DNA from: an uncultured Caulobacterales bacterium | GTDB lineage: Bacteria > Pseudomonadota > Alphaproteobacteria > Caulobacterales > Maricaulaceae | DNA length: 64,000 bases | NCBI GenBank assembly: GCA_938001915.1 | Contig: CALLBD010000006.1 | Span: forward strand, 7,963-71,962 | Direction: 5' to 3' | Shown here: positions 1 to 64,000 of the stretch, piece after piece | Layout: the number at the start of each line of letters is the position of its first letter | Numbering within the stretch: position 1 is the stretch's first letter | Notes under the pieces: model-generated | What the model saw: the letters and a program-made list of their open reading frames with translations, nothing else | Told to the model about the DNA's origin: nothing | The model's database searches: none | Program-made: the position numbers and the translations under genes

Positions 1-325
1 CTCCGTGGCGCAGGGTACGACAATAATGGACGATATTGGCGAGCTACGCGTCAAAGAGAGTGACCGCATTTCGGCCACGGCGGCGCTCTTGGCGCAAAAT
101 GGCGTTAAGGTTGAAGAGTTAGAAAATGGGCTGAAAGTGACTGGCGGGCCCGTCATGGGCGGCGGTACTGTGACCACGCATCATGATCACCGTATCGCAA
201 TGAGCGCCCTCATATTGGGATGCGTGGCAGAGGCGCCCGTTTCGATTGATGATGCCTCTATGATTGCGACAAGCTTCCCAACCTTTTTCGATATGATGAA
301 CGGGCTCGGAGCAAACCTATCATGA
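1..325 (+). CDS. aroA: EPSP synthase, 3' part (truncated by window edge)
   Basis: ELRVKESDR and HDHRIAM...TSFPTF motifs; directly upstream of cmk. Confidence 0.95.
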
Positions 326-945
326 CCGTGATTGCGATAGATGGAACGTTTGCTTCAGGGAAAGGTACGCTCGGTAAAGGACTCGCAGCGCATTATGATT
401 TGCCTTATTTGGATACAGGTAAACTTTACCGCGCGACTGCGAAGCGCGTTTTGGACGCGGGCGGCGATGTAAATAATCCCGAAGACGGAAAACGGGCTGC
501 ACACGCTATTTCGCCAAATGAGTTGTCAGACCCGATTTTGAAGTCTGGTCCAATCGGCGCAGCCGCCTCTAAGGTATCGGTTCATCCTGATGTCCGTGCG
601 GCTTTGCTAGCGTTTCAACGAAATTTTGCGCAGGCGGGCGGCATTTTGGATGGGCGAGATATCGGAACAGTGATATGTCCCGATGCTGACGTGAAGCTCT
701 ATGTAACTGCTACGCCAGAGGAGCGCGCTAAGCGCCGCCATGCGGAGCTTACGGGATATGGTGAAGTGCTCAGCATTGATGACGTTCTTGCGCAATTGAT
801 TGAACGGGACACGCGCGACAGCACGCGGGCGGCTGCGCCTTTAAAACCGGCAGATGACGCGCATATGCTCGACACAACAGGTTTATCCATTGCTGAAGTT
901 TTGGCGGCCGCGATTAAAATTTGCGACGCGGTGCTGGAGACATAA
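322..945 (+). CDS. cmk: cytidylate kinase
   Basis: [14 protein letters not shown]-loop, [16 protein letters not shown]; ATGA overlap with aroA. Confidence 0.95.
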
Positions 946-1088
946 GGTAATAAAACTAACGTTTAACGGGGTATAACGCCTCTATTTAACAAGCTGTTCA
1001 CGAAAACAAACATCAGAGTGATATGACTTGATTTCACACGCAGGCAGCCAATCTCTACGCCTAAAGATGAAACGAGAAAGGAACTGCC

Positions 1089-1478
1089 ATGAGAATGATG
1101 TATCAAATTACCCGCTTTGTCTTACCTTTGGGTATGCTGATAACACCAGGCATAGCTTCTGCCGAAATTATTCCGGGAGAAATGGTGCTGCCCGAATCGG
1201 CGGCCAACCCGAAGCCTTCAGCCAAATCTAATGAGGCGAAATGGTACCTTAAGACCAAAGATGATCACCAGACCTCAACAGCTTTGTCTGAAAAATATAT
1301 GCCCCAGGTTGATGCCCTCAGAACAGAGGCCCCATTATTGGGCTATGTAGATATTAGCACGACCAACCAATTCACCCGCTATGAAGGACAGGCGTCGTCA
1401 ATATTCGACCGGACCATTCGCGATACAAATGCCGTTGATCCAGAGAGCTATATTCTAAAAGCTCGGACAAGATGGTAG
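1089..1478 (+). CDS. hypothetical secreted protein
   Basis: AAGGA RBS, signal peptide ending ASA, terminator downstream. Confidence 0.7.
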   Translation: MRMMYQITRFVLPLGMLITPGIASAEIIPGEMVLPESAANPKPSAKSNEAKWYLKTKDDHQTSTALSEKYMPQVDALRTEAPLLGYVDISTTNQFTRYEGQASSIFDRTIRDTNAVDPESYILKARTRW

Positions 1479-1500
1479 TTTTAACCCCGCTAAAAAATGA

Positions 1501-1530
1501 AAAAGCCCAGCCGATGTGGCTGGGCTTTTT
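1501..1530. terminator. bidirectional intrinsic terminator
   Basis: AAAAGCCCAGCC-GATGT-GGCTGGGCTTTTT between convergent genes. Confidence 0.85.
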
Positions 1531-1549
1531 CAATTAATTTTAAAGGCGC

Positions 1550-2323
1550 TTACTCTGACAATTTGGCCGCGGCCTCCTCGGTCATATCGAAATTATGATA
1601 GACATTTTCTACGTCATCAAGGTCTTCTAAAGCATCTTGTAATCGCACGACTTGCGCGGCGACATCAGGGTTGTCGATATCGTTTTGACCTTTCCAAACT
1701 AGGTTTACAGATTTCGCATCGCCGAATTGCTCGACAAGCGCAGCCGACACAGTGCCGAGATCGTCACGGGCCGTCCAGATTGTATGAACGGGCTCATACT
1801 CATCCCATTGATCTGCTGCCGCTTCGTCGGTTTCGCAATCCTCTGCGCCGGCTTCAATCGCGGCTTCCATCATGGTGTCCTCATCAGTGATTTCGAGGGG
1901 ATATTCGATTTTCCCGACTTGATCGAACATAAAGGAGACAGATCCGGTCTCGCCCATATTGCCGCCATTTTTGGAGAAGGCCGTTCGAACGGACATGGCC
2001 GTGCGGTTTTTATTATCCGTTGACGCTTCGACGATGAAGCCAATCCCAGCAGGGCCAAAGCCCTCATAGCGAATATCTTCGTAATCTTCGCCTTCGCCGC
2101 CCGCACCTTTATCAACCGCGCGTTGGATATTATCCTTGGGCATGGATTGACCCTTGGCGTTGGCAATTGCCAAACGCAGGCGGGGATTCATATCAGGGTC
2201 TGGGCCGCCGATTTTAGACGCAATCGCGATATCTTTGGCGAGCTTTGAAAACAGCTTAGATCGAAGCTTATCCTGACGGCCCTTGCGGTGCTGAATATTG
2301 GCCCATTTGGAATGTCCTGCCAT
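1550..2323 (-). CDS. yebC: YebC/PmpR family protein
   Basis: [16 protein letters not shown]-terminus; YEGFGP; [11 protein letters not shown]. Confidence 0.95.
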
Positions 2324-2414
2324 GGGAGACCTCTTCTCTCAAAATATGTTTCTGTGCGCTTTAGCGAGGGCAGCGGGTCGGGGCAAGCATCGCTCTGCTA
2401 AGAGCTGGAATGAT

Positions 2415-3241
2415 TTAAGGCAGGGGGGTGAGATCTGAAATACGCATATCAACCTCTCGTCCAAAGCCAATGCCGAGCGCTTTGCCCTGCACATTCATTT
2501 TCATCGCTGACATATGATAGTGACCATTGGGGGCTAGTGCACAGGTTTGTGTGATATCCATTTCTTTTAGCTTCGCAATTAATTTCATGGTCATGGGCCG
2601 TGTCATGCGCACAGAAAACCCCTTCATTTCGCCAGAGGGTTTGGCCAGCGTAACTTCGCCTTCAATGCGTTCGAGCAGTTTCTTCGCCATTTTGCGGTCA
2701 TCTTTGCCTGCAGTTTCAGGTTTTTTTTGCCTGCAGTTTCAGGTTTTTCATCGGATTGCATCAATAGGCTGACAAGTGAAGGAAAGTCTGGACGCAAGAC
2801 GGCTTCTGTTTCGGTTTCCGAAACCACGGTGGTATTTGCCAATTCTGAAGTGAGGTTTGGCTCACCTTCGGAGGGTAGGTTGCTATCACCACACCAAAAT
2901 GATTCAGCGCGTGTTTCTTCCGTGTCTTCGGGATTATCACTGTCTTTGAGAAAATCTTGTAGGGCTTCATTTTCTGGGTCGCTGATGGATATAATTTCCA
3001 TACGGCCCTCTGTGGGTTTTGAAGGGTCAACGCGCAGAACGGCCTGTCCTTGTGTAGTCTCTTTGCCTTCGCGGGTCTTGATTTCTACCGTGAGTGTATA
3101 GCTATATTCAATTGTTTTGGGTGCGAGCCGTGTGGGAGTTTCTGCTTTTCGCGCCAATATTGACATGATGTCTTCCGCTTGCGCGGGCGCGGCGAAGAAG
3201 AAAACAGAGAGAAAAAGGCTTATAACTGGGACATATTTCAT
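2415..3241 (-). pseudogene. secreted hypothetical protein split by a 23-bp tandem duplication
   Basis: ORFs 2624-3241 and 2415-2690 join into one 267-aa frame when one repeat copy in 2703-2748 is removed; signal peptide AQA. Confidence 0.75.
2703..2748. repeat. perfect 2 x 23 bp tandem duplication
   Basis: TTTGCCTGCAGTTTCAGGTTTTT twice in tandem. Confidence 0.95.
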
Positions 3242-3321
3242 AGCGGCAGGCTTGCGCGCTTAATTAGCAAGGTGCAACTTACAGCTTGGTAAAGGTCAAG
3301 GTTGTAAGTGAATTAGGGGCT

Positions 3322-4137
3322 TTAATTTAATTCTGGAATATGGGTCGCGAGCTGTCCACCAATACGGATTGGTTCGATACGCGACGCCAGCCCGTCTTTA
3401 CTCGTTTCAACATAAACCCCGCAAAGCGTTCCCGCGCCGCTGGCGGGGGTGAATCGGCCGCCGCGCATTTTTGTTGTGAAACGGCGAATGGGCTCCTCAA
3501 CTTCCATGCCGATGACTGAATTATAATCGCCGCACATGCCTGCGTCGGTTTGATAGGCTGTGCCATTGGGTAGAATGCGCGCGTCGCCCGTCGGCACATG
3601 CTGATGCGTTCCGACGACAAGACTGGCGCGGCCATCGCAAAAATAGCCCATTGCGTTTTTCTCTGATGTGGCTTCGGCGTGAATGTCGACAAGGACGGCA
3701 TCTGCAACGGCGCCAAGGGGCGCGGCGTCTAATTCTCGGTCCACCGCATGAAAGGCATTGTCTAGAGGGTCCATAAAGACACTGCCCAAAACATTGATGA
3801 CTAGCATCTGATACCCATTGACATCGAACAGCCCCGCACCGCGCCCAGGTGTTGTGCCTTGCGGGTAATTACAAGGTCTTAGGATACGGGCGTCATTATC
3901 GATGACGGCAATGCCTTGGGCTTGGTCAAATGTGTGATTACCTAGGGTGAGCACATCCGCGCCAGCATCAAATAATTCCTCTGCCGTAGCGCGCGTAATG
4001 CCAAATCCGCCGGCCGCATTTTCGGCATTGATGATGACAGCATCTAGGCCAAGTTGCCCTTTCAGATGGGGGAGGTGGCGTTTTACGGCTTCTCGTCCCG
4101 CGCGGCCGACGACATCTCCGAAAAATGCAAATTTCAT
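3322..4137 (-). CDS. ymdB: YmdB/TIGR00282 family metallophosphoesterase
   Basis: GDVVG, NAENAAGG, TLGNH, HAEATSEK, GTH motifs. Confidence 0.92.
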   Translation of the reverse strand: MKFAFFGDVVGRAGREAVKRHLPHLKGQLGLDAVIINAENAAGGFGITRATAEELFDAGADVLTLGNHTFDQAQGIAVIDNDARILRPCNYPQGTTPGRGAGLFDVNGYQMLVINVLGSVFMDPLDNAFHAVDRELDAAPLGAVADAVLVDIHAEATSEKNAMGYFCDGRASLVVGTHQHVPTGDARILPNGTAYQTDAGMCGDYNSVIGMEVEEPIRRFTTKMRGGRFTPASGAGTLCGVYVETSKDGLASRIEPIRIGGQLATHIPELN

Positions 4138-4701
4138 CTAAAACCGCCTAAACCCGTCTTCTGTCAAAATGCCGTCCAGACGCTCATCATGGTCGTCCGT
4201 GGGCAGGGAGGCCACTTCTTGCGCCGCATAGGCTACGCCGCAAGCAAAAATATCGTCCTGCCTGCGAAGACTTGCCAGCGTGCGGTCATAATAGCCGCCG
4301 CCATAACCCAATCTATCTCCCTTAGCGGTGAAGGCGAGCAGCGGAACGAGGATCAGCTTTGGTACGATAATCTCGCCGTCGCGCGGATACTCTATGCCAT
4401 ATTGATCGCAGGCCATTTCGCAGCCCTCGCTCCAGCGCCGAAATGTCAAAGGCGTGTGTTTTGCGCCTGCGACGGGTAAGCCGATGATATGGTCTGCCGC
4501 GCGCAGGTGATGTAAAAGTGGCCAGAGATTAATCTCCCCGCCGATAGGGGCAAAGCCTGCAACATTTCTCTGCGATAACCCGCGGGGGAAATTCTCAATC
4601 AAATGGTTAGCGGCTTTTTCATTGGAAATCAGCTTACGCTGTTGCCGCGCGCGATTGCGCGCAACCCATTTCGTATATGCCGCATTTTCAGAACCAATCA
4701 T
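4138..4701 (-). CDS. ygfA: 5-formyltetrahydrofolate cyclo-ligase
   Basis: RLGYGGGYYDRTL motif; downstream of 6S RNA. Confidence 0.93.
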   Translation of the reverse strand: MIGSENAAYTKWVARNRARQQRKLISNEKAANHLIENFPRGLSQRNVAGFAPIGGEINLWPLLHHLRAADHIIGLPVAGAKHTPLTFRRWSEGCEMACDQYGIEYPRDGEIIVPKLILVPLLAFTAKGDRLGYGGGYYDRTLASLRRQDDIFACGVAYAAQEVASLPTDDHDERLDGILTEDGFRRF

Positions 4702-4895
4702 TTGCCCCTACTAGGCTGAGAGGGCAGTCTTAGCTAGAGCTTTGATGCTTAAAACTTTCGAACATAAGTGGCCGTAGATGGCGGTGTGACATCCGCAGTT
4801 GGGAGCCCGCCTTCGGAGTCGTCATCTTCTTCCGGGTCTATTAAAAAACTAGCGTCTATGCGTAAGCCGTTTTGCTTGGTCTCTCCGAATTGAAA

Positions 4896-5061
4896 GTGAC
4901 GGCCACCACAAAGTCCGTGAAGACAAACAGATCCTCGTGAACCTCAGTGTTGAGGTGGGCGCCGGAATTAGACGAACCACGGTCCGAACAGAGCCAGCTC
5001 CCTAAGGAATAGTAAGGCCCGGTGGATAAGTGTCTTTCACCTAACCCGCAGCGACCGTCAC
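4896..5061 (-). ncRNA. ssrS: 6S RNA
   Basis: Closing stem GTGACGGTC...GGCCGTCAC; alphaproteobacterial 6S-like blocks CCTTAGGGAGCTG and GGCGCCCACCT; canonical position upstream of ygfA. Confidence 0.88.
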
Positions 5062-5108
5062 GCCGTATGTGGAGGCGTCATGCGCAAAGCGCAAGGGAAA
5101 GGCGCTGT

Positions 5109-6047
5109 CTAACGTGCTTTCGTTTTCTTGTTTTTGAAGGACCATTTCGCCCAAAGCCAGAAAATTTTAGGGCCTTCAATAAGGTAGCGTTTCCACAGTC
5201 GCTTGGGTTCGCTTCCCAGACGGAATAACCATTCTATCCGGTTCTTTTGCATCCATTTTGGTGCGCGTTTCGTGCGGCCCGAGAGGAAATCCAAAGAGGC
5301 CCCAACACAGAGGCCTAAACCCACACAATCGCCGCGATCTAAACAGGCCTTGGCAATCATTTCCTGTTGAGGACTTCCGACGCAAATAAAGACGTAACGC
5401 GCGGGGTTTGCGGCAATAAATTCTGCAGTTTTTGCGACTTCGTCTGGCTTGTGGCGCAACCCAAATGGCGGCTCGTAATGATTGATTTGGCTAAGGCCGT
5501 AAATCTGTTTGACCGTGTTAATTATGTCAGCATCGGCGCCAATGATGGTAATTGTGTCATCTGCTGTTATGACATTATCAAAGAGCTGTTGTGTGAGATC
5601 TGAACCTGGAACAGCTTTTAAAGGGATGCCCGAAAACTTTGCGAGCAATTCTAATATACGTGAGTCGCAAACGGAGAGCCAACTGGCCTCATAAAGCGGA
5701 TTAAAGACCTCTGGTTCTTTTGCGACGCGGACAAGGTGATCAACATTAGGCGTCACAATAAATCTAAATCCGTGATTGGTCGTCATCCATTTTGCTCTAG
5801 CTAAAGTCTGCATGGGCGTGAGCGGGTCAAAAATTGCGCCAATAAATTCGTAACTCCGCGGATCAATGCGCCAATCCGTATGACCTGGTCGTCGTCTTTT
5901 GCGGCGATCTTCACCGCGCGCCATAGCGGGGACGAATGTTCTTCCCGCGCTCTGTTCACCCGACATGCGAGAGTTATCCGTTCGGCTTTGAGACGGGTCA
6001 AGATTCGCTGATTGTCTGTCAACTTGTGTCACGATTAGTCCATTCAT
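5109..6047 (-). CDS. WecB/TagA/CpsF family glycosyltransferase (true start may be ~5966)
   Basis: VTPNVDH, GSDL, VGSPQQE, EWLFRL..EPKRLWKRY. Confidence 0.9.
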   Translation of the reverse strand: MNGLIVTQVDRQSANLDPSQSRTDNSRMSGEQSAGRTFVPAMARGEDRRKRRRPGHTDWRIDPRSYEFIGAIFDPLTPMQTLARAKWMTTNHGFRFIVTPNVDHLVRVAKEPEVFNPLYEASWLSVCDSRILELLAKFSGIPLKAVPGSDLTQQLFDNVITADDTITIIGADADIINTVKQIYGLSQINHYEPPFGLRHKPDEVAKTAEFIAANPARYVFICVGSPQQEMIAKACLDRGDCVGLGLCVGASLDFLSGRTKRAPKWMQKNRIEWLFRLGSEPKRLWKRYLIEGPKIFWLWAKWSFKNKKTKAR

Positions 6048-6116
6048 CTAGCTTTATTTGGGGACTCATATCACGCCGTGGTTGACATCAGGTTTACAGG
6101 CTCCAAATGAAGCGCC

Positions 6117-7937
6117 GTGAAACTGTACAAAAATACAGATAATTCGTCTGAACGCGGAATATTAAGACAACTCTTGGGGTTGGGGCGCTTAAAGCCCTAT
6201 CTCTGGCCAAAGGGGAATATCAGTTTTAAGCTGCGGTCGATTATCGCATTGCTACTGACGGTGGCGGGGCAATTCGTAATTGTTGGCTCCCCCTTTTTAC
6301 TCGGCCGCGCCATAAACCAGTTGGAAGTTATTCAAGACGCCCGCGTGTCGACCCAACTAACGGTTTTAATCTTAAGCCTAATTTTTGGCTATGGCGGGCT
6401 TAGATTGCTTGCCACATTATTCTCGGAAGGCCGCGAGTATATTTTTGCGCCCGTCGCGCAATCGGCCCAGCGAGCGGTTGCGACACAAACCTTTGCGCAT
6501 ATGCACAAGCTTTCCTTACGATATCATTTGGAAAAGCGGACAGGGAAGCTCACGCGGATTATTGAACGGGGTGTTAAGTCAATTGATTTCCTTTTCCGGT
6601 TCTTATTATTCAACATTGGCCCCACTTTCTTACAGCTCGGAATTGTGGGGGTTGCCTTCGCGGCGGTCTATGATTGGCGCTTTGCCCTCGTCGCAATAGT
6701 AATTGTTATCACCTATGTGGCTTTCACAGTCATTACGACGGAATGGCGGTTGAAATTTCGGAGAGAAATGAACCGTCAAGATAATGAAGCTGCCGCCAAA
6801 GCCGTTGATAGTTTGTTGAACTATGAGACGGTCAAATATTTTAGTGCTGAGGATTTTGAAACGACGAGATATGATGGAGCTATGGCGGGATATATGACAG
6901 CCGCCATTCGGTCCCGTACATCGCTTTCGACTGTAAATATTGGGCAAAGCTTCTTGATGACGCTGGGTTTGGTATTGGTAGTGGTCCTCGCGTCACAAAG
7001 TGTTTTGACCGATGGCACCATGGAAATTGGGGACATCACGACTGTGACGCTGGTGATGACGCAGCTTTATCGCCCGCTCAATATTTTGGGCTTTGCTTAC
7101 CGCGAAATTAAACAAGCTCTGACCGATTTGGAGAATATGTTTACCTTGCTCGATCGCCGTCCAGAAATAGAAGACGCCGAAGGCGCGTCCCCGCTTGAGG
7201 CTGTCACAGGGCGTTTGGAGTTTGATGATGTATACTTTTATTATGATCCAGAGCGCATTATCCTCAAAGGGATTAATTTTACAATTGAGCCAGGGCAAAC
7301 GGTGGCGATTGTGGGTCCGACGGGGGCAGGCAAGTCGACTTTGTCACGCATTCTCTTCCGGTTTTACGATATTGCGTCAGGCGCCGTGCGGATTGATGGG
7401 CAAGATTTAAGAACGCTCACCCAATCCAGTGTCCGCGAAGCGCTCGGCATTGTTCCGCAAGACACAGTCCTGTTCAATGACACGATTGGATATAATATCG
7501 GCTATGCGAAAAAAGGAGCGACGCAGGCGGAAATTGAGACCGCTGCGAGAGACGCGCAAGTGCATGAATTTATATCAGGCTTGCCAAATGGCTATGATAC
7601 GCTTGTTGGGGAGCGCGGTTTAAAGCTATCTGGGGGCGAAAAACAACGCGTGGCAATCGCGCGAACCTTGTTGAAAAATCCCGCTATTCTTATTTTGGAT
7701 GAAGCCACCTCGGCTCTCGATAGCGCTACGGAACGGGATATTCAGGCGGCCCTAGACCGCATTGCGTCTGACCGAACAACGCTGGTCATCGCCCATCGCC
7801 TCACGACAATCATCGGGGCGGATCAGATTTTAGTTTTGGATGAGGGGCAGATTCGTGAACGCGGCACGCATGAGGAACTCCTGCGTGCCGACGGTCTCTA
7901 CGCCCATCTCTGGGCGCAGCAAGAAAATGAGGGGTAA
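6117..7937 (+). CDS. ATM1/ABCB7-like ABC half transporter
   Basis: TM domain, DSLLNYETVKYF, GPTGAGKS, LSGGEKQR, DEATSALD. Confidence 0.93.
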   Translation: MKLYKNTDNSSERGILRQLLGLGRLKPYLWPKGNISFKLRSIIALLLTVAGQFVIVGSPFLLGRAINQLEVIQDARVSTQLTVLILSLIFGYGGLRLLATLFSEGREYIFAPVAQSAQRAVATQTFAHMHKLSLRYHLEKRTGKLTRIIERGVKSIDFLFRFLLFNIGPTFLQLGIVGVAFAAVYDWRFALVAIVIVITYVAFTVITTEWRLKFRREMNRQDNEAAAKAVDSLLNYETVKYFSAEDFETTRYDGAMAGYMTAAIRSRTSLSTVNIGQSFLMTLGLVLVVVLASQSVLTDGTMEIGDITTVTLVMTQLYRPLNILGFAYREIKQALTDLENMFTLLDRRPEIEDAEGASPLEAVTGRLEFDDVYFYYDPERIILKGINFTIEPGQTVAIVGPTGAGKSTLSRILFRFYDIASGAVRIDGQDLRTLTQSSVREALGIVPQDTVLFNDTIGYNIGYAKKGATQAEIETAARDAQVHEFISGLPNGYDTLVGERGLKLSGGEKQRVAIARTLLKNPAILILDEATSALDSATERDIQAALDRIASDRTTLVIAHRLTTIIGADQILVLDEGQIRERGTHEELLRADGLYAHLWAQQENEG

Positions 7938-7946
7938 GACCTAAGA

Positions 7947-8909
7947 CTAGAACTTACGCGCAATTGCGAGTGAAAGGGCATCCGCTTCCGGGCCGTCAAA
8001 ATCGTAGCGGGTGTAGTCAGCTCTTACAGAGGTTTGGGGGTTCAACGCATATTCTACGCCGAGACCATAGGCCAATCCGTCTGTTGAGAAATCCTGCTCC
8101 AATACGGTTGTGCCATCATCAAACTCAGCTTCGAATTCGGTTTCATGATAGCCAACACGACCAAGGACGTTAAAGCGATTAGATACGGGGAAACGGGCGA
8201 CGCCAAAAACGGCGAATTGCGTGTCAACACCGCTCTCTGCGAGGACAGGCCCTGTGCCGAAATCGACTGTGGCCTCGTCGTCGTTTAAGCCGAAAGACCC
8301 TTCAGCTTCGACGCCAAAGATAGTTTTGGACTGCCACCCAAGGCGTCCTTGGATGCCATAAATGTCGCTATCGACATCATATAAAGTCGCGCCAAGTGTT
8401 CCGTATGTATAGGCTTGGCGTAATCCCGCCGCTGGACGCGGTTGAGGGCTCACATAGGCTGGCGCATATCCCGCATTTTGATAGGCTGGGAAGTTTTGAG
8501 CCGTTTCAAGATAGGGCTGCGTGCCCTGCAATTGTGCACCATATGTCAGTGCGGGTGCAGCCGCATAGGCTGACGCGGCAACTGTTTGACCTGTATAAGG
8601 CTGAACGCCATAAGTTTGCGCAGCATGTGGTTGCGTTACATGTCCAGACTGAGCGACAGGATAGGATGTCTCGCAGGCCGGCTGGCTATACTGTGGCTGA
8701 ACATATTGCGGCTGAGTATATTGAGGCTGCGCATATTGAGGCTGCACGACTGGCTGTTGCGCATATTGCGCGTCACATGAGGAACTCTGACCCCAAAATG
8801 CCCCGTTCTGAGACTGTTGTCCAAATAGATCGCCCATTCCGGCCATAGAGCAGCCGCTTAGCGCTGAACCCAACAAGAGTGTTGGAAGAAGTTTCGCAAG
8901 ATTTTGCAT
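7947..8909 (-). CDS. lipoprotein with Q/P/Y/A-rich linker and C-terminal outer-membrane beta-barrel
   Basis: LSGC lipobox; amphipathic strands; terminal Phe (IARKF). Confidence 0.8.
   Translation of the reverse strand: MQNLAKLLPTLLLGSALSGCSMAGMGDLFGQQSQNGAFWGQSSSCDAQYAQQPVVQPQYAQPQYTQPQYVQPQYSQPACETSYPVAQSGHVTQPHAAQTYGVQPYTGQTVAASAYAAAPALTYGAQLQGTQPYLETAQNFPAYQNAGYAPAYVSPQPRPAAGLRQAYTYGTLGATLYDVDSDIYGIQGRLGWQSKTIFGVEAEGSFGLNDDEATVDFGTGPVLAESGVDTQFAVFGVARFPVSNRFNVLGRVGYHETEFEAEFDDGTTVLEQDFSTDGLAYGLGVEYALNPQTSVRADYTRYDFDGPEADALSLAIARKF
8685..8744 (-). repeat. 4 x 15 bp coding repeat (QPQY[A/T/V/S])
   Basis: CAGCCNCA(A/G)TAT-NNN units in tandem. Confidence 0.85.
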
Positions 8910-9119
8910 AGAAATAACCCGATTTAATTCACCTAATTTTCAAATGGGATAGACTATTTTATTTAATATCTCGTGAGTCCGGCCTTAACGTTCGGCTAAG
9001 CATAATTCTGTCTTAGATCATGCAATGACGCAGAGCCAACTGTGCATTCGAGAGGCTTGCGATAGTGGAGGGGTGTGCCTAAGCAGGATGCATAATGTAT
9101 TGCATGAAGGACTGACGCC

Positions 9120-9539
9120 ATGAGTGAAATTGCACTCGACCCGCTCCCTGAACAGGTCAAAGCCTTTCTTGAAAATCACCCGGATGGCGAAGCTGTGTAT
9201 ATGCTAAACCTACTAAAATTTAAATCCAAAGCCACTTATCATGACGGTGAGAACGTGTCGGGCGCGCAGGCCTATGCGCGCTATGGTGAGGCTTTCAGCA
9301 AACTGGTGGCCTCTTTAAATATAGACGGGGCACATTCTGTGTTTAGCGGAAAAATGGGCAGCTGGTTGATTGGCCAAGGCGAAACTGAGTGGGACGCGGT
9401 GGCCATATTTCGCTACCCGGACGCCAAAACAATGTTCGCAACGGTGAGCTCAGAGGCCTATCGTAAAATTCATAAGCACAGAAAAGCAGGTTTAGAGGGA
9501 CAGCTCCTGATTGCCTGCTCCGAAGGACAGAAATTTTAA
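9120..9539 (+). CDS. DUF1330-like protein
   Basis: MLNLLKFK, WDAVAIFRYP, HRKAGLEGQLL. Confidence 0.8.
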   Translation: MSEIALDPLPEQVKAFLENHPDGEAVYMLNLLKFKSKATYHDGENVSGAQAYARYGEAFSKLVASLNIDGAHSVFSGKMGSWLIGQGETEWDAVAIFRYPDAKTMFATVSSEAYRKIHKHRKAGLEGQLLIACSEGQKF

Positions 9540-9547
9540 GGACCGCT

Positions 9548-10636
9548 ATGCAAACCCTCCTCGTCAATAAGACCGATTTTAGTGATGTCGCCCTTGTCAA
9601 TTATGATGAAGGCGAATTACCTAGTGGACAAATACGCGTCGACATTGGACCCTTCGCGCTCACCGCAAACAATGTGACCTATATGGTGACCGGAGATCAA
9701 ATTGGATATTGGTCGGTCTTTGACCCCGCGACTTATGATTTGACGAGGGATAAATCATTGGGCCGCATGCCAGTTTGGGGCTATGGCGCCGTGCGTGAGT
9801 CTCGGTTTCCGGGTATTGAGGTCGGCGCGGATATTTATGGATTTTTCCCGGTCGCAAAATCTATGGACATGCAGCCGGGGCGTTTAAATACGCATGGCTT
9901 TACGGATATTGCGGCGCACCGCTCAGGTTTGCACGGCCTCTACAGCAGCTATAGTTTCACAGCCGCCGATCCGAGTTATAGCGAGTATAGAGACCTTCAA
10001 CCTGTCTTGCGTCCGCTATTTACAACGAGTTTTCTAATCGATGATTTTTTGGCAGAAGAAAATTTTTTCGGCGCCGAGCAGATACTCCTTCTTTCAGCGT
10101 CCTCAAAAACAGCCCTCGGAACAGCTTATTGTTTGAAAGCGCGCGGCAGCGCGCGCGTTATGGGCCTTACGTCTGCGGGCAATCAGGCCTTTGTGGAAGG
10201 CACGGGTTTTTATACTGACGTTTTTTCTTATGATGACATTACGGATATGAATCCAGATGTAAAAACTGTCGTTGTCGACATGTCTGGAAATATGGGCGTA
10301 ATTAGAACTTTAGAAGACCATTTCGAAGAAAACCTGACATATATCTGCCGCGTTGGGATTTCTCATTGGCAAGAAGCCGCTAAAGCGCCGCCTAAACGTA
10401 CGGCGACGCCAACCGCGTTTTTCTTTGCGCCTGACCGGGCCAAACAGCGAATTGGCGATTGGGGGCAATCCGGTTTTGCAGAAAAGCTCGGCGCGCGTTG
10501 GTTGCCCTTCCTAGGAACGGCTAAAGACTGGATGGTTGTTGAAAAACAAAACGGCATTGGCAAAGTTTTAGAAAATTACAAAGACCTGCTTGGGGGCCAG
10601 AGCGCGCCGTCCAAGGGGCACCTGTTTACACTTTAG
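9548..10636 (+). CDS. DUF2855 family protein
   Basis: FALTANNVTY, PVWGYG, LRPLFTTSFL, SASSKTA. Confidence 0.85.
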   Translation: MQTLLVNKTDFSDVALVNYDEGELPSGQIRVDIGPFALTANNVTYMVTGDQIGYWSVFDPATYDLTRDKSLGRMPVWGYGAVRESRFPGIEVGADIYGFFPVAKSMDMQPGRLNTHGFTDIAAHRSGLHGLYSSYSFTAADPSYSEYRDLQPVLRPLFTTSFLIDDFLAEENFFGAEQILLLSASSKTALGTAYCLKARGSARVMGLTSAGNQAFVEGTGFYTDVFSYDDITDMNPDVKTVVVDMSGNMGVIRTLEDHFEENLTYICRVGISHWQEAAKAPPKRTATPTAFFFAPDRAKQRIGDWGQSGFAEKLGARWLPFLGTAKDWMVVEKQNGIGKVLENYKDLLGGQSAPSKGHLFTL

Positions 10637-10645
10637 GAGGCGTCC

Positions 10646-11485
10646 ATGACCTACACATGTTTTGACGTAAATATTGAAGATGGTGTCGCGCATATTGTGA
10701 TGAACCGTCCCGAAAAACGAAATGCCATGATTGCTGAATTTTGGACAGAACTTCCGCAGATTATTCGCGATATTGATGAAAATGCCAAAGCCCGCGTGAT
10801 TGTCCTGTCGTCTACCGGCCCCGTTTTCTGCGCGGGTATTGATGTTGGGATGTTCCAAAATGATATTGGCGGCGCGCAAGATAAAAACGATCCCCAGTAT
10901 GGGGCCGGATTTTATTTGAATGTAAAACGATTGCAGGCTTCGCTCTCGTCTCTAGAAACCTGCCGTATTCCGGTCCTCAGTGCGGTTCAGGGAGGGTGTT
11001 ACGGAGGCGGAGTTGATCTGATTACAGCATGCGACATGAGATATGGCACCGAAGACAGTTTTATTACGATTTACGAAATCAATGTCGGAATGACAGCAGA
11101 TGTTGGCACATTTCCTCGTATTCTCAATCATATGCCGGAGGGCGTGGTTCGCGAGCTAGCTTATACGGGGCGGAAAATGGGGGCCGCCGAGTGCAAGGAC
11201 AGCGGGCTTTTTAATGAGGTTTATGCTGATCACGACGCACTGCTGGAAGCGGTTATGAAAACAGCGCAGGAAATTGCGTCAAAGCCGCCGCTCGCTGTTT
11301 ATGGCTGCAAACGCGCGATTACATATTCCCGCGACCACAGCACGACTGACGCGTTGGATAATATCGCTGTCTGGAATATGTCCATGTTGATTCCGAGCGA
11401 GATGAAAGAGGCTATGATGTCCAACCATCAGAAGCGCGCGGGACAGTTTAAAGACTTACCAACGGTAAAATCGTCACAGGGTTAA
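10646..11485 (+). CDS. enoyl-CoA hydratase/isomerase (crotonase)
   Basis: NRPEKRNAM, FCAGID, GGGVDLITACDMR, ADVGT. Confidence 0.92.
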   Translation: MTYTCFDVNIEDGVAHIVMNRPEKRNAMIAEFWTELPQIIRDIDENAKARVIVLSSTGPVFCAGIDVGMFQNDIGGAQDKNDPQYGAGFYLNVKRLQASLSSLETCRIPVLSAVQGGCYGGGVDLITACDMRYGTEDSFITIYEINVGMTADVGTFPRILNHMPEGVVRELAYTGRKMGAAECKDSGLFNEVYADHDALLEAVMKTAQEIASKPPLAVYGCKRAITYSRDHSTTDALDNIAVWNMSMLIPSEMKEAMMSNHQKRAGQFKDLPTVKSSQG

Positions 11486-11513
11486 TTGAAACGCGCCTCG
11501 GAATTTAAAAGGG

Positions 11514-11759
11514 TTAGCCAAACGGCAAAAAAACCAAGGATTCATCTGCGCCCGCAATAAATCCTTGGTTTGGTGTGCCAGCATATTCACACAATAAAAA
11601 TTGGAAACGCCCCAATTCAACAACTGCGAAATATGCAACGGTTGCCCCACACACAAGACCGATAAACCAAATTGCCAATAATTGCTTGTCCGGTGATAAA
11701 ACAAAATTTGTCATTTTTGATGATTTGAAAGTAAAAAATGACAAGAAAAAAATTCCCAA
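11514..11759 (-). CDS. possible small AT-rich membrane protein (start uncertain)
   Basis: Hydrophobic segments; fills the gap divergent from AraC; no recognisable family. Confidence 0.3.
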   Translation of the reverse strand: MGIFFLSFFTFKSSKMTNFVLSPDKQLLAIWFIGLVCGATVAYFAVVELGRFQFLLCEYAGTPNQGFIAGADESLVFLPFG

Positions 11760-11825
11760 AATGATAAAAATGCCCTAATCTGCAAATATGGGCGCTCAAT
11801 TCAAGATAATTCAGGTCAAAGCGGT

Positions 11826-12842
11826 ATGAGAATGACGCTTTCCCATTTGTACCTTAAGGCCAATCTGAAAATCTTGGATACATTGGGCTATCCAACGCAT
11901 GTCGCGCTCGATAAATTAGGCCTAGATTACGGCAGATTGAAAGCCTCGCATGAACGTATGAGCCTCGAAAAATTCGTGTCCTGCCTTAATGCCGCCGCTG
12001 ATTACACCGCAAATCCTGATATTGCTTTGCGACTTGGGCATAAATTTAGGGTTGGAAATTTTGGCGCAACAGGGAGCCTCTATTCTCATTGCAAAACCTT
12101 ATCCGATGTTGTCCGGATGAATAATCGATATCAGAAGCTTGCCATTGATGCGGGCACTGTCGAAGTCGAGATTACCCCGTCTGGTCGGCGTAGGATGATT
12201 TTTCGGCCTTATTATGAGGATATTGAAACCTACCGTCCAATCACAGATGTCATTATGGCATCTTACATGACAACCTACAGTTGGCTTACTTGGGGGTCCG
12301 GGGAAGGCGTACTCGCGACGCATTTATCTTACCCGCGTCCTTCAGATGTCAGCGCGCATAAAGACATTTTCCAATCAGATTTAATTTTCGGGTCTGCCGA
12401 GACGTTTATGGAATTTTCCGAAGCTGCAGCCTCTGGAATAATCACAACTTATAATCCTGAAAAACTCACGCAAACGACTATAATATTAGATAGAATGCTT
12501 GGATTGCGGATGGCGGATCAAACGTTTGAAGACGCCATTGAGGCGGCCATACGTGGCGCGTTGAATGCTGGTCAAATTTCCACCCATGTTGTGGCAGAGA
12601 GAATGGGCATGAACTGGTCGACGCTCAGGTTACGCTTGAAATCTAGCGGGACTGGATTTCGGCCGCGTTTGGATAAAATACGAAAGTCTATATTTATTGA
12701 AGAATATGAAGCGGGAAAAAGCTTTGCGCAAATTTCCATGTCACTGGCATATAATGACCAACCTGCCATGAACCGCGCATTTAAACGGTGGTTCGGCATG
12801 ACGCCTTCACAATGGCGCAAAACCCAGTCAAAAAATACCTAA
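11826..12842 (+). CDS. AraC family regulator (OruR/VirS-like ligand domain)
   Basis: C-terminal LAYNDQPAMNRAFKRWFGMTPSQWR HTH. Confidence 0.9.
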   Translation: MRMTLSHLYLKANLKILDTLGYPTHVALDKLGLDYGRLKASHERMSLEKFVSCLNAAADYTANPDIALRLGHKFRVGNFGATGSLYSHCKTLSDVVRMNNRYQKLAIDAGTVEVEITPSGRRRMIFRPYYEDIETYRPITDVIMASYMTTYSWLTWGSGEGVLATHLSYPRPSDVSAHKDIFQSDLIFGSAETFMEFSEAAASGIITTYNPEKLTQTTIILDRMLGLRMADQTFEDAIEAAIRGALNAGQISTHVVAERMGMNWSTLRLRLKSSGTGFRPRLDKIRKSIFIEEYEAGKSFAQISMSLAYNDQPAMNRAFKRWFGMTPSQWRKTQSKNT

Positions 12843-12848
12843 TGGGCC

Positions 12849-13460
12849 TTACCTCGCGCGGCCCCAATAATTATAGGATAAGACACGCGGACCCGGGATA
12901 TAAGCTTGGTTGAGGTCGGCCACCTTTAGGCCGGCTTGGGTGAAAAGTTCGGGAATGTTCCGGCCGCTTTGGCAGCCTCCCGCTAATTTAGACCAGATCG
13001 GGTCTATTCGCGTCTGCCATTTGGCAATCGCCGCGTCTGGTGCGCGCCCATGTTCGCAAAATAATATGTCACCCTCTGGTTTTAATATACGCCGCATTTC
13101 TCGCAGAGCCTTCACGGGGTCAGGAATGGTGCAAAGGCTATAGGTGACCACCACTGTATCGACCGAGTTAGGCGGCAGGGGAATATCTTCTCCTGATAAT
13201 CCAATCCGTTCTACCGGGAAATGCACGGCGTCCCGCCGGGTTTGGCTGCGTGACCAAATATTGTCATCAGGGTCTACGCCAGTGACATGTTCGACACGCG
13301 AGGCGTCATAATGTGGGAGGTTGAGACCTGATCCAATTCCGATTTCAAGAATGCGGCCCTTTGCAAGCGGGATAATTTTTGCACGTTGTTTGTGTATTGG
13401 CCCGATGCTGCAAGCTTTGTCCAAACAGATGGGGAGCACATGTTTTGCGTAAAATCCCAT
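12849..13460 (-). CDS. class I SAM-dependent methyltransferase
   Basis: LEIGIGSG motif I; YSLCTIPDP..ALREMRRILKP. Confidence 0.9.
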   Translation of the reverse strand: MGFYAKHVLPICLDKACSIGPIHKQRAKIIPLAKGRILEIGIGSGLNLPHYDASRVEHVTGVDPDDNIWSRSQTRRDAVHFPVERIGLSGEDIPLPPNSVDTVVVTYSLCTIPDPVKALREMRRILKPEGDILFCEHGRAPDAAIAKWQTRIDPIWSKLAGGCQSGRNIPELFTQAGLKVADLNQAYIPGPRVLSYNYWGRAR

Positions 13461-13508
13461 TCAGGCCTCCCCACTAGCTTTGGCTGGACATGTGTTTAAA
13501 TCGCTTAT

Positions 13509-13994
13509 TTATTTGCGCCGATAGGTGTCGGTTGCGCCGGTATCTTCATCTTGTAAAATAAGTTGTTCTTTATTGGCTAGAACGATGTTCTTGACGGAGC
13601 TATGTCCGGCCTCTGCTTGCTTCTGCAGTTCATTCGCCCATTTAAGCGCGATATCATCAGAAATAAGCGGGAGTATGATAGCCGATTTTTGGGTGAGGGT
13701 TAGCTGCCTATTTGTGAGTTCCCAATGCCCTTTCAGCTCAATTGATAATGGGATGCCCGTATCAGGTAAATTTCTTCCCATGAGGGACAATTTGCGGGTG
13801 AGGCGTGACTCACCATTTTTCTTTACGCTTAAAACTGTGTCCGTTGTCGTGGTCTGTATCCCTCGCGCCGTCATTGACGTCGGGGTTTCTTGAACCCACG
13901 TGCCTAATATTGCTTTTTCTGGGCTCGGGTCTCCAGAAGAACAGCCCGCTAAAAACAACGCCAAAATGAAAAAAATAGGATGAATCAAACGCAT
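13509..13994 (-). CDS. hypothetical lipoprotein
   Basis: MRLIH...LAGC lipobox followed by ILGTW. Confidence 0.75.
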   Translation of the reverse strand: MRLIHPIFFILALFLAGCSSGDPSPEKAILGTWVQETPTSMTARGIQTTTTDTVLSVKKNGESRLTRKLSLMGRNLPDTGIPLSIELKGHWELTNRQLTLTQKSAIILPLISDDIALKWANELQKQAEAGHSSVKNIVLANKEQLILQDEDTGATDTYRRK

Positions 13995-14098
13995 GTCTTC
14001 TAGTAACAGTCCGAGTGTGTTTTCGCAAAGTGGATTTGGTTTTTTATCAGCAGGCGCTATACTGAAGAAAAGAAAGAAAGAAAGTGGTGCCACAGGCG

Positions 14099-14410
14099 AT
14101 GACTACAGAAGATAGGGTTGCGTGTTTTACACCGACGAGAGGACGTAACAATGCAACCAGAATTCCCCGTTGGAAATATGATTGCGTACGGCGCGCTATC
14201 CTGCAGTCACTTGATGAGGCAGAAGACGGTGAAGTTTACTTCAAAGATTTGATGCAGCATGTCCAAAGTCACCTTAGTTCTAATCAACTCGCTAAGCTTG
14301 GGTCGCTTAATTGGCATGTGACGACGGTGAAGCTAAATATGGAAGTCGCGCGCGAATTGGAACGGATCCCCCGGAAAACGCCCCAAAGGCTGCGTAAGAC
14401 AATTTTTTAA
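14099..14410 (+). CDS. DUF6958-like small protein
   Basis: IPRWKYD..., GSLNWHVTTVKLNME. Confidence 0.7.
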   Translation: MTTEDRVACFTPTRGRNNATRIPRWKYDCVRRAILQSLDEAEDGEVYFKDLMQHVQSHLSSNQLAKLGSLNWHVTTVKLNMEVARELERIPRKTPQRLRKTIF

Positions 14411-14471
14411 ATATTTTCGAAAATGAAAAATTTTACTTGGGGTTAATCGCCTAGCTGGATTAAGGAAAAGC

Positions 14472-15431
14472 ATGTCAAATTTCCTAAAGCTCGCACTTCC
14501 TCAACTCGCGCCCATGTGGCTCTCTCGCGAGGCGGGCCTTGCCCAAGTGATAAGAACAATAGAAAAGGCATCTAAAGAAAAGGCCGACTTAATCGTTTTT
14601 TCCGAGAGTTTTGTCCCGGGATATCCGTTCTGGTTGGACGGCACGGGCGGCGCAAATTTTAATAATGATAAACAGAAGCGCATCTTTGCCCATTATTCTG
14701 ATCAAGCTATTACGATTGAAGACGACCATTTGGCGGATGTGCGCGCGGCGTTAAAAGCCGCCAATATGGCCTGTTATCTCGGGATAATTGAGAGACCGCG
14801 AAATCGCACGGGACACTCACTTTATTGCTCTTATGTTTATATCGACAAAAGCGGCACGGTGCAGTCTGTCCATCGCAAGCTTCAGCCGACCTATGAAGAA
14901 CGCCTTGTTTGGTCCCCTGGAGATGGGCACGGGCTTGTCACCCATCGTCTCGGGGCTTTTACGGTGGGCGGACTGAATTGCTGGGAAAACTGGATGCCAT
15001 TGGCGCGCGCGGCCCTCTATGGTCAAGGCGAGGACCTGCATGTCATGGGATGGCCTGGAAGCGATAGAAATACACAAGACTTAACCCCAGTTTTAGCGAA
15101 GGAGAGCCGCAGCTATTGCGTCTCTGTCTCTGCAATTATGCGTCCGTCAGATGTACGCAGCGATACGCCTTTTGCGGAGGAAATCCGTGCGAGCCTCAGC
15201 GATATGCCTGCCAATGGCGGGTCCTGTGTGGCAGCGCCAGATGGCAGCTGGGTGCTGGAGCCTTTAATTGGCGAAACAGGTCTTCGCTATTGCGAATTAG
15301 ATCCCAGTTTTGTACGGCGTGAGCGGCAAAATTTTGACCCTGCTGGACATTACTCCAGACCTGATGTGACCCAATTATTGGTCGACCGCCGCCGGCAGAC
15401 CACCACCCGGTTTATAGACGAGACGGATTAA
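14472..15431 (+). CDS. nitrilase (carbon-nitrogen hydrolase)
   Basis: E-K-C triad: FSESF, HRKLQPT, LNCWEN; DPAGHYSRPD. Confidence 0.92.
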   Translation: MSNFLKLALPQLAPMWLSREAGLAQVIRTIEKASKEKADLIVFSESFVPGYPFWLDGTGGANFNNDKQKRIFAHYSDQAITIEDDHLADVRAALKAANMACYLGIIERPRNRTGHSLYCSYVYIDKSGTVQSVHRKLQPTYEERLVWSPGDGHGLVTHRLGAFTVGGLNCWENWMPLARAALYGQGEDLHVMGWPGSDRNTQDLTPVLAKESRSYCVSVSAIMRPSDVRSDTPFAEEIRASLSDMPANGGSCVAAPDGSWVLEPLIGETGLRYCELDPSFVRRERQNFDPAGHYSRPDVTQLLVDRRRQTTTRFIDETD

Positions 15432-16063
15432 AGCGTAATCTCATTTGGATGACGGATCGTTACGGCACCCGATAATTTCTCCCCCGCAGGATTCAAATAG
15501 AAAACGGGCATATTGCCGGCTTTAGCAGCCGTTACTCCCGTCACGCTATCTTCAATCACTAGGCAGTGTTTAGGGGCAATGCCAAAGCTTTGCGCGGCGT
15601 GTAAAAATAAGTCAGGCGCCGGCTTCGGATTTTGTACATCTCGTGACGAAAAAATTCGCCCGGCAAATATCTTGTCCAACCCCGCCGCTTTTAGGGTCAC
15701 TGCCATCTTCTCATGGGGACCCTGGGAGGCAACGCAAATTTTCAGACCCGCTTCCGTTACGCGGGTGATAAGGGCCGTAATACCCGGAACGGGTTTCACG
15801 TCTTTTAGAGCTACCTGGCAGGCGGCATCAAATTCTGTAATCCAATCGCGAGATATGGTTCGGCTCAGCTCCGTCTCTAAGGCCGCATGTACCTGATGCA
15901 TATGCCCGCCTTTAAACCGCGCGATGGACTCGGCAGCCGTTATAGGCCATCCCTGAGCGGTTAGCGCCTCGGCCATAACCTTATTCGCGGTTGTCTCACT
16001 CTCCACTAAAACGCCATCACAATCAAAAACTATGAGCTGTGTTGCAGTTGGAATTTTTACCAT
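15428..16063 (-). CDS. HAD-IA hydrolase
   Basis: FDCDGVL, KPAPDLF, IEDS. Confidence 0.92.
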   Translation of the reverse strand: MVKIPTATQLIVFDCDGVLVESETTANKVMAEALTAQGWPITAAESIARFKGGHMHQVHAALETELSRTISRDWITEFDAACQVALKDVKPVPGITALITRVTEAGLKICVASQGPHEKMAVTLKAAGLDKIFAGRIFSSRDVQNPKPAPDLFLHAAQSFGIAPKHCLVIEDSVTGVTAAKAGNMPVFYLNPAGEKLSGAVTIRHPNEITL

Positions 16064-17811
16064 TATTTGGTCAGGTTTAATTGCGCCGTTTCACCCGCAA
16101 GTTCAGCCGATAAATCTGTAAGCTTTAGTTTGAGGCCCGTTTCCAGCGCATCTAATTTAGCCTTGCGGATATGTGTTTGCACCTGCGCAAGAGGGAGATC
16201 TGTATTGCCTGAAAAATGCATCCATGACTGGCCCGTATATTCAGGCCAATTTGGAATGCCTTCGCCATTCGGGTTTCCGGTTTTTGCAAAATTTGTCCAG
16301 GCGGAAACCATGATGTTTGTCAATTCTATGTCATCATCTGACAGGCCAAGAATGGTTTCATTGCTATCGAATACAAAAGGAATTTCCGCCGCATGGAAGG
16401 CGCCGAGTGTTTGTTTCTTCGACGGCGGCGTACGGGAGAAATGATAGAGATATGACGGTGCGCCTTTGGCAGCATTGGCCCGCGCGGCATAGCGTACATT
16501 TACGCCAAATATTTCGTCGCCCATCATTTGTGTTCCGCCTGCCACGAAATCTGTGTTCAAATCATAGAGCTGAGCCAGCGTTTCACCTTGCCCAGGATAA
16601 TGGGTATTCAGGGCCGCAATCATCTCTGGACCGCCTTGTGGCATGTCGGGCTCCCACACAGAAGGTTGGGGGTCATCTGGGAAGAATAAGGTGCCTTCAT
16701 CCGAATTATATCCTGTCAAGAAAGGCACAGCGTTTATCTCGCCGTCGCGAAAGGCATGCCCCACATTTTTGGGAAAGACATAGCCGTCTCTGATGTGGTG
16801 GAAGGACTCATCGGATTTTTCAGGAAGATTCGCCATGATGGTCTCGGCGGGCACAGCCCGTAATGCGTCGGCTGTGGGCGCGTCTAAGCCTACGGATTTA
16901 GCAACCTTTTCACCCATCATATAACCACTCGGCCACCCTAATCCGTTGCCCTCCATCTGCCCAAGATGATAGGTCGAGGCACCGCTTTGGGCGATAGCTT
17001 TATGAAATTTCCCTGCAGCGAGAGGACTGGCCATCATTTCTGTCACAGACCAGCCGCCCGCGCTTTCCCCAAAAATAGTGACATTATCGGGGTCTCCGCC
17101 ATAGGCTGCGATATTCTCCTGAACCCAGTCAAGAGCGGCGATTTGGTCGAGGCTTCCGTAATTTCCAGAGACCCCATTGGGGTCAGCTTCGGATAAGGCA
17201 GGATGGGCCATATATCCGAATACACCCAAGCGATAATTTATTGTAACGAGAACGACGTCTTTTTCGACAAGTCCGTTGGATTGATAATAAGAAAAATCAC
17301 CCGAGCCAAATTGGTGACCGCCGCCATGTATCCAGACCATGACGGGCTGTTTCGTCGCACCATTGAGATTGCCTGTTCTCACATTCAAATAGAGGCAGTC
17401 TTCACTCATAGGCGAGGGCGGCTCCGCTGCGACGGCCCGTTTTATCAAAGTTGTTTTAATCGCATTTAGTCCATGCCCATCAATCAGGCGTTCAAAGAAA
17501 CCGCCTTCGACATTATCGGCTTGCATGCAGCGATTACCAAATTTATCCGCCACGCGCGTTTCTGTCCAACGCGGGGCGGATTCTGGGGGTGCCCAGCGTA
17601 AGTCCCCTACAGGCGCGGCGGCGAAAGGGAGGCCTTTGAAGTTGAAAATTTGAGGTGTGTCCGTTGTAACACCTTGGACCGGTCCTTGGGGCGTCACAAT
17701 CAGCGCGGCGTCAGACACCTCGCCGGACGGATTAACACAGGCGGCTAAGGGGCTCAGGAGAACCAGCGCAGCAGCGGTCTTCACAGCTTTTAATTTCATC
17801 TGTCGGCGCAT
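16063..17811 (-). CDS. type B carboxylesterase, lipoprotein
   Basis: SEDCLYLNV, HGGG, FGESAGG, FHAAE; LAAC lipobox. Confidence 0.93.
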   Translation of the reverse strand: MRRQMKLKAVKTAAALVLLSPLAACVNPSGEVSDAALIVTPQGPVQGVTTDTPQIFNFKGLPFAAAPVGDLRWAPPESAPRWTETRVADKFGNRCMQADNVEGGFFERLIDGHGLNAIKTTLIKRAVAAEPPSPMSEDCLYLNVRTGNLNGATKQPVMVWIHGGGHQFGSGDFSYYQSNGLVEKDVVLVTINYRLGVFGYMAHPALSEADPNGVSGNYGSLDQIAALDWVQENIAAYGGDPDNVTIFGESAGGWSVTEMMASPLAAGKFHKAIAQSGASTYHLGQMEGNGLGWPSGYMMGEKVAKSVGLDAPTADALRAVPAETIMANLPEKSDESFHHIRDGYVFPKNVGHAFRDGEINAVPFLTGYNSDEGTLFFPDDPQPSVWEPDMPQGGPEMIAALNTHYPGQGETLAQLYDLNTDFVAGGTQMMGDEIFGVNVRYAARANAAKGAPSYLYHFSRTPPSKKQTLGAFHAAEIPFVFDSNETILGLSDDDIELTNIMVSAWTNFAKTGNPNGEGIPNWPEYTGQSWMHFSGNTDLPLAQVQTHIRKAKLDALETGLKLKLTDLSAELAGETAQLNLTK

Positions 17812-17908
17812 TTAAAATCTCCCTTTCCAACTTGATACGCAGCAAATAGGAGAAAGGACAAGTATTCTGTACTTTGCCCTGCGCATGCATTTGTGTAGGT
17901 CGCAAGAT

Positions 17909-18994
17909 GTGAGTGACCAACACGACATAATCATTATTGGAGCGGGCCTTATTGGGCTATGTACGGCTGATGCCTTGTTAGAGCGGGGCGCGAAGGTGAC
18001 TGTGATAGAGGCACGGCCAGGCCCCTGCGAGGGGACAAGTTTTTCAAACTCTGGGATGATACATCCTAGCCAAGCCTTAAGCTGGGACTCTGACAAGTTA
18101 ACGGCCTCGGCGTTGTCGCGTGAAGCGTTGGCCGCGGGCTATGTAACAGCGCGTTTGGCCGAGCGTTCTCAATCACGTCTGGCGCAAAAAATTTCATCCT
18201 TCGGCTTCCCACCGCGGACCGCTGGCTGTTTCCAGCTCCATGCAGATTTCGATTCGGCTCGGGCAGCTCAAGCCCGCTATCAGAAGCTCGGTATTCAAAC
18301 AGACGTTCGTATTGACCCTGACCTAACATTCGGGCTCGCGGCGTGTTTTTTCCCAAATGATACGTCTGGGAATGCCCGAAAATTTGGATGTGCCCTAGCT
18401 GATGATTTGGCGCGCCGTGGCGTAGCGTTCAAATATGAGGCCAAAGCGCAGGATATTCGCCGCGCCCAAGACGGATTTGCGGTCAGTACGGCGAAAGGCA
18501 TTTTGCATTCCGAGCATTTGGTTGTGGCCGCGGGCTCAGCCTCGCCCGCCTGTTTGGCGCGGCTTGGCGTTAGGCTCAACCTCAGCTCGGTCGCGGGTGC
18601 GGCCATGGATTTTACCTTGCCAGAGGATGGGACCGCTTTGCCCGCCTGCCCTATAATGGACGCGCAGAGCCGGTCAGCTCTGACCGTTTTTGACAGCCAT
18701 GTCCGAATTTCTGGCGGGTGGCATGTAACGGACCCGAAAACCTTACTTCGCCGCTGGCGGGACATCGCGCCTGACTTTGTAAATGGCTTGGGCGCGCCTA
18801 TATCTGAATGGACAGCTACCCGTCCCGTGAGCCCAGTTGGCCGTCCCTATATTAGCGGGACGTCCATCCCAAAACTTTGGATCAACACAGGTCATGGCCA
18901 TATGGGCTGGACATTATGTGCAGGTTCAGGTGAACTTTTGGCGCGCCTTATTTTGAAGGAGGCAGAGGATAACCGGTTCACTTTTGCGGGTTGA
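17909..18994 (+). CDS. FAD-dependent oxidoreductase, DadA/DAO family
   Basis: GAGLIG, GTSFSNSG, NTGHGHMGWT. Confidence 0.88.
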   Translation: MSDQHDIIIIGAGLIGLCTADALLERGAKVTVIEARPGPCEGTSFSNSGMIHPSQALSWDSDKLTASALSREALAAGYVTARLAERSQSRLAQKISSFGFPPRTAGCFQLHADFDSARAAQARYQKLGIQTDVRIDPDLTFGLAACFFPNDTSGNARKFGCALADDLARRGVAFKYEAKAQDIRRAQDGFAVSTAKGILHSEHLVVAAGSASPACLARLGVRLNLSSVAGAAMDFTLPEDGTALPACPIMDAQSRSALTVFDSHVRISGGWHVTDPKTLLRRWRDIAPDFVNGLGAPISEWTATRPVSPVGRPYISGTSIPKLWINTGHGHMGWTLCAGSGELLARLILKEAEDNRFTFAG

Positions 18995-19015
18995 TCGTGG
19001 CGGCGGTCTGCCAAT

Positions 19016-19261
19016 TTAAGCGATAATATCAGGCGTTATCTGGTTCTCAATAAAGGTGATTTTATCTTTCATTGCGAGCTTGATCTTCTTCATACGCCGC
19101 ATTTTCAACATATCCGTTACGCCAGTTTCCGACATCGCTGCGATCTCTCGATCAATCGCTCGATGTTCATTTTTTAGACGCTCCAACAGCGCAATCATCT
19201 CGTCTTTAGGCATCCCATCTGGGATATCCTGACGGTCGTCTTCTGGAGGCCTCTTATCCAT
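19016..19261 (-). CDS. DUF465/YdcH family coiled-coil protein
   Basis: EHRAID...RRMKKIKLAMKDKI...PDIIA. Confidence 0.88.
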   Translation of the reverse strand: MDKRPPEDDRQDIPDGMPKDEMIALLERLKNEHRAIDREIAAMSETGVTDMLKMRRMKKIKLAMKDKITFIENQITPDIIA

Positions 19262-19431
19262 ATAGTTTCCTAACCTGATTGCTGTTAGCGCGCAACGACT
19301 CACGGCCCGTGAGCGTAAAAAAAGGATTGATTAACCCCCGCAGCTGAAACTTTAAAAACTATTACGAAAAACGAGACAAACGCGCTTCATCATGTTATAG
19401 GAGGCTCATCACGACATAACAGGAGCAAGAC

Positions 19432-19602
19432 ATGGCTGTATCAGGACGTTTGGAAACCCTGCATAATAAACACATCGATTTGGAAGAAAAAATCCAAGCT
19501 GAGCTCCGAAGTCCACTCCCTGATACCTTGCGAATTTCCCGTCTCAAACGTGAAAAGCTTCAAATAAAAGATACATTAAGGCAATTTGCGCAGGCGTCAT
19601 AA
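19432..19602 (+). CDS. DUF465/YdcH family protein, 56 aa (not in ORF track)
   Basis: AGGAG RBS; MAVSGRLETLHNKHIDLEEKIQAELRSPLPDTLRISRLKREKLQIKDTLRQFAQAS. Confidence 0.88.
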   Translation: MAVSGRLETLHNKHIDLEEKIQAELRSPLPDTLRISRLKREKLQIKDTLRQFAQAS

Positions 19603-19696
19603 TCGCAGCTGTTGCCGCTGGAAACAGCGCAGCCTATAGAACCCTCATTGGCCCAGGGGTCATTGAGGGTTTATTTTTGCCGCAAAGGAGGTCGCC

Positions 19697-20500
19697 ATGT
19701 CTGACCGCGTTTTTATTGTCACAGGTGCCGCGCGCGGAATCGGTTTGGCGTGCGCGCAGCGCTTGGTCAATGATGGCCACCGGGTTGTACTTGCAGACTT
19801 GGATGCCGAGGCAGGCATGGCGTCAGGCCGGGATTTGGCGGTAGATACGGACCGTTCAATATTCGTGGAGTGCGATGTGGCAGATCCGCTCTCTGTCCAT
19901 AATCTCATAGCCGAGACCCTAGGCGCATATGACCGGATTGACGGGCTGATAAATAATGCGGGCATAGCCATAAAGGGCGGGGCCTTAGATATGAGCATTG
20001 AGGATTTTGACCGAAACCTGGCCGTGAACTTGCGCGGTGCTTTTCTGGTGTCGAAAGCTGTTGCGAAATATATGGTCGAAGAGATCGAAAACCGGGCTGA
20101 TCGATCCCGATTAACCGAACGGCCCTATGCCATTGTCAATATGTCGTCGATAAATGATACGGTCGCGATACCTGATTACCTCGCCTACACGATTTCAAAA
20201 GGGGGGATGCACCAAATGACGCGGGCTATGGCGATTGAGCTCGCCCCCTATGGCATTCGCGTTAACGGGATTGGGCCCGGATCAATTAAGACCGACATGC
20301 TGGCGAGTGTTGTATCTGATGCGGGCGCGCTGAAAAAAATTACGCAGCGTACACCGCTGGGCCGTCCCGGATTGCCAGATGAAATCGCCTCTGTTGCGGC
20401 TTTTCTTTTGTCAGAGGACAGCAGCTATATCACAGGACAGCATATTTATGCTGATGGCGGGCGTCTGGCCTTAAATTATACTATGCCAGTGGATGATTGA
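19697..20500 (+). CDS. SDR oxidoreductase
   Basis: TGAARGIG, NNAG, YTISK. Confidence 0.93.
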   Translation: MSDRVFIVTGAARGIGLACAQRLVNDGHRVVLADLDAEAGMASGRDLAVDTDRSIFVECDVADPLSVHNLIAETLGAYDRIDGLINNAGIAIKGGALDMSIEDFDRNLAVNLRGAFLVSKAVAKYMVEEIENRADRSRLTERPYAIVNMSSINDTVAIPDYLAYTISKGGMHQMTRAMAIELAPYGIRVNGIGPGSIKTDMLASVVSDAGALKKITQRTPLGRPGLPDEIASVAAFLLSEDSSYITGQHIYADGGRLALNYTMPVDD

Positions 20501-20587
20501 CGACCCGTCTGTAAGCTCTATTCTAGCGATTGAGAGAGTCCCATATGCGATCGGTTTTCGGAATCGATATTGTAAGAAAGACGAACC

Positions 20588-21247
20588 ATGAAATTAAGTA
20601 TACTTCCGCTTATGTCGGCGCTGGTTATATCGCCGATGTTTATATCGGGCTGCGCGACGGCAGCCTATAATATTCAGGAGCGTTTTGGTATTGAGAAACG
20701 CGATATTCTTGTCGGCCGGGTCGAATCCGTTGCAGAGTCCCAAACAGAGGCAAAAGAGGAATTCGTCGATGCGCTTGAGGCCTTTCGCGCTGTTGTTAAT
20801 GTGGACGGCGGCGAGCTGGAAAATGTCTATGATGATTTGAACCGCGCCCATAAACGCGCCGAAACTAAAGCCAGTGACGTCCGCGCCCGTGTTAAGTCTG
20901 TGAAACAAGTCTCAAATGATTTGTTCCGCGAATGGGAGGGTGAACTAAACCAATATTCCGATGCAGCATTGCGCCGCGCCTCCGAGCGTCAGCTTCGCGA
21001 AACACAAGCGCGCTATGATGTTCTCGTTGATAAAATGGATGATGCAACGGCCTCGATGGATCCCGTGCTAACCGTGTTTAATGACCGTGTCCTATATTTG
21101 AAACACAATCTGAATGCGCGCGCGATTGCCGCGCTCAATACAGAAACGGCTTCGTTGGAGGGGGATGTGGCGCGCTTGATTGCCGAAATGGAACAATCCA
21201 TTGCCGCCGCGGACGCCTTCATCGCGGAGATGAATGGGACGAGCTAG
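20588..21247 (+). CDS. DUF2959 family lipoprotein
   Basis: ISGC lipobox; EKRDILV..V; LYLKHNLNARAI. Confidence 0.88.
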   Translation: MKLSILPLMSALVISPMFISGCATAAYNIQERFGIEKRDILVGRVESVAESQTEAKEEFVDALEAFRAVVNVDGGELENVYDDLNRAHKRAETKASDVRARVKSVKQVSNDLFREWEGELNQYSDAALRRASERQLRETQARYDVLVDKMDDATASMDPVLTVFNDRVLYLKHNLNARAIAALNTETASLEGDVARLIAEMEQSIAAADAFIAEMNGTS

Positions 21248-21281
21248 CGCGCCACGCTGTCGCTTCGTTTTGACCCCATGT

Positions 21282-21311
21282 AAAAAAGCCCGCCAATTGA
21301 GCGGGCTTTTT
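21282..21311. terminator. bidirectional intrinsic terminator
   Basis: AAAAAAGCCCGC-CAATTGA-GCGGGCTTTTT. Confidence 0.85.
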
Positions 21312-21320
21312 CTTTAAACG

Positions 21321-21980
21321 CTAGTTGCTGGGCTTAAATAAGCTCTCGAGCGTATGTTCAACTTTTGGCGCGTCAGCCGCCGGTTCCGGCGTGGGGAGCG
21401 GCGCAAGTGTTTCGCCGCCGCCTTCTGCGTCTAATTTGGCTTGTTCTTTTGCGCGCTTCTCTGCGGCTTTGGCGACAAACCCATCGAGTTCAATTTGTGA
21501 GCAGAGGCCGAGGCTGACCGGGTCTGTTGGATTGATTGTATTAATCTTCCAATGGGTCCGCTCGCGAATGGCTTTAATTGTGGGCTTTGTTGTCCCGATG
21601 AGCTTTGAAATTTGCGCATCCGTGATTTCAGGATGATTGCGAACGAGCCAAGCAATCGCATCGGGCCGGTCTTGACGGCGGGAAAGCGGCGTGTAGCGCG
21701 GACCCTTTTTCTTTGTTTTTGGCTGTAGCTTATCGGAGTCAAAACTATTGGCCTTCATCGCGTAATTCGGGTTGCTTTCCGCCTTTTCAATTTCTTCGCG
21801 AGACACTTGCCCATTTGCAATCGGGTCTGCGCCGCGAATCCCCGCCGCAACGTCGCCGTCAGCGATGCCTTCAACTTCTAGAATATGCAGACCGCAAAAT
21901 TCAGAGATCTGCTTGAATGTCATGGCTGTGTTGTCAATCAACCAGACGGCGGTTGCCATTGGCATAAGAATTTGTGTCAT
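21321..21980 (-). CDS. trcR: DUF1013 family cell-cycle transcription regulator
   Basis: LMPMATAVWLIDNT, KGPRYTPLSRRQDRPDAIAWL, DPVSLGLCSQ. Confidence 0.9.
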   Translation of the reverse strand: MTQILMPMATAVWLIDNTAMTFKQISEFCGLHILEVEGIADGDVAAGIRGADPIANGQVSREEIEKAESNPNYAMKANSFDSDKLQPKTKKKGPRYTPLSRRQDRPDAIAWLVRNHPEITDAQISKLIGTTKPTIKAIRERTHWKINTINPTDPVSLGLCSQIELDGFVAKAAEKRAKEQAKLDAEGGGETLAPLPTPEPAADAPKVEHTLESLFKPSN

Positions 21981-22028
21981 CTCTTGTCTCCCCAGTGGAA
22001 GGCCTGTTTCTTGCAAAAATCAGGCATG

Positions 22029-22050
22029 AAAAAACCCCGCTCGGCGGGGT
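22029..22050 (-). terminator. intrinsic terminator located upstream of trcR
   Basis: Minus strand ACCCCGC-CGA-GCGGGGTTTTTT. Confidence 0.7.
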
Positions 22051-22158
22051 GGATTTACTGATTTTTGACTATGTAATCATCAATCAGTAAGCTGCTCATA
22101 ATAGATTAATGTGCCTTTGGCAATAGGTACGCCCACGCAACTGAAAAGAGATGCCCCC

Positions 22159-22359
22159 ATGTCTATCTTTGGTGATGATTTACCGCAATCACGGGAAACG
22201 GCTCCCTGTCCCGGTGAAGACCTCTATGGTCTGTCTGTCTCAGAATTGGACGAACGTATTGCGTTATATCAAGCGGAAATCTCTCGGTTGGAAGCAGAAC
22301 GCGTAAAAAAGCAGGCTGAAACAGACGCAGCCCACGCGATATTTGGTAAAACACCCTAA
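22159..22359 (+). CDS. DUF1192 family protein
   Basis: GEDLYGLSVSELDERIALYQAEISRLEA...AHAIF. Confidence 0.88.
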   Translation: MSIFGDDLPQSRETAPCPGEDLYGLSVSELDERIALYQAEISRLEAERVKKQAETDAAHAIFGKTP

Positions 22360-22475
22360 GTTTCCATTATTTAGACCTATTTTCGCCGCGCTGGAATGGC
22401 GCTTGCAAAACTCCCTGCGAACCACGTCTTGCAAATTGCTGCGATACGCCACAAACAGTATAAGAGAGAACTATA

Positions 22476-23036
22476 ATGACGGCTGTTTCGCCCTTGGATA
22501 AAACAAAAGCAACTTCGCTGACTGATACGTTGACGCCGCAGGCTGAAGCGCGTTTGCTCGCCTTTACGAAATCAGAGCTGTTCTCAAAGACCTTCCGGGA
22601 GGGAATGGACCTTGTTGAAGAGACGGCCGCCTATTTAGACGGTCCTGGGCGGCAAGATTCGAAAAAGCTAGAGCGGACGGATGCGCTGACTTATGCCAGC
22701 CAGTCCATGCGCCTGACAACACGGCTCATGCAGGTCGCGAGCTGGCTGCTCGTACAGCGCGCCCTGAAAGAGGAAGAGATGACGTTGTCTGACGCGCGCG
22801 CGGATAAATATCGTCTTGTTCCTGAAGAAAAAGCGGAAGGCGCGTTGAGTTTTTCGGATATTGCGAAGGATGCTTATGCCTTACCAGCGCGCCTGCTCGA
22901 TTTAATGGCGCGCTCCGAACAGCTTTATGAGCGCATTATGCGTCTTGACCGCTCGCTTTATGGCACTATTGCGGCCCAAAAAGGCAATACGGTTGCCGAT
23001 CAAATCAATCGCCTAGAGGCGGCGTTTAAGCGTTAA
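22476..23036 (+). CDS. rcdA: regulator of CtrA degradation (DUF1465)
   Basis: FREGMDLVEETAAYLDGPGR, SMRLTTRLMQVASWLL. Confidence 0.93.
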   Translation: MTAVSPLDKTKATSLTDTLTPQAEARLLAFTKSELFSKTFREGMDLVEETAAYLDGPGRQDSKKLERTDALTYASQSMRLTTRLMQVASWLLVQRALKEEEMTLSDARADKYRLVPEEKAEGALSFSDIAKDAYALPARLLDLMARSEQLYERIMRLDRSLYGTIAAQKGNTVADQINRLEAAFKR

Positions 23037-23061
23037 GTCGTTTTCTAAAGTTTTACCTAAT

Positions 23062-23090
23062 AAAAAAGGCTCCTTTAACGGAGCCTTTTT
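23062..23090. terminator. bidirectional intrinsic terminator
   Basis: AAAAAAGGCTCC-TTTAAC-GGAGCCTTTTT. Confidence 0.85.
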
Positions 23091-23113
23091 CATATTTGGT
23101 CTTTGCGGGCGTA

Positions 23114-23335
23114 TTACACGCCGAAACCTGCAAACTTATCTTTAAAGCGTGACACGCGTCCACCGCGGTCCATAAGCTTGGCGTCGCCGCCTGTCCAAGC
23201 AGGATGTGTTTTAGAATCAATATCGAGGACGAGCGTATCGCCTTCTTTGCCCCATGTAGAGCGTGTTTCGTAAGTTGAGCCGTCAACCATTTTGACGGTA
23301 ATCATGTGGTAATCTGGGTGTATATCGGATTTCAT
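23114..23335 (-). CDS. rpmE: 50S ribosomal protein L31 (Cys-free form)
   Basis: [10 protein letters not shown]...HPAWTGG...[10 protein letters not shown]. Confidence 0.97.
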
Positions 23336-23422
23336 GTCCATAAGCCTTTTGTCTGGTCACGGGGTTGCGTTGAAAGGTCTCCCGCTCGCGAGCGCGCCGT
23401 ATAGAGCGGGCTATGGATTTGG

Positions 23423-23881
23423 TCAAGCGTTGGGCGACAGATCCGTCATATAGGCGCTGAAATGTTTAACCGCGTCTGTAAATTCTGCACTTGAAGCCCC
23501 GTTTAAGACTTTGGTGTTTAGGGTGTCGGCAAGTTTTACGCTAATCAGCGCATAGCGCTGCGCGCCGAGCTTCGTCATGTGAAGCGCGCCGATACGTTTA
23601 TCTGCTTGGCTGGATGTGCGCTCTATAAGTCCGTTTTTAATAAGGCTCGCGACGGCGCGGCTGACAATCGTTTTATCCATAGGGGTCACGGCTGTAACTT
23701 CGGCGGCGGACCGTCCCGGCCTATCGGCCACCGCCGCGAGGACCCGCCATTGGCTCTGGTTTAGGTCGGCCTCTGTACGTACGACCTCTAGCGTATAGCG
23801 GCTAACTTTATCGGCGAGAACGACGACTTGATAGGCCCAGAAATTATCGAGGCTGATTGGGCTGGGGCTAGATTTTTCCAT
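23423..23881 (-). CDS. MarR family regulator divergent from hppD
   Basis: QWRVLA..., MDKTIVSRAVASL, DKR wing. Confidence 0.9.
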   Translation of the reverse strand: MEKSSPSPISLDNFWAYQVVVLADKVSRYTLEVVRTEADLNQSQWRVLAAVADRPGRSAAEVTAVTPMDKTIVSRAVASLIKNGLIERTSSQADKRIGALHMTKLGAQRYALISVKLADTLNTKVLNGASSAEFTDAVKHFSAYMTDLSPNA

Positions 23882-23903
23882 ATTAAAGTTAGTAAAGAAA
23901 AAG

Positions 23904-23943
23904 GTTGCAAATGCAACAATATATTGATAGTTGCAAATGCAAC
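23904..23943. promoter_or_regulatory. two identical palindromic operators (probable MarR sites)
   Basis: GTTGCAAATGCAAC at 23904-23917 and 23930-23943. Confidence 0.8.
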
Positions 23944-23973
23944 AAACTTTGCAAAGCTTCGGAGTGCCCCCCA

Positions 23974-25077
23974 ATGGCCGACCTATTTGAAAATCCTGCT
24001 GGCTTAGACGGGTTCGAATTTATCGAATTTTCTGCCCCCGAAAAAGGCGTGCTTGAGCCAGTTTTCGAAATGATGGGGTTTTCAAAAATCGCGCGGCATA
24101 GGTCAAAAGACGTCGAGCTATGGCGTCAGGGGGGTATCAACCTCATCACAAATTATGAACCCAACACACCTGCTTGGTATTTCTCACGGGAACATGGCCC
24201 CAGCGCTTGCGGCATGGGCTTCCGTGTCAAAGACGCCGTCAAAGCCTATGACCATCTTCTGAAACAAGGCGCGGAACCCGTGGAACTCGCACCAGGTCTT
24301 ATGGAGCTCAACATTCCGGGCATACGCGGAATTGGCAACTCGATTATATATTTGATTGACCGCTATGAAACGGGCGATGAAGCCAGCGGCCTGTCCATTT
24401 ATGATATTGATTTCGAATATTTGGAGGGCGTAGACCGTAACCCTGTTGGATGCGGTTTTGAGCTTATCGACCATCTCACCCATAATGTATATGGCGGACG
24501 CATGGCCTACTGGGCAGATTTTTATGAAAAGCTCTTCAATTTCCAAGAAATTCGCTATTTCGACATAAAGGGCGAATATACAGGACTGACGTCCAAAGCG
24601 CTGACCGCGCCGGACGGGAAAATCCGCATTCCGCTCAATGAAGAAGGCAAAAGCGGCGGCGGTCAAATTGAAGAATTTCTGCGCGAATATAATGGCGAGG
24701 GAATCCAGCACATCGCGCTTATCTGTGATGACCTCGTGGCCTGTTGGGATAAGCTGAAAGACAGAGGCGTGCCTTTTATGACCGCGCCGCCCAGGACTTA
24801 TTATGATATGCTGTCCGGTCGTTTGCCCAATCATGGGCAAGACGAGACTGCGCTCAAGTCTCGCGGCATCTTATTGGACGGTACAACAGAAGGGGGGCGG
24901 CCGCGCCTCTTGCTGCAAATTTTCGCGCAGCCGCAAGTTGGCCCCGTTTTCTTTGAATTCATTCAACGCGTTGGCGATTACAAAGACGGCTTTGGCGAAG
25001 GGAACTTTAAGGCGCTCTTTGAGTCTATAGAGAGAGACCAAATTGAACGCGGTGTATTGGAGACGGAGGACGCATGA
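23974..25077 (+). CDS. hppD: 4-hydroxyphenylpyruvate dioxygenase
   Basis: [42 protein letters not shown]. Confidence 0.97.
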
Positions 25078-25619
25078 GTATCAAAACTGACGGATTTCAT
25101 CATGTGGCCTATCGCTGCCGTGATGCCAAAGAGACGGTGGAGTTTTACCAAACCCACCTGAATATGGATTTCCAACTCGCCATTGCCGAGGATCATGTCC
25201 CCAGCACAGGGGCCTATGACCCCTATATGCATATTTTTTTGGATGCAGGAAATAATAATGTTCTCGCCTTTTTTGAACTCCCAGAGCAGCCTGATATGGG
25301 CCGCGATGAAAACACCCCAATTTGGGTGCAGCACATCGCGATGCGCGTCGGGAGTCTTGATGAATTATTGGCGGCCAAGAAAAGCCTCAAGGCTGCGGGT
25401 ATTCCCGTGATTGGCCCAACGCATCATGGAATTTTCAAATCGATTTATTTCTTTGATCCAAATGGACATCGTTTGGAACTTGCGGCCGATATTCATACAG
25501 AAGAGCAGATGAAACAGCTCAAAGAAGTTGCCCCAGATATGCTCGCGGAATGGGCCGAGACCAAAAAAGCGCCGCGCCATGCCGCATGGCTGCATGAAAA
25601 AATTAGGAATGAGAGTTGA
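25074..25619 (+). CDS. VOC/glyoxalase family protein
   Basis: [20 protein letters not shown]; ATGA overlap with hppD. Confidence 0.9.
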
Positions 25620-25623
25620 TTAA

Positions 25624-26061
25624 ATGTCAAATGAGAGAGACAATATTCATTCAGCTTCGAATCTCTACCGAACTTTGGCATCCAAGCATGAATTAAGTTT
25701 CTCGGAAAAACTAAATGCTGATGGAGATGTCTTTTTCGTTTTCCCTAAACAAGCTAATTTGATGTTCGATATGACTCTTGGCTTACAAAATGGGGATGAA
25801 GCCAATATAGGGATAAATGACTTTTGGAGCTACATATTTCCATATCAAGATAGTGTAAGGTTCTTACAAGAGACTATTGAGGGGCTTGTGAAAGGAACTC
25901 ATTATCTTGCCGAATATCGGCAATTCAATCGAGTCACTAAACTCTGTCTCCAAAACAGCTGTGATGAAATTATTTATACTGATATCAAAAGAATGAAATT
26001 CCCATTTTTTGCACAAAGAATAACTAATATTACTTCGAATAAAAAAAGAGCTAAGCTATGA
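25624..26061 (+). CDS. hypothetical AT-rich protein inserted in operon
   Basis: Fills the gap exactly and overlaps the next ATG; visibly lower GC than flanks. Confidence 0.7.
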   Translation: MSNERDNIHSASNLYRTLASKHELSFSEKLNADGDVFFVFPKQANLMFDMTLGLQNGDEANIGINDFWSYIFPYQDSVRFLQETIEGLVKGTHYLAEYRQFNRVTKLCLQNSCDEIIYTDIKRMKFPFFAQRITNITSNKKRAKL

Positions 26062-27077
26062 AACTCGCCTCTCTAAAACATGGCCGTGATGGCTCTTTGA
26101 TTATTGTCTCGCGTGACCTCACACAGGCGACCAATGCCGCCGATATAGCGCCGACGCTGCAAGCGGCTTTGGACGAATGGGACGTCCTCGCACCGCAACT
26201 GGCCGCGCGCTATGAGCTGCTTAATGCGGGTCAGGTTGAAAGTTTTGCTTTCAATCAAGAGGCTTGCGAGTCGCCTTTGCCGCGCGCCTATGCGTGGATG
26301 GATGGGTCTGCCTATCTCAATCATGTCGAGCTTGTCCGTAAAGCCCGCGGCGCTGAAGTCCCAGAGAGCTTTTATTCTGACCCGCTGATGTATCAGGGCG
26401 GTTCTGACACGTTCATCGGGCCACGTGACGCGATTATCGCCAGCGACGAAGCCTATGGTATCGATATGGAAGCCGAGATTACGGTTATCACAGATGATGT
26501 GCCGATGGGCGTCTCTGCCGAAGATGCGCTGAGCCACATCAAACTTATCATGCTCGTCAATGATGTGAGTTTGCGGGGACTCATTCCAAATGAGCTGCGC
26601 AAGGGCTTTGGTTTTGTGCAGGGCAAGGCATCCTCCGCCTTTTCCCCCGTTGCTGTCACGCCAGATGAGCTTGGGAGCGTGTGGGACAATGGCACAATCG
26701 ATTTGCCCCTGCTTGTGGATTACAATGGCAAGCCGTTTGGCAAAGCTAATGCCAAAACCGATATGACCTTCCATATGGGCGAGCTTGTGGCCCATGCGGC
26801 CAGGACGCGGGACCTTTGCGCGGGCGCGATTATTGGCTCAGGTACGGTCTCTAATAAGTTTGAAGGCGGTGAGGGCAAAAAGATTGAAGATGGCGGCGTC
26901 GGCTATAGCTGTATTGCTGAAATCCGTATGATCGAAAAAATTCAAACGGGCGAGTTCATTACACCCTTCATGCGCTTTGGGGATACGGTCGGCATTGAAA
27001 TGAAAGACGCCGATGGCAAGTCTATTTTTGGCCGCATTGAAAATGCCGTCGAAAAATATGACGGGCCAGAGGCCTAA
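26058..27077 (+). CDS. fahA: fumarylacetoacetate hydrolase family protein
   Basis: PLPRAYAWMDGSAY, DPLMYQGGSD, NDVSLR, GSGTVSN; context. Confidence 0.85.
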   Translation: MKLASLKHGRDGSLIIVSRDLTQATNAADIAPTLQAALDEWDVLAPQLAARYELLNAGQVESFAFNQEACESPLPRAYAWMDGSAYLNHVELVRKARGAEVPESFYSDPLMYQGGSDTFIGPRDAIIASDEAYGIDMEAEITVITDDVPMGVSAEDALSHIKLIMLVNDVSLRGLIPNELRKGFGFVQGKASSAFSPVAVTPDELGSVWDNGTIDLPLLVDYNGKPFGKANAKTDMTFHMGELVAHAARTRDLCAGAIIGSGTVSNKFEGGEGKKIEDGGVGYSCIAEIRMIEKIQTGEFITPFMRFGDTVGIEMKDADGKSIFGRIENAVEKYDGPEA

Positions 27078-27093
27078 GGCGGGTCCCTAAATT

Positions 27094-27738
27094 ATGATGA
27101 CCCTGTATGGATATTGGCGCTCTTCTGCGAGTTACCGCGTGCGCATTGGTTTGGCCCTCAAGGGCATTGCCGTGTCGCATGTCCCCGTCAACTTGCGTGA
27201 CGGGTCTCAAAAGCAGGCCGATCATCTTGCCAGAAATCCGCAGGGCTACGTCCCCGTTCTGGAGCTTGCGGATGGCACGCAGCTCACGCAATCTTTGGCG
27301 ATTTTAGACTATTTGGATGGCGTCTATCGAGAGCCTGCTTTGCTGCCAAAAGAGGCGGTGTTGCGGGCTAGAGTCAAAGCCGCCGCACTGATGATTGCTG
27401 CCGATATTTCGCCTATCCAGAACCTCTCCGTATTAAAATTTATCCGCGCGGAGCATGGGCAGGAGGATGCCGGCGTGACCCAATGGGCGGCTCATTGGAT
27501 TGTGCAGGGTTTTGAGGCGTTAGAGGCTCTGGCGGAGACTTCAGATACAGACTATCTGCTTACAGATACGCCTAGCCTTTTTGAATGTTGTCTTGTGCCG
27601 CAAGTCTATAATGCGCGGCGCTTTGGCGTGGATATGGCTACTTTTTCTCGATTGTCAGAAATCGATGCGCGTTGCCGCGCGCTGCCCGCTTTTCAGAAAG
27701 CCGCGCCCGAAAACCAAGCTGACGCGATAAAGGCCTAG
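27094..27738 (+). CDS. maiA: maleylacetoacetate isomerase (zeta GST)
   Basis: YWRSSASYRVRI, NPQGYVP, LVPQVYNARRF. Confidence 0.95.
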   Translation: MMTLYGYWRSSASYRVRIGLALKGIAVSHVPVNLRDGSQKQADHLARNPQGYVPVLELADGTQLTQSLAILDYLDGVYREPALLPKEAVLRARVKAAALMIAADISPIQNLSVLKFIRAEHGQEDAGVTQWAAHWIVQGFEALEALAETSDTDYLLTDTPSLFECCLVPQVYNARRFGVDMATFSRLSEIDARCRALPAFQKAAPENQADAIKA

Positions 27739-27754
27739 ATTGAGACCTAGAGGG

Positions 27755-28798
27755 TCAGTCCTTCAAACTCTCCATATCTATCACAAAACGATAGCGCACA
27801 TCCGCCGCCATCACGCGCTCCCACGCGCGGTTGATGTCTTGCATATTTATTATTTCAATGTCTGAGACGATATTATGTCTCGAGGCGAATTCGAGCATCT
27901 CCTGTGTTTCGGCAATACCGCCAATGGCGGAACCAACAAGGCGCTTCCGTCCGCCAATCAGCGAGCCAGAATGTAGCCCTTGAAACGGTTCAATCGCGCC
28001 GACAATCGCCATCGTGCCATTGCGGGCCAGCAGGCGTAAATAGGCGTCTAAACTATGCGGTACAGGCACGGTATTAAGCAGAAAATCAAAGCGTCCGCGC
28101 GCAGATTTAAATGCTTCTTTATCTGTAGTGATAAGCGTATCCGCGCCAAGGGCGCGCGCATCCTCTTCTTTGCCAGGTGAGCGGCTGAGTACTGTGACCT
28201 CGGCCCCAAGGGCTTTCGCGAATTTCACTCCTAAATGCCCCAGCCCGCCAAGACCAATCACCCCGACTTTATGGCCTTTGCCGATATTAAAATGTTTGAG
28301 CGGAGAATAGGTCGTGATGCCCGCACAAAGCAGCGGCGGGACGGCCTTTAGATCTAAATTATCTGGGATGTGTAAAACAAACTCTTCGCGCACAGTAATG
28401 GCTTGGGAATATCCGCCATGCGTGTGGCCGCCCGACACCTTATCAGGGCTGCCATAGGTCATGGTTGCGCGGCTATGGCAATGTTGTTCATCGCCCTCCG
28501 TGCAGGCTTCGCAGTTCAGGCAGCTATCAACCATACAGCCGACCCCGACGATATCACCAGTTTTGAATTTCGTGACAGCCCCGCCAACCTCAACCACTTT
28601 TCCGACAATCTCATGTCCGGGGATGACAGGATATACGGCGTTTTTCCAATCATTATGAGCTGTGTGGATGTCGCTATGGCAGACCCCGCAATAGGTGATG
28701 TCGATTTTCACATCATTGTCGCGCGGCGCGCGGCGTTCAATCTCCATGGGAATTAACGGGGCCGCCGAATCTGCCGCGCCATAAGCTTTGACTGACAT
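27755..28798 (-). CDS. Zn-dependent NADP alcohol dehydrogenase (YahK/CAD type)
   Basis: GVCHSD, PGHEIVG, Cys4 structural site, GLGGLG. Confidence 0.93.
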   Translation of the reverse strand: MSVKAYGAADSAAPLIPMEIERRAPRDNDVKIDITYCGVCHSDIHTAHNDWKNAVYPVIPGHEIVGKVVEVGGAVTKFKTGDIVGVGCMVDSCLNCEACTEGDEQHCHSRATMTYGSPDKVSGGHTHGGYSQAITVREEFVLHIPDNLDLKAVPPLLCAGITTYSPLKHFNIGKGHKVGVIGLGGLGHLGVKFAKALGAEVTVLSRSPGKEEDARALGADTLITTDKEAFKSARGRFDFLLNTVPVPHSLDAYLRLLARNGTMAIVGAIEPFQGLHSGSLIGGRKRLVGSAIGGIAETQEMLEFASRHNIVSDIEIINMQDINRAWERVMAADVRYRFVIDMESLKD

Positions 28799-28967
28799 AG
28801 TGAACTCTCCGTTTTATTTGGGCGGTTCTTAAGCCTTGGCCCCATTGGGGTTTATGGCCGCGGGGCCGCCATGTCGATGTCTTATCCGATAGACCCCTTA
28901 TACAGCCCTGCATGCCAGCATAAAATTTCGACTATCTTCGCAGACCTATTCGAAGCTAAGCAGCGCT

Positions 28968-30176
28968 ATGGCCTTGGGAGCTTCAGCAGATATAGATGTC
29001 TTAATCGTCGGCGCAGGGATTGGCGGATTGACGCTCGCCCACGCCTTATCGCAGCGCGGAAAAATTGTCCGTGTTTTGGACCGCGCGCCTACGCTTGAAC
29101 GGGTAGGGGCGGGAATTCAAATTCCGCCCAATGCCATGAAAGTTTTAAGGGCACTGGGGCTGGAGAGCGCCGTCACGAAAAACGCCTTTAGGCCGCGCGC
29201 TATAGAAGCGCGTATGGGGCGCTCTGGCCGTTCTGTTTTTGATATCCCCTTGGCGGATGAAGCTGAGAAACGATGGGGCGCGCCTTATCTGCATATTCAC
29301 CGCGCCGATTATATTTCAGCCCTGTCGACATCACTGCCGAAAGACTGTCTGCACTTAAACATGCAGGTGAAATCCTATTCTCAAGATGAGGCTGGTGTGC
29401 GTGTAAACCTGGCGGATGGCAAAAGCCTCAAAGCCAAAATTCTCATCGGGGCTGATGGTATTCGGTCCACTATTCGCGCGCAAATGCTGGGGGCGGATGC
29501 GCCTGAGTTTACAGGCAATATGGCGTGGCGAGCCGTTGTCGCGGCTGACCGGTTAGGAGACCTCGTCCCTGATCCGACTGCCTGCGCTTGGTTCGGCCCA
29601 AACCGGCATGCTGTAACTTACCGTTTGGGAGCGAAGGGGCAGCTCGTAAATTTTGTTGGCGTGGTGGAGCAAGACATCTGGCAGGAAGAGGATTGGTCCC
29701 TGAAAGGCGATAAGGCCAATGCGTTAAAAGATTTCGAAGGCTGGCATCCCGTGATTTGCAATTTGATAGACAAGGCTGATGAAGTGCACCGCTGGGCCTT
29801 ATTTGACAGAGCCCCCTTGGCGCGCTGGGTCAGTAATAAGGTCGCTATCATGGGCGATGCAGCCCATCCTATGCTGCCATTCTTGGCGCAGGGCGCGGCA
29901 ATGGCCGTCGAGGATGCCTGGGTTTTAGCCGAGCTTATTTCGGCGGGGAAGGGTTTGGCCGCCTATCAAGAGCATCGCCAGCCCCGCACAGATAAAGTAC
30001 AAGCCGCCTCACGCGCGAATAGGGGGCTTTTCCATAAAGCGTCCCTGCCAGCACAACTGCTAACCTACGGGCCTATGTGGGCGGCTGGGAAACTTTTACC
30101 GAACCTCGTACATCGCCGTATGGACTGGCTCTATGGCTATGACGCGACAGCGCTATCCCATGAGTCCCTGTCATAG
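28968..30176 (+). CDS. flavin-dependent aromatic hydroxylase (salicylate/3-hydroxybenzoate hydroxylase-like)
   Basis: GAGIGG, GADG, GDAAHPMLPFLAQGAAMAVEDA. Confidence 0.88.
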   Translation: MALGASADIDVLIVGAGIGGLTLAHALSQRGKIVRVLDRAPTLERVGAGIQIPPNAMKVLRALGLESAVTKNAFRPRAIEARMGRSGRSVFDIPLADEAEKRWGAPYLHIHRADYISALSTSLPKDCLHLNMQVKSYSQDEAGVRVNLADGKSLKAKILIGADGIRSTIRAQMLGADAPEFTGNMAWRAVVAADRLGDLVPDPTACAWFGPNRHAVTYRLGAKGQLVNFVGVVEQDIWQEEDWSLKGDKANALKDFEGWHPVICNLIDKADEVHRWALFDRAPLARWVSNKVAIMGDAAHPMLPFLAQGAAMAVEDAWVLAELISAGKGLAAYQEHRQPRTDKVQAASRANRGLFHKASLPAQLLTYGPMWAAGKLLPNLVHRRMDWLYGYDATALSHESLS

Positions 30177-30244
30177 GTCGTGTTAAGCCAGATGCCCATA
30201 ATTCGAGTTTGTTGCGGAATTGTCACAGTTTCAAAAATAGCGAC

Positions 30245-30259
30245 ATTGGTCATACCAAT
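30245..30259. promoter_or_regulatory. FadR/GntR-type operator
   Basis: ATTGGT-CAT-ACCAAT perfect inverted repeat upstream of TTGACA (30286). Confidence 0.75.
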
Positions 30260-30358
30260 TTGTGCGGATTGGTTGATGTGTTCTCTTGACACTGTGTAGT
30301 CCACTGGTTCAATTCAATAGCGTAAGAAAAATTCACTTCTAACACCTGGGGAAATATA

Positions 30359-33325
30359 ATGGTCAAAAGAACAGTCGATTCCGGCTTGAATAAAATGGCG
30401 ATGCTCAAGGGCTCGCTCTTACTAGGGGCTAGCGTCTCTATGCTCTCTATCGCACCTGCTGCATTTGCGCAGGACTCAGATGAAGGCGATGTCGTTATTG
30501 CAACAGGTATCCGTCAGGCGCTTGAGTCAGCTTTGATTGAGCAGCGGAACGCTGATAGCTTGATTGAAGTCATCCGCGCGGAAGATATTGGTAAGCTGCC
30601 AGACCAGAACTTGGCTGAAGTATTGGAAAACATTACGGGTATTCAGATCACGCGTACAGCCGGTATTGGTACAGGCGTTCAGATTCGGGGTACGGATGAT
30701 AACCGCGTCGAAATTAATGGTGTATCTACCGTTGGGTCTGGCTCTGGTCGCGGCGGCATTGGATTTGAAGATGTTAACGCATCAATTATCTCAGCTGTGG
30801 AAGTTATTAAGTCTCCAGAAGCGAGCACAACAGAAGGTTCTGTTGGTGGTACAATCAACCTCAGAACTATTCGTCCATTGGAACTAAAAGAGACCCTCGC
30901 GTCAATCAGAATCCAAGGGGAAGACAGCAGTCTTTCCACCGAAGGTATTCAGCCACGTTTTTCAGGCGCCTTGGGTAAAAAGTGGGAAAACGCTAGAGGT
31001 CAAGAGTTTGGCGTCGTCTTAAGCGGTAGTTACACGCAACAAGAAGCGGTTTCCTTCCGTCCACGGGCCGATAGAGATAATGTTGCCTCTCCTCCTGGCG
31101 CTAACCCTGCCGAATTCCTAGGCATTCAGTTCCTCGTGCAGGAGCAAGAGAACTTTGACTTCGAAACAATCAACCTTGCAGGTACTATTGAGGCTCGACC
31201 AACTGAAAACTTGAGATTTTATGTTGACGGTATTTATAATGACCAAGAGAGAGCGCAAGATTCCTACAGAATTCAGGCGTCTGGCGTCAGTTCACTTCGT
31301 CAACTTAGCATTCCAACGTCCTTTGAAACCGTCGACTTCGGCGTAGGTCCGGGAGAGTTCCCAGCGGCCTTAACTGGTACATTGGAGCCTGATCTTGCAA
31401 ATGATGACGATGATCCAAACTTGCGTTTCTCAAGTGATACGGGGGCCCGTGTCACCGATACGAGATTGATTAGCATTGGTGGTGAGTGGGAAAAAGGTGA
31501 CTTTACGGCCCGCGCAGAGGTGTCATCATCGACATCTGAAACTGTAAACCCGAATTTGAGTTCAACTCTTAACTTCATCAACCCAGCTTGTCCGCTTGAT
31601 GGCACGAGTAACGATAACTGCGTTCCGTTCATCTATGATTTGTCGAATGATACACTATCCTTCGGAATTAATTTCGACTCGCCATTCGCGCCAGAGGTTG
31701 CCGACCTAACTAATCCAAATAACGTTGTTTTGGACGACTTCCAAGTTGGGCGGAGCACGACTGATAATGAAGATAATGCGTTCCGCATAGATTTGTCTTA
31801 TGACGTATCCGAATTTGCGCCCTTTATCACGTCATTCGATGCGGGTTTCCGGCACAATAGCGCGTCCAGCGAGTTTGATGACTTGACGGACCGCGTAGGT
31901 GGTTTCAGCCGGATTGTTGATAGTCCGAACGGATCACTTTTTGCCGATATTCTTGTGGAAGGCCCAGATAACTTTGATGCAGCAGATGGCCGCGATTTAT
32001 TCGTAAGCGACTTCCTTCTCGTTGATCCGGACCTGGCTTTCTCCGACCCTCAGCGAGTCATTGATACGCTACAGGCTGCTGTAATCGCGCATGATCCGAC
32101 GCCAGATATTCTGAACGTTCAGTCAGATCAAAATGCGTTCTTCAGAGTCGAAGAAGACACCACAGCAATTTACGCGCAAGCGAATTTTGAGCATGGTATC
32201 GTCAAAGGTAATGTTGGTGCTCGTTGGGTTCAAACGGACATCGAATCTACAGCCTTTAGCCCGGACCTTGGTGGACCGCGTGAGCTGGTTACGACACGAG
32301 GAAGTTATGACTTCTTACTGCCGCGTGCAAACATTAGCATAACGCCGCGTGAAGATATCGTCCTGCGGGCGGCATATAGCCAAGATATCCTGCGCCCAGA
32401 TTTCAACCAACTGACCACCGGTTTCTCATTCAATGATAGTGAAAACTCAGCGGTCAGATTAGGTAATCCTGGTTTGGAGCCTGAAGACTTTGAGTCCTTT
32501 GATGTGTCTGCAGCTTGGTACTTCGCTCCATCTTCAGTCATTTCGGTCGGTTATTTCAACAAGAAACGGACGAATATTTTCGGCACTGATTTTGAAGGCG
32601 CGGAGATCATTAACGGACCAACTCCAGAAGGTTTTGTGACCACAGGCGGTTTCGCGCGTGACACTAACCCAGCCTGTTCAGGCGGCGGTATCTTTAACCC
32701 AGTTGTTGTACCTAACCAGCTTGGCGATCCGGATCGTTTGGGCCTTTGTGTCGATACGACAATGCCTGGCAATGATCCTGAGACTACAACACAAGAAGGT
32801 ATTGAGGTTGCGTTCCAGACTGATCTGTCGGCCTTCGAGGACACAATCGGTTTTGCTTCTGGCTTCGGTGTAATTGCAAACTACACCTATCAGGACTTCT
32901 CTGGTGGTTCTGCCGTAGATACGACATCAGGCCGCGGCTTGAACGTTCTTGGGGATGTTAGTATCCCAAGAGGTCTGCTGGACTTCTCTCCAAATGCGTA
33001 CAACCTGACAGGTTTCTATGAGAAATATGGTCTATCAGCGCGTGTCCGTTACACATGGCGCGAAGCTTTCCGCACGCAAGATTTTGGTGGCGGTGCGAAC
33101 ACGTCAGGTAGCTCAACATTTAGTTTCCCTGTGACGACCCTGTCACGCGGACAGTTGAATGCCAGCATCAATTATGATGTGACTGAAAACTTCAATATTG
33201 GCGTTGAGGCCGTTAACTTGACAGAAGCTAGAATTATCCAGCGCTGTGTTTCGGAAACAGGCCCAACATGTTTTGTTGGATATCCAGATCGCCGCATCAT
33301 CTTCGGTGGTAGCTATACATTCTAA
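30359..33325 (+). CDS. TonB-dependent receptor (glycan-uptake type)
   Basis: Signal peptide AFA, plug AEDIGKLPDQNLAE, terminal YTF. Confidence 0.95.
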   Translation: MVKRTVDSGLNKMAMLKGSLLLGASVSMLSIAPAAFAQDSDEGDVVIATGIRQALESALIEQRNADSLIEVIRAEDIGKLPDQNLAEVLENITGIQITRTAGIGTGVQIRGTDDNRVEINGVSTVGSGSGRGGIGFEDVNASIISAVEVIKSPEASTTEGSVGGTINLRTIRPLELKETLASIRIQGEDSSLSTEGIQPRFSGALGKKWENARGQEFGVVLSGSYTQQEAVSFRPRADRDNVASPPGANPAEFLGIQFLVQEQENFDFETINLAGTIEARPTENLRFYVDGIYNDQERAQDSYRIQASGVSSLRQLSIPTSFETVDFGVGPGEFPAALTGTLEPDLANDDDDPNLRFSSDTGARVTDTRLISIGGEWEKGDFTARAEVSSSTSETVNPNLSSTLNFINPACPLDGTSNDNCVPFIYDLSNDTLSFGINFDSPFAPEVADLTNPNNVVLDDFQVGRSTTDNEDNAFRIDLSYDVSEFAPFITSFDAGFRHNSASSEFDDLTDRVGGFSRIVDSPNGSLFADILVEGPDNFDAADGRDLFVSDFLLVDPDLAFSDPQRVIDTLQAAVIAHDPTPDILNVQSDQNAFFRVEEDTTAIYAQANFEHGIVKGNVGARWVQTDIESTAFSPDLGGPRELVTTRGSYDFLLPRANISITPREDIVLRAAYSQDILRPDFNQLTTGFSFNDSENSAVRLGNPGLEPEDFESFDVSAAWYFAPSSVISVGYFNKKRTNIFGTDFEGAEIINGPTPEGFVTTGGFARDTNPACSGGGIFNPVVVPNQLGDPDRLGLCVDTTMPGNDPETTTQEGIEVAFQTDLSAFEDTIGFASGFGVIANYTYQDFSGGSAVDTTSGRGLNVLGDVSIPRGLLDFSPNAYNLTGFYEKYGLSARVRYTWREAFRTQDFGGGANTSGSSTFSFPVTTLSRGQLNASINYDVTENFNIGVEAVNLTEARIIQRCVSETGPTCFVGYPDRRIIFGGSYTF

Positions 33326-33358
33326 GTATGAGGTCATAGACCGCATAAAAAAGTAAGT

Positions 33359-33387
33359 GACGCCTCGCATTTGCGGGGCGTTTTTTT
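33359..33387 (+). terminator. intrinsic terminator
   Basis: GACGCCTCGCA-TT-TGCGGGGCGTTTTTTT. Confidence 0.85.
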
Positions 33388-33555
33388 GCCTTAACGCTTT
33401 TTGCTGTACCACAGAATTTTTGGACTACATTTCCTTATGAAGATAAGTGCGCCAAAAGTGCTATTTCGAAGGATCCTTCAAACCACATCAAATGTTCCAT
33501 TAATGGGTTGGGCCAATCCTGGATGTTGCAGGGTTTTCAGGACTCAAGCCTTTAA

Positions 33556-33597
33556 GCCTCTACGCCTCTACGCCTCTACGCCCCTACGCCTCTACGC
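33556..33597. repeat. 8-bp minisatellite (GCCTCTAC) x ~5
   Basis: GCCTCTAC x3, GCCCCTAC, GCCTCTAC, GC. Confidence 0.92.
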
Positions 33598-34011
33598 TAT
33601 TGAACCTATATAATCCCCTGAAGTTTGCCGGCTCAGAGGCACAGCGACGGCGCTATTTACTCGGTAAAATTTGCTTCCATGTCTGAGATGGGAGACTATT
33701 TCTACTTTTCTCTGCCGCTCTCAGCTGCGTAGACTCTTGGGCCGCCCATCTTTGGCAAAACTAGCTGTCAGTCACGCGTTATTTTTTAGCCTATTGCATG
33801 TCGCATGGAATCTGCGTCTTGGTTTCCTAGGTTTTAGGGGATAACGCGTGTAATTCACTCGGCGATAGCCCCGGCGTCCCGCGGTATGAGGTCAATGGCC
33901 AAAGAGGGAAGTTTCGGCGCTATACGCCTTATTCCGGAATGGGAGTTACGACGCGGAATATGACGCCTTTTGTTCACGCGCCAATGTCCCGGTTGAATTT
34001 GCGACGCGGCC

Positions 34012-34041
34012 AAAAAAAAAGAGCCCGATAAATCGGGCTCT
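34012..34041 (-). terminator. intrinsic terminator
   Basis: AGAGCCCGAT-TT-ATCGGGCTC followed by T9 on minus strand. Confidence 0.85.
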
Positions 34042-34065
34042 AAAACTTCAATATTTTGGATCAAG

Positions 34066-34947
34066 CTATTTTTTCAAATCGACAAAATAATCGAAAATCT
34101 CAGGCACGTTCCCGTCGCCCATACCGGCATCAACCGCAGCTTGAAGGCTCTTAGATGTCGCCTCTGCGACAAGCGATTTTGATCCGAGGTCAGAGACCAT
34201 CTGAGCAAAATAACCTAAATCCTTATTCGCATTATTTATAGAAAACCCGAGGTCGCTGACACCGTCTACTGCGTAGTTTTTACAGAACTTCATAAAGGGT
34301 GAGTTGGACGGCCCCGATGACATGATGTCATAAAGCTGTTGACCATCGACCCCCGCAAGTTTCGCGGCTGCGAAAGCTTGTGACATGGCTGTCACTGTCG
34401 TCATGCCCATAAAATTATTAATTAATTTCGTGACATGACCCGACCCAAGCTTGCCAAGATAGAAAACATTCTCGCCTTGTTCCTTAAGCATATACTCATA
34501 TTTATCAAAGGTAGCTTTGTCGCCAGCCGCCATAATATTCAACAAGCCATCTTTAGCATGTGCAGGTGTACGGCCAAGCGGGGCATCAATCATACCAACG
34601 CCTTTTTTCGCGAGGTCCGCGCCAATTTTTTGTGTGGAGGCCGGAATAGATGTTCCAAAGTCAATGAGGACTGACCCTTCTTTTATCCCGGCTAAAACCC
34701 CGTTCTCGCCGTAAACAATTTTTTCAACGACGGCAGATGTGGTGAGGCAAAACTGAACAATGTCACTTTTCTCCGCGAGCTCTTTTGGCGTTTTGGCCTG
34801 AGACGCATTTCCGCGGGCCAATACTTTATCTACGGCCTCCTGATTAAGGTCCATAACGATGACTTCAAAGCCGCGCTTTTGCAGGTTTTCGACCATATTG
34901 CCGCCCATAAGGCCAAGACCGATAAAACCAATTGTTGGTTTCGACAT
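34066..34947 (-). CDS. beta-hydroxyacid dehydrogenase family NAD(P)-dependent oxidoreductase
   Basis: GFIGLGLMG, DAPLG, catalytic KLINN, KDL. Confidence 0.9.
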   Translation of the reverse strand: MSKPTIGFIGLGLMGGNMVENLQKRGFEVIVMDLNQEAVDKVLARGNASQAKTPKELAEKSDIVQFCLTTSAVVEKIVYGENGVLAGIKEGSVLIDFGTSIPASTQKIGADLAKKGVGMIDAPLGRTPAHAKDGLLNIMAAGDKATFDKYEYMLKEQGENVFYLGKLGSGHVTKLINNFMGMTTVTAMSQAFAAAKLAGVDGQQLYDIMSSGPSNSPFMKFCKNYAVDGVSDLGFSINNANKDLGYFAQMVSDLGSKSLVAEATSKSLQAAVDAGMGDGNVPEIFDYFVDLKK

Positions 34948-35299
34948 ATTTTTTCTCCAAAAAATTGGTATATAAAGTGGCCATATCCGAATGAACCAAA
35001 CTTACGTTGCTCTCTATACCAATCTAAATCCTAGATAAAGATAGAAAATGGAATTGTAACAAGCCTCAATTTCTGGGTCGGAGAAATCTTTATAAATTTT
35101 TTGATTTCGTCCAAAATATTGTTTTATTTTGAATTTATATCAACAGGCCTCCTTAAAACATAGGCGTTTTTGGGCAAATAAAAGGGACATTGACCTTTGT
35201 GTCTACACATGGTCGTAGGAGACCTTCTGTCTAAATGGGCCTCCTCATTTTCCGTGTAGCATCGCATGATGGTTGAGGGTTCTGACCTTAAAACCGGTG

Positions 35300-35393
35300 A
35301 CCGGTCATACCAATATGGACAATTGGTATGATTTAGACTTGACTGGCACTTACCTATTGGTCCACACCAAAGGTAACTAAAAAATATACCAAT
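35300..35393. promoter_or_regulatory. cluster of FadR/GntR-type sites
   Basis: GGTCATACCAAT, ATTGGTATG, ATTGGTCCACACCAA, TATACCAAT. Confidence 0.7.
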
Positions 35394-35426
35394 AATACTG
35401 TGCACATCATAAAAGGGGAATTTTAG

Positions 35427-38400
35427 ATGGCAAACCGTACCTTAAGCTGTGGGCAACGCTCGCATATTCAATTGGGACTCAAGAGAACCTTCGCGGCTTC
35501 AACCTCCGTTTTAGCTCTAAGTTTACTGGCTCAGCCCGTTGCTGCACAAACGGCGTCGGCGGACGAGATTGTCGTCACGGGTTCGCGTCAAGTGATTCAA
35601 GATGCGATCGCCCTAAAAAGAGATAATGCACAAATCGTCGACGGCCTATCGGCTGACGAAATCGGCGATATCCCAGCGCTTTCAATTGGTGAGGCGCTTG
35701 AGAACATTACGGGCGTTGCCTCGCATCGCGAAAATGGCGGGGCGACGGAAGTCTCTATTCGGGGTCTTGGGCCGTTTTTGTCCTCAACTGTTGTAAATGG
35801 GCGTGCTGCCACAAACGGGTCGGGTGATCGTTCTGTTAACTTTTCTCAATTCCCGTCCGAATTAGTCAACAAGCTGGCTGTCTTTAAGACACAGGACGCA
35901 ACGCAAATTGAAGGGGGCGTTGCCGGGCAGATCCAAATCGAAACGATTAAGCCTTTAGATTTTGGTAAACGACGCGTGCAATTCGACGTTAAGGGGAACG
36001 TGAACCCGGACCAACTCAAGCAAGATGACACCGAAGCGGGTGATTTCGGGTACCGTTTGACGGGTAGCTATACCGATCAATTCGAGGTTGGCGGCGGCGA
36101 TATTGGGTTCTCAGTCGGCGCTCAGTTCAGTGACATTTCTCAGCCAGAGGCTGAAAGCCGGCAAACCGGCGTTACGAGTAACTCTCGTCCGGCATGTGTC
36201 ATCTCTAACGGGTTGGCCCGATTCACAGATCAGACAAACGGCGGAACCTTCACAGGGTTCTCAAACAACCCAGAAACGACGGACCGAGGGGATGATGATT
36301 GTGATGATTTCAACGATCGTCGTAATGCTGAGAATTTGGATACACGCGGCTCTGATACCGAAGGGTTCGATACAGCGATAAACGCGAATGGACTTCGAGT
36401 GGATGGCGATGTGCCTTTTGTTTTCGCCCCATCGCAAAGGTCTTTCCGTCAAAATGACACGCGTGATAGACGTGATGCTATTTTCGGGGCGCTTCAGTTC
36501 CAGCCTAATGATCGTTGGGACATCAACCTTGATGCGCAGTGGTCGGAAAGAACCCAAACGGAACAGCGCAATGATTTAACTTTCAATGGGGGTCGACGCA
36601 ACGATACCTCTCTGAATATCGGGCCAGGGGGGAGTACAACAACTTTAGATTCTTTGCAGTTCACCAATACGGGCGCAATTCTTCGCTCAATCACTGATAA
36701 CTCTATCGAAATTGGTGGGGGGAATTGGCAGCGTGAAGAAACCTACACTGGCTTTGGCGCAAATGTAGAATTCCAAGTCACGGATCGCCTAACAGTCGAA
36801 GCTGATTACGGTTACTCAAACACCCGCCGTGAGGAAAATAATCAGGAATATCGTCTTCAGTCAGATATCTCTCCGGTTATAGAATTTGACCGCACCGAAG
36901 GTATTGTGCCTGTTTATCGTCTTTTCGATGAAGAGTTTGATGTAAATAATTTTGACAATTATGTTGATCGCCTGCGCGTACGTATCGACAATGACGTGGA
37001 GCGCGAAAATACAATCAACGCCTTCCGGTTTGATACAAATTACGATCTTGGAAATGGATTCTTTAAAGGCGTGACCGCTGGTTTCCGTTGGGCAGAGCAA
37101 ACCTATTTTGATGCAACCGGTGGTACGGGTGTGGATTCAGGCGACCCGTTAAGCACAGCTAATGGCCGTTTCTCTTTTGAAATTGAAAATGATGGCGAAT
37201 TGACGGTCAATAATCGTGAGGTTCTTGATGACAATAATGATAGTGGCGTTGCAGGAGCTCAACAGCAGCTCTTGGAGCAAGCGCTCGTTGGTATCATTGG
37301 CTCAACTCGTGACGCCTGCCGTACGGAGTTTCCAGAGGGGAACTCTTTCCTAAGCAGCGTGCGTGAGGGTGACTTGATTACGAATATTGCTGATGATGGC
37401 ACCGTGTTAAGTGCAACAAATTCATTTGCGACCTTGGACTCGGGATGTGTGGCGGAAACCTCGGTAAATTCTTTAAATAGTATATTGGACCAGATTAACG
37501 CCTATTCATTAAACCCTGATGCGCGTGAGAACTCCTTTGGTCAGGCTTTAAATGCATTCTCTGCCGCTATTCCTGGGGCTCAGGATAATTTGAATACTAT
37601 TGACGTGACCGAAACGACAACGGCGTTCTATCTTCAGACAAATTATGAGGCTGAGCTTGATGGTGTCTTGCCGATCTCGGGCCATCTGGGGGCTCGCATC
37701 GTCCGGACTACCGTCGACTCGGTTGGATTTAGGTCAGCGCTTAACGTTACGACAGACGATGAAGGTGGTGTGGCTTTGGCTTTTGCGCCCGGGCTTGAGC
37801 AGGTCTCAACGTCAAACAGCTACACGCGTATTCTACCAAGTGCGACTGCCATTCTGGAGGTTGCGGAGGATAAATTAGTGCGCCTAGGCGCCTTCCGTGC
37901 GATGTCCAGAGCCGATCCGGCTGACCTCGGTTTTGGCCGTGATATTGACGTCGGTGACGAAGATGATGCGCCCTTGTCAATTCAAGAGCTCATAAGCGGT
38001 ATTGGTGGTTCTGGTAACCCAGAGCTCGACCCGCTTATGTCTTGGAATTTCGATGCTGGTTTCGAATGGTATCCGAACGCCGACTCAATCTTTGCGGTTG
38101 GGGCATATTTCAAGCAGTTCCAGGGCGGCTTTAACAATGTTATTCAAGAGGAAACTTTTGAGTTTAACGGCGCAGAGGTTTTGGTTCCCGTTAGCGGTAT
38201 TCAACAAACCTCTGACAATAAGAGTAATCTATTCGGTGTAGAAGTTACTGCGGCACATGCATTTACTTACCTTCCGGGACTGCTGAGTGGTTTAGGTGCA
38301 AAATTGAGCTATAACTACGCTACGTCAGACTTTGAATTTGAGGACAGCCGTTATGGCGATATTTTCGTAGAGCAGCCCGACGGCTCGCTCGTGCAGACCA

Positions 38401-38747
38401 ATTCGGGCATTGTCGCACCCGCTAATTTGCCAGGTCTTTCAGAAAATGTCTTCTCCGGTGAAGTCTACTGGGGGCAAGGGCCGGTCGATCTCTCGGTTAG
38501 ATATAAGTACCGTGATAACTACTTCCAGCCATTTACATCAGATGGAACGCGTATTCGTTACGTCAACGATGTGGGTGTTTGGGAAGCGCGTGCGGCCTAT
38601 AAGATAAATGATAATTTCCGCCTTACGGCTGAAGCGATTAACATCTTTAGTGAGCCAAGATCCGACTCTGGTTTTGTTTTAGATGATGTCTACCTCGTAA
38701 ATGACTATGGTCCGCGTATCTTCTTTGGTCTCAGAGGCCGCTTCTAA
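35427..38747 (+). CDS. TonB-dependent receptor (probably alginate oligosaccharides)
   Basis: TonB box EIVVTG, plug ADEIGDIPALSIGEAL, terminal RGRF; adjacent lyases. Confidence 0.95.
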   Translation: MANRTLSCGQRSHIQLGLKRTFAASTSVLALSLLAQPVAAQTASADEIVVTGSRQVIQDAIALKRDNAQIVDGLSADEIGDIPALSIGEALENITGVASHRENGGATEVSIRGLGPFLSSTVVNGRAATNGSGDRSVNFSQFPSELVNKLAVFKTQDATQIEGGVAGQIQIETIKPLDFGKRRVQFDVKGNVNPDQLKQDDTEAGDFGYRLTGSYTDQFEVGGGDIGFSVGAQFSDISQPEAESRQTGVTSNSRPACVISNGLARFTDQTNGGTFTGFSNNPETTDRGDDDCDDFNDRRNAENLDTRGSDTEGFDTAINANGLRVDGDVPFVFAPSQRSFRQNDTRDRRDAIFGALQFQPNDRWDINLDAQWSERTQTEQRNDLTFNGGRRNDTSLNIGPGGSTTTLDSLQFTNTGAILRSITDNSIEIGGGNWQREETYTGFGANVEFQVTDRLTVEADYGYSNTRREENNQEYRLQSDISPVIEFDRTEGIVPVYRLFDEEFDVNNFDNYVDRLRVRIDNDVERENTINAFRFDTNYDLGNGFFKGVTAGFRWAEQTYFDATGGTGVDSGDPLSTANGRFSFEIENDGELTVNNREVLDDNNDSGVAGAQQQLLEQALVGIIGSTRDACRTEFPEGNSFLSSVREGDLITNIADDGTVLSATNSFATLDSGCVAETSVNSLNSILDQINAYSLNPDARENSFGQALNAFSAAIPGAQDNLNTIDVTETTTAFYLQTNYEAELDGVLPISGHLGARIVRTTVDSVGFRSALNVTTDDEGGVALAFAPGLEQVSTSNSYTRILPSATAILEVAEDKLVRLGAFRAMSRADPADLGFGRDIDVGDEDDAPLSIQELISGIGGSGNPELDPLMSWNFDAGFEWYPNADSIFAVGAYFKQFQGGFNNVIQEETFEFNGAEVLVPVSGIQQTSDNKSNLFGVEVTAAHAFTYLPGLLSGLGAKLSYNYATSDFEFEDSRYGDIFVEQPDGSLVQTNSGIVAPANLPGLSENVFSGEVYWGQGPVDLSVRYKYRDNYFQPFTSDGTRIRYVNDVGVWEARAAYKINDNFRLTAEAINIFSEPRSDSGFVLDDVYLVNDYGPRIFFGLRGRF

Positions 38748-38895
38748 AGAGCGCTCTCTGCCACTGGAGGGGGCGAGGTGTTTATCTATACCGATTTAAA
38801 AAAAAACGGTGTTTAAATTAGAATTGGTATAGACCTGAGCTTTCCCTTTCCTCATAAAGTCCCCGCAGGATTGCGGGGATGAAAGGGCCAATATA

Positions 38896-39642
38896 ATGTC
38901 AGACCAAAGACTTTATCATACTGTCGCGAATAAAATACTGGAGATGATTGACTCTGGCGTGTTTCCGCCTGGGTCACGTTTGCCGGGTGAGCGTGAACTC
39001 GCGAAACGGTTCGAGGTTAGCCGCGTGTCTATCCGCGAAGCCGAGATTGCCCTGCAGGCGCAAGGCCGAGTCGAGATTAAAGTCGGATCTGGCGTCTATG
39101 TGCTCGATCAAACAAATTTGCCGATTTATGGTTTGCCCAAAGTCGGACCTTTTGAACTGACTGAGGCAAGATGTTTATATGAAGGTGAGGCGGCAGCACT
39201 CGCGGCTACTATGATTACAGACCAAGATTTAGATCGCCTAGAGCATCTAATTGATGTCATGAATGAAACCGTCGAAGACGAGCTGACGCGTGAAGAGGCA
39301 GACGAGGAATTTCACCTCATCATCGCGCGGGCAACAAAAAATCACGCCATTCTTTTTGTTGTGGATAGTCTTTGGAAAATGCGGACAGAGGCGGCTCAGC
39401 TACAAAAGGTCTATGCCGAAGCCTGTGCCCGAGAAAACTCAAACAGAGACGATGAGCATCAAGCTATTTTGGACGCCTTGCGTCGCCGCGACTCTGGCGC
39501 CGCGCGCGCCGCTATGCGGGCGCATTTTTCAAGTTTGATTAATGTGCTTTTGAAGGACTCTGAAGAGCAAGCCTATAAGGAGCTGCAACGTCAAGTCTCG
39601 GAGAGCCGCTCACGATATATGATGTCACAACAGCTTTTGTAA
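38896..39642 (+). CDS. FadR/GntR family regulator
   Basis: GSRLPGERELAKRFEVSRVSIREA HTH plus FCD domain. Confidence 0.95.
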   Translation: MSDQRLYHTVANKILEMIDSGVFPPGSRLPGERELAKRFEVSRVSIREAEIALQAQGRVEIKVGSGVYVLDQTNLPIYGLPKVGPFELTEARCLYEGEAAALAATMITDQDLDRLEHLIDVMNETVEDELTREEADEEFHLIIARATKNHAILFVVDSLWKMRTEAAQLQKVYAEACARENSNRDDEHQAILDALRRRDSGAARAAMRAHFSSLINVLLKDSEEQAYKELQRQVSESRSRYMMSQQLL

Positions 39643-39783
39643 CTTTTTGGTGAAATTAGACCAATTGTCGAAATTGGTCTGAATAACTGGTTGACAGGTC
39701 TGGTTCACGTCGTGCTTAACATATTAACAAATGCCGCGCGCGAGATGATGATGCGGCAGTTCTGTGAAGACAGGGGATTGATT

Positions 39784-42162
39784 TTGACTCAAAGACATCA
39801 GACTTTTGAACTGGCGCGCTTACGGCGGTCGCTCACCTCCCTGGGGACTGCTGCCGCTCTTCTCATGGGCTCAGCAGTGACGGCCTGTGCGCCGTCTGCG
39901 TCCGATACATCTCCTCGCGATTCTTCCTCTACGGAAACATCTGTTGCAAAGTCTGACTCCGCTAAATCTAAGCAAAGCGCAGCGCTTGCGGAGGATGAAG
40001 TGCTTGTGTCCACACAGGATGAGTATGCAGAGGCGGCAGCCTCTCTAAATCCTGGTGATACGATTGTCCTTGCGAATGGGACATGGGAAAATTTTGAAAT
40101 TTTATTTTCAGGAAAGGGAACGGAAGACGAGCCTATTGCCTTACGCGCTGAAACCCCGGGCGAAGTTATTCTAACAGGTCAATCCAATTTGCGTCTGTCG
40201 GGAGAGTGGCTTGATATATCTGGACTAGTTTTCACCCGGGGATATACTCCGACACGCGAGGTCATTTCTTTCCGCAAGTCAAAATCTGAACTCGCAAATA
40301 ATTCTCGTGTCCATAATGTCGTGATTGATGATTTTAATCCGCCGGAGCGCACAGCCGTTGATTTTTGGGTCATGATGTATGGGAAAAACAATCGGTTCGA
40401 TCACAACTCGCTCATAAATAAGCGTAATAAGGGCGTGACCATGGCGGTGCGAATGAACAGCGAAGCTAGTCAGAAAAATAACCACCGTATCGATCATAAT
40501 TACTTTGGCCCCCGTCCTATCTTGGGGTCCAATGGCGGAGAAACCTTGCGCATCGGTACGAGTCACCATTCGCGCAAGGACAGCCAGACATTGGTTGAAA
40601 ATAATTATTTTGATCGTGCAGACGGGGAAGTCGAAATCATTTCGTCTAAATCTGGCAAGAATGTCTTCCGAAATAATACATTTTCTAAATCTCGCGGCAC
40701 GCTGACTTTACGCCACGGCAATGACAACTTGATTGAACGCAATGTTTTCTTGGGTGAGGGCGTCGACCATACAGGTGGTTTCCGCGTGATTAATGCGCGT
40801 CAGACCGTTCGGGATAATTACATGGAAGGCCTAACAGGCTCGCGTTTTGGCGGCGCATTAGTTGTTATGAACGGCGTACCGAATGGTCCAATTAACCGCT
40901 ATGACCCTGTGATTGATTCCGTCATTACAAATAATTCTCTGATTGACAGCGATAATATTCAGCTGGGCGCGGGTAGTGATTCCGAACGTAGCGCGCCGCC
41001 GACGGGCACAACTATGGAGAAAAACCTCGTCGTCCATAGGAAGAACCGCAACAGCATGACCGTCTATGATGATATGTCGGGTATCACCTTCTCGGATAAT
41101 ATCAGTAACGTCGCGCTCGAGCCTTTGGCCGATAAATTTGACGTCCAAGATGTCACGTTGAAGCGCGCTTCAAACGGCCTTCTCTATCCTGTGGGTGATA
41201 TAGATGCGGGCGCCCCAAAAGATCTAGTTGTAACGCAGCTTGATCAGACTGGCGCGTCCTTTTACCCAAAGGCGGGCGCGCTCACCGCATTTGGCTCCGG
41301 CAAAACACATCGCGTAAAGCCGGGTGAGGGAAACCTTGCTAAGATTGTCGCAGAGGCAAAAGATGGCGACACCATTAATCTCTTGCCGGGAACGCATGTT
41401 GCCGACCGCGTCGTGTCTTTGGACAAAACTATCAAAGTTGACGGCGGCGGCGCGGCGACATTGCTCTATGAGCGCAGCGCTTTATTCGAAATTCAAGATG
41501 GCGGGAATTTACGCATTGAAGGCCTAACCATTTCAGGCGCGGAAACGCCTGATAATGTCGGCAATGTTGTCATCCGCACCAGCCCGTATTCCATGTTAGA
41601 TAATTACCGGTTGGAGATTGTCGATACGGAATTTGAAGACCTCGACGTTAACCACTCCTATGATGTGATTTCCGCGGCTAAAGGCACCTTCGCCGATTCT
41701 ATTTTATTAGAGCGCGTAAAAATTTCTGATGTCACGGGCCATGTGCTGCGCCTTGACCGTGAAACCGATGATTATGGAATCTATGCGGCGGAATATCTGA
41801 CCATTAAGGACTCTGAATTTTCGAATATTGGCGGAACAATTGCCGACGTCTATCGCGGCGGTACGGATGAAAGTACATTTGGCCCGCATGTGCTTGTCAC
41901 AGATTCTAGCTTCACAAATATCGGCGGCAATAAGCGCAATAAGTCAAAAGGCAGCTTCCGCCTTCACGGCGCGCAAGTGACGCTTCTTGAAGGCAATAGC
42001 TTTACCGACGCGCGCCCCATCATCATTGATCACACCGTGGGCGAACCGAAAACGCGTATTATCGATAATGACTTTGGCGGCACGGCTGCGCCTCGCGTGC
42101 GTGAATTAAATAGTGGTGAAGAAAACACGGTCGTGATGGAAAATAATAGAGGTGAAAAATGA
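39784..42162 (+). CDS. PL6 alginate lyase, two beta-helix domains, lipoprotein (TTG start inferred)
   Basis: PGDTIVLANGTW, NRFDHN, NGGETLRIGTS, GEVEIISSKS, LRHG; VTAC lipobox. Confidence 0.9.
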   Translation: MTQRHQTFELARLRRSLTSLGTAAALLMGSAVTACAPSASDTSPRDSSSTETSVAKSDSAKSKQSAALAEDEVLVSTQDEYAEAAASLNPGDTIVLANGTWENFEILFSGKGTEDEPIALRAETPGEVILTGQSNLRLSGEWLDISGLVFTRGYTPTREVISFRKSKSELANNSRVHNVVIDDFNPPERTAVDFWVMMYGKNNRFDHNSLINKRNKGVTMAVRMNSEASQKNNHRIDHNYFGPRPILGSNGGETLRIGTSHHSRKDSQTLVENNYFDRADGEVEIISSKSGKNVFRNNTFSKSRGTLTLRHGNDNLIERNVFLGEGVDHTGGFRVINARQTVRDNYMEGLTGSRFGGALVVMNGVPNGPINRYDPVIDSVITNNSLIDSDNIQLGAGSDSERSAPPTGTTMEKNLVVHRKNRNSMTVYDDMSGITFSDNISNVALEPLADKFDVQDVTLKRASNGLLYPVGDIDAGAPKDLVVTQLDQTGASFYPKAGALTAFGSGKTHRVKPGEGNLAKIVAEAKDGDTINLLPGTHVADRVVSLDKTIKVDGGGAATLLYERSALFEIQDGGNLRIEGLTISGAETPDNVGNVVIRTSPYSMLDNYRLEIVDTEFEDLDVNHSYDVISAAKGTFADSILLERVKISDVTGHVLRLDRETDDYGIYAAEYLTIKDSEFSNIGGTIADVYRGGTDESTFGPHVLVTDSSFTNIGGNKRNKSKGSFRLHGAQVTLLEGNSFTDARPIIIDHTVGEPKTRIIDNDFGGTAAPRVRELNSGEENTVVMENNRGEK

Positions 42163-44342
42163 TACGATCACTCCTCCTCACCGCGGCGGCGTTCAGTCTC
42201 GCCGCATGCGCCCCTCAATCCGCAACAGATGCGCCTAGTAAAATGACGGATAACGCATCTTCTTCCTCACAAGCGACAGGGTTTGATCAAACTATCGCAG
42301 TCGCGGAACGAAAGCTTGATGTGGCAATGCGCGGGCCGCTCACAATCCCGACACCAAAAGACCCGGGCGGGGGATATACGCATGAAACCCACAAGGCCAA
42401 TGGATTCATGCTTTATGATGTTGGTCAAATGTACAAACTAACCGGTGAAAAGAAATATGCAGAATTCGCAGGACAAGCCCTGCTGGATTACGCAGAGGTT
42501 TATCCGAGTTATGGAATACACCCAGCAAAGAAAGAACAATCTCCCGGGAGAATGTTTTGGCAAAATTTGAATGAGAGTATGTTTCTTCTCAATATCTCTC
42601 AAACCTATGATGCGATAAAAGATACGCTGTCCGATACACAAAAAGAAAAAATCGAAACAGACCTTCTGCGCAATATGGCGGATTTCCTATCTGTCGGCGC
42701 GCCGGAAACCTTCAACAAAGTGCATAACCACGGCACATGGGCCACAGCGGCAGTTGGCCTGACGGGCTATGCGATTGGTGATGATGAATATGTCGAACAG
42801 GCCTTACTGGGGTTGGATAAATCCGGCACAGCAGGATTCATTAAGCAAATGGATGTGCTCTTTTCTCCTGATGGATATTATAATGAGGGACCTTATTATC
42901 ACCGCTTCGCGCTCAAGCCGTTTATTATTTTTGCGCAAGCCGTCGAGAAAAATAATCCAGAACGTAAGATTTTTGAGAAACGTGACGGCATCTTAAAGAC
43001 GGCAACCTATTCTTTAATCCATCAGAATTATGGCGGATTATTTTTCCCCATTAATGATGCTATTAAAGAAAAGGGCATTCGAACTGACGAACTTCTGAAT
43101 GCCGTTGCCATTGTTTATGATTTAACGGGCGATACGGGACTTCTCTCCATTGCGCAGGAACAAAATACTTTTGTCCTCACGCCTGAGAGCCGCAAGCTCT
43201 CCCGTGATCTCGCGGCTGGTAAAGCGACGCCATTTGAATATAGATCCATGCGCCTTGGCGATGGTCAGGATGGCACCGAAGGCGCGCTTGATATTTTACG
43301 CGCCTCCAATGATCCAAAGGGGCTGGCCGCTATTGCCAAAAATACGTCCCAAGGTCTTGGCCATGGACATTTCGATAAAATGGGCTTGCTTGTTTATGAT
43401 GCCGGTCATGAGATTTTGCGCGATTATGGCGCAGCGCGTTTCTTGAACATTGAAGCCAAATTTGGCGGACATTATCTGCCGGAAAATAATAAATATGCGA
43501 AACAAACCGTAGCGCATAATGCTCTTGTTGTGGACGAGACGAGCCATTTCAACGGTGATGTTAAAATCGGAAATCAACATGCCCCTAAGCTTTACGGCTT
43601 TGTAAATGAAGACGGCATGAAACTGACCTCTGCGGAAATCTCGACCGCCTATGATGGTGTGCGTCTGGGCCGAACGGTTGCGATGATCGAAGATGATGCG
43701 TTCTATGGGCCCATCATTATTGACCTTACGGAAGCCCATTCGGAAAGCGCGCATAGCTATGATTTGCCGTTCCATTATAATGGCCATCTGATTGATACGA
43801 ATTTTGAGGTTCAAGCCGACCCGCTGAGCCGCGCGCCGCTTGGCGATAAAAATGGTTATCAATATTTGTGGAATGTCGCGGAAGCTGACCCCGTAGATGG
43901 GCTCTCGCAAGTCACATGGTTGCTGGATAAGAAATTCTACAGCGTCACCTCTGCCGTGCCTGCGAACACAAAAGTTGTTTTCACGCAAATCGGCGCAAAT
44001 GATCCGAATTTCAATTTAAAGCCAGAGCCCGGATTTATATTGCGCACGCGCTCTAATGACGGTGTCTCATTTGTGTCCGTGATTGAACCGCATGGGGATT
44101 ATAACCCGACGGCCGAATATACGATTGGCAGCCATAGCGCGGTGAAATCCGTATCTCACTTCGAAGGCGGTGCAGCAGAATATATTCTGATTGAAACGAA
44201 AGAGGGACAGTCGGTTGGTCTGGCGCTGGGTGCAGAAGATAATCCAGACGGAACGCACAGTGTGGATGTGAACGGGAAAACCATTACATGGAAAGGCGCA
44301 TATAAACTTTTCAACTCTGAAAAACATCTGTCAGCGCAATGA
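42159..44342 (+). CDS. PL17 oligoalginate lyase, lipoprotein
   Basis: PKDPGGGYTHE, FWQNLNE, HNHGTW, DGYYNEGPYY, GHGHFDK; LAAC lipobox. Confidence 0.92.
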   Translation: MIRSLLLTAAAFSLAACAPQSATDAPSKMTDNASSSSQATGFDQTIAVAERKLDVAMRGPLTIPTPKDPGGGYTHETHKANGFMLYDVGQMYKLTGEKKYAEFAGQALLDYAEVYPSYGIHPAKKEQSPGRMFWQNLNESMFLLNISQTYDAIKDTLSDTQKEKIETDLLRNMADFLSVGAPETFNKVHNHGTWATAAVGLTGYAIGDDEYVEQALLGLDKSGTAGFIKQMDVLFSPDGYYNEGPYYHRFALKPFIIFAQAVEKNNPERKIFEKRDGILKTATYSLIHQNYGGLFFPINDAIKEKGIRTDELLNAVAIVYDLTGDTGLLSIAQEQNTFVLTPESRKLSRDLAAGKATPFEYRSMRLGDGQDGTEGALDILRASNDPKGLAAIAKNTSQGLGHGHFDKMGLLVYDAGHEILRDYGAARFLNIEAKFGGHYLPENNKYAKQTVAHNALVVDETSHFNGDVKIGNQHAPKLYGFVNEDGMKLTSAEISTAYDGVRLGRTVAMIEDDAFYGPIIIDLTEAHSESAHSYDLPFHYNGHLIDTNFEVQADPLSRAPLGDKNGYQYLWNVAEADPVDGLSQVTWLLDKKFYSVTSAVPANTKVVFTQIGANDPNFNLKPEPGFILRTRSNDGVSFVSVIEPHGDYNPTAEYTIGSHSAVKSVSHFEGGAAEYILIETKEGQSVGLALGAEDNPDGTHSVDVNGKTITWKGAYKLFNSEKHLSAQ

Positions 44343-44393
44343 GAATCCCGTATAAACCATCACATTTGAAAAATAAAAAAGAGGGAAGTATTT

Positions 44394-45707
44394 ATGTTCA
44401 AGGGTAAGTTACGTTGGTGGGTCGTAGGGCTCGTCGCCCTCGCGACCGTTATTAATTATATTGATAGGCAGGCTATTACTGTTTTGTGGCCAGCTCAGAT
44501 GGCTGATGACATGTTTCCGGATATGGATGCGGACGGGCATAAGGTAATATTGGGTATTATTTCGTCCGTCTTCATTTTTGCCTATGCCTTTGGTCAAGCC
44601 ATATTTGGGAAAATATTTGATTGGGTTGGCACGCGGATAGGCTTTGCCCTTTCAATTGGTATTTGGTCTTTAGCGACAGCCTTACATGCCTTTGCCAAAG
44701 GCGTTTGGTCTTTAAGCATTTTTAGAGCCTTATTAGGTGTTGCAGAAGCCGGGGCCTGGCCTGGGGCAGCGAAAGCAAATGCGGAGTGGTTTCCAACTAA
44801 GGAGCGTGCATTTGCACAAGGAATTTTCAACTCTGGCGCCGCCATCGGTGGGATTATAGCCGTTCCTTTGATCGGGTATTTGTCCATCTTTATGGATTGG
44901 AAATTGGTGTTTATTGCGATTGGTGCCCTTGGGTTGCTTTGGCTTATACCTTGGTTTGTTATTGTTAAAGCTCCGCCGAAACATCATGATTGGTTATCTG
45001 ATGAAGAACGCGGATATATTTTGAGTGGACAAGTCGCCGAAGACCTAGACGGAGATGGCGTCGAGGATGGCGAATATGATCCAAGCACTGCTGAACTATT
45101 ATCTCGTAGGCAAAGTTGGGGTGTTATTATCGCCTCTGCTGCCATCGACCCTATCTGGTGGTTGTTCATTGTCTGGATTCCAACATACTTGTTTGAGGTC
45201 CATGGCTATGATGTCAAAGCCCTCGTAGGGTCCGGTTGGATACCGTTCGTTGGCGCTATGTTTGGCGCTTGGTTTGGCGGTCTTCTGGCGCAAGCTTTAT
45301 TGAGCCGAGGGTGGAGCGTCGATAAAACGCGGAAGTTTGTTATCACGCTTGGATGTTTAATTATGTTGCCATCCTTATTGGCAATGTCTGTTGCGGCAAC
45401 GCCAGTTCTCGCTCTAACGCTCATGTTCATTATCTTGTTCGGGTTTCAAACCGCCATCGGCAATGTGCAAACTCTGCCAAGTGATTTTCTCGGTCGTAAG
45501 GCCGTAGGTACCTTGGCCGGCTTTGCTGGCATGGCCGCTAAACTTACGGCTTTTGGATTGACGATGCTTGTTCCATTTATGACGCAGGGCGCGAATTATA
45601 GTTCCGTCTTTATTCTGGGTGCATTCTTGGCTCTTACGGCCATTGCAGCAGTTTGGTTTCTGTGCGGACATATAGCACCCCTTAAACCTCGCGGAGCGAA
45701 GGCCTAA
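44394..45707 (+). CDS. MFS hexuronate (ExuT-like) transporter
   Basis: LRWW..., NYIDRQ, EWFPTKERA. Confidence 0.9.
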   Translation: MFKGKLRWWVVGLVALATVINYIDRQAITVLWPAQMADDMFPDMDADGHKVILGIISSVFIFAYAFGQAIFGKIFDWVGTRIGFALSIGIWSLATALHAFAKGVWSLSIFRALLGVAEAGAWPGAAKANAEWFPTKERAFAQGIFNSGAAIGGIIAVPLIGYLSIFMDWKLVFIAIGALGLLWLIPWFVIVKAPPKHHDWLSDEERGYILSGQVAEDLDGDGVEDGEYDPSTAELLSRRQSWGVIIASAAIDPIWWLFIVWIPTYLFEVHGYDVKALVGSGWIPFVGAMFGAWFGGLLAQALLSRGWSVDKTRKFVITLGCLIMLPSLLAMSVAATPVLALTLMFIILFGFQTAIGNVQTLPSDFLGRKAVGTLAGFAGMAAKLTAFGLTMLVPFMTQGANYSSVFILGAFLALTAIAAVWFLCGHIAPLKPRGAKA

Positions 45708-45833
45708 GAGAGAGACAGGGCAAAGACTTCGCGGTATTTGCCCCTCAAATAAAATATGCGCGCGATAAAACCTTGCGCGTGTTTTCTTTTACCTAAAGAT
45801 GCCGAAACTGGCGTCAGATTATCGGACCAGAAA

Positions 45834-46658
45834 ATGAGAAATTTTGATGCCAAGACCGTTTCCAAAGCCGTGATTGCGGCGCGGCGGGCCTGTAAACCTA
45901 TCCCCGGATTTCCAGCGGAGCTGCCGCAGAGCTTAGAGCAAGCCTATGCGGTGCAATTACAATCTATTAAAGACTGGGGCTCTAAGCTGATTGGATTTAA
46001 AGTTGGCGGCGTCCCACCAAAATTTCAAAAGCAATTTCCTACAATCTGGCAAGCAGGCCCTATGTTTGCCGACCAGCAATATGTTGCCAAAGACGGGGAT
46101 TCGATTTACGTCACAGTTTTTGAGGACGGTTTCGCAGCCTATGAAGCCGAGCTCGTCTTTGTCCTGAAGGACCTCGATAAATTAGATAAGCCCCTAGAGA
46201 CTATCGCGGAGACGCATCAGTTCATCCAGGCCGTTCACCTCGGCGCAGAGATTGCAAGCTCGCCAAACATGGACGTGAATAATCTTGGACCAGGCTCTAT
46301 CATTTCTGACATGGGGAATAATGCAGGCGTGGTGCTCGGACCCGAAGCGCCGCTCTCCATTTTGGAGGATTTTTCCAAGCTCGAAGTCGTGCTGCATATT
46401 GATGATGTCGAGATTGGCCGCAAGACCCCGAATCCAGGTGAGAACGGCCCAATGGGCGCGCTGCGCTTCATCCTTAATCACTTTATCAGTCTCAAAGGTC
46501 AGCTGGAGCTGCCAGAGAATTGTTTGATTTCCAGTGGCGCGATTACGGGCGTGCATCAATCTCATGCGGGGACGAAAGGGAATATAAAATTTGGTGACCT
46601 CGCGGGATATGAGCTGAAAATGGTCCCGCGCCAGCCCTCCGATATAGGTGTTGTTTAA
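45834..46658 (+). CDS. 2-keto-4-pentenoate hydratase-like (FAH superfamily) protein
   Basis: AYAVQ, GFKVG, EAELVF, EIASSP, SDMGNNAG, SSGAITGVH. Confidence 0.8.
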   Translation: MRNFDAKTVSKAVIAARRACKPIPGFPAELPQSLEQAYAVQLQSIKDWGSKLIGFKVGGVPPKFQKQFPTIWQAGPMFADQQYVAKDGDSIYVTVFEDGFAAYEAELVFVLKDLDKLDKPLETIAETHQFIQAVHLGAEIASSPNMDVNNLGPGSIISDMGNNAGVVLGPEAPLSILEDFSKLEVVLHIDDVEIGRKTPNPGENGPMGALRFILNHFISLKGQLELPENCLISSGAITGVHQSHAGTKGNIKFGDLAGYELKMVPRQPSDIGVV

Positions 46659-46674
46659 AGCCTTATACTAAAAA

Positions 46675-47412
46675 TTAGCGGAGCGAGGCGCGCTCCGCAT
46701 GCTGCAAAATGATTTGAATGACCTTATCAGGAATACCGTCTTCATACACATGGCTCGGCGCGGTGAGGCTCATGGCGGCAATGACTTCGCCGCTTAATCC
46801 GAAAATCGGCGCGCCTATACAGGTCAGGCCGCGCGAAATTTCTTCATCATCCAGCGCGTAACCTTGGGCGCGCACACGGCCTAGTTCGGCTAAAAGTTCT
46901 TCAGAATTTGTAATTGTGGATTCTGTATAGCTATCCAGCTTTTGAGAAAGCACCCGTTCCCGCAAGGCCTCTGTGCCATGCGCCAAATGAATTTTCCCCA
47001 TCGCCGTACAATGTAGCGGAAAGGATTTTCCAATTTCCGAATGCAGCCGCAGGCCAAAGTCAGACGGTTCAATTTTATCAATATAAATGCCCGTATCTTC
47101 ATCGCATATGCTGAGGGTCACAACATTACCGAGCGTGTCTTGGAGTGACTTTAAGACGGGGCGACAGGCCTGTCGAATATCCAAATTTGACGTAATTTGC
47201 GCGCCCAGCGCCGCCAGAGAAAACCCTCCACGATAAGTCTTTGTCTCGGGCTCATAGCTCAGAACATTCAACGCGGTGAGTTCTTTGATAAGCCGATGGG
47301 CGCTAGAGCGCGGCAGGTCTGTGCATTGCAGGATTTCGGTAAATGTCAGCCCGCCCGCTTGTTCTGCGACGACCTGTTCTAGGATAGTAAACGCATTGGC
47401 GAGAGATGACAT
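46675..47412 (-). CDS. IclR family regulator (KdgR-like role)
   Basis: LPRSSAHRL HTH; HCTAMGK; GYALDDEE. Confidence 0.93.
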   Translation of the reverse strand: MSSLANAFTILEQVVAEQAGGLTFTEILQCTDLPRSSAHRLIKELTALNVLSYEPETKTYRGGFSLAALGAQITSNLDIRQACRPVLKSLQDTLGNVVTLSICDEDTGIYIDKIEPSDFGLRLHSEIGKSFPLHCTAMGKIHLAHGTEALRERVLSQKLDSYTESTITNSEELLAELGRVRAQGYALDDEEISRGLTCIGAPIFGLSGEVIAAMSLTAPSHVYEDGIPDKVIQIILQHAERASLR

Positions 47413-47477
47413 AGGCTATCAACTTTCCTGACGGATAACTGCCCTAAGGATTGACAAGGCTCTGAGTTTTTTGCATT

Positions 47478-47512
47478 ATTCCATATAAGGAATTAAGTTC
47501 CAAATACGGAAC
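47478..47512. promoter_or_regulatory. two IclR-type palindromes between divergent -35 boxes
   Basis: ATTCCATATAAGGAAT and GTTCCAAATACGGAAC; TTGACA at 47451 (+) and TGTCAA at 47513 (-). Confidence 0.75.
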
Positions 47513-47599
47513 TGTCAAGAATAATAATGATTTCAGGAAAAGCCTACGGCGAGCGGCCGAAATCCTACACTTGAAATCTGTCAAACGGAGGAATTGACG

Positions 47600-48229
47600 A
47601 TGAGCGCACTTATAGAGTCTTTAAAGGCCAAACGGGTTGTCCCCTTGGTCCAATCGGAAGATCCGACAACGGCCTTGAAAATTTCAGAAGCCTTGCTCGA
47701 AGGCGGCTTAGAAGTTCTCGAAGTCGTATTGCGCACGGATGCGGCTCTCGACTGCCTCGAAGCGATTGCCAAAGAATTCCCCAAAGCGCATGTCGGCGCG
47801 GGCACTGTTTTCAATGCCGTGCAGAGCGAGGAAGTTATTCGCCGCGGCGCGACTTTTATCGTCTCACCTGGATTGGATGAGCCTTCCGTCGAAGTTGCGC
47901 AATCCAAAAATATTCCAATTCTGCCGGGCGTCGCAACGCCGTCCGAATTGATGAGAGCCTATAATATGGGTTTGCGTACCGTGAAGCTATTCCCGGCCTC
48001 TGTCGTAGGCGGCCCGAAAATGATCAAGGCTTTGGCTTCCGTGGCGCGCGATGTGGGCTTTATGCCAACGGGCGGCGTTAATCCGCAAAACTTACCAGAA
48101 TATCTCGCGGTGCCAGCCGTCCTTGCCTGCGGCGGGTCTTGGCTCACACCAAAGGCCGAAATCGAAGCGGGTGACTTTGCGGCTATCACCAAATTAGCAA
48201 AAGACGCGATTGCCATCGCGAATTCCTAA
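47600..48229 (+). CDS. eda: KDPG aldolase
   Basis: EVVLRT, GAGTV, KLFPA, MPTGGV, GGSWL. Confidence 0.95.
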   Translation: MSALIESLKAKRVVPLVQSEDPTTALKISEALLEGGLEVLEVVLRTDAALDCLEAIAKEFPKAHVGAGTVFNAVQSEEVIRRGATFIVSPGLDEPSVEVAQSKNIPILPGVATPSELMRAYNMGLRTVKLFPASVVGGPKMIKALASVARDVGFMPTGGVNPQNLPEYLAVPAVLACGGSWLTPKAEIEAGDFAAITKLAKDAIAIANS

Positions 48230-48261
48230 ATCCCAGAATCCTTGCGAAAGAAAGTTTCAAC

Positions 48262-49299
48262 ATGACTGATTTTCTAACCTTTGGCGAAATCATGCTGCGT
48301 CTTCGGACGAATGGCTATGAGCGCTTTTTCCAATCTCCGTCTTTCGAAGCCACATTTGGCGGCGGCGAAGCTAACGTTGCAGTCTCCCTATGTAACTATG
48401 GTCTAGACGCTGGCTTCATCTCGGCGCTGCCAGATAATGACATTGGTCAAAATGCAATTAACTGCTTGCGCGCGCTCGGCGTCAATACAGATAACGTAAA
48501 GCGTCAAGGCGACCGCGTTGGTATTTATTACCTCGAAACAGGTGCCAATCAGCGTCCGTCAAAAGTCATTTATGATCGCGCGGCTTCGTCAATCTGCGAA
48601 GCCAAGGTCGGTGATTTTGACTGGCCAACCATATTCAAAGGCGCAAAATGGCTCCACATCACAGGTATCACACCTGCGCTTTCCCAAGGGTCTGCTGACC
48701 TCAGCATGGAATGTGTTAAGGCCGCGCAAAAGGCGGGAGTCACCGTCTCTTGCGATTTTAACTTCCGTGGCAAGCTGTGGAAATATGGCAAGACAGCGGC
48801 AGAAGTTATGCAAGACCTCGTGAAATATGTCGACGTCGGTATTGCTAATGAGTAAGATTGCCAGAAGTCTCTCGGCATTTCCGTCGACGTCGATGTCGAA
48901 AGCGGATCAGGTCATTTGGACCTCAGCAAATATGAAGAACTCTCTCAGAAAGTCCTCGATATTTATCCGGGCATGTCGACAATTGCTATTACACTTCGCG
49001 CGGCTGTGAACGCCAATATCAATGGATGGTCGGCTTGTATGCGGGACCGTGAAAATGGGTTCCTGTCGTCTAAGAAATATGAGCTCACAGACATCGTTGA
49101 CCGCGTCGGCGGCGGCGACAGCTTCGCCTCTGCCTTTATCGCTGGGTTGAACCTTTATGAAGATCGTCAGCAAAGCCTCGAATTTGCTGTTGCAGGCTCT
49201 GCGCTCAAGCATTCCATCTTGGGTGACTTCAACCGCGTGAACCGCAAAGAAGTCGAAGCCCTCATGGGCGGCGACGGCTCTGGCCGCGTTCAGCGCTAA
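48262..49299 (+). pseudogene. kdgK: 2-keto-3-deoxygluconate kinase interrupted by an in-frame TAA at 48853-48855
   Basis: FGEIMLRL, GGEANVA, DRVGGGDSF; reads ANE*DCQKSLG where NEED is expected; both halves are in one frame. Confidence 0.9.
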
Positions 49300-49320
49300 G
49301 ACGTTTTGATTTAAGTTTTG

Positions 49321-49353
49321 AAAGGGACGGGCCTCGCGACTGTCCCTTTTTTT
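49321..49353. terminator. intrinsic terminator
   Basis: AAAGGGACGG...CTGTCCCTTTTTTT. Confidence 0.8.
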
Positions 49354-49374
49354 ATGCCCAATATCTTTGCAAGA

Positions 49375-50283
49375 TTATCTTTGAAACAGGCGGCCATCCA
49401 TAATTAATAGGCCCAACCCAATCAGGCCCATTCCAAAGGCTTGTATAAAGGTGAAACTTTCGCCCAAAATTGTGACGCCTAAAAATATAGCTGAGATGGG
49501 AATAAGAAATGTCACAAGCGCCGCATTGGTCGCGCCCGCAGAGGCGATAAGGCGGAAATAAACGACATAGGCGATGACCGTGCTAAAGAACGCGAGTCCT
49601 ATAGTTGCGCCTATGGCGTCCAGCGGGAGTGCTATCGGGAGCTGCGGCTTATCTATAATCAGCATGAGCGGGATGAGGATAAATGTCGCCATGGTAACTT
49701 GCCCTGTTGCCACGATGAGCGGCGAGATACCCCAGGCTTTGAACCGCCGAGAGAACACGGCCGCAAAGGCATAAGAGAGTGCCGCCCCCATAACCGCCAA
49801 TTGCCCCAGCATGGAGCCTGACAGGCCTTCAAAGGCTTCGGGGCCGATAAGGACTATTGTGCCTAATAACCCGAACAGCACGCCCAAGAGTTTCGGTTTC
49901 GTGATGCGTTCATCCATGAGGAGCGCGCCCGCGACCAAGACCGTAAAGAAAGGTGCCGTCGCATTGAAAATAGACGCCAGCCCAGAGTTAATTTGCGTTT
50001 GCCCCCAGGTAATTAAAGTGAAGGGAAGGGCATTATTTATCAGCCCCAAAATAAATAGTGCGCGCCAATGTTGAGCCGTTTTCGGGCGCGGAATTTTAAG
50101 CGCAAAAACAATCCCCCATAGCGCCACTGCGGCGAGGGCAACACGGCACGTGACAATGGTAAGCGGCCGAAGATGTTTGACCAAGATTTCAATAAAGAAA
50201 AACGACCCACCCCAAAGGATGGAAAGCCCGACCAACATAAGCATGTCGGAGAGTTTCATGTGCTGATGAATATTTGGGGTCAT
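49375..50283 (-). CDS. DMT/EamA family transporter
   Basis: WGGSF, ~10 hydrophobic segments, LGE motif. Confidence 0.92.
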   Translation of the reverse strand: MTPNIHQHMKLSDMLMLVGLSILWGGSFFFIEILVKHLRPLTIVTCRVALAAVALWGIVFALKIPRPKTAQHWRALFILGLINNALPFTLITWGQTQINSGLASIFNATAPFFTVLVAGALLMDERITKPKLLGVLFGLLGTIVLIGPEAFEGLSGSMLGQLAVMGAALSYAFAAVFSRRFKAWGISPLIVATGQVTMATFILIPLMLIIDKPQLPIALPLDAIGATIGLAFFSTVIAYVVYFRLIASAGATNAALVTFLIPISAIFLGVTILGESFTFIQAFGMGLIGLGLLIMDGRLFQR

Positions 50284-50387
50284 GAGACGCTATAGGCTGA
50301 AAGGGTGGGCTGTGTCGTGGGGGAAAAGGGCATTACATTTTATCTTACACCGTCATCACAAGAGCGGGGTCTTGTCTTTCCTTTCTA

Positions 50388-50464
50388 CGTCACCCTCGGG
50401 CACCGGCCCGAGGGTCCATTATGCTATTCAAAGATGGATCCTCGGTTCAAGACCGAGGATGACG
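50388..50464. repeat. alphaproteobacterial REP/RPE-like palindromic element
   Basis: GTCA-CCCTCGGG..CCCGAGGG-TCCA...TGGA-TCCTCGGT..ACCGAGGA-TGAC: two inverted hairpins inside a larger inverted repeat. Confidence 0.75.
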
Positions 50465-50593
50465 GATAGGAGATTGACGGTGGTATGAGTGAAGTGAGGC
50501 GCCATCCTCATTTCAACCCGCCCATATCCCCCATGAAACCGCCATTTCAAAAAACATACTCCTCACTTTCAAAAATCGTGTCATATTTAAATA

Positions 50594-51012
50594 GTTCCGC
50601 TGGACATGGACAGGTTAGCGCTTTCTGACTGGTCTGGGGGACGATGGGCCTGAGCGTCTGGGATTTAGTCCCCAGAGTGTGCCGGGGCTTTTACATCGAG
50701 AGGCGACCGTTTTGTCTTAACCGGGGCCGTCAGAACCGTCAAAAGATGGGGCCAGTTGGATGTGGTAGGAAACGCAGCTGATTGGCACGGGAGAAACTCC
50801 TTACCAGAGTTTAGCCTGTTGTGGCGTGCATGACCGGAAGGCATGACTGCGGGACCCCCGCCCGGTGTATCTACAACCATCGCTGCGCGGCGTCTGCTTC
50901 GTAAACACACTAATATATATTTGGCAGCCATCGAGGTTGCCGCCGCGCGGGCAGTCCTAAATGCCTAAGAGTTTCGAAGACTGGCGGCCCGAGTTGAAAA
51001 CAGGTTTTCAAC
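50594..51012 (+). ncRNA. candidate large structured non-coding RNA (~400 nt), family not recognised
   Basis: No credible ORF; GC-rich relative to flanks; more than 10 helices by eye with G-U pairs on the + strand; 5'/3' closing stem. Confidence 0.65.
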
Positions 51013-51141
51013 GGAGGTTGTGAGCGATGACGCTTGGGTAAATGAATTTCAAGCAGTGGGAATAATTATATAAGTACTATTGATTGCTCTGAGCTTTCAA
51101 TCATTTAGAAGTGTTTTGAATATGAGGTTGGTAGGAAAAAA

Positions 51142-51723
51142 GTGAATCCTGACGAAAACAAAAACTTAGAGACTGAAATTCGAGATCAGCAAGAAATAGC
51201 TTTACGCGCTCTTGGTTTATATGTCGTGTGGTGCATTGCACATAATTACGATGAACGAAAAAGATATGTCACCTGGATTGATAACAATAAATTCGAGGGT
51301 CTATTCTCAAAAGATGAAGTTGCATTTATGGCTGCCGATCCTGCCCCAATGCAACAGATTATAAACATTAGCTGGCATTGCGAACGTTTAATAATTTTAC
51401 TTTGGTGTCTGGGTTTAATCGACGGCCTGCCTGCAGCAGACACTCAATGTGAAACGAGTATATTTTTAGAATTAATTCCGCCTTTGAATGAAAACTTCAT
51501 TGTTGATTTTTTATCAAAGGTTGAGCTTCGATCTGAAGAAGATTTATGGGCATTAGAGGAAACTATCACACAGCAGCACTGGAAACTTCGGAACGCGAAA
51601 ATTAAGAATCAAACCATCGATGAACCTATCGACATTGAAATAGTGCAAGAGCGACATCATGCAATCAACTGGGTACTAAGGTATTGTAGGCTTGGTTGGG
51701 ATGACATGGTTTGTGACACATAG
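51142..51723 (+). CDS. DUF4272 domain protein (AT-rich)
   Basis: SWHCE...LLWCLG and C-terminal IVQERHHAINW....WDD...DT. Confidence 0.78.
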   Translation: MNPDENKNLETEIRDQQEIALRALGLYVVWCIAHNYDERKRYVTWIDNNKFEGLFSKDEVAFMAADPAPMQQIINISWHCERLIILLWCLGLIDGLPAADTQCETSIFLELIPPLNENFIVDFLSKVELRSEEDLWALEETITQQHWKLRNAKIKNQTIDEPIDIEIVQERHHAINWVLRYCRLGWDDMVCDT

Positions 51724-51771
51724 TGATTGGCCCAACTCTCCGAATAAAGACCATCAATGAATCGCAAACCT

Positions 51772-51840
51772 CTAACCCGCCAAACGTTCCTTCAACATCT
51801 CCAGTAACGCGGTATTCGTCACCAAAGGATCGCCGTCATA
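51772..51840 (-). pseudogene. diverged duplicate of the last 23 codons of suhB
   Basis: YDGDPLVTNTALLEMLKERLAG* vs suhB YDGDPLVTNAALLPMLKERLQG*; 53/69 nt identical by manual alignment. Confidence 0.88.
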
Positions 51841-51965
51841 GGCTGAGCCCCGTGTCTGAAAAGCCGCGTGCCGCGTGTGAGGAATTCATTAGACATGGGT
51901 GGAATAAGGCCTAGTTTAGGTTGCACACATAGAGTTACGCTCAAACGCAATGGGGATGTTCAGTC

Positions 51966-54323
51966 GTGATGCGATATTTACATTATTTTATAATCGGCTT
52001 TACGTTTATGCTGAGCGCTTGCGGCGGCGGGGGCGGCGGCGGAAGCACGGTAACATCGAACCCGCCACCTAACGTTCCCCCACCTGTGCAAACGGGAACA
52101 ATTGATGTCAGTCAATCCACCGTGAATTTTTCAGTGTCGTTGTTTGATGAGATCCCTTCACCTCAGGCCCTACGCGTGGATTTTGATGCCCCCCAAGTTA
52201 CGGCAGGGACACTGCCCGGTGAAAGATTGCCGTCCTGGCTGGATGTTGTTCTCACGCAAACAGGCGATACGGTTGGCCAATTAACTTTCGAGATTTTAGA
52301 TACAAGTCTTGATCCTGGGACATATGACACTACCATCCGCTTGGTCTCGTCCAACGAGGCTGGGACGAATATCCTAGATACCGTCGATATTCCCGTGACC
52401 TATACGGTGAATCCTATCACGCTGCTGGAAACAAATGTATCACAACTCACCGTCGAGCTGGCGCCCATCCAACAACCTGTGATTAGCACAATTACGCTGC
52501 TCGGGGAGGGCGTTATGTGGGATACGCTGAATTTTGATCCGAATATCCTAACTGTCTCTCCCACATCAGGCACGATTCCAGCGGGTGGTCAGGAGGTGGA
52601 GATTACCATCACGCCTGACCCGCGCGCATTCGTCACTACAACGGGATTTGGCATTACCTTCTTTGAGCAGGGCAGAGAACGTAATGAAGCCTTCTTAGAT
52701 ATTGATGTAATACTCGTTGATGGTCTTCTGACAGACCCGCTTGAAGTGTCTCTGACGGCGACAGAAGGCAGTGTCGATACCCAAAGCCAAACCGTGACCC
52801 TAGATCGTTTTGAACGCGGAGCGGCTGAACCTCTGAATTGGTTGGCCAGCTCTGATCAATCATGGCTAACTATCTCTCCGACCAGTGGGAGCATCCCAGC
52901 AAATGCGAGTGATAATAATTTGCCCGCCATCGCGGTGAGTGCCGATCCTACGGGTTTGCCGCCGGGCATTTTGACAGGGGTGGTTACCTTTACCAATGAT
53001 TTAACAAACCAAATTTTCGAGCTGCCCGTCAATTTGGTTGTTAGTCAACGCAATATGAAATCAAGCCGAAGAGGTGTGGCATTCTCTTCTCTCTCAAGCC
53101 TTCAACAATCTATTAGTCTCACAGATAATATTGGTGATGATGTGCCGTGGGAGGCGACGAGTGACGCTGATTGGCTTATCGTAACGCCGAGCGGCGCGGC
53201 AGGGGACGCCTTGCTGCTGACGGCTGACCCCATCAGCCTTGCAAATAATAGCCTATTTGAAGCGCGTGTCACGGTAACCTCACCGCTCACTGATATTGCT
53301 AATGAGGTCGTTATCAATGTTGGATTATGGAACAGTGATGAGGCCCCAGAAAATATTACGATCAACCAAGCTGAGGGCGTATTCGGCTTTGAGGATGTTG
53401 TTATTGCCGACCCCATTCGACCCTATGTTTATACATTGGGTTTTGGAGATTTTTCTCAAAGTTCGGATGTGGATTCAACGTTGACAGCGTTCAATGTCTA
53501 TACGGGCGAAGTTGTCGGTGGCCCCGTGACAACACGCATTAGGGGCGCCTCTGAAATCGTAATTTCAGATGATGGATCCTCTTTGTTTGTTATCCCCACC
53601 TCGAACAATGGATCTGACAGACAGTTTGAACGCTTTGATTTAGCTGATTTAACCTCGTTAGCGCTATTTGATATTCCCGCGAACCTCCCATCAGGTGGAT
53701 CTGAATTTATTCGGGTAAACGCTATTCCCTATATTATAACCGCGACGGGGGGTGTGATTGACCCAGAAACGGGTGAGATTTTGTCTAATTTGAGTCAAAT
53801 TGATGGGTCTAACTTGGTGGCCAGTCAAAGCAATGTCGCCTGCCTTCGGAACTTCGCGATACCATCGTCCCGTGTTGATTGTTTTGACTTTCTTGGAACG
53901 GGAATCGCTGGAATGGAGATTGCCGCGAGCCGTAGGAATATTGTACCCATATCTGGAGATACGCCCATTCAAGGCATTTCACCCGATGGTTCTGTGATTT
54001 ATATCAATCAGCAAGCTATGATTTCAGCTCTCGCAACAGATGATAGTCAAACTGAATTACTTTCGCTTGGGATGGATATTGAAAACACATTCGTCGGTGC
54101 ATCAGGCTTGATAGGGGGCATTGGGCTAGATGAGGACTTCATTAGCGGAATTGTGAGTGTCTTTGATGCTGATGGAACATTTATTGGCCAGACCACCATT
54201 ATTGACGGCTTGTTCTCGACGGCGATCTTTTCTGGCGATGAAAACCGCCTTATCGTAATCACCGAGTCTTTTGACGGTGAGGGGAGTGGCCAAACATTGG
54301 AATTTATTGACGCACCCGAATAG
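51966..54323 (+). CDS. acidic surface lipoprotein with BACON/Ig-like repeats and probable C-terminal beta-propeller
   Basis: LSAC-G7 lipobox; W.A.SD..WL...P.SG repeats; ISDDGS/ISPDGS blades. Confidence 0.8.
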   Translation: MMRYLHYFIIGFTFMLSACGGGGGGGSTVTSNPPPNVPPPVQTGTIDVSQSTVNFSVSLFDEIPSPQALRVDFDAPQVTAGTLPGERLPSWLDVVLTQTGDTVGQLTFEILDTSLDPGTYDTTIRLVSSNEAGTNILDTVDIPVTYTVNPITLLETNVSQLTVELAPIQQPVISTITLLGEGVMWDTLNFDPNILTVSPTSGTIPAGGQEVEITITPDPRAFVTTTGFGITFFEQGRERNEAFLDIDVILVDGLLTDPLEVSLTATEGSVDTQSQTVTLDRFERGAAEPLNWLASSDQSWLTISPTSGSIPANASDNNLPAIAVSADPTGLPPGILTGVVTFTNDLTNQIFELPVNLVVSQRNMKSSRRGVAFSSLSSLQQSISLTDNIGDDVPWEATSDADWLIVTPSGAAGDALLLTADPISLANNSLFEARVTVTSPLTDIANEVVINVGLWNSDEAPENITINQAEGVFGFEDVVIADPIRPYVYTLGFGDFSQSSDVDSTLTAFNVYTGEVVGGPVTTRIRGASEIVISDDGSSLFVIPTSNNGSDRQFERFDLADLTSLALFDIPANLPSGGSEFIRVNAIPYIITATGGVIDPETGEILSNLSQIDGSNLVASQSNVACLRNFAIPSSRVDCFDFLGTGIAGMEIAASRRNIVPISGDTPIQGISPDGSVIYINQQAMISALATDDSQTELLSLGMDIENTFVGASGLIGGIGLDEDFISGIVSVFDADGTFIGQTTIIDGLFSTAIFSGDENRLIVITESFDGEGSGQTLEFIDAPE

Positions 54324-54340
54324 AGCGAGATCTGTCTCGA

Positions 54341-55162
54341 TTAACCTTGTAGACGTTCCTTGAGCATCGGCAGCAGCGCGGCATTCGTGACCAAAGGGTC
54401 GCCATCATATGTCGGGTCGCCGCCGGAGAGGCTTTCGACCGCGCAGCCGGCTTCTTGGCAAATCAGGATACCCGCAGCGACATCCCACGGCGCAAGCTCG
54501 CGTTCCCAGAACCCATCATAGCGGCCCGCAGCGGTCCAGACGAGATCAAGGCTTGCCGCGCCCATACGGCGCACGCCCGCAGAAGATCCCATAACCTTAT
54601 GCAATTCTTTGAGGAAGCGCGCATGACCCGGACGGCCCAGAAAAGGAATACCCGTTGCGAAAAGGCTGTCTTGGAAAATATCGCGGCGCGCAGGACGCAG
54701 GCGGCGATCCGCTCCGCCGCGTGTGCCGTCATTGACAAAAGCGCCTTTGCCCTTCTCGGCCATGAACATTTCATCCGTAATCGGATTATAGACCATGCCC
54801 GCTACAATCTCGCGCGGATTGCCATCAATCTCGCGCTCAAGCGCAATGGAGATGGCGAAATGCGGAATGCCGTGAAGGAAATTGGTTGTCCCGTCGAGCG
54901 GGTCGACAATAAAGCGATGGGTCTTGTCAGAGCCTTCAATCTCGCCGCCTTCTTCGAGGAGGAAGCCATAACCCGGCCGCGCTTCGGAGAGCATTTCGAC
55001 AATGGTCTCCTCGGCCATTTTATCAGCGCGGGAGACGAAATCGGCTGGGCCTTTACGGGCGACTTGTAAATGTTCGACTTCGTTGAAATCGCGCAGCAAG
55101 CGACGGGACGCCTTGCGCGCCGCCGTTTGCATCACCGTCATTATAGCTGACATTCCGCTCAT
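54341..55162 (-). CDS. suhB: inositol monophosphatase family protein
   Basis: DPLDGTTNF, WDVAAG, KGPADFVSRAD. Confidence 0.93.
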   Translation of the reverse strand: MSGMSAIMTVMQTAARKASRRLLRDFNEVEHLQVARKGPADFVSRADKMAEETIVEMLSEARPGYGFLLEEGGEIEGSDKTHRFIVDPLDGTTNFLHGIPHFAISIALEREIDGNPREIVAGMVYNPITDEMFMAEKGKGAFVNDGTRGGADRRLRPARRDIFQDSLFATGIPFLGRPGHARFLKELHKVMGSSAGVRRMGAASLDLVWTAAGRYDGFWERELAPWDVAAGILICQEAGCAVESLSGGDPTYDGDPLVTNAALLPMLKERLQG

Positions 55163-55326
55163 GATTTTTTCCGTCCAAATATAAGGGTCATTAGTAAACC
55201 CCATACACAAGCTTGTACGATATAATTCCGTAAAGACATGACGTCGGAGAAGAAATAATCGAAAGCAAAAATGAAGAACCCGTAGAGAACACTAAGGCTC
55301 AAAAAATATTTAAAAAACCGACCCAA
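55159..55326 (-). CDS. 55-aa two-TM membrane protein between efp and suhB (not in ORF track)
   Basis: TTG directly after the efp stop, open to a TGA overlapping the suhB ATG; MGRFFKYFLSLSVLYGFFIFAFDYFFSDVMSLRNYIVQACVWGLLMTLIFGRKKS. Confidence 0.7.
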   Translation of the reverse strand: MGRFFKYFLSLSVLYGFFIFAFDYFFSDVMSLRNYIVQACVWGLLMTLIFGRKKS

Positions 55327-55890
55327 TTAATCTGCGCGCTTCACGTAAGAACCATCCGCCGTATTGATAATCAGGCGCTCGCCGACACCGACAAAAGGGG
55401 GCACAGTTGTTCGTGCGCCATTGGATAATGTCGCGGGTTTATAAGAGTTGGCCGCTGTTTGGCCTTTGACCACAGGTTCCGTGTCTTGGACTTCCAACAC
55501 GACTTGTTCGGGCAGGGAAACTGTGATGGCGCGCTCTTCATAGAACTCGACTTCGACTTCCATACCGTCAGTGAGATATTGCGCTTGGTCGCCAACGAAT
55601 TCGGATTGCAGCATAATCTGCTCATAATTCTCGGCGTTCATAAAGACGAGCATATCGCCTTCTGGATAAAGATAGGTATGCGTCTTTTGGTCAAGGCGCA
55701 CGCGCTCTACGGTTTCAGCGGCGCGGAAACGCTCATTGAGTTTACGCCCATCGAGAAGGTTCTTGAGCTCGACCTGATTAAAGGCGCCGCCCTTGCCGGG
55801 CTTTACCGCATTACATTTCACCGCAACCCAGAGCGTGTCTTGGTGCTTGATGATATTGCCGGGTTTAATTTCATTGCCGTTCATCTTCAT
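55327..55890 (-). CDS. efp: elongation factor P
   Basis: [27 protein letters not shown]. Confidence 0.97.
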
Positions 55891-56020
55891 GGTGGCGGTT
55901 CCTTAAATTGGGACGTCAATATAATAAGACGAGCGGCCCATAACAGCGCGAAGCCACGTGAGCAAGCCGCAGCGCGCAGCCGCGGTAGCCAAGGCGATGT
56001 TTAAATGGCTGAGTTCAGCT

Positions 56021-59000
56021 TTATTCTGCGGAGGCTAACTTTGTATTTATGGACCGAATATTGTCATCATATTTCCGCTCAATCAGCAAGGCTCTTGGGT
56101 CGAAGACAATATAGCCTGGCTTTTCGTCCATCTCGAAACTCACGTCCGTCTTAGCATCAGTAAGGCGAAGACGTTTGATTAAAATAGGAGTCTCTTCCCA
56201 GCTATTGCTTGGGTCTTCTTTGTAAAACCCGACTTCAACAAACTCGTCCAAATTTTCGGCATCCGTTTCTTCGCCTGTGTCTGGGTCGGCATATTTTTTC
56301 GCCAAATTAAGGGTCGCTGTGACCGTATATTTCCCTGAACTTTGAGAAGTTAGTTTGATGTCATCGCCAAAGCTTGATTCCCAAAGCGTAATTTCATCCC
56401 AGCTATCTGTAATGAATTGCTGCAGCTCTTCGGGGGCGGCGTCTCTAAGGGCGTCAATCAATTCAACTGTCGTCGGAAAGGGGGCGCCTTTGGAGCCATA
56501 GTCTTCAATAAAACCTTTGAGCGCTAAATTCATCTCTCCCGGTTCCATGAGGTGACGCAGCCCCCAGAACACCATGCTGGCTTTGCTGTAGAATATATAT
56601 TGCTGTTCTTCAGAAAGCGCCAAAGGCGGCTCCGGGTTCTTATCCGAAGCCCGGCCGGATAAATAGTCTCGGCCACGGATTTCGCGCATACGCCGCGTCA
56701 TGGGGTAGCCTTTTATTTTTTCATAGGCTGTCATTGTCGCATTCTCAGTTAAGCCTTCTGACAGCACGTTAAAGCCTTTCGTGTCTGCAGGGACGATTTG
56801 GTGCGCAAACCATTGATGGCCAAGTTCATGGGCGGTCACATAGGTCATGAAGTCGACTTTATCTTCGCCTTCTTCAATATCCCTGATGAACCCGAGATTT
56901 TCTGAAAAGGGAATTGTCCCCGCGAAAGCTTGGGCAAAGCCGACATAGGGCACTTCCATAATTCTGGCTTGCGCATATTGGTAAGGCCCAAAAGTCTCAG
57001 TAAAGACATCCATAGAGGTTTGCATGGCCGTCATCATACTATCAATATTGAAAGGATGATCATCATGATAGTATATGGTCAGCTTTACATCGTCCCCGTT
57101 CGGATTTTCCCATATATCTGTCTTGGTTTCAAAAGGTGCAGAGACAAAGGAAAAGAAATTAAGGATAGGATTAATCGCTTCATATTCGCGGCAAAACCGT
57201 CCATCTTCTGGCATTGTCTCGCGAATGAACTTCCCTGGGGCAATGGGTATTTGCCCTGCATCCGTACAGAAGTTAGCCTTAAAATCGACAAAGTCAGAAC
57301 TGGCTGAAATAAAATGCCTGTTCCGCGCGTCCTTATCCGTTCTGTCGGGGCGTTTTTCACGTAATCCGAGATTATATTTGCGACGTTTGTCTGGGTTTCG
57401 CATTTCTACATATTGAATGCCCAATTGCGGCAGTCTTGAATGGTTCAAGAAATTTGCTTTTTTATTTATTGGACTACCGTCCCCAAATTTGGGTGGATGG
57501 TAATATACGTCAAAGTCTAATGTTGTTGTCCCGCCAGGCGGTAATGCTGGCTCAAAACGATAAAGCCGCATGGAGAGCTCTAGCTCCTTAGCTTTCTTCA
57601 GAAGCTCTGTGTCCTCGATGCGTTTAGCCCCTGCTAACGCCATTAGGTGAATGTCCTCATCATGCGAAATGGGCATGTCTATCCAGAGGTCGGTGAGAGG
57701 TTTGCCGAGGGTGTTTTCAATGACATATTGTCCCTTAAACCTTGCATCTTGCCGCGAGGGATAAATATTCACGTCAACATTTACAGAGCGTATTTTGGGT
57801 AAGGGCGTTTTTGAAAGCGCTTTGAACGTCTTTTCAATTTCCACCAAACGCTTCTCGGCCTTCTTGTCAGTGTAAAATGTATTTTCGATGTTTGTGACCC
57901 GGAAAATATTGGCACCCATACCGAGGAAGGCGATGACTGAAACTGTGGCAAGGAGCGCTGAAGGCCAGCGGATTTGTTTGCTAATTCCGCTAAGGCGTTT
58001 CGGTAATTTCACTTCAGTTCCGCGGCGCCAGAGCCAAAAGCTTAGCGTTGCCATGATGCCAGCAAACCCCAACCAATAGATAAGGAAACGCCACATGGAA
58101 ATAATCCCGCCAGTGCGGTAGCCATTCATTTCAGAGAAACTTCCGGGTGAAACGTTACCAAAGCTCATGAGGGAATGGTAAAAAGGGAGCTTAGGCATGC
58201 CAAAAAGAACAGCCCATAATGCACCCCCGCCGACAATCATGCCGACAATTCGGTTTGGCATGAAGTTCTGAATAAACATGATGAGTATCGCCCAAAATGT
58301 GAGCGTCATCCCCATCTCTAAATAAAATCGTCCGCTCATAGCTATCGGTTTAACTTGCCCAACACCAAATATGGCTTGGGTGCCTAGGGCCAAGATAAGC
58401 ATCAACCCTAGCACGGTGTAGATTGTTGCGATTACGGCGAGCCATTTCCCTGCTAGCAAAATCCAATTTGATACGGGCGTGCTATCGACCAATTCCGTTA
58501 TTTTTGATGTTTGTTCGCGCCAGATTATATCGCCGCCAAAGAATATCATCATAAACAGCAGAAAGAGGTTAAAGCTTCCCTGTGTCAAAAACATGATTTG
58601 CCCACTCGTGAGCAGGAGAGGTTGAGGGTTTAATTGCCCGCGAATAAGGAAAATTAGGGTGAAAAATGACAGCGCCAGAAGTAATAGAATCGCAAATGGA
58701 ATGCTTCGAACCGTCGTGAAATATTCATGCTTAAACCGAACCCAAAGGCGGGACCCGATGGCCCCATTTGGTAAGGCTGGTGTGACATGTGGAATTTTGG
58801 GAAGGCTATCCCCCAAGACAAGCGGCGTTGAGGTCGGCGTCTTTGTTTTCCTGTTAACAATGCCGCGCGTGAATTTTCTCTTCGCATAGAAAAGTCCGAG
58901 GCAAGATACACCTACCCATAAAAGACGATTCCACAAAACATCCCCGCTCAGAGGGATAAGGCGTGTGTTTTGTTCAACGGGAGGCCAAAACCGTGTTTCA

Positions 59001-59653
59001 TTGTCTAGCGCTTGTCCGCCGGTAGGGTCGAGCATAGCGGCGAGCGATCGATATTCATCAATGCCTCCGAGGGCGGCAACAATGGTAATTATGACGAAAA
59101 AGCCAACGGCACTTATATAAACAAGCGTTCTATTGCGGGTCATACCCGCAATCAAAATATAGAGCGTGGAGATAATAAAACTGTTCAATAGTCCGTATAA
59201 AATGAGGGGATATAGGAAATATATTGGATTAATTGGGCCAAGCGATTCTTTGTCCACCCAGGGCATAAATTGACCGACAAAAGCGCCCAATAGCAGGCCC
59301 AAAACACAGAGGAAAACGGTTAGAATAATACCCAATAGACGAGACCAAATCATATCCGAAGTCTCGACTTTTGTGGCATGTATTATTTCTAAGGACTTGT
59401 GGATATCGTCTCGCATTGCGCCAGTGACGGTAAAAACGGTTCCAAAAAAGATAATACCTAACGACACCCCGCCGATAATGCTTGCAACCGTTAAAGAGCC
59501 ATTGGCCTTAATTCGTTCACCCACTTCTCCCGCGGTAAAACTGTCCGTCGACATTGATAAGAGGCCCAAGAGGAACATGGCGGCGAATGATATCCAAAAG
59601 CCGACTTGACGCGTTTGGTAGGAGAGTTCAAATTTTGTGAGAGACTTTAACAT
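56021..59653 (-). CDS. ABC-2 permease / M1 aminopeptidase fusion
   Basis: Many TM helices in the N-half; HELGH-x18-E zinc motif (AHELGHQWF...LSEGL). Confidence 0.9.
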   Translation of the reverse strand: MLKSLTKFELSYQTRQVGFWISFAAMFLLGLLSMSTDSFTAGEVGERIKANGSLTVASIIGGVSLGIIFFGTVFTVTGAMRDDIHKSLEIIHATKVETSDMIWSRLLGIILTVFLCVLGLLLGAFVGQFMPWVDKESLGPINPIYFLYPLILYGLLNSFIISTLYILIAGMTRNRTLVYISAVGFFVIITIVAALGGIDEYRSLAAMLDPTGGQALDNETRFWPPVEQNTRLIPLSGDVLWNRLLWVGVSCLGLFYAKRKFTRGIVNRKTKTPTSTPLVLGDSLPKIPHVTPALPNGAIGSRLWVRFKHEYFTTVRSIPFAILLLLALSFFTLIFLIRGQLNPQPLLLTSGQIMFLTQGSFNLFLLFMMIFFGGDIIWREQTSKITELVDSTPVSNWILLAGKWLAVIATIYTVLGLMLILALGTQAIFGVGQVKPIAMSGRFYLEMGMTLTFWAILIMFIQNFMPNRIVGMIVGGGALWAVLFGMPKLPFYHSLMSFGNVSPGSFSEMNGYRTGGIISMWRFLIYWLGFAGIMATLSFWLWRRGTEVKLPKRLSGISKQIRWPSALLATVSVIAFLGMGANIFRVTNIENTFYTDKKAEKRLVEIEKTFKALSKTPLPKIRSVNVDVNIYPSRQDARFKGQYVIENTLGKPLTDLWIDMPISHDEDIHLMALAGAKRIEDTELLKKAKELELSMRLYRFEPALPPGGTTTLDFDVYYHPPKFGDGSPINKKANFLNHSRLPQLGIQYVEMRNPDKRRKYNLGLREKRPDRTDKDARNRHFISASSDFVDFKANFCTDAGQIPIAPGKFIRETMPEDGRFCREYEAINPILNFFSFVSAPFETKTDIWENPNGDDVKLTIYYHDDHPFNIDSMMTAMQTSMDVFTETFGPYQYAQARIMEVPYVGFAQAFAGTIPFSENLGFIRDIEEGEDKVDFMTYVTAHELGHQWFAHQIVPADTKGFNVLSEGLTENATMTAYEKIKGYPMTRRMREIRGRDYLSGRASDKNPEPPLALSEEQQYIFYSKASMVFWGLRHLMEPGEMNLALKGFIEDYGSKGAPFPTTVELIDALRDAAPEELQQFITDSWDEITLWESSFGDDIKLTSQSSGKYTVTATLNLAKKYADPDTGEETDAENLDEFVEVGFYKEDPSNSWEETPILIKRLRLTDAKTDVSFEMDEKPGYIVFDPRALLIERKYDDNIRSINTKLASAE

Positions 59654-60556
59654 TTACGCCTCGACCATTTCGGCGATGCTCGGCGTGACGTGAATTAATC
59701 CGTTCAAATGCGCAAAGTAAGCATCCTCCAATTTCACATCATCCCTTTCAAACCCCGTTCCAGGATTTGAGTCCGATAGAACGGATACGATGACGCCGCC
59801 CATAAGATATCGGCTGGAGAGGAAGGGGAGGTCAGCTTTGATTGTCTCTATCTCGCTCTTGTCAATTTTCTTTCGCCAGACCTTTCCGTTCACGCTTTCG
59901 ATTAAGTTCTCAGGTGCGTCACGGGCGATAACTTTTCCATTGCCCATGATGGCCATATCTGGGCACATATCTCTGACGTCTTCGATGATATGGGTCGAGA
60001 GGATAATGATTTTTTCCTCTCCAGCTTCTTGCAATAAGTCCAAGAAGCGTTGGCGCTGGAACGGGTCGAGGCCAGCCGTAGGTTCATCCACAATCAGAAC
60101 TTGAGGATTACCCAGCATAGCTTGGGCCACACCGAATCTTTGGCGCATACCGCCGGAATAGGTTGCTACATTGGCGGAAGAATGGGTGAGAAGGTCAACG
60201 CCCTCCAACAAGGCGCGAATTTGCGTCTCTCGCTCAGACTTATTGTTCATGCCTTTCAAGATCGCGATATGGTTGAGCAAGGCTTTGGCGCTCATTTTTG
60301 GATACACACCAAAATCCTGCGGGAGATACCCTAAAACGCTACGCATTTCATTGGGATGATTGACAATATCCTTCCCGTTTAAGGTCACCGTACCGCTGTC
60401 AGGCTTTTGCAAAGTTGCCAAGGTCCGCATCAATGTGGATTTCCCTGCGCCGTTCGGACCGAGTAAGCCGAAAAGCCCAGGTTCTAGGTCAAGGGAGACA
60501 TTTTTGAGGGCGTGCACATCTCCAAAACGCTTTGAGATATTTTTAATGGACAGCAT
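59654..60556 (-). CDS. ABC transporter ATP-binding protein
   Basis: GPNGAGKS, YSGGMRQR, DEPTAGLDP. Confidence 0.95.
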   Translation of the reverse strand: MLSIKNISKRFGDVHALKNVSLDLEPGLFGLLGPNGAGKSTLMRTLATLQKPDSGTVTLNGKDIVNHPNEMRSVLGYLPQDFGVYPKMSAKALLNHIAILKGMNNKSERETQIRALLEGVDLLTHSSANVATYSGGMRQRFGVAQAMLGNPQVLIVDEPTAGLDPFQRQRFLDLLQEAGEEKIIILSTHIIEDVRDMCPDMAIMGNGKVIARDAPENLIESVNGKVWRKKIDKSEIETIKADLPFLSSRYLMGGVIVSVLSDSNPGTGFERDDVKLEDAYFAHLNGLIHVTPSIAEMVEA

Positions 60557-60732
60557 GACATTCCCCCGAACACGAAATCTTATTTTTGGAGAGCTGTAAC
60601 AGATATTTATCGAAAAACAACAATTAATATCGATTAACGATAAAAATTCAAATGTGTCTTAGCCAAGCCATATCACGAAATTATAATCTCACGCTGCTTT
60701 CCAGCGCCCCCGCAACAGGCTAAGTGGACCTT

Positions 60733-62229
60733 ATGGAAACAGATACCCCAACCGCGACACCGCCGCTCTCCTATAGCTTCGCCCGTTTACACGGCGTTGT
60801 TGTTGCAGAAGGGAAGGGCGGGGTGCCCGTCTTGGCACATCGTCCCGGCGCGGCGCGCGAAGCCCTGCTCGAAGCGCGGCGTGTCTTTGGACGTCCTATT
60901 CGCCCGTCATCTTTGAGTGCGGACGCTTTCACGAGCCTGATAGCAAAAACCTATGCGCAATCCGATTTATCGCGCTCTGCCGATGCCGCGATTGGCGACC
61001 CTGAAGATTTATCTCAGCTTGCCTCGGGTCTGCCGAAAACCTCAGACCTTTTGGACGACGCCGATGACGCGCCCGTCATTCGCCTGATTAACGGTATTCT
61101 ACAAGAAGCCATTCGGTCACGTGCCTCAGATATTCATGTCGAGCCGTATGAAGAACGCCTCTCTGTGCGGTTCCGCATTGACGGATCCCTGACGGAGAAG
61201 CTCTCCTTGCCCGCGCGGCTCGCCCCTGTTTTGGTGAGCCGCGTGAAAGTCATGGCGCGGTTAGATATTGCCAATAAACGTATTCCGCAGGACGGACGTT
61301 TTTCGTTTAATCTTGGAGAGCGCCAGATTGATGTGCGGGTGTCCACTTTGCCGGCGCGTCATGGGGAGCGGCTTGTCATGCGGATTTTGGAGAAAGATAG
61401 CCAAGGCATTGCGCTATCTGAGCTCGGTATGGACACGGATATGCTCACGGATTTCCAAAGCATGCTGGCGCGGCCCAATGGGATTATATTGGTCACGGGT
61501 CCCACGGGGTCGGGTAAGACGACGACGCTTTATGGCGCTCTATCCCAATTAAATGACGGGACGCGGAATGTGCTGACGGTCGAAGATCCGGTGGAGTATG
61601 CGCTAGACGGAATTGGCCAGACGCAAGTAAATGATAAAGTCGGGATGAGCTTCGCTGCGGGTCTGCGTGCTATCCTTCGTCAAGATCCTGATGTCGTGAT
61701 GGTGGGCGAAATCCGCGACCCGGAAACGGCAGAGATTGCCGTGCAAGCTGCCTTGACGGGGCATTTGGTTCTCTCGACGGTGCATACAAATTCAGCTATC
61801 GCTGCAATTGCGCGATTGCGCGATATGGGCGTGGAGCCTTTTTTATTGTCTTCCACCGTAACCGCGCTTGTTGCGCAGCGTTTGGTGCGCCGGCTCTGTG
61901 GGAATTGCAAACAGCCCTATAAGCCAACAGACTCGGAATGCGCAGAGCTGGGTGTGAAAGCCGGCGCGACCTTCCACAAAGCGGTGGGCTGTATGCAATG
62001 CCAAAACATCGGCTATCAAGGCCGCCTCGGGCTTTATGAAATGGTCATCAATGATGACGTCTTGCGACAGATGATACATGACGGGGCGTCGGAGACCGAT
62101 ATGGGGGCCTATGCTTTTCAGTCTCGGAAAACGCTGCTGCAAAGCGGCGCAGAGGCTGTGCTGTCAGGCGATACGAGCTCCGAAGAAGTCTTGCGCGTAT
62201 GTTCCGCTCAGACTGCGGAAAATATTTAA
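60733..62229 (+). CDS. gspE: type II secretion ATPase
   Basis: GPTGSGKT, RQDPD, GHLVLSTVH, CxxC..CxxC. Confidence 0.95.
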   Translation: METDTPTATPPLSYSFARLHGVVVAEGKGGVPVLAHRPGAAREALLEARRVFGRPIRPSSLSADAFTSLIAKTYAQSDLSRSADAAIGDPEDLSQLASGLPKTSDLLDDADDAPVIRLINGILQEAIRSRASDIHVEPYEERLSVRFRIDGSLTEKLSLPARLAPVLVSRVKVMARLDIANKRIPQDGRFSFNLGERQIDVRVSTLPARHGERLVMRILEKDSQGIALSELGMDTDMLTDFQSMLARPNGIILVTGPTGSGKTTTLYGALSQLNDGTRNVLTVEDPVEYALDGIGQTQVNDKVGMSFAAGLRAILRQDPDVVMVGEIRDPETAEIAVQAALTGHLVLSTVHTNSAIAAIARLRDMGVEPFLLSSTVTALVAQRLVRRLCGNCKQPYKPTDSECAELGVKAGATFHKAVGCMQCQNIGYQGRLGLYEMVINDDVLRQMIHDGASETDMGAYAFQSRKTLLQSGAEAVLSGDTSSEEVLRVCSAQTAENI

Positions 62230-62232
62230 GGC

Positions 62233-63459
62233 ATGGACGCTTTTGACTACAGCGCTTTGGATGCAGGCGGGGTCAAACGCTCTGGCACGCTTATGGCGGG
62301 CAGTGCGCGTGAAGCCCGTGACTTGTTGCGCGCAAGGTCACTGACACCGCTTGATTTAAATCGCTCTCGCAAAAAAGCGATTAAAGCGGGCGAGATTGCG
62401 CAGACAAATAATTTTGGCAAAGGCAAAATAAAACATGCCGAATTAACGCGGGCGACACGGCAGCTCGCCATATTGATTGATGCGGCGACGCCCGTCGAAG
62501 ACGCGCTGCGGGTTACGGCGCTGCAATTTGAGAAATCTCAAATGAAGGGCGTGCTTCTTTCCATTCGCGCGCAAGTCGTGGAGGGCGCAACCCTTTCCCA
62601 AGCCATGCGCAGTCAGCCACAAGCCTTTTCAGACCTCTATGTCGCTATGGTGGCCTCGGGCGAGACATCGGGGCAATTACCTGCTGTGCTATTGCGCCTC
62701 GCGGATGACCTCGAAGCCGCCCAAGCCATTAGGCGTAAAATTGCGGGCGCAACCGCTTACCCAATCGTGCTGAGCGCCGTGGCGTTGATTGTAATTGTTG
62801 TGTTGATGATTTTCGTCGTTCCTAAAGTTGTCGAGCAATTTGACTCTTTTGGGCAAGATCTTCCGCCGCTCACTCGCACAACGATTTGGCTTTCAGAGTT
62901 TTTACAAAGCTATGGGCTTGTGCTTTTCGGCATAATTCTGGCGCTCTTTTTCGGGTTCCGCTTTGCATTGAAGACCCAATCTATTCGCCGCCGCTGGGAT
63001 GGCTTTAAGTTACGCTTGCCGGTGATTGGGCGTCTTACGCGCGACGTGAATGCCGCGCGCTTTTCGCGGACAATGGCAGGGCTCATTAGCGCGGGAACGC
63101 CGGCGCTCGCCGCTATGACAACGGCGCAACATACGCTGCGTAATTCTGTGATGCGCGAGTCTATCAGCGGCGCGGTTGAACGTGTACGCTCAGGTGCGCC
63201 CATGTCGGCGGCCTTAAAAGAGACGGCCGTTTTCCCCCCGCTTGTCACGCAAATGGTTATGGGTGGAGAGGCCTCTGGCGATATGGGGAAAATGTTCACG
63301 AAATCTGCCGATTATTTGGAAGATGAGTTTAATGCGCAGACAACTGTATTCTTGACCCTGCTCGAGCCCGCAATCATCATTCTGCTAGCGGGTATTGTAC
63401 TGCTGGTCGTGGCGGCTATCTTCCTGCCTATTCTTCAACTTAACACATTGGCTTATTAG
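62233..63459 (+). CDS. gspF: type II secretion inner membrane platform protein
   Basis: GETSGQL, YP..., LLEP; between gspE and gspG. Confidence 0.95.
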   Translation: MDAFDYSALDAGGVKRSGTLMAGSAREARDLLRARSLTPLDLNRSRKKAIKAGEIAQTNNFGKGKIKHAELTRATRQLAILIDAATPVEDALRVTALQFEKSQMKGVLLSIRAQVVEGATLSQAMRSQPQAFSDLYVAMVASGETSGQLPAVLLRLADDLEAAQAIRRKIAGATAYPIVLSAVALIVIVVLMIFVVPKVVEQFDSFGQDLPPLTRTTIWLSEFLQSYGLVLFGIILALFFGFRFALKTQSIRRRWDGFKLRLPVIGRLTRDVNAARFSRTMAGLISAGTPALAAMTTAQHTLRNSVMRESISGAVERVRSGAPMSAALKETAVFPPLVTQMVMGGEASGDMGKMFTKSADYLEDEFNAQTTVFLTLLEPAIIILLAGIVLLVVAAIFLPILQLNTLAY

Positions 63460-63461
63460 AT

Positions 63462-63851
63462 ATGACAAATAGACATAATGAAGACGGCTTTACGCTTGTC
63501 GAAGTTCTTGTGACGCTGGTTATTATTGGCTTGCTGACGACCTTTGTTGTACTCAATGTTTTACCGGCGCAAGGCAAAGCCCAAGTGCAAAAAGTCAGAG
63601 GGGATATCACGGCCTTCGAAACAGCACTGGAATTATATCGTTTAGATAATTTTTCTTACCCGACGGAACAGGAGGGCCTAGAGGCCTTGGTCGCGAGCGG
63701 CGTAATTAAAAAAATGTCGCTCGATCCTTGGGGAAATCCTTATGAGTATCGCAATCCCGGTGAACGCTCTGCGGTAGATATATTCTCCCTTGGCGCGGAC
63801 GGCGAACCTGGCGGTGAAGATCAAAATGCGGATATTGGAAATTGGCAGTAA
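63462..63851 (+). CDS. gspG: type II secretion major pseudopilin
   Basis: G|FTLVE, YRLD...YPTEQEGL, DPWGNPY, SLGADG. Confidence 0.95.
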   Translation: MTNRHNEDGFTLVEVLVTLVIIGLLTTFVVLNVLPAQGKAQVQKVRGDITAFETALELYRLDNFSYPTEQEGLEALVASGVIKKMSLDPWGNPYEYRNPGERSAVDIFSLGADGEPGGEDQNADIGNWQ

Positions 63852-64000
63852 TTTCCAAGAGGTCAGAAAAGCGGCACATCAAAGAAGCAGGCTTCACCCT
63901 CGTTGAAGTCTTATGCGTCCTTGCCTTGCTTGGCCTGACGGCTGGGCTTGTTGTTTTAAACCTACCAAAGCCAGCCCCGCCCATAGAAGCTGAAATGCAA
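63842..64000 (+). CDS. gspH: minor pseudopilin, 5' part (truncated)
   Basis: AG|FTLVEVLCVLALLGL prepilin motif right after gspG. Confidence 0.75.
   Translation, partial: MAVISKRSEKRHIKEAGFTLVEVLCVLALLGLTAGLVVLNLPKPAPPIEAEMQ

Follow-up and report, generated by a model that had tools for sequence, protein, structure and literature searches.

Locus and extent of the repeat unit

The window analyzed here is a 64,000-nucleotide stretch of contig CALLBD010000006.1 from an uncultured Caulobacterales bacterium. Between an upstream EamA transporter gene (49375-50283, minus strand) and a downstream DUF4272 gene (51142-51723, plus strand) lies the segment from 50594 to 51012, which had been flagged as a large structured non-coding RNA. 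The segment is GC-rich between AT-richer flanks, as had been described, with a G+C content of about 57% compared to 36-50% in the flanks. The flagged element is indeed a real structured RNA, but the reported span was too short. Homology with the closest paralogs places the limits of the repeat unit at about 50503 and 51042 (approximately 540 bp), and both ends are sharp boundaries.

The unit begins with about 90 bp of conserved promoter-like DNA (50503-50593), delimited by homology with the closest paralog and by motifs conserved in about 70 copies. This is followed by a 365-nt core RNA (50594-50958), here of the long subtype, that runs from GUUC to an invariant GUCC and was defined using RNAalifold and shuffled controls. 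The core comprises a 5' domain (50596-50641), a long-range helix with the helices it encloses (50642-50882, taken from the RNAalifold pair table mapped to the window), an optional central module (50721-50845), and a 3' core (50883-50958). A 3' hairpin tail of about 85 nt (50959-51042) completes the unit, and all of these features are on the plus strand. An 88-aa open reading frame antisense to the core (50665-50931, minus strand) was rejected as a gene, because stops, frameshifts, or a shifted length were found in 10 of 12 paralogs and a Pfam search of its translation gave no match. The stretch is therefore free of a conserved ORF, as originally claimed.

Copies in the source genome

The source assembly (G000) comprises 2.6 Mb in 120 contigs and is 89.7% complete. 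A BLAST search of this assembly returned 27 matches to the element at 65-92% identity, and iterated nhmmer searches gave 43-44 clustered loci, all of them dispersed and intergenic. What had been read as a standalone single gene is thus one of about 44 dispersed intergenic copies, and the family numbers 7 to 45 copies per carrier genome. A long subtype with the central module and a short one lacking it were distinguished, and there is also a more diverged subtype. The central module is present in about 20 of the 44 copies, and within it the HMM coverage is about 20 copies, down from about 40.

Three copies in G000 are approximately 91% identical to each other and have unrelated flanks. Copies that otherwise match at about 91% identity carry different types of tail, a clear sign of recombination between copies. 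Read depth over the element was elevated 5-20 fold in four metagenome runs from two studies. Metagenome contigs break inside the element, the G000 assembly also breaks at copies, and the repeat explains many of the contig breaks in metagenome-assembled genomes (MAGs) of the carrier clade. Contigs from four metagenome DNA runs contained no joint that skips the element. We also observed true REP-like palindromes just upstream of several copies.

Fold and covariation of the core

The core fold is kept by compensatory substitutions, on the plus strand, among the approximately 44 paralogs and in other genera of the same clade. The predicted plus-strand fold (-165.5 kcal/mol) is more stable than dinucleotide shuffles (z = -2.35), whereas the minus-strand fold is no better than such shuffles (z = -0.5). 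The RNAalifold consensus for an alignment of 12 full-length paralogs (A1) contains 101 pairs, 56 of which show at least one compensatory double change. Many A1 pairs alternate with G-U on the plus strand, and G-U pairs are also abundant in the alignments of the 3' core (A2) and 5' domain (A3). A G-U pair on the plus strand would be an A-C mismatch on the minus strand, so the pairing is strand-specific. The shuffles and the G-U pairs both point to the plus strand, which was originally proposed in part because the imperfect pairs were G-U on that strand. In total, the core has sixteen nested helices, some of which enclose more than 200 nt.

The 5' domain consists of a 10-bp stem (50596-605/50632-641) around a hairpin (50613-618/50625-630), with an invariant CAUGGACAG between the stem and the inner hairpin. 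Across the 40 copies from several genomes in A3, 97.8% of cells in this domain are paired, compared to 37-51% when the 3' partner is slid. Double changes were counted in 188 cells as opposed to 48 in shuffles, and none of the 500 shuffles reached any of the measures. The long-range helix CGAUGG/CCAUCG (50642-647/50877-882) is 100% paired, with two to three double changes per pair, and encloses helices at 50648-651/50685-688, 50654-663/50670-682, 50692-698/50863-869, 50702-705/50855-862, and 50707-710/50849-852. The central module, supported by HMM coverage, aligned short variants, and covariation, contributes three hairpins. The first (50736-740/50745-749) is GNRA-capped, the second (50751-759/50778-786 and 50761-764/50773-776) has the invariant loop UGGUAGGAAAC, and the third (50787-791/50815-819 and 50794-799/50807-812) carries an invariant ACCA in its loop.

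In the 3' core, a 9-bp helix (50883-891/50942-950) encloses an invariant CGUAAA (50900-905), an AU-rich linker, and a hairpin (50923-929/50935-941), and an invariant GGGCnGUCC lies directly 3' of the 9-bp helix. Alignment A2 (31 copies) gave 96.8% paired cells for this part compared to about 40% when slid, and 79 double-change cells compared to 21.6 in shuffles; it is also the basis of the covariance model R1 used below. The invariant nucleotides of the core cluster at junctions and loops (CAUGGACAG, UGAGC, UGUGCCGG, CGAGAG, UGGUAGGAAAC, ACCA, UGACCGGAAGG, ACUGCGGGACC, CGUAAA, CCAUCG, and GGGCnGUCC). Two further contacts are possible. The invariant GGAC (50608-611) may pair with GUCC (50954-957) as a closure of the core, and a UGGU may contact the ACCA in a loop-loop interaction; the bases involved are invariant in both cases.

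We also tested the helices of the original prediction on the 12 full-length paralogs, and about half of them were confirmed. The hairpin 50613-618/50625-630, the helix UCUGGG/CCCAGA (50657-662/50671-676), the helix CCGUC/GAUGG (50736-740/50745-749), the 9-bp helix 50883-891/50942-950, and the hairpin GGCAGCC/GGUUGCC (50923-929/50935-941) are each 93-100% paired with double changes, and the long-range pairing CGAUG/CAUCG (50642-646/50878-882) is 100% paired, again with double changes. The CCGG/CCGG pairing (50682-685/50721-724) is invariant among the 12 paralogs and hence uninformative on pairing. Other helices were not supported by the paralogs: AGGCGA/UUGUCU is 71% paired without covariation, CAGUUG/CAGCUG is 50% paired in the register first drawn, GGAG/CUCC 56%, GUUGUGG/CUACAAC 62%, and the proposed pseudoknot AGUGUG/CACACU 33%. 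The GGAC/GUCU pairing gave way to the covarying 10-bp stem 50596-605/50632-641, and the proposed closing stem (50597-603/50981-987) relies on tail sequence that is not conserved and that instead forms local pairs within a long hairpin. Taken as a whole, the original observation holds in substance and can be considered partly confirmed.

Upstream element and 3' tail

Besides TTTCAA motifs, the upstream region contains an A-tract (50549-50555) followed by a -35-like TCCTCA (50560-50565; family pattern ATCCnC), a 16-nt spacer, and a -10-like CATATT (50582-50587). The CATATT-like hexamer ends 6 nt before GUUC, the structural 5' end of the RNA. The A-tract, ATCCnC, spacer, and CATATT are found at fixed distances from this 5' end in about 70 copies from several genomes, so the CATATT that had been pointed out as promoter-like is a position-conserved -10-like hexamer. 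In sequence terms, the upstream element is laid out like a promoter whose -35 departs from the consensus. Because a scan of this element for the sigma-70 consensus gave no match, we infer promoter function from the layout, which would make each copy an independently transcribed gene. A scan for intrinsic terminators at the element found none.

The 3' tail (50959-51042), defined by tail HMM matches and by its fold (z = -3.1), forms an extended hairpin ending in GAGCG-AUGA-CGCUU. Its optional palindromic apical stem (50993-51012) is the final hairpin of the original prediction. By distance, 15 of the 21 tail HMM matches adjoin a core end, and three more lie at cores or at a core remnant missed by the end pattern; contig C11 is the one place where tails lack a core. 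An independent REP-like family was considered for the tail and rejected, since the tail is almost always attached to a core.

Distribution across relatives

By BLAST, 7 of the 24 other species in the genus carry the element, multicopy in each, and a short-subtype query identified additional carriers within the genus. Within the same family-level clade, the covariance model R1 for the 3' core matched 35 of 151 genomes, representing 8 of 26 genera, with up to at least 29 copies per genome. MAGs of this carrier clade bear the names Algimonas, Hellea, or Litorimonas, among others; NCBI places Algimonas in the Robiginitomaculaceae, order Maricaulales. A single marginal R1 match was found in the other families of the order, and likewise a single marginal match (E 5e-4) in 150 other families sampled in the class. 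A pattern scan of species-representative genomes returned Algimonas, Hellea, Litorimonas, and 'Caulobacterales' MAGs, together with chance matches in unrelated phyla. The early impression that blocks of the element recur in other Alphaproteobacteria is therefore right for related genomes, but these belong to one family-level clade, and the matches elsewhere are marginal.

Within the clade, the distribution is patchy even within genera, and a single genus includes both species with no copy detected and species with at least 29. Several 99-100% complete genomes of the genus gave no match, and the RNA is thus accessory. The 3' pattern alone is too degenerate for viral and metagenome contigs, so an HMM filter was applied to these searches. 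After filtering, no true locus was left among viral contigs and nine were left among metagenome contigs, all of them marine. The element was not found in phage records or plasmid collections.

History of the copies

The copy on contig C70 of the source genome and a copy in G181 share their flanking genes, whose products are 67-89% identical. These two copies are of different subtypes and have the core motifs in common, while the remaining intergenic DNA is unalignable. The retention of the motifs amid unalignable DNA indicates that selection acts on the RNA at this one locus. At the C50 locus, a copy follows a conserved gene in G000, G045, and G044, and there is none in G016, G024, and G005. 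Of these, G044 and G016 form a filled and empty pair flanked by the same two genes, the intergenic regions measuring 536 and 180 nt, respectively, and are too diverged to resolve a target-site duplication.

Copies from different genomes are intermixed in a 5'-domain tree, where the G000 copies need at least eight label changes. This interleaving implies that much of the family is old, and the family could be a stable set of paralogous genes instead of an actively spreading element. The window copy belongs to a recent trio with the copies on contigs C27 and C70. The genes flanking the copies on contigs C45 and C49 sit together around one copy in G023, and this difference in arrangement suggests that rearrangements have taken place at copies.

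Neighboring genes and orientation

The orientation of the G000 copies relative to their neighbors is mixed. The upstream gene is co-oriented for about 24 copies and opposite for about 13, and the downstream gene is co-oriented, within 30-340 nt, for about 23 of 38 and convergent for about 15. Twenty of the co-oriented downstream genes are functionally unrelated and include those for a histidine kinase, an amidohydrolase, an aminotransferase, RF3, DnaB, malate dehydrogenase, UxuA, KduI, and a Tn3 transposase. No recurring neighbor protein was detected within 3 kb on either side of 44 loci in G000, or within about 6 kb on either side of 19 loci in two complete genomes. Such 'ORFs' as did recur near copies were artefacts inside the element.

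A DUF4272 gene adjoins a copy in both G000 and G023. It was set aside as a linked gene: the two proteins are 29% identical, their orientation differs, and no match was found in the other genus genomes searched. Several genus genomes without a DUF4272 match (using the G000 query) carry the RNA. The DUF4272 gene downstream of the window copy has almost no homologs in the genus.

Known RNA families and partner enzymes

None of the 4227 models in Rfam 15 matched the window or 12 other copies at the gathering score. When the threshold was relaxed to E = 10 around the element, four chance-level matches appeared, the best at 17.5 bits relative to a threshold of 44, and the earlier statement that the RNA belongs to no recognized family stands. 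There were no matches to the models for HEARO (RF02033), introns, ribozymes, or riboswitches, consistent with the lack of an intron signature noted previously. Identity with RNase P RNA or tmRNA, each usually encoded once per genome, had also been doubted and was rejected because the genuine genes lie elsewhere in G000, on contigs C49 (301 bits) and C35 (248 bits), respectively; ARAGORN found no tRNA or tmRNA in the window. Our literature searches found no description of the RNA. The family is apparently undescribed.

We also searched for enzymes that known mobile RNAs accompany, using G000 and five carriers that are 99-100% complete. TnpB (PF07282) is absent from G000 and all five of these carriers, with the control positive in 8 of 14 genomes, and an identity as TnpB omega/reRNA (IS200/IS605) was rejected on this basis. 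IS110 (PF01548) is absent from the five near-complete carriers (control positive in 6 of 14 genomes), which led us to reject an IS110 bridge RNA. Reverse transcriptase (PF00078) is missing from G000 and four of the five carriers and present in one; together with the lack of an intron model match, this disfavored a group II intron or retron RNA, which was likewise rejected. RRXRR (IscB-type, PF14239) gave no match in the five carriers, but the control genomes were equally silent.

Interpretation

The element belongs to a real RNA family under plus-strand structural constraint, carried on a multicopy, accessory repeat without a linked protein gene. The original interpretation, a standalone large RNA such as a ribozyme, a scaffold, or a mobile RNA, is partly supported: the RNA is structured and of no recognized family but not a standalone single gene, and a ribozyme, a scaffold, or a mobile RNA are roles that it may have. 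We consider it probable, from the sequence comparisons above, that the copies constitute an undescribed multicopy family of independently transcribed, trans-acting structured RNAs residing on an accessory, copy-variable repeat. The conserved upstream element would drive separate transcription of each copy, with a start near 50594. The RNA would fold into a compact, multi-domain particle closed by 50642-647/50877-882 and perhaps by GGAC/GUCC. It would act in trans, probably in a ribonucleoprotein whose protein component has its gene elsewhere in the genome. The repeat would be accessory and non-autonomous, spreading through duplication and through recombination between copies, and its fold would be under selection because it is needed either for the activity of the RNA or for the spread of the repeat.

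A rather unlikely alternative is that the RNA serves an unrecognized RNA-dependent mobile-element enzyme as its guide or cofactor, in a role like that of the omega-RNA of IscB/TnpB or the bridge RNA of IS110, with orphan copies served in trans by a single-copy gene. By analogy, the element behaves most like the HEARO (omega) RNAs, which are similarly multicopy, ornate, and patchy. It shares with the HEARO/IscB omega-RNA (RF02033) a large, ornate, covarying fold, dozens of dispersed intergenic copies per genome, many copies without an adjacent ORF, and a patchy occurrence between close relatives. The sharp boundaries at both ends of the unit and the selection on the fold in every copy also fit an enzyme guide. 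However, the five near-complete carriers have no TnpB or IS110 gene and only one has a reverse transcriptase, and G000 lacks both TnpB and reverse transcriptase; the RRXRR search, with its silent control, is uninformative about IscB. No match to RF02033 or to any other Rfam model was found around the element above chance level, even to E = 10. The new RNA also differs from HEARO in having its own conserved promoter-like element and some copies that are positionally conserved between species, and it has no clearly hypervariable, guide-like end, the tail after GUCC being a conserved module.

A purely DNA-level element of the REP/BIME or MITE type is unlikely. Such an element would bind protein, fold as single-stranded DNA, or serve as a terminator or mRNA stabilizer, and the RNA itself would be inactive. 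Like REP/BIME, RIME, and MITE sequences, the copies are dispersed, intergenic, variable in number, and without a coding frame, and they break short-read assemblies. The differing arrangement of the genes flanking copies in G000 and G023 and the REP-like palindromes just upstream of several copies could be added to this side. In contrast to these types, the unit of about 540 bp is neither a simple palindrome nor a pair of terminal inverted repeats (no inverted termini were noticed). Its sixteen nested helices, with spans of more than 200 nt, and the invariant nucleotides at their junctions fit a folded RNA, the G-U pairing is confined to one strand, and a position-conserved promoter-like element lies on that same strand. 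The mixed orientation of copies relative to the upstream gene is also not that of a consistent 3' UTR.

It is similarly improbable that the element is a self-processing ribozyme whose cleavage, ligation, or circularization would underlie its own propagation or maturation. The size, the invariant junction and loop nucleotides, the GNRA-capped hairpins, and the long-range helices are typical of catalytic RNAs, and many small ribozyme classes are multicopy too. Against this, no Rfam ribozyme model matched and no conserved processing site was identified.

A cis-regulatory leader (riboswitch- or T-box-like) for the gene downstream of each copy is very unlikely. The downstream gene is convergent for about 15 copies, no common function unites the 20 co-oriented downstream genes, terminator, anti-terminator, and RBS-sequestering elements are lacking, and copy pairs that are about 91% identical stand at unrelated loci. 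On the other side, about 23 of 38 copies have a co-oriented gene within 30-340 nt, and multicopy leaders such as T-boxes exist elsewhere.

Comparison with known systems and significance

The family of trans-acting structured RNAs favored here can also be compared to other non-coding RNAs of bacteria. The OLE, ROOL, GOLLD, and raiA RNAs are likewise several hundred nucleotides long, have multi-domain covarying folds, are lineage-restricted, and were discovered ahead of any function. As far as is known, these RNAs are single-copy or prophage-linked, whereas a carrier of the new family has between 7 and 45 copies in its chromosome, and the family includes several subtypes and optional modules. 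The alpha-r/cuckoo sRNA families resemble it as paralogous, independently transcribed RNA genes (transcription being inferred for the new family) in intergenic regions of alphaproteobacterial chromosomes. The alpha-r/cuckoo RNAs are about 100-150 nt long, consist of simple hairpins and a terminator, and occur in a handful of copies, while the new RNA is three to four times larger, with long-range helices and dozens of copies. We know of no described class that combines dozens of chromosomal copies, its own promoter-like DNA, optional modules, and no linked protein gene.

The comparative support for this family is unusually strong for an RNA found from one genome, as the approximately 44 paralogs and the eight carrier genera together provide hundreds of compensatory changes. 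Few bacterial RNAs are both large and intricately folded, and several of these, RNase P RNA and group II introns among them, have proved catalytic or central to core processes. The carriers are seaweed-associated, stalked marine bacteria, and isolates of Algimonas, Hellea, and Litorimonas exist. Searches of the near-complete carriers for known RNA-guided transposon enzymes were all negative, with the search for IscB lacking a working control.

The main rival to the favored reading, and the most novel one, is doubtful in our view: the RNA would be an essential part of a new RNA-dependent propagation system, either as the guide or scaffold for an unrecognized enzyme with a single-copy gene elsewhere in the genome or as a self-processing ribozyme. 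Such a system would have to operate in carrier genomes without TnpB or IS110, mostly without reverse transcriptase, and with RRXRR unmatched (its control being silent). A new propagation system of this kind would explain why so elaborate a fold is kept in dozens of protein-less copies.

Genomic neighborhood of the RNA element

Comparison of the window's own genome (G000) with a related genome that also carries the RNA (G023) revealed changes in gene order around element copies. The genes beside two separate G000 copies, on contigs C45 (3-268) and C49 (92005-92386), surround a single copy in G023 (locus L281), where their orientation is altered. This arrangement points to inversions or other rearrangements whose breakpoints fell at copies of the RNA element. 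Another G000 copy (locus L315) has, 173 nt on its 3' side, a gene (G000:C50:31574-34399) that encodes a full-length Tn3-family transposase with DDE_Tn3 and DUF4158 domains, and at this locus the gene content after the conserved upstream gene varies among species. The 3' tail hairpin module was found twice in tandem at G000:C11:122419-122684, with the core RNA absent, the sole core-less tail case found in this genome.

Immediately 3' of the element in the window (51000-51950), a DUF4272 gene and an ORF of 63 aa have a G+C content of only 36-40%; next comes a protein of 785 aa with a BACON domain. In G023, too, an RNA copy has a distant homolog of DUF4272 (29% identity) as its neighbor, in divergent orientation (locus L275, G023:C1:47500-59600). 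The presence of DUF4272 beside RNA copies in both genomes may be a coincidence or, alternatively, element copies may mark landing sites of foreign DNA.

On the 5' side, a PfkB (KdgK-like) kinase gene (48262-49299) is split into two ORFs, the first (48262-48855) matching only positions 1-191 of the 302-position PfkB profile and the second (48916-49299) following next. Shortly 5' of the element are two REP-like GC-rich palindromes, CCTCGG...CCGAGG, at 50394-50413 and 50440-50458, the latter followed by ATGACGG. These palindromes, numbering approximately 21-27 genome-wide, are a small repeat family distinct from the RNA element. They also occur 5' of several further copies (contigs C18, C23, C70, C75, C49, C53, C118, and C16) and may mark a preferred neighborhood.
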